NCBI RefSeq assembly: GCF_964194155.1
Contig: NC_135888.1
Coordinates: forward strand, 134,850,001 to 134,914,000
Direction: 5' to 3'
Source: Cetorhinus maximus
Taxonomy: Eukaryota
DNA length: 64,000 bases
Positions 1 through 64,000 of the stretch are shown in pieces (position 1 is the first letter of the stretch; the number at the start of each line of letters is the position of its first letter). The translations under genes and the position numbers were made by a program. The notes beneath the pieces were generated by a model. It worked only from the letters and a program-made list of their open reading frames with translations. It was not told the origin of the DNA and did no database searches.

Positions 1-654
1 GAATGCTAAAATTGGCAAAAGGTACGTGAGTGTCAGCAAGAGATGGGCACATAGATATATGTACAGGAGGCTACCACAAACACTCAAAAACAAAATGTGC
101 GGAGGCGCCTTAGAAAGTGATAAAATAGGATTGTCCAACCTTATCGCGTGAGGGGCCACATTTCAATTTTTTTTCATTCAACGGGCTGATGAGAACATTT
201 TTGGAAGATAAGGTTTGGCACAACATCTAACATGAATTTCAAAACAAACAAAAAAAAATCAGTCAAAGCAATACATTGGTATATTTTTAAAAGAGTAATT
301 AACAAAAATCATCATTAAAAAGCGCCAAGTTGCAGATCTAACCAATAAAACCTTTTTGCATTTTAGCTTAAGAAGCTGCCCTCGAGACAGACGAGGCCCG
401 AAGTCCTGGTCACCAGGGAAGAGATGGGGACGGGGGCGATTTAAGTTTAACTATCTTGAGATTTTAACCTTGCCTTCGGCCCTGGTGGCTTACAGTCGGT
501 GCTGCCTTCGTGCTGGCCTCGGCAGAAATCATACGAAAGTGGGCTTTGGAATGGGCTGCCTTTCAGCCTTGGTATCCTCCTCTCCTGGACTGCTTTGTGG
601 ATAGATTTTTGGGGAGGAGGGAGGAGGAGAAGGGGAAGGGTGTTTGTCTCAGTC

Positions 655-922
655 CGGCTCACTCCCAGTCTCAGGGTTGTCGGTCTCACACATTCTGACT
701 CACACAGACTCACTCAATCTCACAGACTCTCACATTCACTCACACAGACACACACTCACACATGTGCGCACACACTGTCTCTATCACACGCACACACACA
801 CACACACACATAAATACAGACTTACACTCACACAGGCTCACATAAACCCACTCATACAGACTCACTCACTCATGCAGATGCACTCACCAACACAGACTCA
901 CACACTCACACAGGCGCACTCA
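655..922. repeat. Imperfect (CA)n/(CACT)n microsatellite
   Basis: Long run of cacacagact/cactcacaca units with a pure (CA)n tract near 790-810; it explains the HT-rich ORFs 499..813 and 644..1264. Confidence 0.9.
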
Positions 923-1269
923 GCCCAGGCGTTCGGACTCTCTACAACCCAGGAGGTATTCAGGATGGCTGTTATGGTGCCAAGCCGCGCTTCCTCACTC
1001 CGCCCTGGCGGAGACACAAGCTGCCCTGGCAGGTTGGGAGAGCGGGCGATTGCTGTGGCTACGGCTGCTGTTTCTCTTGGCCCCTCTGTCCCGCTCCGTT
1101 ATCATGACCCATGTGGTCCTTTAGGGGGCCGGCGCCTGCGCGGGAGGGCGAGAGAGAGCGAGAGCGCAAGCTGTGTTAGCAAAAGGGAAGCCTCTCACCT
1201 TCGCTACACTTGCAATCACAGACTGTTCCTCTTCCACATTTATTGCTGCCAGGCTCAAAGGTGACATCA

Positions 1270-3792
1270 CTGGGTTAAGCAAATGCCTGACATAGTCCTA
1301 TTCGCGGAATCATACCCTACAGACAATTTCCCAGGCACAAACGTCACCATCCCTGGGTATGCCTTGTCGTACAGGACAGGCCCACTACTGCTGGCGTCAC
1401 AGTGGTAAACATCCAAGGAGGTATTGCCTTGGGTGTCCTCAACATTGAGTCCTTACCCCATGAAACCTCATGGCCTCAAGTCAAACATATGCAAGGACAG
1501 CGCCTGCTGATTAAAAGCTACAACCCTCGCACCCCAACTCAACTGATGAATCAGTACTCCTCCATGTTGAACACCAGTTGGAAGAAGCACTGAATGTAGC
1601 AAGGGTACAGAATATATTCTGGGTCTAGAACTTCAATGTCCATCACCAGGAGTGGCTTGGCACCACCACTACTGACCAGGCTGGCCAATTCTAAAGGACA
1701 AAGCTGCTAGACTGCGACTACGGTAGGTGGGGAGGGAACCAACAAGAAGGTAAAAGCTCATTGACCCCGTCCTCACCAAACTATCTGTCGCAGATGCATC
1801 TGTCCATCACAGTATTGGCAGCAATGAGCACCACATAGTCCTTGTGGAGATGAAGTTGCATTTTCACCTTGAGGATACCCTCTATGGTGTTGTGTGATAT
1901 TACCACCATGCTGAATGGGATATATTTCGAACAGATCCAGCAACTCAAAACTGGGCAACCATCAGATGCTTTGGGCCATCTGCGGCATCAGAATTGTATT
2001 GAACCACGATCTGCAACCCCATGATTTGGCAGATCCCCCACTATATCATTACCATGAAACCGGGGAAATCAAACCTGGTTCAATGAAGAGTGCAGGAGGG
2101 CATGCCAAGAACAACACCAGACATACGGAAAATGAGGTTTCAGCCTGCTGAACCTACAACACAGAACTATTTGTGTGGCAAACAGTGGAAGCAGCATGTG
2201 ATAGACAGAGCTAAGTGATCCCACAATAAGCAGAGCAGATGTCCTGCCATATCCAGGCGTGAATGTTGCTGGGCAATTAAACATATAACAGGAGGACGCG
2301 GGTTCATAAGTATCCCCATCCTCAATGATGGCGGGCGCTAGCACATCAGCGCAAAGGAAAGGTTGAATCAGTTGTAGACATCTTCGGACAGAGATGAAAG
2401 CCGATGACATCTCCTCCTATAGCCCCCAGCATCACAGGTGCCAGTCTTCAGTCAATTTGATTCACTCCACGTGATATAAAGGCGCTGGATACTGCAAAGA
2501 CTACGAGCCCTGACAATATCCCAACATTAATATGGAAGACTTGTGCTCTAGAACTAGCCATGCCTCGAGCCAAGCTACTCCAGTATAATTACACCACTGG
2601 CATCAATCCGGCAGTGTGAAAACTTGCCAAGTATAACCTGCCCATAAAATGCAGGATAAATTCAACCCGGCCAATCACCACCCCATCAGCAAGGTGATGG
2701 AAGGCGTCATTGACCGTGCCATCAAGTGGCACTTACTAAGCAATAATCTATCACTGATGCCCAATTTGTGTTCTGCCAGGGCCATTAAGCTCCTGACCTC
2801 ATCACAGCCTTTGGACCAAACATGGACCAAAGAGCTGAACTCAAGAGGTGAGGTCAGAGTGACTGCCCTTAATATCGATGCAGCAATTGACTGAGTGTGG
2901 CATCAGGGAGCCATAACAAAACTGAAGTCAATAGGTATCGGGGGAAAATTCTCCACTGGTTGGAGTCATACCTAGCGCAAAGGAAAATGATTGTGGTTGT
3001 TGGAGGTCAATCACCTCAGCCCCGGGATATTGTTGAAGGATTTCCTCAGGGCAGTGCCCAAGCCTAAGCATTTCAGCTGTTTCATCAGTGACCTTTCCTT
3101 CATCATACAGTCAGAAGTAGGGCTATTAGCTGATGATTGCACAATGTTCAGCACCATTTTATACATTTCAGCTACCGAAGCAGTCCCCATCCATATGCAG
3201 CATGACTTGGGCAACATTCAGGCTCGGGTGTTACCATTAACCAGAAACTGAACTGGACCAGCCATATAAACACTGTGGCTACAAAAGAAATGAAGAGGCT
3301 GTCAATTGTCTGGCTAATAATTTACCTGCTGACTGCCCAAAGCCTGTTCACAGTTTACAAGGCACAATTCAGGAGTGTGATGGAACACTTTCCACTTGCC
3401 TGGATGAGTGCACCTCCAACAACTCTCAAGAAGCTTTATCTGGTGCAGGACAAGGCAGCCTGCTTGATTGGCAATCCATCCACCAGCTTAAAAGTTCACT
3501 CCTTCCACCACCAACGCACATAAGAAACACTTTACCATCTACAAGATGCAAGGCAGAAACTCACCAAAGCTGCTTCGACAACACTTTCCAAACCCGCGAC
3601 CTCCACTACATAGAAGTACAAGAACAGCAGGTACAGGGGAACACCACCACTTGCAAGTTCCCTTCCAAGCTACAAACCCATCCTTACTTGGAACTATATT
3701 GCCATTCTTTCACTGTCGCTGTGTTAAAACCCTGGAATTCCCTTCCTAGAAACACTGTGCGTGCCCCCACAGAACATGGACTGCAGCGATTT
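1270..3792 (+). mobile_element. Decayed non-LTR retrotransposon, CR1/Jockey group ('LINE family A'), endonuclease-RT-3' region
   Basis: Broken frames give QDKFNPANHHPISKVME, VRVTALNIDAA, FISDL..IIQSEVGLLADDCTMF (RT) and YKAQFRSVMEH.PLAW; collinear with six other copies in the window. Confidence 0.85.
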
Positions 3793-4529
3793 TCAGGGGT
3801 AGGGTGCAAACCTTCAATACAGCCTGCAACTGACCTGAATCTAAAATCCACTATTTTCAGGATGCATTCAAAACTTCAGCAATTCGATTTCATTTTACAT
3901 ATGTTGTGCTCTGTTCTAATTATATTTTTAGATTATGCTCATTATGCAGCAGTGATCTATCGTGGCATACACTTTGCAACGCACGTGCATGTTTTGGATG
4001 CATGAGAAGAGGATTTTTTCTGAATTAATTTGTGAAGAATGAATTTACCACTAAGACCATATAGGAGTTTTTTTTCCCTTATTCATGATTACTTGAAAAT
4101 GACCAAGGTTTCCTCAAAAGCCACTACATATTAATTAACATTATATATAGAAAAAGATACTTGAACATGAGAGTAATCATTTTGGTGGCAATTTTTGCGC
4201 GGTTATGCAACGTGCACAGAAAGTTAATTTTCTAGGCTCATACGTTCAATTCATCTCTCGCAAGGCTATAGAGTTTACATGTTGTGAAGGCTGGAGGCGC
4301 CAACACTAGACGTTGGGATTTGGAACGAACAGAAGTGCAGTTGAATCCAAGATTGCTTCTTACCTTTCAGGTTCGGATTCAGTTCCTTCTACAAGATGCA
4401 GGAAGGAATATTATGAACTTCCCAGTGTGAACATGAACAAATGTTAAAGATGCACGATGCTTCAAGTTTATCGAAATTTTTAATGCTAATCTATTATTAT
4501 CTGGTCGGAAGAATCTGAATTGTCAATGG

Positions 4530-6370
4530 AACACACAAGTGCGCCTTTCCTAATATCTTGACCTCTTTCCTAAATTGTGGTAACAAAATTAAGATCCAGT
4601 CGGAGCCTAAACATTCTTTTCAAAACTCTGAGCATAACTTTGTTGCTTTCATATGTTATGTTTCTATTGATAAAGCCTAGTATCCCATATGCCTTGTTAA
4701 CAGTCTTTTTTCAACTTGTCCTGCTACGTTCAAAGACTTGTGCAATTACGCCACATGCATCTTTGCTTCTGCAACCCTTTCGAAGATATATAATTTGGTT
4801 TATTATGCCTCTCCTCATTCATCCGACCTATGAGCCTGGGAAATAAACTTTCCATTCACGTTGCATAATGTAAAAAAAACTTTTTTCCCCAGTATTACTG
4901 TAGGATACTGTGAAGCAGGCTTGTGTGGGCTGTGTGCATGTTGTGTCTGTGTGCATGTGGCTAATTCAATTAAACTGAAGACAGTCAGACTGCAAGGTTT
5001 AAATCATCAAAGGTTAAAAGTGTGAAGTAGTGAGGCACAAGTAAATAGGCTAGAGCTAACATTTGCATTTTTAGCTAAGTTGAGAGATTGCTTCAATATC
5101 AAAGGAAAATGGTTGCATCTTGCAGGAGTTCATAGGTAAACAACTAGTCGGGATATCTTTTTTTATTGATGCAAAAGCAAATATCTTATATTTGGAAGGG
5201 TTTGAGTTTCAAAGAGATGTGAGAATAATGGGTAAAGATGAAATAGGAAATACATATTAAAAGAAAGAGTGAAAGCTGTATGAGGTGAGTGACCATGAGA
5301 GATCTTGAAGAGTGTACTGTGAAGTAGCAGTTTCTAGCCACCCCAGATAAGTGTCTGTTGGTTCCACAAAGCAAGGTTGTGTTACAAGCCTTGGAGTTCC
5401 ATTGAGGAGTGAAAGGCAGAGAGAAACTTGTGACATACCCCACCCTCCCATCCCCCCACCCACCCAGCCCCATTGCAACAGTGGGTGTCTTGCATCCAAA
5501 ACACCCAATATTACTGGATGTTTTATAGCTTAATAATCTATAGGGATGGTTGCCTTAAAAGGGCGTTTATTAAAATATTAAAAGAGTCTTGCTAAGTAGA
5601 AATGTTTTGGGAAATGTTATAACACTAAATGTAACTGTGTAACTGTAACCTTGTGTGTTCAAGTTTTCTTTTCTTTTGTTAATAAATATTTGAATTTAAT
5701 AGTTAAAATCTCAAAAAGTGTTAATGGCATCTTTACTTCTGACTTTAGTACACATACCTTCTCGTAATGAAATACAAATTGCAAATCGTTGCGATAGCTT
5801 GACCAAGTTTCCTTTTGGGATTTTGTCAGCCTGGCAATTAACACCTGCTATATCACAACAATAGCCATGACAAAATTGCATCCAAAATGATTACTGCCAA
5901 GTTCAAATTTTTTTCTGTATTGTTAAATGAATATCAGGAATACCACACGGGTGCTTTTGAAGATACCTTTGTTACATTTCAGCCTAACAAGATGAAACAC
6001 TTCACACTTTTCTGTGTGTCTGCCCATTTTGCGTATGTGTCTATGTTCTCCTGAAGCCTGTTGCAATCCTCTTCATTCGTCACTATATTTCCAAGTTTGA
6101 AACTTTCAAATTAAATCCTGTATACCCAAGTCCTAAGGCTAGGTCTTTGAAGTATAACAAAAATAATAATTGTCCCATTATCGATACATGGGGGATATCA
6201 CTTCACACTTCTCTCTAGTCGAAAATAAAATGCTCACCACCACTACTTTCTGTCCCTTTCCAAATTACGTAATGAAGAAGTTACTGCCCCTTTCATCTTA
6301 TCCACTTCAATATTGATGATGTCTTTTATATGGTACTTTATGAAACGCCTTTGGGATGTTCATGTACACA
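4530..6370 (-). mobile_element. Decayed CR1 LINE RT/3' fragment, interrupted by a solo LTR (4909-5860)
   Basis: Minus strand reads VNKAYGILGFINR (about 4660-4700) and YMNIPKAFHKVP-like (about 6330-6370), CR1 ORF2 motifs. Confidence 0.65.
4909..5860 (+). mobile_element. Putative solo LTR (Gypsy-type)
   Basis: 952-bp insert in the CR1 fragment, TG..CA ends (tgtgaag...acaaca), flanks ATAC/ATAG (near-TSD), AATAAA at 5681, no coding capacity. Confidence 0.55.
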
Positions 6371-6589
6371 ATATTTCAGAAAAAAATATGGGAGCGTGAC
6401 AACATGGACATGAACAATTAGCGATAGTTGCTGAATTGGATAGTTGCTGTAATTGAAATTAACCCCTGGAAATGCAAAGTAACCCTCAAAAATACATTTC
6501 CTACATTTTATTTATGTCTGTTTCGAGTATTTTGATTGTACACTCATAAATATTACACTTGGCACGTTATAAATAATTTCGAAAAAGTC

Positions 6590-6770
6590 TAGCTTTAAGA
6601 ACAGATGCTGCAATTATTGGTTGGGACTCTTCGTGTCGCTGTCGACCAATAAGGAGCTGAGACGCTGCGAGAGATCGACCCCCTCTGCCAGTAAAACACA
6701 GAAGAGAATCAAAGAGACAGACGGTGCTTGCATTTCTGGTGTGCGGCCATGTTCTGAAAAGCTGCTCCCA
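6590..6770 (+). promoter_or_regulatory. Pcdh promoter 1: CSE/CGCT box (CTCF-type) with inverted CCAAT pair
   Basis: TGCAA-TTATTGGT(6614-6621)..GTGTCGCTG (CGCT 6637-6640)..ACCAATAA(6645-6652); block shared by all five genes, about 260 bp upstream of the ATG. Confidence 0.9.
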
Positions 6771-6902
6771 TTCAGCCCCGCCATATCACGATTCAAAATT
6801 AGTCTTTAGAAATATATTTAAATAATCATTTCATTAGAGCCAAATTATTATAATCAATTGAAAGACATTTCGATATTTTGGAATACATTTTAGACGAGAA
6901 CA

Positions 6903-9296
6903 ATGGCGAATTTGCCGACGATCGGGGCGTCTTTTATTTTCCTGCATTGTCTATGGCGACTCGCTTCGGGACAAGTTCGCTACTCGATTCCTGAGGAGCT
7001 GGAACATGGGGCCTTTGTTGGGAATATCGCTGAGGATTTAAGACTAAACATTTGGGAATTATCGGCTCGCAAGTTTCGGCTGGTGCCCGATGACGTAAGA
7101 CAATATATGAAGGTAAATTTGGAAAACGGGAATTTATTTGTTAATGAAAGAATCGACCGAGAACAGCTTTGTAGACAAAGCCCGACCTGTTCCCTTCATT
7201 TTCAAATAGCGCTCAATGACCCTAATGAAACGCATCGTATCGCAGTGGAGATACTCGATGTAAATGATAATTCGCCCAGCTTTGAGAATAATGAATTCTC
7301 GTTGCAGATCAGTGAGTTAATTGCATCAGGGGCGCTTTTCCCTCTTGAGAGCGCGCATGACCCGGACATGGGCACAAACACAATCAGCACTTACCAGATT
7401 AGTCCAAACGAACACTTTGGCATTAAAGTGCAGTCGATGAGAGATGGGAGTAAAAGCGCCGAGCTTTTATTAGAGAAGCCATTAGACCGTGAGCAACAGG
7501 CGACGCTTCACCTTGTACTGACTGCCATTGACGGCGGGGTTCCGCACAGGTCTGGCACAGTGCGGATTATCATTGCCGTAGTGGACGCGAATGATAACGC
7601 GCCCATATTCGATCAAGAAATCTACAGGACCCAAGTAGTAGAAAACGTTGCCCCAGGCACGTTAGTGATGAAACTTAACGCCGCTGATTTGGACGAAGGC
7701 TCCAACGCTGACCTAACATATTCTTTCACTAATCATGTTTCCAAAATAAATCGCGAATTGTTCACATTGCACCCGGAAACTGGAGAGATCAGAGTTCAAG
7801 GAAGAGTGGATTTTGAAGAATCGCGTGTTTGCGATCTTGATGTGCAAGCTGTGGACAATGCTCCGCCCGGGCTTTCAGGGCGTTGCAAAGTTGTAGTTGA
7901 TATAATTGACATTAACGATAATGCCCCTGAATTAGCCGTGAATTTGGTGTCCAGCACAGTGCGGGAAGACGCTCCTCCGGGGACTGTGATAGCGCTGATG
8001 AGCGTAACGGATCTAGATTCCGGTGAATATGGAGAAGTTCGGTGTCAGGTTCCAGGGAATATCCCATTTAAGCTCGAAAACCCTTTAAGAAACAGCTATA
8101 AATTGATTACCAGTGATATTCTCGATCGTGAAATGGCCTCAGTGTACAACATCTCCATTTCCGCCTGGGACGGAGGGTCTCCGTCTCTTTCAACAAGTAA
8201 AAACATTATAATTTCGATAACTGACGTAAATGACAACGCACCAAGGTTTACGCAGTCCTTATATAATGTGTACCTGATGGAGAACAACACTCCAGGTGCT
8301 TCTATATTTGCTGTTACCGCTTTGGATGTTGATCTGGATCGGAATGGGGAGGTTACCTATTCTATTCTGGAAAATCCGATGCAAGAACTGCCTGCGTCTG
8401 TTTGCGTCACGATTAACAGCGAAACTGGGAACATATACCCGCTGCGCTCCTTTGACTATGAGAAACTGAAAAATTTTCAATTTCAAGTTCAAGCCCAGGA
8501 TGCTGGATCTCCCCCATTGAGCAGCACTGCCACCGTCAGCGTCATTATTTTGGATCAAAATGACAATGCTCCTGTTATTGTTTCCCCTTTAACTTGGAAC
8601 AGCTCAGCCACAATGGAGATTGTGCCCCACTCAGTGTATCCAGGTTACTTGGTCACCAAGGTGATCGCGACTGATGCCGATTCCGGTCAGAACGCACGGC
8701 TTTCCTATCAACTGCTGGAGGCGTCTGATCCCAGTCTGTTTACTGTTGGCCTTCTCTCTGGAGAAATCAGAGCAACAGGGCGTTTAAGGGTCGAAGACAT
8801 AATAGCAGAAAGGCTGGTCATCTGTGTGAAGGACAATGGACAACCGAGCTTCTCCAGTACAGCCACAATCCGCTTTTCAATTTTGCCTAATATTACAGAA
8901 AAATCTTTGGAACGAACTGACGAACCAAGACAGTCTGCATATCTTTCGCATCTTAATCATTATTTGATCATCATTTTAGGATCAACTTCCTTTCTGTTTC
9001 TTGTAACCATCGTTTTCCTGGTCGTCCTGAAGTTTAAGCAAGACAGAAATATTGCTGGAAACTACGGCTCCACTGTTTGTTGTAAGAAACGTAGGAATTC
9101 GAATGATGCCTTCAATCAGATACCCACAGCAAACGAACCATTCAATTATCCCGGGCCTGGTCAACCTGAAGGTTATCGTTACACAGTGTGTTTATCACCG
9201 GAATCATCGAAAAGTGATTTTTTGTTTCTAAAACCCTGTAATCTTACTTTGCCTTTCAATGACCTGAGTATTCAGGAATCCAAGGCAATAAAATAA
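6903..9296 (+). CDS. Clustered protocadherin, variable-exon type (protocadherin-10/gamma-C-like), 797 aa
   Basis: Signal peptide, QVRYSIPEE..GAFVGNIA EC1 start, C-X5-C in EC1, six EC repeats (DRE/DFE/DYE, DxNDNxP), TM YLIIILGSTSFLFLVTIVFLV, tail YTVCLSPESSKSDFLFLKPC; Kozak gaacaATGG. Confidence 0.97.
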   Translation: MANLPTIGASFIFLHCLWRLASGQVRYSIPEELEHGAFVGNIAEDLRLNIWELSARKFRLVPDDVRQYMKVNLENGNLFVNERIDREQLCRQSPTCSLHFQIALNDPNETHRIAVEILDVNDNSPSFENNEFSLQISELIASGALFPLESAHDPDMGTNTISTYQISPNEHFGIKVQSMRDGSKSAELLLEKPLDREQQATLHLVLTAIDGGVPHRSGTVRIIIAVVDANDNAPIFDQEIYRTQVVENVAPGTLVMKLNAADLDEGSNADLTYSFTNHVSKINRELFTLHPETGEIRVQGRVDFEESRVCDLDVQAVDNAPPGLSGRCKVVVDIIDINDNAPELAVNLVSSTVREDAPPGTVIALMSVTDLDSGEYGEVRCQVPGNIPFKLENPLRNSYKLITSDILDREMASVYNISISAWDGGSPSLSTSKNIIISITDVNDNAPRFTQSLYNVYLMENNTPGASIFAVTALDVDLDRNGEVTYSILENPMQELPASVCVTINSETGNIYPLRSFDYEKLKNFQFQVQAQDAGSPPLSSTATVSVIILDQNDNAPVIVSPLTWNSSATMEIVPHSVYPGYLVTKVIATDADSGQNARLSYQLLEASDPSLFTVGLLSGEIRATGRLRVEDIIAERLVICVKDNGQPSFSSTATIRFSILPNITEKSLERTDEPRQSAYLSHLNHYLIIILGSTSFLFLVTIVFLVVLKFKQDRNIAGNYGSTVCCKKRRNSNDAFNQIPTANEPFNYPGPGQPEGYRYTVCLSPESSKSDFLFLKPCNLTLPFNDLSIQESKAIK

Positions 9297-9959
9297 CTAA
9301 GAAGCATTGCCATGCTGGGAATGACAGACAATTCAGTTTGGTGAAGAGCTATCGTCATGCGGTGAGGCAGTGGGTAAGATTTATTTATACCGCTAACACC
9401 ACACATTGGTAGCAAAGATCTGACAGGCTTAATTGCTTTCTCTTGGCCCTATGACCTACTTGTCTATGGGGTTGATTACACAAGTGCTTTTAGTACGTAG
9501 GCTATTAATGTTTTAGCATAAAATCTGGTTATTGTTTGTTTCAAATTCTGTTTTGGTGAAATGCACATCGCTGTGTTCCTCTGTCATTTTTCACTCTGCT
9601 GCTGGGGTGATGTTGTAAAGCGTGCACATTGGACTGATTAGTATCACAGTATAATTTCAGTTCCTGAGTGAATTCATCAGTAAGGTTTCAGAGGACTAAA
9701 ACTTATATTTCTGCTGCCAGGTTGTATTAAAATGATCGATTGTATCAATGCACGCAATGAGTACATTGACACTTCTTCAATAATAATACACGGATCAGAA
9801 AATGCTACACATTTTCCGGAAACTAATCATGCAACCATTAAATTGAATATTGGGAAAAAAAGAACTGTTTTTGCCATGCTCCAACCTTGATTGAAAACAC
9901 TAATTTGTTGGTCAAATAACCTAGGTATTTCATATTCAGTTGGTTACCCGAAGCTGTCA

Positions 9960-10400
9960 AATCTCATTGTATTTTTTCTTTTTCAAATATTTATGCAGCT
10001 CCCTTATGAAAGTTACTATCCAATCTCCTTCCAGCATTTTTTCAGTTACTGCATACCGATCGTAACAACTCACGGAAATAAAAGCTCCTCATTTCTTTGC
10101 AATTTTGCCAATTACATTAAATCTATGTCTTCTTGTTTCTTACCGTCCAGTCAGTGAATACAGGTTCTTATCATTTCCGCCATCAAAACTCTTCATAATT
10201 TTGAACACAGCTATTAAATGTCTCCTAACCTTAGCTGCTCTAAGAACAGAAAAAAAAAAAATTCTAATCTCCCCCTACATACCTAAATTCCATCATCCCT
10301 GGTGCCTTTCCAGCAAATCTGCTCTGAATGCACTCCAAAGGACTGAGAACGTTCTTAAAGTGTAATGCCGACTATTGGTCACAATACTCCAGATGAGGTG
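9960..10400 (-). mobile_element. Old CR1 3' fragment (paralogous to 46520-46935)
   Basis: Antisense CR1 3' text (..tggtcacaatactccagatgagg); same position and breakpoint as the copy after gene 4. Confidence 0.55.
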
Positions 10401-10769
10401 TAATCGAGATATCTATCTTGAATTGTTATATATGTCATACCACGTTGATATGTATTACTAGCTTTAAAATGGCATGAGATAAAAAATAACACGTGGAAAG
10501 ATATATGACGACTTATTACAGTTTTCGCTGAGAAATTGCTGAATTGTGAAATTAAATCCCAAAATAACAGCAAAAATTCCAGAATGGAATTTTAAAGTTA
10601 AAATTTGACTTATATTCATTAATATGATTAAGCGGCACTGATATCTTTGCCTACATAGCATAAAAATATCTATTAGTGTACCACTACACAGGTATATCAT
10701 TTTAATGTACATCTATATATATTACATTTGCCAGATCCAGTCATAACTTTTAATTGAGTCACTCTCACT

Positions 10770-11700
10770 AACATTCTAGTCACCACAGATACAAAACTAC
10801 TCTAATTAACGTCGCAAATGGCATGCTTGTGACTATGATCGTTGTGCCCCAACCATTCTAATTGTCCATGACCACTCTGAAGTCTTTGACATAGTGCATC
10901 AAGATAAGTTCCACCAACATCTCTCCTCTGTTGTCATATTCATTGCGGCTCCCCTCCTTTGATTCCACTCTTACCTCGCAATAGTCCAAACATCTGCAAC
11001 ACTGACTAATTTCTCTGTCGCCCTAGCGCGACAATTTTTCAACCCCAAGTATCCACCATTTCCCAACTCCCTTCCTGGCCTACACATTGTTTTTTGCTGA
11101 CATTATCCGCAAAATTGAGGTCAGATTTCACATATAATGATGTCGACAACCATACGCCCCTCTCCACCACTACTGTCGAACACCGCACTGACTCTGGGCT
11201 GCAAAACTTCTTGATGGGCATTCCATTTTGAATGAGCTGTAATTTACTCCTGTTAAATAACGAGAAGACCGAAGCCCCTGGAACAAGTTCTGGGCTCCTG
11301 CAATTGACCCCTTCTTCCTCCTTGACCACACTCGCAGGCTGAAGTAGATTTTCACCTCTCAGCATCAATTTTACCCAGAACTGAATTTCGAATTACCTGT
11401 TGCATACATTTCAAAGCTTGGCAAAATCCACCTTCACAATGTCAGCCATTATTATCTGTACCTCCTTCAATGTATTGTTTAAACTCCCGTCCATGCTTTT
11501 ATACCTCTAAACACAACTCGTTCAGTGCGTTCCTGAGATGCCTTCCTTCGTCCATGCTCTACAAATCTCTGCTCAATAAACACTTTGCAGCTCAATTCCA
11601 AAGCAAATTTTAGGAGACATTGATCCCTGGTCCCATGTTCAAATTTAGCAGTGGTTTCCCTCTTTCCTATTACTGCATCCTGCTGTACGTCTACACCTGC
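10770..11700 (+). mobile_element. Old L2 LINE RT fragment; its 3' part continues at 15560-15790
   Basis: Degenerate L2-like text (gtctttgacatagtgcatca, ttgattccactcttacc, catataatgatgtcgacaac); split by younger insertions. Confidence 0.55.
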
Positions 11701-11714
11701 TGCACCTCAGCCAT

Positions 11715-11872
11715 TTTAGATGTGCACTTGCGATGCCATGACATACAAGGCTATGGGCTTAGTGATGGAAAATGGGATGAGAATAGTTAGGTACTTGTTT
11801 GGCCAGCGCAGACTCGATGGGCCGCAGGTCCTTTTTCTATACTGTACACCTCGATCACTGTATGACTCTATG
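11715..11872 (+). mobile_element. CR1 3' end
   Basis: gactcgatgggccgcaggtcctttttctatactgta...tatgactctatga, the CR1/HER1-type tail. Confidence 0.7.
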
Positions 11873-11879
11873 AACCACA

Positions 11880-14347
11880 ATTTGTAACCTCAGGGCTCGG
11901 CATATCCCCCACTCTACCATAGTCAAGTGATAAATTATGTCTCTTCAATGAAGAGCACAGGAGAGCACGCCAGGAAAAGCACCAAGTATACCTGAAAATG
12001 AGGTGTCAACCTGGTGACGCTACAACACAGGGCTACTTGCATGCCAAACAGACTAAGAAGCAAGCGATAGGCAGAGCTAACTGATTCCACAGCCAACGGA
12101 TTAGATCTAAGACTTGTAGCCCTGCCACATCTAGTTATGAATGATGTTGGACAATTAAACAGCTCACTGGAGGAGAAGGCTCCGCAAATGTCCCCATTCT
12201 CAATGATGGGGGAGCCCAGCACACCCGAACAAAAGATAAAGCTGAAGCATTTGCAATAATCTTCAGCCTGAAGCGCCGAGTGGATGATCTATCTCGGCGT
12301 CCTCTGGAGGTCCCCAGCATTCAGATGCCCTGAAGAGGAATCATATAGACTCGAAGCATTAATTTAGTTTCTCTCTCCACATTAGCTGTCAGGCCTGAGA
12401 GCTTTTCCAGCATTTTCTGCTTTATCACAGATGCCAGTCTTGAGCCAATTAGATTCACTCCACGTGATATCAAGAAACGACTGAAGGCACTCGATATTGC
12501 AAAGGCTATGGGCCATGACATTATTCCGGCAATAGTACTGAAGGCTTGTGCTCCAGAACTTTCCACACCCCTAGCCAAGCTGTTCCAGTAAAACTACAGC
12601 ACGGCACCCACCTGGCAATGTGAAAAGTGGCCAGGTATGCCTTGTACACAAAAAGTATGACCTCTCCAACCCAGACAATTATGGCCCCATCAGTCTACTC
12701 GCAATCATGAGTAAAGTGATGAAAGGGGTGATCAACAGTGCTATCAACTAGCGCTTTCTTAGCAATAACCTGCTTGCTCTGGACCCCATGAAATCTCATG
12801 GCATCAGGTCAAACATGGGCAAGGAAACCTCCTGCTGATTATCACTTACCACCCTCCCTCAGCTGATGATTCAGTGCTGCTCCATGTTGAACATCACTTG
12901 GAGGAAGCACTGAGGGTGGCAAGGGTGCAGACTGTACTCTGGTTAGGGGGATTCAATGTCCATTGCCAAGAGTGGCTCTATAGCAAGACTACTGGGCGAA
13001 CTGGCTGAGCCCTAAAATACATAACTGCAAGACTGGGTCTGCACCCAGGAAGTTCATCAACAGTGCTATCAGGGGCACTTGGTTAGCAATAACCTGCTCA
13101 TTACTGCCCAGCTTGGGTTCCACCATGGCCACTCGGCTCCTGACCTAAAGCCATTTTTCAAACATGGGCAAAGGAGCTGAGCTCCCGAAGTGAGGTAAGA
13201 GTGACTGCCTTTGACATCAATCCGTATTTGACCGACTGTGGGAACAAGGAGCCTTTACAAAACTGGAGTCAATAGGAATCAGGAGGAAAATTCTCCACTG
13301 GTTGTTGTCATACCTAGCACAAAGGTAGATGGTTGTGGTTGTTGAAGATCAATCATCGCAGTCCCAGGACATCACTGCAGGAGTTCCTCAGGGTAGTGCC
13401 CTCGGCCCAACCATTTTCAGCTGCTTTATCAATGACCTTCCTTCCATCATAAGATCAGAAGTGGGGATGTTCGCTGATGATTTCACAATGTTCACCTCCA
13501 TTCCCAGCTCCTCAGATGCTGAAGCAGTCCACGTCCAAATGCAGCAAAACCTGGACAATATCTGGGCTTAGGCTGACAAGTGGAAAATTACATGCACCAG
13601 GAAATGACCATCTCCAACAAGAGATAATCTCACCATCGCCCTTTGATATTCAATGGCACTACCATCACTGAATCCCCCACTATCAACATCTTGGTGGTTA
13701 CCATTGGCCAAAAACTGAACAGGACTATCTTTATAAATACTGTGGCTAGAAAAGCAGGTCAGTGCCTGTGAATCATGCAACAAGTTACTCACCCGCTGAC
13801 TCCACAAAGCCTGTTCACTATGTACAAGGCACAAGTCAGGAGTGTGATGGAATATTTGCCTGGATGAGTGCAGCTCCTGTAACACTCAAGAAGCTTGTCA
13901 CCATCCAGGACAAAGCAGCCCACTTGATTGGCACCACATCCACAAACATTCACTCCCTTCACCACCGATGCACAGAAGCAGCAGTGTGTACAACCACAAG
14001 ATGCACTGCAGGAATTTACCAGGGCTCCTTAGGCAGCTCTGGCTAAACCAACCACAACTACCATCTAGAAGGAGAGGACCAGCAGACAGCCGGGAACACC
14101 AGCACCTGGAAGTTCCCCTCCAAGTCACTCACCATCCGGACTGGGAATTATATCGCCATTCCTTTACTGTCGCTGGTTCAAAATCCAAGAATTCCCTTCC
14201 GAACAGCTCTGTGAGTGTACGTACACCATTCAGACTGCAGCGGTTTAAGAAGGCAGCTCACTGCCACCTTCTCAGGGGCAATTAGGTATAGGCAACAATT
14301 GCTGGCACAGCCAAAGAAGCGCACATCCCATGAATGAATAAATAAAA
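11880..14347 (+). mobile_element. LINE family A, internally rearranged, with 3' tail
   Basis: ORF 13329..13571 GVPQGSALGPTIFSCFINDL..GMFADD; tail ..cacatcccatgaatgaataaataaaa; endonuclease piece out of order at 12780-13045. Confidence 0.9.
12330..12427 (+). mobile_element. Short Penelope-type terminal fragment inserted in the LINE, with TSD
   Basis: Flanked by cagatgcc (12322-12329 and 12428-12435); matches the termini at 17905-18025, 19000-19110 and 42438-42662. Confidence 0.65.
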
Positions 14348-14349
14348 TC

Positions 14350-15530
14350 AGTGATGCTTAGTTTGGGTTCCGTGAGGTTCATTCAACTCCTGACCTCATT
14401 GCAGCCTTGCTTCAAACATGGACAAAGGAGCTGAACTCCAGAGGTGATGTAAGAGTAACTGGCCTTGACTTCGCGGCAGCATTTGACTGAGTGTGGCATC
14501 GGGGAGCCCTAGCAAAACTGGAGTCAATGGGAACCGGGGGTAAACTCTCCGCTGGTTGGAGTCATACCCAGCTAAAGGAATATTGTTGCACTTTTTGGGG
14601 GCCAATCATCTCAGTTTCAGGACATCACTGCAAGAGTTCCTCAGGGCAGTACACTAGGCCCAACTACCTTCAGCTGCTTCATCACTCACCTCTCTTCCAT
14701 CATAACGACAGAAGTTGGGATGTTTGCAAATGATTGCACAATGTTCAGCACAATTCTTGACTCCTCAGATACTGAAGCAGTCCATGTCCAAATGCAGCAA
14801 GACCTGGACAATATCCAGGCTTGGACTGAAACGTGATAAGTAGCATTCACACCACGCAAGTGCTAGGCATTGACTATATCCAACAAAAGGGTGTATGACC
14901 ATCGCCCCTTGACATTCAATGGCATTACCATCTCTGAATCCCCCACTAACAACATCCTGGAGGTGACCATTGACCAGAAACTGAACTGGACTAGCCATAT
15001 AAATACTGTAGTTGCAAGAGCACGTTGTGGTTCGGCATCCTGCAGCGAGTGACTCACACCCTGACTCCCCAAACCCTGCCCACCATCTACAGGGCACAGG
15101 TCAGGAGTGTGATGGAATACTCTTCACTTGCCTGGATGAGTGCAGATCCAACAACTCTCAAGAAGCTTGGAAACATCCAGGACAAAGCACCCCGCTTGAT
15201 CTACACCCCACCCACAAACATTCACATACCCCTTCCCCCCGCCCCCACCCTCCACCATCCCCCCGCCCCCCCCCCCCCCGTCCCACTCCCCCAACGACAC
15301 ACTGTGGCAGCAGTATGTACCATCTACAAGATACACTGCAGGAACTCACCAAGCCTCCTTAGACAGAACCTTCCAAACACAAGGCCACTACCATCCCATT
15401 ACTGCCGCTGGGTCAAAATCCTGGAACTTCTCCCTAACACCATATGGACTGCAGCAGTTCAAGAAGACAGCTCACCACCACCATCTCAAGTGCCTTTGGA
15501 GATGGTCAAGAAATGCTGGCCTACAGGAAG
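14350..15530 (+). mobile_element. LINE family A, RT to 3' region
   Basis: WHRGALAKLESMG, TIYRAQVRSVMEYSSLAW, TVAAVCTIYKIHCRNSP; C-rich expansion at 15232-15292. Confidence 0.9.
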
Positions 15531-15559
15531 GTATAAAAGGAACTAGCATGCCAGACTGT

Positions 15560-15790
15560 GAGTTACTCTGACTCAGGCCCCTGTTGCAGACACCTCACTT
15601 CATCCCTGTCCCACCCCACAATCCCAAGCACTGGCGGCGGTGTCTCCCGCTATCTAGGTCGAAGATTGTAAAATTTCTTCACTATATTGATTCAGCTCTG
15701 CTCCTCTTATGTTAGGCAGTAAAACCCAACTACTTGAGCAAGACTTTTACCACACTTTTTAATGCCTCTTCTTTGGATCCAAGCCAAATT
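15560..15790 (+). mobile_element. L2 3' fragment
   Basis: actggcggcggtgtctcccgctatctagg..; resembles the L2 3' text at 30050-30170 and 42090-42200. Confidence 0.45.
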
Positions 15791-16204
15791 TTCCTGATTA
15801 TGCATCGTTTTATTCGTCTTTTTTCCCACCTCTTTTACTCGTCAGAACTGTTTGCGAATATAAGTAGCCTTACGCCCACATTTAATTTTCAACAGTTATA
15901 CTTGTGATTCCATTTAGCAGTAAGTTTAATTAACTCATGCCTGCTGTATTATACTTTGCGTTTTCTTGCTCGTGTCAAAAAATATTAAAATTTCCTGTAT
16001 GGATGCAGTTATTCGCCAACAATGTTTTGACAATCATCTTGATTACAACCTAAATGAAAATGCTATTATGCCACTATTGAATAACCATTTACTATTTACA
16101 TTATATTTCAAAGCTGAAAAGGCACAACGAAAGCTACTGATGGATATTATGGAGCTTCCCTTTGCCATTCCGTGGGCATTCGAACAACACAAAAGAACAA
16201 TACA

Positions 16205-16757
16205 CTACAGGGAGGATGTGATTGCAAAGTAGAGGGCGCAGAGGAGTTTAACCAGGATGTTGCCTGGGCTGGAGCGTTTCAGCTATGAAGACAGTTGTTT
16301 TCCTTAGAGCAGAGAGAAAGCTGAGGGTGTGTGGGGGGGGTGGGGGGGGGGGGGGGGTGGGGGTGGAGGGGGTTGATTGAGGTATACAAATTTATGAGGG
16401 GTATAGATGGGGTAGATAGGAGGAAACTTTTCCTCTTAGTGGAGGTGCCAACAACCAGGGGCGTAGATTTAATGTAAGGGGCATGAGGTTTAGAGGGGAT
16501 TTGAGAAAAACATTTTTCATCCAGAGGATGATTAGAATCTTGGACATACGCCCTGAGGGAGTGGTAGAGACAGAAACCCTCACAACATTTAAGAAGTATT
16601 TAGATGATCACTTGAAATGCCATCGCATACAGCGCTATGGGTCAAGTGCTGGAAGACGGGATTAGAATAGATAGGTGCTTGATGGCTGGCACGGACACGA
16701 TGGGCCAAAGGGCCTGTTTCTGTGCTGTACAACTCTATGACTCTATGACTCTACAAC
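16205..16757 (+). mobile_element. CR1 3' fragment
   Basis: RFRGDLRKTFFIQRMI..FKKYLD; tail ggcctgtttctgtgctgtacaactctatgactctatgactcta. Confidence 0.9.
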
Positions 16758-17664
16758 TCTCAGATGATTTTCAGGTTGCGTCTATGCCAACAACATGGGC
16801 TATTTAGGTATTCTTGTAGTCAGCAAAATCCCGTCATCCCTGTTGCCTTCCAGGAAATCAGCTTTGGACGCACTCCAAACCATGGATAAGGTTAATATGT
16901 ATTAATAACGATAGAACAGCATTCGATATAAAAGCTGACCTCTTGTGGTTCCCAAGTCCTTTGCTGATGGGGATTCAATATTTCTAAAATGGAACTTATG
17001 ACTTAAAGCTCTACGGCTCCAGTTGTGATAGAATGTCATTAGCTATCAAAACGTTTACTCTCCATTATATTTGCTGTTGCAAAACGCCTGGAGTGCGACG
17101 GGAGAGGTGGGTTGGGACCGCATTGGGGTAGGAGGCACTAAAGGGAGAGCGGACGCGAGTGGGAGGAAATGAGTTGAAGGGTTCAACAATTCCAAGAAAG
17201 CTATTATTTACAAATGCAACATAAAATCGGTTATAAACCTTAAACCTCGCCATCTTCCATGCTCAGGGCAGTTTCCTTCCACACATCATTCAAGTTGTTG
17301 ACAATGAACATTGTAAGGGTGTCTTCAAACACAGTGCCGAACTCTCGTACATTTCAATACTATCAAATAATTCTATTACTAATGCTGGTAATGCCATAAC
17401 CAATTAATAAGTCTATAAAACTATATTTAAAATAAGCTTTCATTCCTTTGCTGTTCTAATCTGTGGTGATTCTTAGATAAATCATATGACCAGAAATATA
17501 TACCGACACAATTCAAGAGCAAAACTTTTCTATCTTTAGCAAAAAATATGTTTATGACCAATTGGGAAACCAGTTCTATCACTATCACAGAGAAGGCCAG
17601 CATTGACACTAAAAAATGGAGATATACGATCAACATCTCAGAAGTACTGTTGCAATCAAGGCTT

Positions 17665-17800
17665 CCGGTTTTGATAGTCCAAATATGGAGAAACAGTTTC
17701 ATCTGACAGGAGGTGCGCTAAACAGAGGACAAAAATTTAATGTAGTTAGCAAAAGAGCCAGAGGCGACTTGAAGGGAATTTGTTTTGCCTGTGTAGTATT
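17665..17800 (+). mobile_element. Short old CR1 fragment (paralogous to the start of 49365-49720)
   Basis: ggttttgatag..gagaaacagtttcatctg..gcaaaagagccagaggcgac. Confidence 0.55.
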
Positions 17801-17904
17801 ACAATATGTCGAACAGTCATTGGTGACCACTAATGACGTGAATGATCTAATATCCAACATTATCGTGATATCAGCTGCATAGGCTCCATATAAAATAAAA
17901 CATG

Positions 17905-19110
17905 AAACCAAAATAATGTAGATGCTGGAAATCTGAAATAAAAGCAGAACAAAAACCTAGAAAAACTTAGCAGGCTTGGTAGCACCAAAGTCAACGTTTC
18001 GAACCCGTATGACTCTTTTTCAGAGTATTTTGCTTTCAGCTTAGTGTTTAATTCACTGCCACCTCTCTTCCAGGAATACCTACCTTGAAGAAGTACTGCT
18101 CTTCTCTCCAGCAGGACTTACGTTTGTCTCTTTCATCCTGTTCATCTTCATTGCTTTCCATTTCCCTCCTGGTGTTTGGCAAGGTGTTTGCCAAAACTCG
18201 CTTTCACAGCCATATTCCCTTACTCAGCGACTGTCTCCGACTCCGACTTACCCCAGGCGGATTCCAAGTGAAGTTCCATCCCTCATGTTTCGGATCCACC
18301 CAGGATTAAAGGTATTTCCGGGGCATACAATGTTCCTCGGATTGCTGTTCATGCCGCATCCTGAGATGCACTCTTGATGCCATGCGCCGCCATATGTACA
18401 CACTCAAGTCTCTCCAGCACCGACTCATCCTCTTAGTGCTGCCCTGATCCCCAGTTTCATTTCATTCTTCGGCTCATCCAACGCCTTAACAAGAAACTTT
18501 TTCTCTTCTTTTCAGGTGTTAACGCATGCAAGCTCCAACACATTATTGATACCAACGCCCCATCCAGGACTCTTCCCCCCTTCATATCCATCTGACTCCA
18601 TCCCTTTTTGTAATCTCAGGCCTTACTGTGTATTCGCCATATCATCTGGCCTTCACCTCTCTGATGCTGAACGTTCAGTACTCAGAAAAGGACTCAGTTT
18701 CATCCCCTTTCACCCTCACCTCAGTGAATTTCGGGCCCAGCACGATGCTCAATTCTTCTTCCACCGCCTTCCTCTCCGTGCTCACTTCTTTGAGCAGGAG
18801 TCCTCCCGCGTTCCACGGATCCTTTACCCGCCTCCAGTTTTATTCATCTACCTGATGCCTCCCTCTGACCTCTTACCTGCTCTTGATCCTTTCATTGAGA
18901 ACTGACAGCGTGACATCATCCATCTTAATTTCTCTTCTCCTCTCATCCAGTCCAACCTGTCTCCTTCTGAACTTGCTTCATTCCGTTCTCTCAGGTCCCA
19001 CCCTGGCGAAAGAAAAACTCTTAAGAAGTGATACAAACTCGAACCGTTATCTCTGTTTCTCTCTTCACAGATGCTGTCAGACCTGCTGAACTTTTCCACC
19101 ATTTTCTATT
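17905..19110 (+). mobile_element. Penelope-like retroelement remnant with inverted terminal segments
   Basis: ORF pieces KTRFHSHIPLLSDCLRLRL and LSDAERSVLRKGLSFIP (PLE pre-RT LS..E..VL.KGL.F.P motif); 17905-18025 and 19000-19110 are imperfect inverted copies. Confidence 0.75.
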
Positions 19111-19219
19111 CTAATTGCATATAAAACAAGACTGACAAAGGGCATTGTTTTTGCGTGCTTACCTTAATGATATTTCCGGAAATATAACGGTCGGTACATT
19201 ATAAATGACTTCGAAACAG

Positions 19220-19390
19220 CCTAGCTTTAAGAATAGTTGCTGCAGTTATTGGTTGAGACTCTTCGTGTCGCTGCCTACCAATAAAAAGCGGAGACTCAGC
19301 GAGAGATCGACCCCCTTCCTCCGCCAGGGAAGCACAGAACAGAATCGAAGAGACAGAAGCTGTTTTTATGCTGTGCGACCATTTTCAGAA
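19220..19390 (+). promoter_or_regulatory. Pcdh promoter 2 (CSE + inverted CCAAT)
   Basis: TGCAG-TTATTGGT(19246-19253)..CGCT(19269-19272)..ACCAATAA(19277-19284). Confidence 0.9.
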
Positions 19391-19537
19391 ACGCTGACCA
19401 GTTTGGGTCTTTGTGTTCCTCGTTTCAATATTAATGCATAGATATATAGTCGATTATCTACTGTGACATAGGAGACATGTCAATCTAATCGATTTCGGAA
19501 TATTTCCATATTTTTCAACAAATTCCAGCCCAGAACA

Positions 19538-21931
19538 ATGGCGAATGTACTGATGAGCCCGGCGCCTTTCATTTTCCTGCTTTGCATGTCGGACCTGGTT
19601 GCCGGACAGCTTCGCTACTCAGTCCCCGAGTAGCTGCAACACGGGGCTTTTGTTGGTAATGTCGCTGAGGATTTAGCAGTCAACGTTCGCGAATTATCGG
19701 CTCGCAAGTTTCGGCTGGTGTCCGATGAAAGGAAACAATACATGGAAGTAAATCTGGAAAATGGGAATTTATTTGTGAATGAAAGGATCGACCGAGAAGA
19801 GCTTTGTGGACAAAGTCCTGCCTGTTCCCTTTCTTTTCAAATAGCGCTCGATGATCCTATGGAAATGCATCGTGGCACAGTGGAGATTTTGGATGTAAAT
19901 GATAATTCGCCCACCTTTGAAAAGAGCGAATTCTCCTTGCAGGTCAGCGAGTTAATTGCACCAGGAGCGCGATTTCCTCTCGAGAGCGCGCGTGATCCGG
20001 ATGTGGGTGCAAACACAGTCAGCACTTATCAGATCAATTCAAATGCGTACTTCGGTATCAAAGTTCAGACGAGAAGGGGTGGGAGCAAAAGTGCAGAGTT
20101 ATTTCTAGAGAAGCCCTTGGACCGTGAACAACAGCCAACCTTTCATCTTGTTTTGACCGCTATTGACGGTGGGGTCCCCCAAAGATCTGGCACAGCTCGG
20201 ATTATCATTACTGTCGTGGACGGGAACGATAACGCCCCTGAATTCGATCGTGAGCTCTACAGCGCGACTATCGCAGAAAATGCCCCTCGAGACACCTTGG
20301 TGAAGAAAATCAACGCTGTTGATTTGGACGAAGGTGCTAACGCAGAACTGACATATTCTTTCACCAATCACGTTTCACAAAGGATTCGGGACTTGTTCAG
20401 GTTGGATCCTAAAACCGGAGAGATCAGAGTTCAAGGAGTACCAAATTTTGAGGAATCAAGTATTTATGAACTTGATGTACAAGCAGTGGACAATGGTGTA
20501 CCGGGTTTGACAGGACATGCAAAAGTTATTGTCAGCTTAACTGATCTGAACGATAACGCCCCTGTGATAGAGGTAACGTCAGCAACTGGCATGGTCCCCG
20601 AAAATACGCAGCCTGGAACTGTGATTGCAACCATAAGCGTAACCGATTCAGATTCAGGGAGTAATGGGGATGTTCAGTGTCAAGTTCCCGTAGGTGTTCC
20701 TTTCAAACTTCAAAAATCTTTGAGGAACAATTACAAATTGGTTACCGATGAGGTTTTGGATCGTGAAAAAACCTCATCGTACAACATATCCATTTCAGCC
20801 TGGGACGGCGGGACGCCCCCTTTGTCAACACGTAAAACCATCTTGGTTTCTGTTTCTGATATAAATGATAACGCGCCGAGGTTCACACAATCATTATATG
20901 ATGTGTACCTAATGGAGAACAACACTCCTGGTGCTTCCATTTTTGCTGTTAGCGCTAGCGATTCTGATTTGGACAAGAACGGTGAGGTGGTTTATTTTAT
21001 TCTAGATAATCAGTTGCCAGGGGAACCTGGGTCTCGATACGTCACGATTAACTCTAAAAATGGGAATATTTACGCGCTGAGTTCCTTCGACTATGAGCAT
21101 ATAAAACATTTCCAGATCAACGTTCAAGCTCAGGATGCTGGATCTCCCTCCATGAGTAGCACTGCTGTGGTGAATATTATTATCTTGGACCAAAATGACA
21201 ATGTCCCGGTCATTGTTTCACCTCTGACGTTTAACAATTCAGCATCCGTGGATATTATCCCCCAGTCGGTAATTCCAGGTTACTTGGTAACCAAGGTAAT
21301 CGCCACTGATGCCGATTCCGGTCAAAACGCAAGGCTTTCCTACCAACTGCTGGAGGCTGCGGATGCCAGCTTGTTTACTGTGGGTCTTTCCTCCGGCGAA
21401 ATCAGAGCATCTCGGGGTTTCAGAAACCAAGATTTCATCACAGACAGAATCGTCGTATGTGTGAAGGACAATGGACAGCCAAGCCTCTCTAGTACGGCCA
21501 CAATCTTCTTTTCAATCTTGTCCAATATTACTGGAAAATTGTTTGAACCAACTGACCAACCAAAACAGTTGGAATACTTTTTCGATCTTAATCGTTATTT
21601 GCTCATCATTTTGGGATCAACGTCCTTTCTGTTTCTTGTGACCATAATTTTTCTGGTCGTTCTGAAATATAAGCAAGACAGAAATATTGATGAAGGTTAC
21701 AACGCTACAGCGTGCTGTTACAGACGGTGGAATTCAAAAAATGCTTTTAATGGAAAACCTGCAGTAAACGAAACTTTAAATTATCCCGGACCTGGCCTGA
21801 ATGAAAGTTATCGATATACCGTTTGTTTATCTCCAGAATCATCCAAGAGTGATTTTCTGTTTCTAAAGCCCTGTCACCCCACCTTGCCTTTCAATGAATT
21901 GCGTGTCCTCGAGACCAACGCAAGAACATAA
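19538..21931 (+). pseudogene. Clustered protocadherin with one premature stop at codon 32 (797-codon frame otherwise intact)
   Basis: ATG 19538 (cagaacaATGG) MANVLMSPAPFIFLLCMSDLVAGQLRYSVPE*LQHGAFVGNVAED; TAG at 19631-19633 where paralogs have GAG/GAA; in frame with ORF 19718..21931. Confidence 0.9.
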
Positions 21932-22944
21932 GTTTTTGGTTGGAATGCCAGATAATTATCTTGGTATAGAGTCATTTTGTTCCGCAAAAATTAATAGGTA
22001 AGTGTGATGTATATACCTGAATCCTCACATTGGTAGTGGAATGGCTGATTGGCCAAATTGATTACTCCTCATCCTATGAGGTTATAAGTTAGTAATGTGA
22101 ATATACCTGCCGCCTTCTGACTGTCTTGCGTAGTATAAACTATAGTAACGTTAGTATGAATGCTGGCCTTTACATGTTCCACTTTATGTTTTGGTGAAAT
22201 ACACATCAGTGTGTTTTCTCCTTTCATCTCACCGCTACTGTAGTGTTGCTTTATTGCATGTACATTAAAGTAGTTGGTATCACAAAACATCATTTCTGTG
22301 CATGGGGCAAATATATCCATGATTGTGGAAGGGACGTTACGTAATCTAAATATTTTAGATGGCACAGTCTAAGTGAAGCTTTGGTTTGGTCAATGCATGC
22401 AGAAGGAACTTTTGCGCTTAACAATAAATATTTCCCTCTGAAAATGATCATATTTTCCAAAAGTATATTATCTGTGTTAAGGAAAAAATGCTTTCTCAGC
22501 AATGCTCCAGAATTGATAAAAAAAACATCGATTTGCTGCGTATGTAATCAGTCATTTGATATTATGTTAGGCAACTGGATACCTAAAATCTAGTGTCTGT
22601 TATTTCTGAGGGCGTTGCTGAGCTAGTATTATCGAAAGAGAAGAGTATCACGTTTTCCCGGGAAGGTAGCGCACTGTTGCTGCAACTTCAGAGTGAGGAC
22701 GGTCACGCTTCCTAGAAAGTGCTCAAAATATTCTCTAAGTGTTTTCAGACGTGCTATTTGCCCCAGTTTTCTCCATAATTGATTTTTTATTAGCCTATAT
22801 TTGACAAAAAATCAACACAGTGGCTAAGGAACAATTTGTTAATTGACCATTGATAAGTTTGCCCAGAGGCATTTTCCAGATTAAGTAAAGGAGGCCATTA
22901 ATCTATTTCAGTGGCAGTTTCAGGGCTGCGCCCTGGGTGGCACC

Positions 22945-23552
22945 CCGAAACTGAGTATAAACACTGTGGCTACAAGAGCAGGTCAGAGGCTGGGAATACT
23001 GCGGCGAGTAACTCAACCCCTGACCCTCCGCCGCCTGACCACCATCCACAAATCAGGAATTTGATGGAATACTTTCCACTTGCCTGGATCAGTGCAGCTC
23101 CAACAACACATAAGAAGCTCGACACCATTCTGGATAAAGGACACCCCATCCACAAACATTCACTCCCTCCGCCACCGAAGTACAGTGGCAGAAGTGTGTA
23201 GTGTTCACTGGATGCACTGAGTCACCAAGGCTCCTTAGACAGCACCTTCCAAACCCACGACCACTAACATATAGTAGGACAGGAGCAGCAGATGCAAAGA
23301 AGCATCACCACTTGGAGATTTCCCTCCAAGCCACACACCATCCCGTCTTGGAAATAAATCTCCGTTCCTTCACTGTCTCTGGGTCAAAATCCCGGGGCTC
23401 CCTCTAGCAGTACTGTCATTGCACCAACTCCACAGGTACTGCAGCGGCTCAAGAAGGCAGCTCACCACCACTTTCTCAAGGGCAGGTAGAGATGGGCAAT
23501 AAATGCTGGCCTAGCCAGCAACGCCCACATTCCATGAGTTAATACAAAAAAT
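22945..23552 (+). mobile_element. LINE family A 3' fragment
   Basis: MEYFPLAWISAAPTTHKKLDTI; tail ctcaagggcaggtagagatgggcaataaatgctggcc..aaaaaa. Confidence 0.9.
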
Positions 23553-24290
23553 CAGTCTCATTAACAAAGGAACGAGATTTTTCGGCTCAAACAAGGTCTC
23601 TAATCTGTCTCAGTGACTGTTTCAGTGCTGCACGCTGGGTGGCATCTGTGAGCAGGTCAAGCAACTAAGAGGCTCTTCAATCCATCAGATTGAAATATCC
23701 TCACTCAGCCGCACAGATGGCAAATGACAATGAAAAAATGTATAAATTACATCCAAACCCTATATAGGGAGCAAAATAAAGATTGAAAAATACAGATGAG
23801 TTAATGAACAGGCGCGTGGTTTGAACTGAGTGGGAACTGAGGCGTTTGGTGAGTGAGGGAGTTCACTGCAGGGGGAAGGAGGTGCTCCTTTCTTTGTCTA
23901 CCTCTTTCACCCTCCAGTATTTGACTCCTACATCGGTGCAGCGGAAGAAGCTGATTGGTGAGTAACTGATAATTTTATTCTAGCCTTAATAAACACTTAT
24001 TAAAGTTAAGGTATGGCAGGGCAGCTCGATTGAATGGAATGTGTGTCCTGTTGAATTTAGGAAGTCTTGGATGCACAATGCGCCCTCGACAAATACCTCT
24101 GTAGGAAGTGTCAACGGCTGAAAATGTTTGAGCTCCGGGTTTTGGAAGTCAAGCAGCGGCTGGGGTCACTGTGGTGCATCCGTGGGGCAGAGAACTTTGT
24201 GTATACCACGTTTAGGGAGCTGGAGACACTGTAAGTTAGGAACATGCAGGCAGAGAGGGAATGGATGACCATTACGCAGCCTAAGAGAAC

Positions 24291-25037
24291 TGCCTCAGAA
24301 ATCTGATGCCCTCCCTTCCACACCAATTCTCCAGCCATGTGATCAATCACTCAATCCTTCTGATCCTATGCTCACTAGCAGGTGGCACTGGAAGTAATGC
24401 CGAGGTTACTGCTTTTGAGGTTCTGCATTTTAATGTATTTCCAAACTTCCTAATATATGCTATCAGGGCCTCATCCCTCTTCTTACCTATACCGTAGACA
24501 GGTCGTGCGGTAGTCCCCCTGAGTCGACCTTCCTTGCTAACTGGTTATCCATTTTGGATACCGATGAAATTGATGGTTCCTCAGAGGAGTGCAAAAAAAG
24601 CCAATTTCGTGGCACAACCGGCCACACAGCTGCACAGCAGGGAAGAAAGAAGAGTGGAAAGGCAATAGTGATAGGGAATTCGTTTGTTAGGGAACAGGCA
24701 GGCGTTTCTGCAGATCAAGACCGGACACCAGGGTGATATGTTGCCTCATTAGTGCCAAGATCAAGGATGTCGCAGAGGAGCTGCAGGACATTCTTCTGGG
24801 AGAGGGTGAAAAGCCTGAGGTTGCGGTCCACAACGGTATAGGTAGGAAGAGAGATGAGGCCCTGATAGCATATATTAGGAAGTTAGGAAATACCTTAAAA
24901 AGCTGAACCTCAAAAGCAGTAACCTCGGCATTACTCCCAGCGCCACGTGCTAGTGAGCATAGGATCAGAAGGATTGAGTGATTGAACACATGGCTGGAGA
25001 ATTGGTGTAGAAGGGAGGGCATCACATTTATGAGGCA
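24291..25037. repeat. Inverted repeat, 205-bp arms (24291-24495 / 24833-25037), 337-bp spacer
   Basis: The left arm is the reverse complement of the right arm at >90% by eye; ORFs 24306..24497(+) and 24687..25112(-) give near-identical peptides. Confidence 0.9.
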
Positions 25038-27784
25038 TTGGTTCTGGTTCGGGGGCCGGTGGGAACTGTACAAGATGGATGGGTTGCACCTTAGCAGGAC
25101 TGTCATGAACATTCTCGCAGGGAGATTTGCTAGTGCTGTTGGGGAGCGTTTAAACTAGATTGGCAGCAGGATGGGAAAGTGACAGGGAGGTCAGATTGTA
25201 GGGAAGCATAACTAGTGACTAGAAGTAAAACAGTAGTAAACCAAACTAGAAGGTTGATAAAACAAAGGTAAGCATCAAATTGGATCAGAATGCGGAATAA
25301 TGTTAAAAATACAACGTTAAGGACACTATCTGAATACTTGCAGAATTCGCAACAAGATAGATGATTTGAAGGCACAAATAGCGGTAAATTGGTATGATTT
25401 ATTTGTCATCAGTGAAGCATGTTTACAAGGTGGACAGGACTGGGAATTGAATATTCAGGGATATTCGTCATTCAGGAAGGATAGATGGAGGGGAACAAGG
25501 AGGTGGGGGCGGCACTATTAATAAGGGACAAGATCAGTGCATTAGTGAGAGAGGATTTTGGATCGAAGGATCTAAAAGTGGATTCGGTTTGCGTGGAGCT
25601 AAGAAGCAGCAAGTCGAATCAAACATTGGTCAGAGTTGTTTACAAGCTACCAAACTGGAGTGGTGATGTTGGGAATGATATAAATCCGGAAATTAGAGCT
25701 GCATCTAATATGGGTAATACTGTAATAATGGGCAGCTTCAATTTACATTTTGACTGGGTAAACTTGATTATTACTAATGCCGTGGAGGAGGAATTCGTGG
25801 ACTGTGTAAGAGATAAGTTTCTGAGCAGTACGTTGAGGAACCAACGAGGAATCAGGCTATTTTAGATTTAGCATTATGTAATGAGAATGGGCTAATTAAC
25901 AGCCTTTCTGTAAAGGAACTATTAGGAAATACTGATCATAATATGAGACAGTAAGTTTGAAAGTGATATAGTTATTCCTGAAACGGGGTTCCTTAATCTG
26001 AGCAAAGACAATTATGAAGCTAAGAGGGGCAGTTGGCTATGGTGGATTGGAAAATACATTAAAAGATTTGATGGTAGACAGGCAATGGCTACTTTTGCAA
26101 GAAGTATGACATGGTCTACAACATACATACATTTCCCTAAGACACAAAAATCCAACAGGAAAGGTGAACCAACGGTGGATAATAAAATAAATTAAAGATT
26201 GCAGTTGATAAAAGAAAATGGTTTTTAAGTTTGCCAGGAAAAAGTGGTAAATCCGAGGATTGGGAGTAATTTATAATCCAGCAAATGATGACCAAGAAAC
26301 TGATAAAGAAATGGAAAAGAGAATATGAATACAAGCTGGCGATTAACATAAGATGGGCTGTAAAAGCTTCTTTAGGCATGTGAAAAGACAAAGATTAGCA
26401 AGGACAAGTGTGCGTACATTGGAAGCGGAGTAAGCAGAATCTATAATGGAGAATAGGGAAATGGTGGAGAAACTAAACAATTACTTTTTGTCAGTCTTCA
26501 CGGAGGAAGACACAGAAAATCTCCCCAAAATAGTAGGGAACCAAAGCATTAGTGAAAATGAGGAGCCAAAAGAAATTAATATTAATAAAAAGGTTGTACT
26601 CGAAACATTAATTGGATTCAAATTTGATAAATCTCCTGGACCAGATAAGCTACATCCCAGAGCTTTGAAGGAGTGGCTATGGAAATAGTGGATGCATTGC
26701 TGGGTATCTTTCAAAATTCTGTAGAATCTGGAAAGGTTCCTGCAGATTGGAAAGTAACAAATGTTTGAGGGGGAGAGAAAACTAAGAACCACAGACCTGT
26801 TAGTTTGATGTCAGTAGTAGAAAAATGTTAAAATCAATGTTAAAGGATGTGATAACTGGACATTTGGAAAATTATGTAATTGGCAAACGTCAGCATGGAT
26901 TTATGAAAGGGAAGTCATGTTTGACAAACGTGTTGGAGCTTTTTGAAGATGTTACTTGTAGCATAGGTAATGGAGAAGCAATGGATGTGATGTATTTGGA
27001 TTTTCAGAAGGCTTTCGATAAGGTCCCACACAGGAGTTGAGTAAACGCAATAAGAACACATGGAGTTGCTGGTAATATACTGGTATGGATTGAGAATTGG
27101 CTAGCAGACAGAAAATGGAAAATAGGAATAAACGGGTCACTTTGAGGATGGCTGGTGATCTGTGCTAGGGCCACAGCTTTCACAATCCATATAAATGATT
27201 TGGATGTGGGGACCAAATATAATATTTACAAATTTACTGATGACACAAAACTAGTTGGGATTGTGTGTTGCGAGGTGGATGCAAGGAGGATTCAAGGAGA
27301 TTTGGGCAGACTGAGTGACTGGACAAGAGCATGGCAGATGGATATAATGTGAATAAGTGTGAACTTATCCACTTTGGTAGGAAGAACAGAAAGGCAGAGT
27401 ATTTCTTAAATGCTAAGAGGTTGGCAAGTGTTGCTGTCAAAAGGGACCTGGGTGTCCTTGTTCATGAATCACTAAAAGCCAGCATGCAAAAAGCAATTAG
27501 GCCTTCATCACCAGGCGATTTGTGTGCCGGTGTAAAGATGCCTCCTGCAATTTTATAGAGCCGTGGTGAGACAGCATCTGTAGTATTGTGTACGGTTTTG
27601 GTCTCCTTGTCCAAAGAAGGGTGTACTTGCCATAGAGGAAATGCAATGGACGGGTCACGAGACTAATACCTGGGATGGCAGAACTATCTTTTGAGGAGAG
27701 ACTGAGGAAAATGGGCCTGTATTCTTTAGAATTTTGAAGAATGAGAAGTGACCTCAATGAAACTTGCGAAATTTTTACAGGGCA

Positions 27785-28110
27785 TGTATGGATGTGGGCA
27801 TCGCTGGCAAGGCCAGCATTTGGTGCCCATCTCTAATTGCCCTTGCTAGGTCACTTCAGAAGGCAGTTAAGAGTCAACCACATTGCTGTGGGTCAGACCA
27901 GGTAAGGACAGTAGAATTCTTTCCCTGAAGGGCATTAGTGAGTCAGATAGGTTTTTGCAACAATCAATGCTTGTTTCATGGTCATTATCACTAAGACTAG
28001 CTTTATATTCTAGATTTATTAACTGATTTTAAATTACCTCAGCTGCCGTGGTGGGATTGGAACCCATACCCCCAGGTCATTAACCAGGGGTATTACCACT
28101 ACGCCACTGT
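27785..28110 (-). mobile_element. tRNA-derived SINE sharing its 3' tail with LINE family A, nested in the CR1
   Basis: Antisense tail (gatgtgggcatcgctggcaaggccagcattt) and B-box-like head; homologous to 52635-53035 and 62990-63315. Confidence 0.8.
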
Positions 28111-28899
28111 CGCTACTTACACCAACGTCGCTACTTAGGCCCCCGTCTGCCTTGGCTGGGGAGCCTAGAACTAGGGGACACTGTCTCAGAATAAGGGGTA
28201 GGCCACTTAAGACTGAGATGAGGAAGAATTTATTCATTGGGACGGTGGCGAATATTTGGAATTCTATACCCCAGAAGGCCCTAGATGTTCAGTCATTGAT
28301 CACGTTCAAGGCAGAAATCGATAGATTTCAGGTAAGTAATGATATCAAGGGATAGGGGGATAGTGGGAAAAGTGTCCTAGAGGTAGATGATCAGCCATGA
28401 TCTCCTTGAATGACGGAGCAGGCTTGGCCTACTCCCGCTCTTACTTGCTATGTTCCTATGAGACATAAAAGAGGCAAAGAGAAATATTAAAAGAAAAACA
28501 CTTTTCTTTAGCTCTGAACCTTTGATTTTCTTCTGAAGTAATGCGACTCTACACTTCTACAGGTATTTTCTCCATGTCCAGATTTTATCAAAACTTCATC
28601 ATTATTAAAACTACATTATTGAAAACTCACACACGCAGAAATGCACCAGCCAATTTTTTTTCAGTCATCCTAAGGCAGCACAAAGAGGAGATACCATACT
28701 TTACTCCACTACAGATTTCAGGACTGAGTCTATCGGTGAAATTCCCAATAGTGTACCCTGTGGAGGAGCAGAGTAACTCTGACAGCAACCTCTGCATTTC
28801 TGCGTTTAACTGCGCACGCGCGGATTCTAGACCTTGCTTTCAGAACCATGCTCTAATAACATGCAGTGCTGATACCGTTGCTGCTGTTATTCAATGCAA

Positions 28900-30170
28900 T
28901 CTTTCCGGAGAACTTCCATCCCCATGATCGTAACAACCGTAACCAAAGTCACATATGATTATTTTCGTATGGTTGTCGCCGTGTTGTCTTATCTTGCCTC
29001 AACTTCCATGTCTTCACTGAAGTCTTTGACATGTGAGACAAGAATATGTTCTCGCAACTGTGTTGCCACACTCGCACTAAACAAAAACAAAATACTACCG
29101 ATGCAGGAATTCTGGAATACAAACAAAATATGCTAAAAAATTTAAAAAAACAGCACGTCAGACAGCATCTGAGAGAACAGAGTTAAAGTTTCAGTTCGAT
29201 GGCCTTTCATTAGAACTCTACTCAGTATGACTTCCCTCGCTTGCCTATTGCACGTGTAACACTGGTCACTGGGTGAATATTCTGTCCCCGCTCTTGGACT
29301 ATTTCACTTCTGCTTTTCCTCCATGACATTACGTTCCACGGTGACATCATCCACAGATGTGTGGTCAGATTTCACATAATATATTGTTGGGAAACCATTT
29401 TACCGTTGCATCAGCAATATCGATCACTTCATTGCCTCTATATTGCTGCATTGCTCGACTCTCAATGAGTCTTCGACGAACTCCAGTGAAATATTGGGAC
29501 ATCAAATGTACTGACTGAAGGCCGCTGCTACAAAACTGACAGCATTATCCATCACCCTCCTTGGCCATTACTTTAGGGTCAATCAGACTGTTCACGACCT
29601 CATTACATACCATGACATGTCCATCACACAGCCTTCCTGCATTCAATCCCATTGTTTTACAACCTACAAACCTGTCCTCACTACTACACCTGTTGTTGAA
29701 AGCCTCATCATTTATTGACTGCGAGCTCAGCTATCCCAACACACTTCTTCGAATTCCCATATTATTCAGTTCATCTGAAACTTTGCTGCCCATATACGAT
29801 TCCAAGCCTAGTTCATAATGATAGTGTTCTCGGTGATTTGCACTGACTTCTGCAGCACCAACCCCCAACCCCACACTTCAAATTTCAAGTTCCCATCCTC
29901 ATATTCAAACTTCGTCAAAGCCACCCTCTGAATTATTTTTGCAACCCCTACACACCTACAATCTCCGTCCGAGAACTCGACTTCCCAAAATTCTGGTCTT
30001 TATTGCAGACACTTCTTTTCGCCATCGCACCATCTCCCAACAAACATATTGGCGGCTTTCCCTTCAGATACCTAGGTCAAACACTTCGAAATTCCTACAT
30101 CTCTAGCTCCTCTAAGACCCTTCTTAAAATCCACTTTTTTGACAAAGCATTTGGTTACACCATCAATCTA
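28900..30170 (+). mobile_element. Old L2 fragment containing a Penelope-type terminus (29080-29218)
   Basis: accaaagtcacatatga, gtctttgacatgtg, ggtgatttgcactgacttc, attggcggctttcccttcagatacctagg. Confidence 0.55.
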
Positions 30171-31629
30171 CATTGTGGCGTTTCTTTGGTTCACCATTTC
30201 TTTCGGATTATGTCCTCGACTTTTATTGCGTTTATAGTACCTAATAAATGATAAGAACTGTTTTTCACATTTCCCGTTTACTAACGCATGTTACTGATAT
30301 AAATAACAGCAACGCAACATTTGATTTTTAACCACATTCGGGATATACTGGAAATATCGGCCTTTCGTACGTACATTTATGCTTCCCCTTCCCTTGACAA
30401 ATTCAAAGACCTACAGGTCCCAGCTCACGTCCAGAAAAGTCTATTCAGTCATTGAACGTCAACATGACATTGATAGGAATTATTTGATGATAACACAGGT
30501 GCCTGAGTTACCAAGTCAGCGTTGTCCAATAACTATGTCGGAATTTCAAAAGAAATTATATAGCGATAGTGATAGAAAGCTAAAGATTTTGGTAATAATG
30601 ATAGTTATGGAACGTTTGCCATCAACTTACTGATTTTAACGCATCCTCTGCGGCCGCTCCTATTATTGAAAGACACAGAGGAGAAATATAGTTTACTTGT
30701 TTCTCAGACACAAATCTCTTTCCTAATAGTACACACAATTCTTTTTGACACGCTCATTGACGAAATCACATCACTTATGGCAAAGGAGGGAGAAGTATAG
30801 GACATCCAGAGCAGTGATTATGGTGAGATAGATTGAATTAGAAGTGACAAATGACACTATTTTACTGAGTCGGTGGTAATTCGTGACGATTTCTTTGGGT
30901 CTTAGACATGATGAACACAGACGGGGCCAAAAGAACTTCCTGAACCTACGTTTCGGTCTCAGTCTCTCCTTCAAGATACGGGAATGGACTGTTATGAACC
31001 TCTCAGTCGGAAAATAAACTATCAATTCCATTTTCTATTGACAAGCAATGCCTGAAGTTTATCGAGAATGTGATGTCAACTTCTGTCTGAATGGGAAAAT
31101 ACCAACCTTTCAGTAGAACATAATGTAACCGAGCTTTCTGACCTTATAATCTACTCGTGCTTGGTTTCATGTTTTGATTTGATGCGCTTGTTGAAAAGGA
31201 AAATACAATCCAAATGTGCTAATTACAAATTTCCAGCAAAGTAGTTGTGCAGAAAGTGTAATCTGTTAATCATAGACTTAAGTGAAGTTAAAAGTACTCT
31301 TCGAAAACTATAATTACTAGATGTATCATTGCAAGGTTTGTCTTGAAGGTTTTATTATTCAAATGTACCGATTTCATACAAATATTGACAATTTATTTAC
31401 GCCTTTCATTGACGCTGCACAATGGTAGGAAACTTGCTCACCTCTGATAGGATACTTCTACGGACAAACTACAGATTGGTTCAGATAAATTGTAGGTGCT
31501 AAGATGTCGGAGGTTACATGTATGGCTATCATTATGAGCCATCGGTAACAATGTATGACATGGAAGAAGGCACGAATAACCGCAGTGTTTTAAAACATAA
31601 GACTGAAATAAAATGTCTATTTCAGGAGT

Positions 31630-31937
31630 TGTTTTTGCGGCGATTCTATTTATTTAGGTTTTCCGCGTCTCGAGGTGCATGAGGGTGAAGGAGCCTGTTT
31701 CTGTAGCTCGCATTTCCTGAAGCCAGAAGGATGCCACTTGCATTAAGCGTGGCTGACCAGACGACCCTTTCACTCTTATCACCTGCTAGAGGTGTGTTGG
31801 AAGGGTTTGCAGGTTGATAATGCTGTTTGGCTGCGTTATGAACGCTCCTTCACTGCCAATCAAGACTCGGGTGGGACTCAAACCCAAAGCTTCAGGTTCA
31901 GAGACAGGGACTCTACCCATTGCGTCACAAGGCCTCC
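31630..31937 (-). mobile_element. tRNA-derived SINE immediately upstream of promoter 3
   Basis: Minus strand ggaggccttgtgacgcaatgggtagagtc..gggtttgagtccc (A/B-box-like head); 3' boundary uncertain. Confidence 0.55.
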
Positions 31938-31984
31938 TTTGAGATTTTAAATTGCACACTCATAAATGTTAAAAATTTGGATAC

Positions 31985-32150
31985 AGCCTAACTTTAAGAG
32001 CAGTTGCTGCAATTATTGGTTGAGTCTCTTCGTGTCGCTGTCTACCAATAAGGAACTTAGAGGCTGCCAGTGATCTACCCACCTCCTCCAGAGAAACAAC
32101 AGAAGCAAAGAGACAGACGGTGCTTGTCTTTATGTTGGACGGCCATACTC
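31985..32150 (+). promoter_or_regulatory. Pcdh promoter 3 (CSE + inverted CCAAT)
   Basis: TGCAA-TTATTGGT(32013-32020)..CGCT(32036-32039)..ACCAATAA(32044-32051). Confidence 0.9.
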
Positions 32151-32283
32151 ACAGAAGATGCCCAGACTGGACCTTTTACATTTCTCAGTTCCCTTTTAGC
32201 GTTTAGAAATATATTCGATTAATTTATGCAGCAGAAGACAACATTTAATATTGTCGGTTTTTTGAAATTTTGCAGTCACAGCG

Positions 32284-34677
32284 ATGGCGAAAACACACAG
32301 CAGCGGGGCGTTTTTCATTTTCCTGCTTTGTGTGTCGGACCTGGTTTCTGGACAAATTCGTTACTCGATTCCTGAGGAACTGGAGCATGGGGCCTTTGTG
32401 GGGAATATCGCTGAGGATTTAGCAATCAAAGTCAGGGAATTGTCATCTCGCAAATTCCGGCTGGTTTCTGATGACAGGAAAAAATACATGGAGGTAAATC
32501 AAGAAAATGGGATTTTATTTGTTAGTGAAAGAATCGACCGGGAACAGATCTGTAGACAAAACTCTCCGTGTTCCCTTTCTTTTCAAGTAGCCCTTGATAA
32601 TCCTTTGGAAATGCATCATGTCGCAGTGGAAATACTGGATGTAAATGACAATTCGCCTAGTTTTTTAAAGGATGAATTCTCCCTGCAGATCGGTGAGTTA
32701 ACTGCACCGGGAGCGCGCTTCCCCGTCGAGAGCGCGCACGATCCGGATGTCGGTACAAATACAATCAGCACTTACCAAATCAGTCCAAACGATCACTTCG
32801 GCATTAAAATGCAGACAAGAACAGATGGAAGTAAAACTGCTGAGTTGTTATTAGAGAAGTCTTTGGATCGTGAGAAACAGTCTAGCTTTTATATTGTAAT
32901 GACGGCCATTGACGGTGGGGTTCCGCACAGATCTGGCACGGCGCAGATTCTGATTATTGTGATGGACGTCAATGATAACGCACCTGTATTCGATCATGAA
33001 ATCTATCGAGCGACTATGCCAGAAAACGCCCCTCAAGGTACCTTAGTAACAAAGATCAATGCTGTTGATTTAGATCAAGGCGTGAACGCTGAGTTAACAT
33101 ATTCTTTTACAAGCCACGTGTCCGAAAGAATTGGCGAGCTGTTCAAATTGGACCCATTAACTGGAGAGATCAGAGTTCAAGCTGTACTGGATTTTGAAGA
33201 ATCAAGTGTTTATGAACTTGATGTGCGAGCAGTGGACAACGCTCCACCTATTATGGCAGGACATGCCAAAGTTATGGTCGATCTAATTGATATGAATGAT
33301 AACGCCCCTATGATCGAAGTGAGCTCGGTATCCAGCAGAGTCCCTGAAGATGCTGCACCAGGGTCAGTAATAGCTGCAATCAGTGTCACGGATTTAGATT
33401 CTGGAGCAAATGGGCAGGTAAAATGCCAAGTTCTCGGAGATATTCCATTTAAACTTCAAAGGTTTTTGGCTAATAACTATAAATTGGTAACACGCGATAT
33501 TCTGGATCGCGAAACAGCCCCGCTGTACAGCATAAATATTTCAGCCTGGGATGGAGGGTCCCCCCCTCTTCATACAAGCAAAACTATTTTGGTGTCGGTT
33601 TCAGATATAAATGACAACGCACCACGCTTTACAGAATCATCATATAACGTGTATTTGATGGAGAACAATATCCCCGGCGGATCTATATTTGCTGTTAGCG
33701 CTTTAGATTCAGATCTGGATCAGAATGGGGAGGTGATCTATTCAATTTTGGACAATCAGAGAGACGAAAGTCCGACGTCTGTTTACGTCACAATTAACTC
33801 CAAAAATGGCAACCTTTACGCGATTCGTTCCTTTGACTATGAAAAAATGAAGTATTTCCATGTCAAAGTTCAAGCTCAGGATGCTGGATCTCTCCCGCTG
33901 AGCAGCACTGCCATCGTCAATTTTATTATCTTGGACCAAAATGACAATGCCCCGATTATTGTTTCGCCTTTAACGTGGAACAGTTCAGCATCAGTGGAGA
34001 TTGTGCCCCAGTCAGTGTATCCGGGTTACTTGGTCACCAAGTTGATCGCGACTGATGCCGATTCCGGTCAGAACGCACGGCTTTCCTACCAACTGTTGGG
34101 GGCTACTGACCCTGAACTGTTTACCGTGGGGCCCCTGACTGGGGAAGTACGAGCAACTCAACGATTTAAAGACCAGGACATCATCACGGAACGATTAATC
34201 CTCCGTGTGAAGGACAATGGACAGCCAAGCCTCTCTACTACCGTCACAGTCTCGTTTTCAATCGTCCCCAATACTACTGAAATATCTTCCAAACGAAGCA
34301 ACGCACCCAGCCAGTCCGAATATTTCTCCGATTTAAATCGTTATTTGATCATCATTTTTGGTTCGACTTCATTTCTGTTTCTCGTAACCATCATTTTGCT
34401 GATCGCCTTGAAGCTTAAACAAAACAGAAATACTGCAGAAAACTACAATTGTACAACTTGTTCCTGCAGACGAAGCAATTCGAATAATGTTTTTAATCAG
34501 AGACCTGCAACAAAGCAGCCTTTAAATTATAGCGGGCCTGGTCAAACTGAAGGCTTTGGTTATACTGTCTGTTTATCACCAGAATCATCGAAAAGCGATT
34601 TTCTGTTTCTAAAGCCCTGTCATCCTACGTTGCCTTTCAGTGAAGTGAATGTCCGGGATACCAACGCGATGAATTAG
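32284..34677 (+). CDS. Clustered protocadherin, variable-exon type, 797 aa
   Basis: Same architecture as gene 1: QIRYSIPEE, six EC repeats, TM, YTVCLSPESSKSDFLFLKPC. Confidence 0.97.
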   Translation: MAKTHSSGAFFIFLLCVSDLVSGQIRYSIPEELEHGAFVGNIAEDLAIKVRELSSRKFRLVSDDRKKYMEVNQENGILFVSERIDREQICRQNSPCSLSFQVALDNPLEMHHVAVEILDVNDNSPSFLKDEFSLQIGELTAPGARFPVESAHDPDVGTNTISTYQISPNDHFGIKMQTRTDGSKTAELLLEKSLDREKQSSFYIVMTAIDGGVPHRSGTAQILIIVMDVNDNAPVFDHEIYRATMPENAPQGTLVTKINAVDLDQGVNAELTYSFTSHVSERIGELFKLDPLTGEIRVQAVLDFEESSVYELDVRAVDNAPPIMAGHAKVMVDLIDMNDNAPMIEVSSVSSRVPEDAAPGSVIAAISVTDLDSGANGQVKCQVLGDIPFKLQRFLANNYKLVTRDILDRETAPLYSINISAWDGGSPPLHTSKTILVSVSDINDNAPRFTESSYNVYLMENNIPGGSIFAVSALDSDLDQNGEVIYSILDNQRDESPTSVYVTINSKNGNLYAIRSFDYEKMKYFHVKVQAQDAGSLPLSSTAIVNFIILDQNDNAPIIVSPLTWNSSASVEIVPQSVYPGYLVTKLIATDADSGQNARLSYQLLGATDPELFTVGPLTGEVRATQRFKDQDIITERLILRVKDNGQPSLSTTVTVSFSIVPNTTEISSKRSNAPSQSEYFSDLNRYLIIIFGSTSFLFLVTIILLIALKLKQNRNTAENYNCTTCSCRRSNSNNVFNQRPATKQPLNYSGPGQTEGFGYTVCLSPESSKSDFLFLKPCHPTLPFSEVNVRDTNAMN

Positions 34678-35009
34678 TTTAGACAACAGCTTTGACGCTG
34701 GCAGGTAATCCAATTTGATGAAGAGTTATATGTGCTCCTTCAACAGATACGTTTTGTATATTTGACTGAATGCCTCCATTGCTAGTAGAAGGCATGTTAG
34801 GCTAATTTCTTACCGGTCTTGCTATGTTGGTTTATTTCCTGTTACTGATCATATCTGATTGCATGCTGCTTTTGTGACAGCCCTAAGTAGTACACACTGT
34901 GTTAACCTTAGGTTGAAGACTGGGTTTTATTTGTTTCAGTTCTTATTCCGTTGTTGTGTGTTGGTGTTTTGCCGTATGTACATTAACTAGTCAGTGTCAC
35001 AAGGGCATT

Positions 35010-35338
35010 GGCAGAAGGGTCGAATACTGGAGAACACCGATTTAAACTGATTGGGAAATAAAAAAAACAACAGAGGCGCCATGAGGAAAAACTATTTTAC
35101 ATGCCAGTGGTTATGATCTGGAATGCACTGCCTGAGAGAGTGACGGAGGCTGTTTCAATCCTGCTTTCGAAAGGGGATTTGGATATTTAACTGAACAGAA
35201 AGATTTCCAGGGCTATGGGGGAAAGGCGGGCGGGCGTGGGAATAAGTGAGTTGCCCTCACAGGGGGGCGCCGCGGATACGATGGGTCGAATGACCTTCTA
35301 CTGCGCTGTAACCATTTTATGATTCTACAATTCTATGG
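35010..35338 (+). mobile_element. CR1 3' fragment
   Basis: atctggaatgcactgcctgagag..gatgggtcgaatgaccttctactgcgctgtaaccattttatgattcta. Confidence 0.8.
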
Positions 35339-36619
35339 TTTCTGCACCAGAGTAATTTCGCCTGTAACTGTAGCCCTCTATCGAATTAAGACTGAGGGAT
35401 TACAAGTCAAAGTGAATTAAACACTTTGGATTTAACCTTGTGTATAGTGACAATGTATACGTTTTTAAGTAAACACCCCTGTCTAAAATATTACATTGTA
35501 TCCACGAATAATATCTAGTAATTGACTCGAATTTATAGAAGTCATACTTACTTCTGTCTTTACGCAATATGCCAAGTTGTTGGGGAAGTAACCTCTTATA
35601 ATTTAACCTAATTTAGGTACTCGCGAATCACAAACAGCTCACAAATGCATTCAGTATCTGTTACTCTGTAGGTGATGTCACGCTAGTTATTCTCAATCCT
35701 GAAGGCGTCACGTTTCTGCCACAGCGTGTGACACGCACGTGACCTTCTGCTTTTTAATGATTATATATGATCTTGTGAATTTGCAATCCAGCCACCGGGT
35801 CTAATGCTTAATGCAAAACGCTTGTGAACTTTTTTTTGTGCGACATGTTTCCCCTCAGTAGCTAATATATCTTGCGTTCAAACAAGGAATTAAACAAAAT
35901 GAATACAATGAGAATACCACACAGTTGACAATAATATGATTATGTTTGTCAAGTGAATTGCCATTTTATGACCTGATTCAAGTTTAATCTCCAGGACTAC
36001 ATGTTGGGTTTGGAATTCGACACATCACATGATTCAGTGAGCTGAATTTAGTTTGTCCAATGTTTACACGTTCAATGTGATTCACTTCTAGGGTGCATCA
36101 GAACTGTTCAGTAATTAGTATTGCTGGAATTCTCCTGCACGCTGGTTTTCATTTTTTTTTTTTGTTGAGGAAATGTTAAGGAACAAATTCCAAAATCTCT
36201 ATTCAGGTAAAGGTTAATTGGGTTATTCTTGAAAGACAGTATGTGTATTAACAACAATGAGGTATAAAGAAAACGCCAGACACTGATAACTAACCTATTG
36301 CAAAATTTGTATTAGCTCTTTAAAAGTCAGAAGGTTTATAAAATTCAGAGGAAATGCTTTTCCTATTGTAACTAAGCTAAAAAAAGGAAGAAATTAGTTT
36401 CCTATTATGTGATCCGGTTATTTCTGTTTTTGGTGACATTTAGAATATCTAAACGTTGGACTTCCTAAAAGCTGTCAGATAAGCTACAGAGACAAACTCA
36501 ATGTATTTAATTATTTGATTTGTATCTTGAATAAACACAAAACGGAATTGATTATGAAAAGTTATAATTACCTTCTGCATTTTGATGCTAATTCGATAAT
36601 CATGTTTTCATTTGTGCAT

Positions 36620-36708
36620 GAGAGAGAGAGAGAGAGAGCACACAAGATAGATAGATAGGTAGATAGATAGAGAGATAGATAGAGAGAGAAAGAGAGATAG
36701 AGAGAGAC
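36620..36708. repeat. (GA)n/(GATA)n microsatellite
   Basis: Direct observation. Confidence 0.9.
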
Positions 36709-36799
36709 AATGACATATGTTCAGGAATCAATCAAAGCACACAAAATTCAATACTTATATGATACATAAAAGCATTATATAACAGCAATGTTAGGTGTA

Positions 36800-39765
36800 A
36801 TATTTTGCTGAACAAGTGAGAAAGGTATTAATATGGGAAATGATGAAGTGGCCATGACAGGAAGGGATAGGGAGTGCAAATTTAAGAGTACATCACAGAT
36901 AAGGCTAGAAGCTACAAAAATAATAAAAAGGACAAAACTAAAGCTTCTGTATCTGGCTGAAAGCAGCATTGGTAAAAAAAACAGATGTACTGGTAGTGCA
37001 AATAGAAATAAATAAGCATGATCTGATAGCCATTATAGAGGCATGGCTGTGGGGTGACATAGATTGGGGCCTGAATATTGAAGGGTACATTGCATTTAGA
37101 AGGAAAGGAAACTAGGAAAATTTTGAGGGATAGTTCTGTTAATTAATGATGGCATTTGCACAATAGAGAAGGATTACCTTAGTTCAGGTAACCAGGGTGT
37201 AGAAGCAGCTTAGGTAGAGATGAGGAATGTTACAGGCAATAAGTCGCTTGTGTGATTGGTGTACAGGGCCTCTAACAGTAATCACAAGGTAGGATGCAAT
37301 GGAAAGGAAAACAGTAGTGAGAGCTTTTCAGGAAGATATGGAAATAATCATGGGGGACTTCAATCTAAATATGGACTGGAAAATTCAGATGGGCAAAGGT
37401 AGCCTAGGTGAGGAGCTTTTAGAAGCTTATATATATATATATTATAGCTTATGAGGAGCTTTTCGGATAGTTTCTTAGAACAGCACGTTCTGGAGCCAAC
37501 CAGAGAGCAGTCTATACTAGACCTGGTACGGCACAATGAGAAAGGAGTAGTTAATGTCCTCGTACTGAAGGCGCCACTAGGGAGCAGCGATCATAATACG
37601 ATTGAATTTTACATTCAGTTTTGAGGGAGAGAAGAGTGAGCCTAAGACTCGTAATTTAAAGCTAAATGAGGGCATGAAAGCAGAGCTAGCTAAAGTGAAC
37701 TGCAAAATAGTTTAAGGCATAGGTCAGTAGGGATGCAGTGGCAGACATTTAGGGGGGTATTTTAAAATACGCCGAATGGATACACTCCAATGAGAAAGAA
37801 AAAAAAAAACAAGGGGGCGAGCCATCATCGGCGGTTAACTAAAAAGGTTAATGATATTATCAGACTTAAAGAAACAACATATAATTGTGCAAAGATGGGT
37901 GGCAGGTCAAATGGTTGGACAGAATATCAAAAACGGCAAATAATAACCAAAAGGTTAATACAGAGGGAAATTTAAAGTATGAGAGAAAGCTAGCTAGAAA
38001 TATAAAGACGGTGATAGTAAGAGTTTCTATTTATATTTGAAAAAGGATAGAGTTAACAAAATGAGCATTGTTTCTACAGAAAGTGAGGCCCAGGGGGGAA
38101 TTAATAACGGAAAATAAGGGGATGGCAGAGGAATTGAACAGATATTGTACATCGGCCTTCACTATAGTGGATAAAAGTAACATCCCAGAAATATCTGTAA
38201 ATCAGGAAATGGAAGGGAGGGCGAAACTCAAAAAAATTACAGTCACCAGGGAAGCGGTATTGTGCAAACTGTTGGATCTGTGGGCTGACAAGACCCCGGA
38301 TCATGATGGATTTCATCCTAGTGGCTTAAAAGAAGTGGTGACTGAGGTAGTTGATGCATTGGTTTTAATTTTCCAAAATTCCCTAGATTCGGGGAAGGTT
38401 CCATTTAGATCAACATATGTCGTAGGAATGATGTTAGGAGCTATTATTAAAACGTTATAACAGGGCACTTAGAAAAGTTTAAAGTAATCAAGCAGAATCA
38501 CCGTGGTTTTCTGAAAGGAAAATAATGTTAAAACAATGTATTGGAGTTCTTTCAGGAAGTAACATGTGCTGTTGATAAAGGAGAACTGGTGGATGTACTG
38601 AGCTTAGATTTCTAGAGGGCATTTGATAAGGTGCCACACCAAATGTTATTGCGGAAAACAATAGCTCATGGTGTAAAAGAGAACATATTGGTATCGATAG
38701 ATGATTAGCTAGCTATCAGGAAGCAGAATGTAGGCATAAATGCATACTTTTCTGCTTTGGTAAGACTTAACAAGTGGTGAACCACAGGGTTTAGTGCTGG
38801 GTCCTCAACATTTTTCAATTTATATAAGTGACTTGGGAGAAGGGGCCAAAGATACGGTTGCTAAATTTGCTGACAATGCAAAGCTAGGTAGGAATTTAAG
38901 TTGTGAGGAGGACATAAGGAAGCTGCAAAGGGATATATATGGGGTAATTGAGTGGGCAAAGAACTCGCAAATGGAGCATAATGTGGGGAAATATGAAATT
39001 GTCCATTTTGGCAGGAAAAATAAATAAGTAGCATATTACCTAAATGGTGAGAGATTGCAGAGCTTTGAGATGCAGATAAATCTGGGTCTCCTCGTCAGCA
39101 AAGGTTAGTATGCAGGTCCAGCAAGCATTTGAGAAGACTAGTGAAATATTATCGTTTATTCTGAGGGGAATTGAATACAAAAGTAGGAAAATTATGCTTC
39201 AGTTATACAGGGCGTTGATCAGAACACATCTGAAGTAATGTGCACAACCTTGGTCCCCTTAATTCAGAGAGGGTGTAAGTGCATTGGAAACAGTTCAGAG
39301 AAGTTCTACTAGACTAATACCTGGAGCGGCAGGGTTGTCTTACGAAGGTAGGCCAGTATCCGATGGAGCTGAGAATAGAAAGAGGGGACTTGATTGAAAC
39401 ATATAAGATCCTGAGGTGTATTGACAGGGTGGATGTGGAAACAATGTTTTGTCTTGTGGGAAAATCTATAACTAGAGGTCACTGTTTAAAAATAAGGTGT
39501 CATCCATTTAAAGCAAAAATGAAGAGTTTTTTGTCACACAGAGGCTCATGAGTCTCCGGAACTCTTCTTCAAAAGGCGGTGGGAGCTGATACTTTGAATA
39601 TTTTAAAGCAGAGGTAGATAGATTCCTGATAAATAAGGGAGTGAAAGGTTACAGGGAGTAGGCGGGAATGTGGAAAAATCAGATCGGCCATGAACTTATT
39701 GAATGGCAGAGCAGACTTGAGGGGCTGAGTGGCCTACTCCTGCTCCTAACTCGTATGTTTGTTCG
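36800..39765 (+). mobile_element. Decayed CR1 LINE ORF2 (EN-RT-3' end)
   Basis: IIMGDFN, DKTPDHDGFHPSGLKEV, LGPQHFSIYISDL..KFADNAKL, GDLIETYKIL; tail ggcctactcctgctcctaactcgtatg. Confidence 0.9.
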
Positions 39766-40194
39766 TATTTTCATACGTGCATATGTTCTATTCTGCCCAT
39801 AGCTGTAACAAAACATACGCTATATTCCCTGTCCGGATTTCCCTGCACAACGATGCTACATCAAAAACCTTTCCCTCAAGCCCATCGCCGCCCTATTTCA
39901 TCACCTCCCCCCCCCCCCCCCCCCCCCCCGCCCACACACAATCCTAAATAACTCCAGGAGTCCAATTAGACTGATATCAAAACCTCAGCGTTCCTAAAGC
40001 CTGGATCGGCGCCCAGTGCTACTACAGTTTAGGATAGTTCCCGTTGTCACAAAAGCAGAGACCTCCGAAGTACAACTAAATCACATTCTCCAACCCCCTT
40101 CCTGCCAAGAAAAAGTTGGTTGAAGTTTAACCTTTTGTCAATCTTAAATGTCCTAGTCAGATGTATGAGAAAGTTAAACGATGTAAACTTTGCA

Positions 40195-40450
40195 CCCCTG
40201 CTAAGTTCAAGTCCAACTCCAGAACTTGAAACTCAAAAATCAAGGCTTGCACTCTAGTGCAGTATTGAGGGAGCACTGATTTCTGAAGTATCAAACTGAT
40301 GCCCTATCTGCGCTCTCAGGTGGCTGCAAAATATCCCAAGGCCCTATTTCTAAAAGGAGCAGGGAGTTATCCCCGGTGCCTTCCAATATTTATTCATCAA
40401 TCGACATCACAGAAACAGAACATCATTGCACAGCTGTTTTTGAAGGTTTG
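40195..40450 (+). mobile_element. DeuSINE (SacSINE1/AmnSINE1-like central domain)
   Basis: gtgcagtattgagggagcac..ctctcaggtgg..agcagggagttatccccggtg..aatatttat, matching the recalled Deu domain. Confidence 0.7.
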
Positions 40451-41790
40451 CCATGGGAATCAGGCGGAAAGCTCTTGACCGTTTGGAGTGATGCCTAGCA
40501 TAAAGAAGATGGTTGTGGCTGTTAGAAGCCAATCATCTGAGTCCCGGAAAATCACTGCAGGTGTTCGTTGTGGTTTTGCCCTAAGCGAACCGCCTTCAGT
40601 TGCTTCATCAATGTCCTTCCCTTCATCTTAAGGTCAGAAATGGGGGTGCTTGCTGAAGGTTGCACGGTGTTTAGTGCGGTTCATGACTGCTCAGATACTG
40701 AATCAGTCTGTGTCCATATGCAACAAGGTCTGGACACCATTCATAACTTGGCAGGCACGTGGCAATTCAGACTACGCACGTGCTAGGCAATAACCATCTC
40801 CAAAAAGAGAGAGCCAAATATCTCTCTTTGACATTCAACTGCATGACTATCGCTGAATGCCCCCACCATCAACATTCTGGGAGGTAATATTGATCAGAAA
40901 CTTAATTGAACTTGCCATGTAAATTTTATGGTTACAAGACCAGGTCAGAGGCTTGGCCTTAAGCAGCGTGTAACTCACTCTCTGACTCCCTAAAGCCTGC
41001 CCACCATTCAGAAGGGACAACTCAGGAGTGTGGTGGAATGTTCTCCACTTACCTGGATGAGTTCACCTCCAGCAACAGTCAAGAAGCTCGACACAATACA
41101 GGGCAAAGCCACTAGCAAGATTGACACTGATGCATCACCTCAAGCATTCACTCCTTCCACCATTGGTGTACAGTGGCAGCTGTGGTATCAGCAATACCAG
41201 AAATCCCTCAGGCTCACGTGAAGTAATGTTTGTATATGCTTTGCACTCCTATTCCTATTTCAGCCAATGCACGGTTCCCCTCCAGCTATAAAAACACAAA
41301 TTGCAACCTTGGTATGATGCCATAAATTGGTTCGTCCTCAGGGTTTCAGACAAGTAACAATTCCAATACATGTCACTCTATGAGCAATTCCTTCCTAGAT
41401 CTTGTATTCTTCCCAAAAATGTCTATGTTTTTCTTCCAGGATCAGACCTTAGCTTCTGTACCATTTACAAGATGCACTGCAGTGAGTAGACAAGGCTCCG
41501 TTGACGGTACCTTCTAAACCTGTGACCTTTGCCACTTAGTAGGACAAGGGCAGCAGACGCATGGAAACGCCATCACCTGCAAGCACCCTTCCAAGCGATA
41601 CTCCATCCTGACTTGGAACTATATTGCTGTTCCATCACTGTCACTGGATCAAAATCCTGGAACTCCTTTCCTATCAACGCTGGACTGCGACAGTTGAAGG
41701 AGGCAGCTTATCACCACCTTCTCTAAAGAAATAAGGACGAGCAACAGATATTGGCTTTTCGAGCGACGCTAACACCCGATAAAAGAATAC
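40450..41790 (+). mobile_element. LINE family A fragment with an unrelated insert at about 41195-41455
   Basis: FSCFINVLPFILRSEMGVLAEGCTVF; VECSPLTWMSS; tail ..cttatcaccaccttctc. Confidence 0.85.
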
Positions 41791-41879
41791 AAAAAAACCG
41801 CAGCTTGTTTTACCTTCGAGACTTGACCATTTCAATGCATTTCTGGTGGCCTCCCATTTTCTACCTTCCATGCAAGTCT

Positions 41880-42330
41880 CTTCTAACCTGCACCGACATA
41901 CTGAGGGGCACCCCTGTACTCGCTGACTTAATGGCTCCTGTTTGAGCAGCACCTTGATTTAAAAATTCTGGATGTTACTTACAAACCTCTCCAGTGCCTC
42001 ATGCCTCGCTACCTCTGTAAACTCTTCCAACTCTCTAACCCGCAGAAGTATCGGCACTCCTCTTTTAACTACTCCGATTTTAATCAATACACCAATAGGT
42101 GCCTTGCCTTAGCTGCCTCAGCCCTTGCCTCCTCGACATATCAGTTTTCCTACCTTTCCTTATTTAAGGTTCTCCTTAAAGCCTATGTCTTTTCCAAGGA
42201 TTTGGTAATGTGCCATATTACCTCCGTATGTGGCTTGATTGCAAGTTATTTTTTATAATCGTCCCTGTGAAGCATCGTGAGACGTTTTACGACCTTGAAC
42301 GCGTGATAAAAATGCAAACTGTTTTGTTAT
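41880..42330 (+). mobile_element. L2 3' end
   Basis: TPVLADL..LDLKIL motif; terminal gtgaagcatcgtgagacgtttt..aaaaatgcaa. Confidence 0.7.
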
Positions 42331-42437
42331 AAAGACGCAGGATGTCTGAAATCAATAGACAATGAGCGGCTGATCTGATCTTTTTTGACCGAAGATTACC
42401 ACATCACCAATTCCACCAACATGGTTTTGTGAAATAA

Positions 42438-42662
42438 GGGCTGAAAATGCTGGAAACATCAGCAGGCCTCGCAGCATCTGAGATGAGAAAAACAGAGTTA
42501 AGATTTCAGGTTGTGACCTTTCATCAGAACTGGGTATGATTCAAGGACGCGACCGGAAACATTGGCTCTGCTTCTCTTTCCATGGATGTTGCCGGATTTG
42601 TTGAATATTTCCAGCATTTCCTGTTTTTATTTCAGATTTCCAGCATCCGTAGTATTTTTGCG
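42438..42662. mobile_element. Palindromic non-autonomous Penelope-type element
   Basis: Head aaaatgctggaaacatcagcagg.. and inverted tail ..tatttccagcatttcctgtttttatttcagatttccagcatc. Confidence 0.7.
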
Positions 42663-43164
42663 TTTTACCCAGTTGGGTAACGTGGTCCATTGAGTGCAAG
42701 TTTTGGAAAACTGCAATAGTAGCTAATATCCGTTCAGAGTATACATTGGAAATTATTTTTATGTAAATACGCTAACTCCTTAAATATATCGCCAATTTTG
42801 TTCAGACTTTCCATGGGGCCAAATTTAATGAGGCTTTTCATGGCTCTACCCAGCAGAAGGATGCTTATTCACCCTTGTGAGGATGACCTACAGATTAGGT
42901 CAATAACCCAAAAGGGACACTGAGCTGCAATAAACTGGATTCTACAGGTAAAGCTATCACAATCAAAGTAACGATTTGCGCCAAGGGCCACTATTGATCA
43001 AGTGGAAAATGTTATTGCGAGGGACTCCAGCATTTCTGCTGCTATTGAATGTTATCCCGATTTTACAAAGAATACTGCAAAATGTTTGTGCTTTTAGGGT
43101 GATTTTAAATTGCGCACCCTTAATCCTTCAGTTCCATTATATTGTAAATAATCCAGAAACTGTG

Positions 43165-43335
43165 TAGCTTTAAGAATAATTGCTGCAGTTATTGGTTGGG
43201 TCGGTTCGTGTCGCTGTCTACCAATAAGAAGCGATTCCGCTGCCAGGGATCTACCTAGTTCCCTAGCCTGGGAAGCACAGAACAGCAGCGAAGAGACAGA
43301 CAGTGCCTGCGTTTAAGCTGTGCGGCCATGTTCAG
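43165..43335 (+). promoter_or_regulatory. Pcdh promoter 4 (CSE + inverted CCAAT)
   Basis: TGCAG-TTATTGGT(43189-43196)..CGCT(43212-43215)..ACCAATAA(43220-43227). Confidence 0.9.
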
Positions 43336-43483
43336 CAAAGCTCCTCGGGTGTAGATTTTGCCTTTCTCCATTTCATATTAGTGTGTGGATGTATTTTGAA
43401 ATAGTGTTGTCGTGTAAGAGACAAGTAGACACGATCGGGTGGACGAAATATTGACATTTTACAGCAACATCCATCCGAGAACA

Positions 43484-45874
43484 ATGGCGGCAAGGAGCAG
43501 CGGAGCATCTTTCGTTTTCCTGCTTTGTTTGTTGGATCGGATTTCGGGACAGATTCGCTACTCGATCCCCGAGGAGCAGGAGTATGGGGCCTTTGTTGGG
43601 AATATCGCCGAGGATTTGAGACTAAATATTTGGGAATTATCGGCTCGCAAGTTTCGTCTGGTCTCCGATGAAAGGAAGCAATATATGGAGGTAAATCTGG
43701 AGAATGGGGTTTTATTTGTTAATGAACGGATAGACAGAGAACAGATTTGTAGACAGAGCTCTATCTGCACCCTTTCTTTGCAAGTAGTGCTCGATAATCC
43801 TTTGGAAATACACCCCGTTGCAGTGGAAATATTAGATGTAAATGATAATTCACCCAGATTTCCGAACAGTGAATTCCTCCTGCAGATCAGTGAATCAATT
43901 TTGGCAGGTGCGCGCTTCCCTGTCGAGAGCGCGCACGACCCGGACGTCGGCACAAATGCAATCAGCACTTACCAGATCAGTCCAAATGAACACTTTGGCC
44001 TCAGAGTTCAGACGCGAAATGACGGGACCAAAAGTGCCGAGTTGTTACTGGAGAAACCCTTGGACCGCGAAGAGCAGTCAACATTTCATCTTGTCCTGAC
44101 GGCTGTTGACGGCGGCGTTCCCCCGAGATCTGGCACAAGCCGGATTTCGATCACTGTAGTGGACGCGAATGATAATGCACCTGTATTCGATCGTGAAACA
44201 TATGAATCCAGGGTAGCAGAAAACTCCCCCAAAGGGACGTTGGTAATAAAAGTTCACGCTGCTGATATAGATGAAGCTATCAATGCTGAGCTGACGTATT
44301 CTTTCACCAGCCACGTTTCCCCGAGCATTCGCGAATTGTTCAACTTGGACCCGGAAACTGGAGAGATTACAGTTCAAGGTGTACTGGATTTTGAAGAATC
44401 GAACGTTTTTGAACTTGATGTAGAGGCTGTGGACAGCGCACCGCCTGGTATGGCGGGGCACGCCAAAGTTTTGGTTGGCCTAATAGATAGGAATGATAAT
44501 GTACCCAACTTAGACGTAACATTGGTGTCCAGCCCGGTTCAGGAAGATGCTCCGCCGGGGACTGTGATAGCCCTGATCAGTGTTATGGATCCAGATTCTG
44601 GCGAATATGGACAGGTACAATGTCACATTTCAGGACAACTTCCGTTCAGACTTCAGAAAACCTTGAGAAACAGCTACAAGTTGGTTACCGATGATATTTT
44701 GGATCGTGAAACTGTCCAGATTTACAACATCTCTATTTCAGCCTGGGACGGAGGGTCTCCCCCTCTTTCAACAAATAAAACTCTTTTAGTTTCCGTTTCA
44801 GATATAAATGACAACGCGCCTACATTCACACAATCCTCATATAACATATATCTGATGGAAAACAACACTCCCGGTGCTTCGATATTTGCTATTACCGCTG
44901 TGGATCCAGACTTAGACCAGAATGATGAAATTAACTATTCCATTCTGGAGACTCAGAAGGAAGGGGGACATGGGCCTGCTTATGTCTCGATCAATTCCAA
45001 ACATGGAGACATTTACGCGCTGCGCTCCTTTGACTATGAACAACTGAAACATTTCCAGATCAAAATTCAGGCTCAGGATGTTGGGTCTCCCCCACTGAGC
45101 AGCACTGTCATTGTCAATGTTATTATCTTGGATCAAAATGACAATGCACCTGTTGTTGTTTCACCTTTAACGTGGAACGGTTCAGCATCAGTGGAGATTG
45201 TGCCACAGTCAACAAGTCCTGGATACTTGGTCACCAAGGTAATCGCATCTGATGTTGATTCCGGTCAGAACTCACGGCTTTCCTATCAATTATTGGAGGC
45301 CAATGATCTCAGCCTGTTTACCGTGGGGCTTCTCTCTGGGGAAATCAGAGCAACACAACGTTTAAGGGAGCAGGATATCAACACAGCAAGATTGGTCGTG
45401 CTCGTGAAGGATAATGGACAGCCAAGCCTCTCCACTACGGTCACGGTCTCATTTACCATTTTGTCGAATGTTACAGAAAATTCTTCTGAACGAACTGACG
45501 AACCCGGAGAGTCGAAGGATTTTTCGCAGCTTAATCGTTATTTAATCATTATATTAGGATCAACATCATTTTTGTTTCTTGTAACCATCATTTTTCTGGT
45601 TATGCTGAAGTTTATTCAAGACAGAAATATTGCTGAAGACCACAGCTCTACGGGTTGTTGTTACACAAGTCGAAATTTGAATGGCGCCTTTAATCAGAGG
45701 TCGGCACCAAAGGAACCCTTTAATTATACCGAGTCTGCTCAGACTGAAGGTTATCGTTATACCGTGTGTTTATCACCAGAGTCATCTAAAAGTGATTTTC
45801 TGTTTCTAAAGCCCTGTAATCCTACCTTGCCTTTCAATGACTTGGGTGTCCGGGACACCAACAGAAGAAAATAA
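43484..45874 (+). CDS. Clustered protocadherin, variable-exon type, 796 aa
   Basis: Likely start is gagaacaATGG at 43484, by homology to paralogs (the ORF track's 43439 is a GTG); full EC1-6/TM/tail. Confidence 0.97.
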   Translation: MAARSSGASFVFLLCLLDRISGQIRYSIPEEQEYGAFVGNIAEDLRLNIWELSARKFRLVSDERKQYMEVNLENGVLFVNERIDREQICRQSSICTLSLQVVLDNPLEIHPVAVEILDVNDNSPRFPNSEFLLQISESILAGARFPVESAHDPDVGTNAISTYQISPNEHFGLRVQTRNDGTKSAELLLEKPLDREEQSTFHLVLTAVDGGVPPRSGTSRISITVVDANDNAPVFDRETYESRVAENSPKGTLVIKVHAADIDEAINAELTYSFTSHVSPSIRELFNLDPETGEITVQGVLDFEESNVFELDVEAVDSAPPGMAGHAKVLVGLIDRNDNVPNLDVTLVSSPVQEDAPPGTVIALISVMDPDSGEYGQVQCHISGQLPFRLQKTLRNSYKLVTDDILDRETVQIYNISISAWDGGSPPLSTNKTLLVSVSDINDNAPTFTQSSYNIYLMENNTPGASIFAITAVDPDLDQNDEINYSILETQKEGGHGPAYVSINSKHGDIYALRSFDYEQLKHFQIKIQAQDVGSPPLSSTVIVNVIILDQNDNAPVVVSPLTWNGSASVEIVPQSTSPGYLVTKVIASDVDSGQNSRLSYQLLEANDLSLFTVGLLSGEIRATQRLREQDINTARLVVLVKDNGQPSLSTTVTVSFTILSNVTENSSERTDEPGESKDFSQLNRYLIIILGSTSFLFLVTIIFLVMLKFIQDRNIAEDHSSTGCCYTSRNLNGAFNQRSAPKEPFNYTESAQTEGYRYTVCLSPESSKSDFLFLKPCNPTLPFNDLGVRDTNRRK

Positions 45875-46519
45875 TTTGGAAGAAATTTCAATGTCGGGAA
45901 TGGCAAATAATTCACTTTGATGAGAGCTGTTTTCTATGCTTTGAATTAGTGGGTAAGTTTTTTGAGTCTACGACTATATCCTCAAGCAAATTAGTGAAAT
46001 TGCTTAGTGTTGTTCGCATGTTCTTACCTTTCAATAATGCTAAGTATACCTGCCCATTTCATCACAGCCCTGAGCAGTTTCCATTTATTTAGTGTTAGAA
46101 TGAAATCCGATTTGTTAGTACATATTAATATAATCGCTGAAATTCTACTCCCCGCTGCTCTGCTAATGTTGCATCACATGTACATTGAGGTTGTTAATGT
46201 GACAAGAATAATTTCAGGGCCTTGGCATTGACCAGTGGCTGTAACGATTCGTAAAATTAAAAACTTTCTTCCTGATGTGAAGCTGAATTAAATTCTCTGG
46301 TGATACCATTGTGTGTACCACGAATATTGACGGGTTTCATCAAATACACCCACCTGAAAATGTTATATATTTGCCTCAAGAAAATTATACAATAACTAAA
46401 CTTAATATGTCACTTTCTCAACTTTGTTCCAGATATAATGTGAAAGCAATGGCTGCTTGGGTAAATCATCTAGTTGTTTCGTAGGAAATTGTTTACCCAT
46501 GGTATATAATATGCCAGTG

Positions 46520-46935
46520 CAATCCTTTATTATTCAAGTACTTAATCAATTTCCTTTTGTACATTACTGTTATATTTTTACCTATCGTCCTTTCAGGTAA
46601 TGCATTCCAGGCTATATTAACTCTGCATAAAAAAACCCTCAAATTTCTTCTGGATCTTTTGCAATTATTTTAAAACTGGTTACCATCTCTCACTCTGGTA
46701 ACAGATTTTTTTATTATTTGCTCTCCCAACTCTCATCATCATTTTGAATACTTCTCTCAAATCTGTACGTAACCTTTGCTACCCTAAGGAAATCAATCCG
46801 AGGTTTTTCAGCCTTTGTGCGTAACTGAAGCCTCCCATTCCTGATACCATTCTAGGAAATCTCTTCTGAACACTCTCCAAGGTGTTCTTAAACTGTTTTA
46901 CCCAGAATTGGACACAATGCCACAAATGGGATGTA
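46520..46935 (-). mobile_element. Old CR1 3' fragment
   Basis: tttcaggtaatgcattccag..cccagaattggacacaat; paralogous to 9960-10400. Confidence 0.6.
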
Positions 46936-47279
46936 CTTCAGCTATCTATCAGATACACGCCATGTTGCAACACGTTGTTAAGGTTAAAGTGAGAAGGGAT
47001 AAAATTGTGCAGCTATATAAAATATATAATGACTTAGTTTACAGTTTACTTTTACTGAAGAATGGTTTGAATTATATAATTCAATCACACAAAAAGTAAG
47101 AATTCTAAAAACATTTTGAACGTTGAACTTGACTTATTTATGCTACATAAATCAGTGACACTCATGCTATTGCCTGCACGACATAAATGCAATGGTTTGT
47201 GAGCAACTCCACAGAAATATTATTGCAAGATGAATGTTTACCGCACATTTCAACAATTATACGTAGTTCTGGCTTGAAT

Positions 47280-48400
47280 TATTTGAATAACTCAAATCAA
47301 GTAACGACCCACCACCCAACTGAAACGGGTCTAACCAATGAGACAAATGACTTCCTTTGTAATCCTGACCCCACTATCATACCTACACAGCTTCCTTTGA
47401 AACGTTTGACATATAGCCTATGTTGTGCTCTTCCAACATTTTTCTCTCTTTCATACCCAACGTGACTTCCTTCATTTGGTCGTACGCTCAGCGCACATGA
47501 TAGCTCAAACATCAGGAAATGTGATTCACTTTGTTGCCTCACACCAAATTTCCACGCTTCTCCCAGTTGTCTTCCTCTTCAATAAGTTGCTTCTTGGTGA
47601 CATCATCCACAGAACTGGGGCCAGATTCAACATATTTTGCTGTTGATAGCCAGATTGCCCCTTCTATCATTCACGCCCAGCAATACGCTGCCTTTCTGTT
47701 ACTGCATTTCTTGACGGATATTTCATTTTACACGAACTACAATTTCCTTCAGTTAATCAATGAAAAGACCCAACACTGTCTTGGAACAAACTCTGCACCA
47801 TTGCGATCGATTCCTTCCTGGGTCACTCTCTTACGCTGCAATCGACTTCTTATCCCTCAACGCCCGAGCAGAGCCAGTCCTCTGTATCAGAAACACTACT
47901 TACGACGACACCCCGAACTTCATACAAAATTGCTCAAATTTCATCCCTTGTTCCGCTAAACCCCTTATCTATTTTTTTTTAAATTTCTGAACTCAAATAT
48001 TTCAATATTAGGCTGCCAGGACTTCCTTGCTCCATGTTCAGTTCGTTCAACACTTTATTTAACCATATTTTATCCCAATTCCAGGTCACCCATCACACCT
48101 TGGCAATCTGTGTAGGTTCCTGGTCCTACAATTGCTCACATTATAGCCGTCAATCTCATGTCAAAACGTTATCCTCTTCCCTAATTCCTGCACGCTTTCC
48201 AGTTTTACAGCCACCCACCGCACACGGTGCGTCCCTCCGGCTGTGGCCTCTATGTCAGAAGACGCTGTCACCCCGTCCATGCCACTACCCTTACCAGTGG
48301 TGGCCGTGTAGCCCATTATCTACGCCAAATCCTGCGAAACGCCTTCATTATAACACTCTACCTGGAATCCTCCAAGATCTTCGATAAAATGTAACTTTTA
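47280..48400 (+). mobile_element. Old L2 fragment
   Basis: HPTETGLTNETNDFL (L2 HSTETAL..V.ND.L-like), tttgctgttgatagccag. Confidence 0.55.
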
Positions 48401-49364
48401 GGCGAAAACGTTGGTCACATATTGCAATGGGCATTTTGATTCAGCGATTATTCTTTACCTCTTGGTGCTTCTATGACGACCCTTCGAACCTATCGCTTTT
48501 TAAACGCTTTACACATGTTTCCCTCATCTGTTATCATTGTTCATCGCTGCCTTCACGAGTATACATAGCATCACATCACACTTTTCAACACTTGCACCTT
48601 TGCCTTTATTTTATTCATCAGCATATTTACCCGCGTTTACGTCTGTAGTATTAAATTATGTATTTTCTTAATCAACTCAATTACTTACAGATACTAAACC
48701 CCTTATCTTTTTTTTTTTCATTTCTGAACTAAAATATTTCAATACTAGGCTGCCAGGACTTGAATGCACACATTCGAGTTCACTTATCGCTTAACTTTAT
48801 CTTTACAATATTCACTTTAGTTGCAATCCAGATACCGGTGCCATTTTGACAGTGTTTAATGAATCTTCAGCACGGTATGCGATGCTTAAAAGGTAACTCA
48901 ACGAAAGTCTTTGAAAGCCAAAGATTTTGGTGGAGGTTATGGTGCTCTGTGTGCCACGGGCTATCGAAAAGCATCAAAGAGCGCCGATGCTAACGCACGG
49001 GCTGACTAGGTTCTCTGGATGTGGTCACCAATGCTGTTCACAGGTGGGAAGTTAAAGCTCCAGTTGTGACAGAATGCCATCAGAAATATAGAGTTGTAGA
49101 AGTAGTGCACTTATATATTCGGTATACATGCTCTTGCAGATCGTTATGAACGCAGTTGTTTGAGCGTGGGAGAGCAGTGATTAGCCTAACCAGAAATGTA
49201 TGCTAATAACATTCAAATAGAGGATGTTGCTGTGTCAAAAAAAAACTGAATTGTGAGAGCTGTTGGGATAGCAGTTCAATTATTAACACAGTGAAGGCTG
49301 GCACTGGCACTAAACGAAGGAAAAGACACGGTCAACATCTCGAGAATACTGTTCAGATTGTATT

Positions 49365-49720
49365 TGTCGGGTTTTGATAGACTAAATAAGGGGAAACGGG
49401 TTTAACTGGCAGAAGGATCAGTGACTAGAGGATACAGAAATTATGTGATTGGCAAAAGAATCAGAGACGACACGAGAACACTTAGGTGTAAGCAGAAAGT
49501 TGTTACGGCCTGAAAATGCACTGGCTGAAGGGGTTGTGAAAGCATATTCAATGATTACCTTCAAAAGGGAAGCAAAAAAATAATTGAAGCGCAAAACTTT
49601 CGTTGACTACGGGGGAAGGGCAACTGAGAAGGACAAATTTGTTAGCTCTTTTAAAGAACCGACATAGAGGCGATAGGCAGAATGGTCATATTATGTGCTG
49701 TAATATCTATGATAGTATTA
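49365..49720 (+). mobile_element. CR1 3' fragment
   Basis: gtgactagaggatacag..ggcagaatggtcatattatgtgctgtaatatctatgat. Confidence 0.7.
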
Positions 49721-50504
49721 TTATCTGATTTTATGCAAAGACAACATTGTAAACATGCCTAAAGTGCATGGAATTAGTAAATAGTAACCATTACAAGCAA
49801 TCTGAAAGCATGTTAATGTCCCGACGGCCGAGAGAGAGGATATTACATTTGATAACTGGTATCGCTGTTTCGCCTCCTCTCCTTTTTGTTTATTGGTTAT
49901 CAATTGATCGTATGTTGTAATTAATCGTACAATTATGCACTGCAAATCGCCAAGGTGCTGCCGGAATCATCGGATACAAACTATGTCACCCTACTCTGTG
50001 ACCAGTGCCAGAAAAATTGTATTTCCTACAGTGGACTTATATTCCATCAACAGAAGATTATGACCGCCTAAAGACATAACGTCGACCCATCCCTCATGAA
50101 ATGGAGGAATATGATTTCTGACATAATAATATGGTGAATGATTCAGTTCATAATAAAGCGTTTAATTAGTCGTAATTGTTAACGAAATTGGTCTATTTTG
50201 TCGGATGCAGCTATCGTCTTATGTTAAAACGAAAATACATGGCCTTGAGTCCCATTTATTTTGGGGTACAACTCGATTGGAGAGAGGCAATTGGTTATAC
50301 ATCGTTGGAGGGGCATGGGTAAGGAGGGGAGTTGGCCTTCATGAGCTACCACTGTGAATACGGTGAAAACATTACATAAAATGTAATTAAAAAGAAAATG
50401 TTTCACTAGAGTATGGTAAAACAATTGAAAAGAACTGCAGGCCAGAAAATAAACCCAACTGACCAGAAATTATAATAATATTTGTCGACTAAATTTCAGA
50501 TGCT

Positions 50505-50965
50505 GTTATAATGATAGAATTGAGAGGGTGTAGCCACCAGGGAAGACTGAACAGACTGGAGTTGTTTTCATTATAAAAGGGAAGACTGAGGGGTGAACTG
50601 ACAAGGAATTGCAAGATAATGTAAGTGTTTGCTAGGCAGAGAAGGTGTTTTCATTTGGGGGCCAAAACAGAAACTATGGACCACAAATATAATAGTCAGT
50701 AACAAATCTAATAGGTATTTCAGATAAGAGTTCTCTAACCAGAGAGGGATTAAAACGTAGAAGTCTCAGGTACAGGATTATATGAAGCCAATAACACAGT
50801 TTCTTTTAAGGGGATTCTAGATAAACACACGAGGGAGATAAGAATAGAAGTATTTGTTAATGAGTTAGATGAAGAAGCATTGGGAGGAGGTCCGAGAGGA
50901 GCATCAGTGCTGACATAGGCCTTTTAGGTTGAATTGCCTGATCCTGTGCTGTAAATATTAACCAA
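50505..50965 (+). mobile_element. CR1 3' fragment
   Basis: gaagactgaacagactggagttgttttc..ggttgaattgcctgatcctgtgctgtaaat. Confidence 0.65.
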
Positions 50966-52634
50966 TATTATGTAATGCTCATTGAAGATATGATGGGGTC
51001 CCATATGCACATGTATTTTCCGAATCTACTTTAATTCTACGATGATTTACGTATCCTGTGTATTTCAAAGCTGAGTTACTAGAATATTGCTGAACGAAAT
51101 GAACAAACCATTCTGAAATATATGAGTCTGAAATTATTTAAGCATGCATACTGAAGAATCAACGTTTCCTTTATTTTGAACAATAATTTCAATATTGAAG
51201 AAAATTGTACCCAAATACCACAAGAATGCTAGCATGACGATAAAGCTTGCAGATACAAAATTGTCACAGTGCCGTACAGTTTTGTCTTCCGGAATTAGAT
51301 ATATTTATGACTATTAAAAAATCCCAATAGTTGCACTAGAATATCACCTTCACTTACAACGTGCACTTAAACTGATGGACAAAGATATGCTTTGTAATGG
51401 GCAAAGCGGAGCATGTCAGATGCAAGTTATACTGCGGCTGCAATTGGCATTTAGCATGCTTGGGAAGCTATGTTGTATTACATGTAGATGCACCATGGAA
51501 ACCTTTTGACACATACGAAGTTATTTCTCAATAATTCTTATAATGTACTCTTCACGTGATGTATTCAATGCGTTATTTGTAATAAAATACTAATAAAACT
51601 GTATGATGCGTACAATGGAAATTTCCCAGTCAAATGAACATATTTTATCGTTACCTTTGGGCTTTACATGTTGATATTGAACCCGTATAATTATGAAAAT
51701 TAATTGTTTAAAGCCGTGTTGTTTCTGTGATTTTTGAGAACTGCATAAGCAATGAATGTTCTTGACTTTCTATTTCTGAAGGTAAAGTGCAAACCCACCA
51801 GTGTAGCTTGATACTGACTGATTGCAAGCCACTATTTTCAGGGCGCATACGAATCGTCATGGCTACGCTTTCATTTTCGTAGATGTGATACTCTGTTCTA
51901 ATTATATCTCATAATGTTTTGAATATATTTATCATACCCCCAGTGCTCTTTTGTTAGCGCACATTTTGCAACGCTTATGTGTAAAACGCCCGAGGTGAGG
52001 AAATTCCATGAGCGTCTTTTTGAAGAATGGAATTATCACTAAGAGGACACGGGAAATTTCAATTTCACCCTTCGGACGCTGAAGCGTCCAAATGTTGCGA
52101 ATGCAGGAGATGCAGCCCTAACCAAAGATAACTAAAAATAAAAACTCGAGCTGTGAACATAAAAATAACCATGCAATTATAACCCAATAATGTTATTCTA
52201 CTCGGCGTGCACTTGCCCCTTTTAGACAGTTCTCGGAAGCCTCTCGTATCATTAGAAAAGGGAGCAGAGATAGTGGAACATTCGGCCTGGCATTCTCCTC
52301 CTCGGTGACTCATAAATTTGAATGAATCTACAGACTAAACTCCTCTCCAGAGCTCACATTTGCTCAACCTTGAGCGTAATTCTTCTCCACACTTTCAGTT
52401 AAAAAATAACATCACACGTCGAATCGCCGAAAGAAAAGGTAAGGGTCAATGGTACCTATGGCACTCATTTTCTCATTTAAAAGTATATATAAATAAGAAG
52501 TTGCGGTAATTTAAGGACGGGTTGTTCTTTGGGTGTTAGAAATAACGATAATGTGCTCGATGTCAAAGGACTCAGTCCCCCCTCCAAAACCTATGAACGG
52601 ACTTGTCAGTCTGAACATGAACCAAACAATCTTT

Positions 52635-53035
52635 TATTTTTTTGATTCTTTCATGGGACGTGGGTGTCGCTGGAAAGGTCAACATTTTTTGCCCATCCTG
52701 AATTGTCCTTGAACTGAATGGCTTGCTTGGCCATTTTAGAGGCCAGTTAAGAGTCAGCCACATTTATGTGGGTCAGGAGTCACAGGTAGGCTGGAACAGG
52801 CAAGGATGGCAGATTTCCTTCCCTAAAGGACATTAGTGAACCAGATGAGTTCTTACAACAATCGATAAAAGTTGTCATGGTCACCATCGCTGGTAATTAG
52901 TTTATATTCCACATTTATTAATTGAATTTGAATCCCACCAGCTGCCGTGGTGGGATTTGAACCATTGCCCCCAGAGCATTAGCCTGGAGTCGCTGGATTA
53001 CTAGGGCAATGAGATTACAACCACACCACCGTCAC
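52635..53035 (-). mobile_element. tRNA-derived SINE (family-A tail)
   Basis: Homologous to 27785-28110 and the reverse of 62990-63315. Confidence 0.85.
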
Positions 53036-53884
53036 CCCATACATCATGTACGATGCCTGAAATTTATGGAGAGTGCGATTCTAACTTGTTAACTTGAAAG
53101 AAATTATGCTGAACTGCCAATGGAATAAGCATGCTGCCTTGTTATGTGATGTTGCCAAGGATTTCCAACATGCTTCAGATATTTTCTTGAAAAGATACTT
53201 CGAATGAATTTTGTTCAGAATGCAAATAGTCAAATATTTAATTTCGTGCAACAGTCGCTGTAGACATTTTTTCGCAATTAGCCATGGCACACAAAGGATC
53301 AGATGCATCTCTCTCGATTAGAGAGAGGCCATTGGTTATACATTGTTGGAGTGGCATGGGCAAGGAGGGGAGTTGGCCTTCATGAGCTACCACTGTGAAT
53401 ACGGTGAAAACATTACATAAAATTTAATTAAAAATAAAATGTTTCCGAAAAAATCAATAAAGTATTCTTCAGTATATATATATTAAAAGGTTGGTTTTTA
53501 TACAAACGCTCTAACAACTTGCTATAGATTTCATCAGGTAAAACTATACATCAAGAAAGACAAGGATGCATTTCGCATTTATGCAATGCCTTTCAAGATC
53601 TCAAGGCATCTTGAAAGCCTTTAGCATTAATGAAGCAGACTTAAAGCTTAGCCGCCTTTGTATAGTTGGAAACCTACCAGTGATTAAATTGGAGGGTGAC
53701 AATATGGCGATTGAACTTTGCCGACCATTGGTAATGTGAACGATGTAATTGCCAAAAGTCTCAGGATTCCGATATATCACATTTAAAAGTAAGGTTGAAA
53801 CGTAAAATGCGATTTCTGTGCGTGGTTGTCTATATATTTTTAGTTGCACACCCGTAAATATGACGGTACCATTATTTAGAAATA

Positions 53885-54055
53885 GCCTCGCTTTAAGAAT
53901 AGTTGCTGCAGTTATTGGTTGGGACTCTTCGTGTCGCTGTCTACCAATAAGAAACCAAGACTCTGCGAGAGATCGACCCCCTCCTCCGTCAGGGAAACAG
54001 AACAGAATCGTTGAGGTAGACGGCGTCTGCGTTTATGGTGTGCGGACATGTTCAC
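53885..54055 (+). promoter_or_regulatory. Pcdh promoter 5 (CSE + inverted CCAAT)
   Basis: TGCAG-TTATTGGT(53912-53919)..CGCT(53935-53938)..ACCAATAA(53943-53950). Confidence 0.9.
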
Positions 54056-54203
54056 AAAATCTCCCCCGATTGTGCCCTTACATTCCTGGATTCTACAGTA
54101 ATATATGGATATACTGCTGGCAATTGTTGTGCGTTAAAAGGCAAGCCTATACAATCTATTGTGAGAAATTTCAATATTTTACAACACAATCTAGCTCAGA
54201 ACA

Positions 54204-56597
54204 ATGGCGTATGTATTGATGAGCTGGGCGTCCTTCATTTTCCTGCTCTGTGTGTCGGACCTGGTCTCGGAACAGCTTCGCTACTCGATTCCAGAGGAAC
54301 TGGAACGTGGGGCCTTTGTTGGGAATATCGCCGAAGATATGAGGTTAAACGTTTGGGAATTACCGACTCGCAAATTTCGGCTGATTTCAGATGACGTGAA
54401 ACAATACATGGAGGTAAATCTGGAAAATGGTTTCTTAATTGTTAATGAAAGAATCGACAGGGAACAGGTTTGTAGCAAAAGCTCTGCTTGTTCCCTTTCT
54501 TTCCAAGTCGCGCTCAATGATCCTATGGAAATGTACCCCGTCGTAGTAGAGATACTGGATGTAAATGATAATTCACCCAGCTTTCCGAAGAGGGAATTCT
54601 ACTTGCAGATCAATGAATTAAATGCGCCAGGGGCGCGCTTCCCTCTCGAGAGCGCGCGTGATCCGGATGTGGGTACAAACACAATCAGCACTTACCAGAT
54701 CAGCCCAAATGAGCATTTCGATATCAAAGTGCAGACAAGACGGGGTGGGAGCAAAAGTGCCGAGCTGCTATTAAAGAAGTCCTTGGACCGTGAACAACAG
54801 TCAATGTTTACACTTCTGCTGACGGCCATAGACGGTGGGATTCCGCACAGGTCCGGCACAGCTCAGCTTATCATTAATGTAATGGACGGAAATGATAACG
54901 CACCTATATTCGATCATGAAATCTATAGGGCGACTATCGTAGAAAACGTCGCCAATGGCACGTTAGTGATAAAGATTAATGCTGCGGATATGGACGAAGG
55001 TACAAACGCTGAAGTAACATATTCTTTCACCGATCACGTTTCTCAAAGTATTCGCGAGTTGTTCAAATTGGACCCTGTGACTGGAGAGATTAGAATTCAG
55101 GGGGCACTGGATTTTGAAGAAGCAAATGTTTATGAATTTGACGTACAAGCAGTGGAGCATGCTCCACCTGGACTGGCAGCCCATGCAACTGTTGTGGTCG
55201 ATGTCATTGACACGAACGATAATTCCCCTGAGTTACAAGTAACCGTGGTGGCCAGTGCTGTGCGGGAGGATGTTCCTCCGGGGACTGCAATAGCTCTGAT
55301 CAGCGTAACGGACTCCGATTCCGGTGAATATGGAGAAGTTCAGTGTCAAATTCCAGGGAGTATTCCGTTCAAGATCGAAAAATCTTTGAGGAACAACTAT
55401 AAGTTGGTCACCAATGGTATTCTGGATCATGAACTGACCCCACTGTACAACATCTCCGTTTCTGCCTGGGACGGAGGGTCTCCTCCGCTTTCAACTAGTA
55501 AACTCATCTTAGTTTCTGTAACTGATATCAATGACAACACACCAAGTTTTACACAATCCTCATATAACGTGTATCTGATGGAGAATAATACACCTGGTGC
55601 TTCTGTATTTGCTGTTAGTGCATTTGATGCTGATTCGAATCAGAATGGAGACATCTCCTATTCCATCCTTGACCACCAAAAACAAGCTATGTCTTCTTCC
55701 CCTTACGTCTCAATTAACTCCCATAATGGAAACATTTATGCGCTGTGCTCCTTTGACTATGAACAACTGAAACATTTCCAAGTCAAAGTTCAAGCTCACG
55801 ATGCTGGGACTCCTCCACTGAGCAGCACTGCTATTGTCAATTTTGTTATCCTGGATCAAAATGACAACGCACCGGTTATTGTTTCACCCTTAACGTGGAA
55901 CAGTTCGGCATCAGTGGAGATTATGCCCCAGTCAATATATCCAGGATACTTGGTCACTAAGGTAATTGCGACTGATGAAGATTCTGGTCAGAATGCAAGG
56001 CTTTCCTACCAGCTATTGGAAGTCACTGATCCTGGTCTGTTTACCGTTGGGCTTCTTACCGGGGAAATCAGAACAACACGAGCTTTTAGAGACCAAGAGA
56101 TCATTACAAAAAGTTTGGTCCTCTGTGTGAAGGACAATGGACAGCCGAGCCTTTCCAGTACGGCCACTATCTCCTTTAAAATAATGCCCAATGCTACTGA
56201 GAAATCATTTGAACGAACTGATGAACCCAGACGGTGGGAATATTTTTCAGATCTAAACAGTTACCTAATTGTCATTTTAGGATCCACTTCCTTTTTGTTT
56301 CTCATAACCATAATTTGTTTGGTTATCCTGAAGTATAGGCAAAGCAGAAACATTGCTGAAGACTACACCTCTACAATTTGTTGTTACAGTCGCAGGAATT
56401 CGAATGATGCTTTTAATGGGAGACAAGCAGCAAATGAATCTTTAAATTATAGCGGGTCTGTTCAAACTGAAGGTTATCGTTACACCGTGTGTTTATCACC
56501 AGAATCGTCGAAGAGTGACTTTCTGTTTTTAAAGCCCTGTCATCCTACGTTGCCTTTCAATGATGTGAGTGTTCATGACACCAACGCAAGAAATTAA
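54204..56597 (+). CDS. Clustered protocadherin, variable-exon type, 797 aa
   Basis: QLRYSIPEE, six EC repeats, TM, conserved tail; cagaacaATGG. Confidence 0.97.
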   Translation: MAYVLMSWASFIFLLCVSDLVSEQLRYSIPEELERGAFVGNIAEDMRLNVWELPTRKFRLISDDVKQYMEVNLENGFLIVNERIDREQVCSKSSACSLSFQVALNDPMEMYPVVVEILDVNDNSPSFPKREFYLQINELNAPGARFPLESARDPDVGTNTISTYQISPNEHFDIKVQTRRGGSKSAELLLKKSLDREQQSMFTLLLTAIDGGIPHRSGTAQLIINVMDGNDNAPIFDHEIYRATIVENVANGTLVIKINAADMDEGTNAEVTYSFTDHVSQSIRELFKLDPVTGEIRIQGALDFEEANVYEFDVQAVEHAPPGLAAHATVVVDVIDTNDNSPELQVTVVASAVREDVPPGTAIALISVTDSDSGEYGEVQCQIPGSIPFKIEKSLRNNYKLVTNGILDHELTPLYNISVSAWDGGSPPLSTSKLILVSVTDINDNTPSFTQSSYNVYLMENNTPGASVFAVSAFDADSNQNGDISYSILDHQKQAMSSSPYVSINSHNGNIYALCSFDYEQLKHFQVKVQAHDAGTPPLSSTAIVNFVILDQNDNAPVIVSPLTWNSSASVEIMPQSIYPGYLVTKVIATDEDSGQNARLSYQLLEVTDPGLFTVGLLTGEIRTTRAFRDQEIITKSLVLCVKDNGQPSLSSTATISFKIMPNATEKSFERTDEPRRWEYFSDLNSYLIVILGSTSFLFLITIICLVILKYRQSRNIAEDYTSTICCYSRRNSNDAFNGRQAANESLNYSGSVQTEGYRYTVCLSPESSKSDFLFLKPCHPTLPFNDVSVHDTNARN

Positions 56598-57324
56598 TTT
56601 AGACAGCAAATGCGATTCTCCGAGTGGCAGGTAATGCTTGCTGGTGAAGAATTATTTATTATGCGTTCAATTACAGGTTAAGTGTCATGCACAAAATTGG
56701 ATTTTCATTTTGGTAGTGGAAAGGTTAATGTGTCCGAGTTACCCACTCCTCTTGCCATTTTTTACACACGTTCAGTAATAGTTATACTTGTCTATAAACC
56801 TCATTTTACAGCCTTGTTTGGCAAATTCTGTATGTTAGTAAAAACTTGTCTTCCAACTGATATATATTAAAATATGCCTCTGAACTGAAGCCATATGGCG
56901 TCTTCTGAAATCCCACTATCCAATATTTTAGTAGAGTCTAAACCCATTTAGTTGGAGCGGCCTGTATTTGTCCTAAAAAGCTAAATGAAATTTCAGAGCA
57001 ATCAATTAAGATGTTATTATTGGATTCAAGGCCTGAGTTCAGGACCATAGGGTCTTCTAACAAACAGTGACGATTTACAGAACTAAATATTATTTTTGAA
57101 TTCGTGTGCATTAGAGTTTCAACTGTGTTCCATTTTGCAGCATCCTCGCGCAATCTTCCCTCTAAGTTCTGTTGGCTGTGTGCAGCGCCATTGATGTAGT
57201 GCACAGCCGCTTTACGTTTGGCGCGCCGCGTATTAACACACCATAAAGGAAAGCGGCCTTTTCGTTCCATGCGCAGTACATTTGGAATTGCTTTACAACC
57301 ACTCACCTTCGAATCTTAGAGGGA

Positions 57325-57535
57325 AGCTTGCTCTCGCCTCTGAGTTACACCTGAACTCCTGAAACCTGAGCACAAAATCTAGGATGACATTCCAGTATAG
57401 TGCAGAGAGCGAGCTGCAATGTTGCAGGTGCCGTGAAATGGCTGATACGTTAAACCGAATGACTGTCTGCCCTCTGACGTGGACCAAAAGGTTGCCGTGG
57501 CACTAATTAAAAAAACAGGGGAGTGTCCTCGTCAA
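57325..57535 (+). mobile_element. DeuSINE fragment
   Basis: gagcacaaaatctaggatgac..gcaggtgccgt..acgttaaaccgaatgactgtctgccctct..ggcacta. Confidence 0.7.
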
Positions 57536-57544
57536 TATGAGCTG

Positions 57545-58060
57545 ATAATCGGCAAGTTACATTCGCGTCATACAAGTGCCAGGCAATGACCATCTCTAAC
57601 AAGAGAGAATTGAAGCATCTTCCCTTGACATTCAATGGCATTGCCATCGCTGAATCCCCCAGTATCAACATCTTGGGGGTCAGAGGGTGGTTACCATTGA
57701 CCAGAAAGTGAACTTGACCAGCCATAAAAATACTGTGGCTACAAGAGCAGGTCAGAGACTGGGAAGTCTGCAGAGAGCAACTCACCTCCTGACTCCCCAA
57801 ATTCTGTCTACCATCTGCAAGGCATATGTCAGGAGTGTGATGGAATAGTTTCCATTTGCCTGGATGAGTGCAGCCCCAAGAACGCTCAAGAAGCTCGACA
57901 CCATCCAGGACAATGCAAACCGCTGCATTGACACCCCATCCAGCACCTTCAACATTCACTCCATAACCAATGCACAGTAGCAGCAGTGTGTACCATCTGC
58001 AAGGTGCACTGTGGCAACTCACCAAGGCTCCTTCGACAGCACCTCCTGAACCTGTGGCCT
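57545..58060 (+). mobile_element. LINE family A fragment
   Basis: Collinear with 14830-15390. Confidence 0.85.
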
Positions 58061-60122
58061 CAAACATCATGAAAAACAAGGGAAAAATGGAAAAACCACA
58101 CGCTCCCCTCCTAGCCTAACGTCACCCTGACTTGAAACCAAGTGAAAGATGCCACCCTAAACCAGATGCTATGGAACTCTCGTCAACATGCCCCCTACCC
58201 CCGACACTTGTTCCTGCATAAGCCAAGTCTCACTGTACTCCGTCTTTCACATGAGGGTTTCCATTTAAACTCTCCAAGAACTTGCTTTCGAATTTTCCCC
58301 CAAACCGACATTTTTGCTCAGATGCTTTCCACAGGGGTCCACTCCCAGGGTTTTGAACTCTTCTGATATTCTTCTCCCCTAGGTCAGCGCATCCAGCTTT
58401 CTTCCACGCACTCTCTTTCACCGATCCAGCCATCATCAGTACAAGACTGCTTCACATTCCCATGGAAAAGTTGTGACAGGCCTTCGGTCATCTCTTTGGA
58501 CCTTCTGGCCTCTCACTTTAAATCTGCTTCCTGCACTTTCTTCCTTTAAACTTGAAGCGTGGAACTTTCCTCTATTCTTCACTCTTAACTTCACTTAACG
58601 GGACCTTTCCCAGGTTCCTGTCCTTCCTTTGACTAGAAGGTCTTCCTGAGACTTCCTCCTGTTTCTTTCTCACTCCTTGTCCGTAGGTCCTTTTTTCTTT
58701 AGTTTGGGATTTGCTATCTGTCTGTTTTCATGCCCTTCCTGTTCTGGCACATTCTTCCAACTGCACTCACACTGCTGCTTCCTTCTGTGCGTGTCATGGG
58801 AGGGGGCGGTGGGGGGTGGGGGGAAGGTGGGGGCGGCGGTCTCCCTCTCTGAACCCCTGTTGCACATTTTTTCCTATTCTTGTGTTTGCTTTAATTTCTG
58901 CCCAAGAGTCGTAAAACACATTAGAAAAGCAGGTACACAAACAGGTTTAGACCTGCTGTGTCCCTCAAAAATGAAACTAGATCCCAGGTTTCACCTTATA
59001 TCTCACAAATAGAAAAATATATGAATTAAACTTAAACTTAAAGATATAACTTATTCCTAACACCCAAATGCACATATAATTTACTTAAACAATCCCTAAT
59101 CCCTAACACCCAACACTTTGAAAGAAAGAAAGCTTCACAACAGTCAATGTTTCTTTACAATGGCATTACATCCACCTCACACAAACTTAACACCACAAAC
59201 CTCTAACAATAGCTTATTACATATAATGCAAATAAATTTTACATTCCTTTCACAATTATAATTATGTCGTACAACTACAAAAATTTAAGCGAAACAAAGT
59301 CAATCAATGTAATAAGATTTGTAGGCTTTGTACATCATAGCATTATCATAACTCATCTCTTAAGATTTCCCCCCCTCTTATTCCGAGTCTTTAACTCAGC
59401 AAACAATGCTTCATTTAAGTCTACACCCAAATCGTGCTTTTCGTTGGCTTTAGGTGTAATTCCAACTTCATGCTCATTTTACAAATTCAGATCTGATATA
59501 TTCTCATTTTGATTTAGCAAAGTCAAAATGGCATTTCCCGCATGAATGTATCATTCCTTCTCTGGCCAGAATCTCTTTTCGCCGTTTCAAGGGTGTTGTT
59601 GAGATGCTTTTTTATGTCACACAAAGGCATTTCATACTCTTGCATGGATTGATCTTCAAACTTTTCCTGAGCTTGTTGTTTCTCACAGCCCCATTTCCAA
59701 CAGGCCTTTTCCACTTCTCTTTGAGCATGTCAATTATGTTCTCCCTGTGGAGTTTCATAGTTCGTTCCAACCCTTCAACTCTTTTACATGATCAAAGGAC
59801 TATATCATTCCACTCCTTTACCGGTTTTGCACGGTGTTTTGCAAACTGTCTGGATTCCAACAGCTGTATATTTTATATTAATACCGGCAAGAATTTGTAA
59901 ATCAGTGTCTCTGGTCATTGACCTGGAAGAGTCATTTTGCAATTTCAGTCCTTTCTGTTGGCAATTATTAATTTTCACTTCTGCAGGCATTTTAGTTGCT
60001 TTCATATTGTCCATTCCTGAGATTCGTGCATCAGTAGTTTTACACAGATCAGTTCTTTTCTCAATTGGACCACAACTCAACAAATAATTTTTATTCACAG
60101 GAGCAACTTTGGATCTGTGACG

Positions 60123-60560
60123 CTCCATCCCATACATCTTCCCCTTCATCTTCTCAAGTTTGCAGTGAAGTTTTAGATGACAAAGTTCTAACAGTTCGCT
60201 AGTCTTGATTTTTAGTTCTGCATTCAACCAATTATTTTGATTTACCAACAATTCTTTTTCTTGTTCAAGGCATTTCCCCTGATGTTTCATAGCAACTTCT
60301 GTTGCTTGAAGTTCATCAAGTTTTAACTGAAGACTGAGCTTTGTTAAATTTGCTTCTACAAGTTTATCATTTAGATATATCAAGTCCTCAGTCAAGTGTT
60401 CTACTTTCTGTGACTGATTTTCAATTGTTTTCACCAATTCACTTCTTTCATTAGAAAACCCTTGTTTCGTACATGCAAGTTGGTTTTCTATGTTAATCAG
60501 GTTTTCCTTCAATTGTTTGTTATCAGGATTAAGAGTTTCATTTTGGCCACAATACTTTTC
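60123..60560 (-). other. TPR: Captured intronless segment of the nucleoporin TPR N-terminal coiled coil
   Basis: [71 protein letters not shown] aligns without gaps to recalled vertebrate TPR [71 protein letters not shown]. Confidence 0.85.
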
Positions 60561-61321
60561 TGAAGTTGGATAAGATCAGTATGACCAACTGCCTGCTGCA
60601 CTACAGTGATTGCCACATTACTATCTCCTATAGCCAGATCATTACTCAGAATAACATCTACCCCTCCAAAAGGCGATTTAGGAATAATTCTCACTGTAAC
60701 AATTCCATTTGAAAAGTGACTTTGTAAGTTGACCCGACACAAAGAAACAGGTTCATAAATTCCATTAATACCCTTTAGTAATATTTTTCCCTTCATAAAA
60801 CTATCCTGAACAAAAATTGTATCATTGGCCACCATCAATAATTGTTCTGCCCCAGTATCTCAAAATTTCAATCTGTTTACTTATTTTAGTGCAGGAGTAA
60901 GGGAACAGTTATCTCTTTGAGACAAAACATCCAGAACCTCTCATTGCCTGATTTCCTTCACCAGTAATCAAATAAAACTTCTCTGGACTACCTTGAACAA
61001 TGTTCCCCTTTCCTGTATGTACGAAGGAAAACGTTTCACTTGTACCACTGCTACAGTTTTAACAACCATTTTCTTTTCTGATGCAACCTTTCCAGAGGAT
61101 TCCTTTGGTATTCCTGCTACTGTAATATGTCTACCACTTAATTGTCAGCAATCTGCCCGAACATGTCCCACCTTGTTACAATGGAAACAGTTAGGCTTCT
61201 GAATATCACTTCCACTCTCAGCACCTTCTTTTGTGGTCTAAGAAGAGATTTCCTGAGAATGCACAGCTGTCCCTTCTATTCTCTGGCTCTGTGCCTTCCT
61301 TTTACCTTCCCATCTTCTATC

Positions 61322-62525
61322 CCTGGTTCAAACATGGACAAAGGAGCTGAAATCCCGAGGTGAGGTGAGAGTGACTGCCCTTGACATCAAGGCAGCATTT
61401 GATCGAGTGTGGCATCAAGGAGCCTTAGCAAAACTGGAGTCAATGGGAATCAGGGGGAAAGCTCTCCAGTGGTTGGAGTCATACCTAGCACAAAGGAAGA
61501 TGTTTGTGGTTGCAAGAGGTCAGTCATCTCAGTTCCAGGACATCACTGCAGGAGTTCCTCAAGGTAGTGTCCTAGGCCCAAACATCTTCAGCTGCTTCAT
61601 CAATGACCTTCCTTCCATCTTATGGTCAGAAGTGGGGATGTTCACAGGTAATTGCACAATGTTCAGCACCATTCATGACCCCTCAGATACTGAAGCAGTC
61701 CATGTCCAAATGCAACAAGACCTGGGCAATATCCAGGCTTGGGCTGACAAGTGGCAAGTAACATTAGCGCCATACAAGTGTTAGGCAATGACCATCTCCA
61801 ACAAGAGAGAACCTAACCATCGCCCCTTGATGTTCAATGGCATTACCATCACTGAATCCCCCAATATCAACCTCTTGGGAGTTACCATTGACTAGAAACT
61901 GAGCTGGTCTAGCCATTTAACTATTGTGGTTACAAGAGCAGGTCAGAGGTTCGGAATTGTGCGATGAGTAACTTTCCTCCTGACTCCCCAAAGCCTGTCC
62001 ATGATTTACAAGGCACGTCAGGAGTGTGATTAAATACTCCCCAATTGCCTGGACGAGTGCAGCTCCCACAACACCGTAGAAGCTGGACGCCTTCCAGGAC
62101 AAAGCAGTCAGCTTGATTGGCACCACATCCACAAAAATTCACTCCTTGCGCCACTGACACACTGTAGCAGCAGTGCCTACCATCTACAAGGTGCACTGCA
62201 GGAATTCACCAAGGCTCCTTAGGCAGCATTTTCCAACCCCACGAGCACTACCGCCTAGAAGGACAAGGGCAGCAGAAAGATGGGAACACCACCACCTGGA
62301 AGTTCCCCTCCAAGTAACTCACATCCCTGACATGGAAATATATCACTGTTCCTTCACTGTCACTGGATCAAAACTCTGGAACTCCCTTTCTAACAGCACT
62401 GTGGGTGCACTTACACCACATGGACTTCAGCGGTTCAAGAAGGCAGCTCACCACCTTATCAAGTGCAACTAGGGAAGGGCAATATATGCTGGCCCAGCCA
62501 GCGAAGTCTGCATCCCGATAATGAA
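61322..62525 (+). mobile_element. LINE family A inserted in the Gypsy gag
   Basis: ORF 61365..61784 ALDIKAAFDRVWH..GVPQGSVLGP..FINDL; 3' tail present. Confidence 0.92.
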
Positions 62526-62989
62526 ACAAAATTCTTCTCAGGTTTATTGGGATGATGGAAAAAGGGTTTAGATTGATGGACCAGCTAATAACGGCCTGCC
62601 ACCTCCGCTGCCTGTCTAGTTGTTTTAACCCTCTGCTCTTCATCATAGGTTGTAACTATAGGAGGAAGTAAATCTTTAAATTCTTCCAAGATAATTATTT
62701 CCCTAAGAGTTTCATACTTTGCCTCGACCTGAAATTCCCTTATCCAACGGCAAAATTACTTTTCTTACCCTCTTAAGCTCAATATATGTCTGCCTAGGCT
62801 GTTTCCTTGCATTCCTAAATTTCTGCCTCTATGCATATATAACTCAGCCGTACTCAGAATAGCCTTTTTTGCTGCATCATGATCCACAGAAGCCCCTTCT
62901 GACAGCGATGCATAAACCTCACGAGCTCTACCTACCAACCAACTCTGTAAAAGTGATGTCCAGATTTCTTTTGGCTACTTCATTAGCTT

Positions 62990-63315
62990 AGCAATGGTTT
63001 AGTGGTATTGTTGCTGGACCTGTAATACAGAGACCCCGGGTAATGCTTTAGGGACCCGAGTTCAAATCCTGCCACAGCAGAGCTCAATAAAAATCTGGAG
63101 TTAAAAGCCCAATGATGACCATAAAACCATTGCCGATTGTTGTAAAGACTCATCTGGTTCACTAATGTCCTTTAGGGAAGCAGATCTGCTGTCCATGGCT
63201 GGCTTGGCCTACATGTGACTCCAGACCCAAAGCAATGTGGTTGACTCTTAATTGCCCTCTGAACAAGGGGAATTTGGGATGAACAATAAATGCTTGCCTC
63301 GTCAGCCACCTCTTC
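62990..63315 (+). mobile_element. tRNA-derived SINE inserted in the Gypsy gag
   Basis: Head tggtttagtggta..gagttcaaatcc; body catctggttcactaatgtcctttaggg; family-A-like tail. Confidence 0.85.
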
Positions 63316-64000
63316 AAATGCGATAAAGAATGCCTATACACACCTTTCCTCAAACTTTGGGAGAGCTTGCACAGACTTAAACATCTCACCACTGGGCGTT
63401 GGGTTTGAGGTTTTCTCATCATCAGAACCTTCCTCAGCATCTTAGGTCTCCTTTTTAACTTCCAGCCTTCTAAGCTGGTGTTCCATTTCTTGTTGCTTGT
63501 CTCTTGCCTGAACTTTCAGTTCCAGCTTCCTAAATGCACATTCTTTGTCTGTTTCAACCCTTTATCTTTCTTTTTTTTGCATCCAATTCAATTTTTTGAG
63601 TTCATTTTCATGTTCAACTTGCTTCATTCGCAACTGGAATTTAGCCAATTGAACTGGTTCACCCACTGGAGAACGTGCTCTCTATTATATCCTTTCCTGT
63701 TTCATATGCTGTGTTATTATCCCAACTATGTCTGCTTTATTCGCCCTTTTGCATAATTCTAACTCCAGTTTATCCACCAATTCCATTAGCTTTCTCTTGG
63801 CTAATTTCTGTAAATCAGCCATGGTTACACTTTGCATCTGTAAAAATGCCTCAGCAACCTCCAGGGGCATTTCGAATTCCAACCCATATTACAGACCTCA
63901 CCGCAACTCAAATTCCCATGTCCAGTACCTCTGTACCTCCACGTACTCGTTTTAAGCATTCACAGACCCCGCCAATGTTCAAGGATTTCCACCCCCAACT

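Follow-up and report, generated by a model that had tools for sequence, protein, structure and literature searches.

The window, the whole 64,000-nt stretch of DNA analysed here, contains a decayed LTR retrotransposon that belongs to a non-autonomous, Gmr1-type family of ~6-kb elements. In this family intron-less host mRNA, from TPR and CEP152, stands in place of internal ORFs as it does in LTR-mediated retrocopies. The family is a non-autonomous derivative of Gmr1 rather than a canonical member of that clade. We regard the architecture of the element as firm and its function as inferred.

Setting and parts of the element

The window is occupied by a protocadherin-type cluster with five repeated exon-sized blocks, in which a cadherin-like frame of 800 codons lies at 54195-56597. 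The retrotransposon is antisense to this frame and lies ~1.5 kb past its end. The gag, CCHC knuckle, protease and TPR coil that the original prediction had read from the minus strand were all located in that order. The 5′ LTR and PBS lie just past the window end, at the window-equivalent of 64084-65402 (L031:84-1402). The N-terminal part of gag (63391..63870, minus strand; start set by eye from the frame of sister copy L063) is interrupted by stops and frameshifts, and the capsid/SCAN part (62573..63390, minus strand, mapped on sister copy L069) is broken by a private insertion. Pfam recognizes SCAN (PF02023) at E 1e-8 in both L069 and a further sister copy, L065. Two later insertions are present in the gag of the window copy: a repeat at 62993..63303 (no strand assigned), visible as a coverage gap in 39 sisters, and a LINE fragment at 61323..62530 on the plus strand, recognized by its RT motifs, which we take to be of CR1/L2 type. 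Partial copies of the repeat occur at other sites in the window, and it is without counterpart in sister elements.

The nucleocapsid and its linker (60933..61322, minus strand) hold the CCHC knuckle at 61189-61148 (zf-CCHC E 0.0014 in L069), and the aspartic protease (60629..60932, minus strand) has its DTGA at 60859-60848 and ends at NDLA (RVP E 0.017 in L069). The homologous protease region of autonomous Gmr1 copies sits between CCHC and integrase (IN). Behind the protease of the window copy, on the same strand, are two pieces of captured TPR: the end of the 5′UTR with exon 1 (aa 1-~33) at 60510..60628, in frame with the protease in most sisters, and aa 104-~238, from exons 3-7 spliced together, at 60126..60509, which is predicted to form a parallel coiled coil. 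They are followed, still on the minus strand, by a spacer (59786..60125) that shares this frame in sisters and carries a private 8-nt deletion near 59851; a CEP152-derived coiled coil (59512..59785; ~aa 920-1010 of ray CEP152), frameshifted in the window copy; the end of the polyprotein frame with its stop codon (59353..59511), homologous to the end of the CEP152-bearing element L169; and the 3′ LTR (58133..59108), truncated at its far end and 76.6% identical to the 5′ LTR over 992 nt. Pieces related to the spacer occur among Scyliorhinus torazame hypothetical proteins. The window copy is truncated at both outer ends, and its PBS and purine tract are decayed. A purine run near 59370 falls where the reading frame closes and is separated by ~260 nt from the 3′ LTR downstream of it (start 59108).

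Capture of spliced TPR mRNA

A frame of 256 codons at 60575-59805 is free of stops in the window copy. Every protein database match to its coil is TPR (64/64; the best, from whale shark, at 60% identity and E 4e-31), as had been expected of the top hit, and Pfam PF25481 matches the window coil at E 1.6e-11. The coil had been read as TPR ~aa 83-235; the identity stands, and the capture proved larger, taking in the 5′UTR, aa 1-33 and aa 104-238. We found the host TPR gene on contig C18 and mapped its exons 1-13, with GT donors at all 13 exons and AG acceptors at exons 2-13. Aligned with the host TPR mRNA, the window insert is 77% identical over 317 gap-free nt. This alignment crosses three exon junctions, 3/4 (window position 60486), 4/5 (60389) and 5/6 (60285), at which the host gene has introns of 2.3, 1.3 and 7.5 kb respectively; sister copies reach across junction 6/7 as well. 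Because it is gap-free over host exon junctions, the TPR insert came from spliced mRNA, as originally proposed.

The second TPR match, 5′UTR plus exon 1, starts directly behind the protease at 60628, and TPR aa ~34-103 are deleted in the window family. In the basal copies L100 and L127, the last Ala-Gly codons of the protease share a 5-nt match with the TPR 5′UTR, an overlap at the 5′ switch that would fit capture by template switching. A generic coiled coil is ruled out by the DNA-level match to host exons together with the 64 TPR protein matches, and a lone TPR retrocopy in a dead element by the same junction recurring in dozens of dispersed copies, leaving these two readings with next to no probability between them.

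A family with a single open frame

A search of the 4.0-Gb genome at the DNA level gave 1,267 candidates, and one with the tail alone as query gave 629, figures that count candidates and not copies. All those scored matched (40/40 in each search), at 80-87% identity in the first search with the window itself set aside. We compared 39 sister loci of 10 kb each. The TPR block is present in 39/39, and gag, protease, tail and ~1.3-kb LTRs are common to most. The original prediction of a multi-copy element with the same protease and integrase thus holds for all but the integrase: IN, RT and RNase H (RH) are absent from the family, and the ~6-kb sister elements leave no room for them. The predicted paired LTRs were found, with TG...CA ends and a short target-site duplication, and are 78-87% identical in full-length sisters. 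Nine copies have both ends called; the duplication is an exact 4 bp in 3, matches at 3/4 bases in 4 and at 5 bp in 1, and the remaining copy has a miscalled start. The PBS-like motif, presumably of tRNA-Pro type, is the same in sisters and autonomous relatives, and a purine tract precedes the 3′ LTR. A SCAN-type capsid C-terminal domain is present, as expected of the Gmr1 clade; the origin of the SCAN domain has been traced to a Gmr1-like gag (PMC3424704).

A search with a recombinant protease as bait (7,601 candidates, 150 of them scored) led to autonomous relatives. These relatives have the order PR-IN-RT-RH described for Gmr1 (PMC3587641), with integrase upstream of RT, which the family itself lacks. 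At the DNA level the gag of these relatives and that of the family are 71-77% identical, and the LTR end and PBS motif are common to both. The original assignment to the Gmr1 type is supported. Complete Gmr1 relatives are the likely helpers of the family. In one copy, L045, the TPR cassette follows a protease of autonomous type (86-91% DNA identity), a sequence arrangement which suggests that family and autonomous RNAs met within one particle.

Sister copy L069 retains a natural stop-free frame of 669 codons with SCAN, CCHC, weak RVP and TPR matches in that order, the intact frame that had been predicted except that IN is absent. Across copies, none of the 837 codon columns from capsid to frame end is a majority stop (0/837), whereas the two alternative frames have 58 and 101 such columns. 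The column that follows is a stop in 28/34 copies. The protease-TPR junction is in frame in 24/39 copies, the other 15 having small or copy-specific offsets, and the TPR-tail junction in 25/39. The one-base offset noted originally at the protease-TPR junction, at ~60560, exists, but it lies near 60543 and is private to the window copy. A single frame stayed open while the family replicated.

All examined copies are old. The full length of the element is represented in contigs of a second organism at a depth far above single copy, and some pieces at single-copy depth are ~92-96% alike, although none spans the whole stretch. This suggests that the family, and perhaps the window insertion too, is older than the split from that organism.

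A CEP152-derived tail

The sequence downstream of the TPR coil had been read as a weak integrase remnant. It gave no Pfam family in any of its frames (3/3), whereas a true Gmr1 integrase used as a control gives rve and H2C2; tblastn of the tail found no match in 19 protease-matched loci, most of them IN-bearing, or in 12 longer autonomous-type loci. A word-based protein search of the tail was likewise empty, as were a search of the protein database with the gag-protease query and sequence searches of the PDB. Matches to the tail in the Atlas were generic coils only (JAKMIP at 0.91; MYO5B for lineage C, described below) and were not accepted.

A profile built from 14 natural tails matched 11 proteins. 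Six of these are CEP152-like, 2 of them falling in clusters named CEP152; another 3 are named as hypothetical proteins of Scyliorhinus torazame, and the remaining 2 are element-like pieces without a name. Compared with ray CEP152, the tail profile scored 95.9% probability. A host CEP152 exon matches 21/40 family copies, and its reversed sequence, 10 shuffled sequences and 10 other coil windows gave no matches. Among dispersed CEP152 matches, all of those fetched (16/16) carry host exon sequence, in several cases with exons spliced together, and 9/16 of the loci have gag or protease. One such CEP152-bearing element, L160, ends with an RNase H C-terminus as judged by comparing motifs with autonomous relatives. 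The window tail alone gave no significant CEP152 match, and when the tail was compared by blastn with the DNA of host CEP152 there was no match either; the assignment is made at the protein level, via sister copies and intermediate elements. Since the match of L169 to the tail profile extends all the way to the end, the family would most simply have arisen by recombination between one lineage with TPR and another with CEP152. The TPR frame does run on without stops from 60575 to 59805, as the original prediction had it, but what lies downstream is CEP152-derived and not integrase. The proposed ancestral PR-TPR-IN polyprotein is not supported, with host pieces replacing IN-RT-RH.

In-frame trimming in related lineages

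A further 51 TPR-bearing loci (11 + 40) were compared. In basal copies TPR extends to aa ~460; more of it is gone in group B, and the window's own family, A, keeps aa 1-33 and 104-238. When 88 copies are placed in a tree with the host gene as root, A (40/40) and C (16/16) each form one clade nested among the B copies, and A has the shortest tips. After gaps split by the aligner had been merged, 11/12 deletion lengths shared by at least two copies are divisible by three (42 and 21 among them), compared with 48/151 private small indels; the exception, of 197 nt in 2 copies, is out of frame. The TPR deletions ignore multiples of the heptad.

Lineage C is a different gypsy family, with short LTRs and another gag. 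Its elements have the TPR cassette in the same trimmed form, preceded by a third host coil. A protease was not found in this lineage, and it has what we take, from its motifs, to be an integrase-like C-terminal tip. The source of the third coil is a 911-codon host exon on contig C27 (75-89% DNA identity), which Pfam did not name and which we presume to be UACA; its four large shared deletions are all in frame. All three captured host genes encode long coils, and they were reached by following one chain of matches rather than by an unbiased survey.

Selection on the polyprotein

We estimated omega from shared versus private variants among A copies, with CpG masked and transitions and transversions kept apart; first values of ~0.3 became weaker or non-significant with this masking and stratification. 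Within family A, omega is 0.21 for capsid (p 5e-6), 0.10 for protease (p 7e-5), 0.50 for nucleocapsid/linker (p 0.10), 0.27 for the CEP152-like part (p 0.025) and 0.68 for the spacer, which is not significant and near neutral. TPR looks neutral, with omega 1.03 over 33 shared variants and no residue-level constraint detectable. The original expectation of dN/dS below 1 on the insert, which fails within the family, holds when element-derived TPR changes are pooled across lineages (0.56-0.58, p 0.02-0.03). The pooled signal comes chiefly from lineage C (0.31-0.36); the A stem (0.71-0.74) and B1 (0.67-0.95) are not significant. Changes to proline in TPR are fixed in 0/92 cases and private in 47/1,123 (p 0.044), and the commonest residue in family A is the host residue at 120/173 TPR columns, rising to 78-80% over aa 141-215. 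Purifying selection is thus strong on gag and protease, and constraint on TPR is weak. From the omega and frame data, gag, protease and the open frame were needed, whereas the host-derived residues were under loose constraint.

A TPR omega of about 1 is what would be expected if a chance capture had simply hitch-hiked in successful gag-protease masters, its insert under no selection, and the LTR-mediated retrocopies of PMC5131818 can indeed re-amplify as non-autonomous elements. Such a neutral passenger is nevertheless very improbable given the 837 columns free of majority stops, the 11/12 shared deletions in frame and the four in-frame deletions in the third host exon.

Role of the captured coils

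On balance, and by a modest preference, we read the captured coils as a putative filler of generic, dimerising kind, attached to a Gag-protease polyprotein whose element depended on helpers. Spliced TPR mRNA would have been captured by template switching at the 5-nt match between protease end and TPR 5′UTR, the insert then trimmed serially in frame, and recombination with a CEP152-carrying sister lineage would have given the window family. The element may make its own Gag-protease, borrow RT and IN from autonomous Gmr1 elements and be co-packaged with their particles. The long parallel coil would replace the Pol domains as a putative soluble dimerising tail, with selection probably acting on frame and helix and not on TPR-specific surfaces.

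The kept TPR coil is predicted to dimerise. Modelled as a homodimer, the natural PR-TPR stretch scores 0.50, compared with 0.00 for the best control, and forms a parallel coil, with runs agreeing in at least 98% of contacts and pLDDT of at least 72. The dimer-score mark is reached by 21/30 solved pairs and 0/23 single chains, and in eukaryotes by 17/29 and 0/30. The model, which may reflect memory of or likeness to solved coils, has coil-coil contacts only and no confident protease-protease contact, and protease pLDDT is low in the PR-TPR model. When that model was used in a fold search, nothing matched at E 0.001, and foamy virus protease came second at E 0.84. Dimerisation of the protease cannot explain the coils in general, because lineage C has no detected protease.

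The host pieces might instead be stuffer RNA in an element that needs one long frame ending near its 3′ LTR, for example for escape from nonsense-mediated decay or for translation-linked packaging, with A-rich coil mRNAs being easily captured and trimmed. The frame is kept far more strongly than the residues, with TPR neutral within the family and the spacer nearly so; deletions disregard the heptad, and the host TPR coding sequence past exon 1 is 37-39% A. An omega of 0.27 in the CEP152-like part and of 0.31-0.36 for TPR in lineage C, together with the lack of fixed prolines, points to some protein-level constraint, and we consider selection on the frame alone unlikely, if a serious contender.

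A role in host targeting would require pairing of the TPR coil with TPR of the host and of the CEP152 coil with partners at the centrosome. Particles would thereby be directed to the pore basket or the centrosome of germ-line cells, or the retention of unspliced RNA by TPR would be weakened. The prevalence of host residues, above all over aa 141-215, and the keeping of the TPR cassette by two gypsy lineages are in its favour, as is a TPR leucine zipper described as beginning at aa 78 (bioRxiv 10.64898/2026.10.08.757499). That preprint places ZBD1 of human TPR at aa 29-88, ZBD2 at aa 386-481 and the NPC-binding domain at aa 450-606; a second preprint gives the ZC3HC1 contact as aa 40-60 and ring insertion as aa 390-660. 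By these human limits ZBD1 is deleted from the family and ZBD2 and the NPC-binding domain are absent, so that it has neither ZC3HC1-binding domain. Lineages have moreover trimmed the cassette repeatedly and filled the same slot with coils of three unrelated genes whose products have different locations. Docking at the pore, which the original prediction had suggested, is weakly supported at best because the mapped sites are deleted or absent, and TPR omega within the family is 1.03; we judge host targeting or decoy action, for instance by pairing with the first coil of host TPR, improbable.

Returning to coils as a dimerising filler, a broader claim would be that sharks host a previously undescribed class of parasitic LTR elements that swap Pol for host coils (TPR, CEP152, UACA-like) and gain a replication advantage from a long parallel coil on Gag or Gag-protease. 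Such coils would have been taken up, shortened in frame, combined with one another and passed from one gypsy lineage to another. The advantage could then be protease dimerising, co-assembly with helper particles or steering to the pore or centrosome. We hold this claim tentatively, at a little under an even chance.

Comparison with known systems

Capture of mRNA by LTR elements is known, and we found no description of an amplified, frame-keeping, coiled-coil-collecting radiation. A literature search over titles and abstract starts turned up no retrotransposon with TPR or CEP152. Most mRNAs known to have been captured by LTR elements are accidents of low copy number, whereas here the captures became the body plan of large families. 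Many deletions left them translatable, so that they form a natural experiment in the polyprotein requirements of a helper-dependent retrotransposon, and they offer a testable model for Pol-sized tails on Gag-protease parasites. Exon shuffling among three host genes occurs inside the elements, and a gene model in a shark assembly that resembles TPR, CEP152 or UACA can be a copy of such an element.

Acutely transforming retroviruses carry host mRNA in frame with gag in place of pol and depend on helpers, and in the TPR-MET fusion the N-terminal coil of TPR dimerises the fused enzyme. The putative use of the coil here parallels TPR as a dimeriser in such oncogenic fusions. The shark family differs from both in being Ty3/gypsy, without env or a kinase, and amplified in the germ line, and its captured part has no known enzymatic activity.

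Among Gmr1-clade elements (PMC3587641, PMC3424704), the complete PR-IN-RT-RH relatives in this genome share with the family the SCAN-type capsid, CCHC, protease, LTR end and PBS, whereas in the family host coils replace the missing IN, RT and RNase H. LTR elements of bdelloid rotifers, as described in PMC5408684, likewise carry extra coding modules swapped between distant retroelement types. Those modules are separate ORF3s in otherwise complete elements and are mostly enzymes or env-like, whereas the shark host mRNA pieces sit inside the main frame of pol-less elements. Maize Bs1, in the account of PMC5131818, also combines parts of three host genes that are not linked, some of them in frame, with switch points common to all copies. 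Only 1-5 copies of Bs1 exist, however, and of the three pieces one is out of frame; the shark elements are numerous, and all identified pieces are in frame and are long coiled coils.

Parallels are also found in the LTR-mediated retrocopies of metazoans, for which partial mRNA capture, multi-gene chimeras and secondary copying have been described (Tan et al. 2016, PMC5131818). In these as in the shark family, partial spliced mRNA replaces internal ORFs. A short shared sequence marks the switch point of the retrocopies, and the 5-nt match at the shark 5′ switch is a candidate counterpart. The retrocopies of that study are individual young copies with few secondary duplications. The shark captures, by comparison, founded families of hundreds to thousands of candidate copies, are in frame with a gag-protease under selection, were trimmed often and are present in two gypsy lineages.

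Captured host coiled coils in other elements

Among the Gmr1-type elements of the same genome, those at loci L157-L172 carry spliced CEP152 mRNA after the protease linker and constitute a separate deletion series of their own; in L160 and L165 the CEP152 piece reaches the C-terminal exons of CEP152. Another gypsy lineage, C, has its TPR cassette fused in frame behind a coiled coil from a third host gene (L098, L134, L135, L138 and L194-L198). This coil, putatively UACA-like, derives from a host exon at L199:6482-9214 on the minus strand; there are 3,346 candidates at the DNA level and 10,795 at the protein level.

Junctions of the TPR cassette and element tails

The TPR cassette in locus L045 (L045:4671-4969) is fused to an autonomous-type protease, and L186 is a natural deletion derivative in which the RNase H end is attached to the protease linker. 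The sequence that follows TPR differs in the group B elements (L093:5320-5900, L099 and L095), whose tail terminates in an RNase H-like tip. In the window copy, a segment of approximately 250 nt (59109-59352) lies between the stop codon and the 3′ LTR; its beginning is common to B-type and CEP152-type elements, and the segment may be what remains of an earlier LTR boundary.

Genomic surroundings and annotated proteins

The window holds five protocadherin-like exon blocks (6900-56600) spaced 10.7-12.7 kb apart, and the element lies antisense to them, approximately 1.5 kb past the fifth. Separately, an inverted repeat at 24291-25037 (205 nt, 94% complementary, arms separated by 337 nt) looks like a small DNA-transposon derivative.

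Three Scyliorhinus torazame 'hypothetical proteins', P0067 (GCB64700.1), P0068 (GCB84592.1) and P0071 (GCB66358.1), match the element tail. Because of these matches, and because P0068 appears to contain the TPR-tail junction, all three are probably gene models built on copies of the element.
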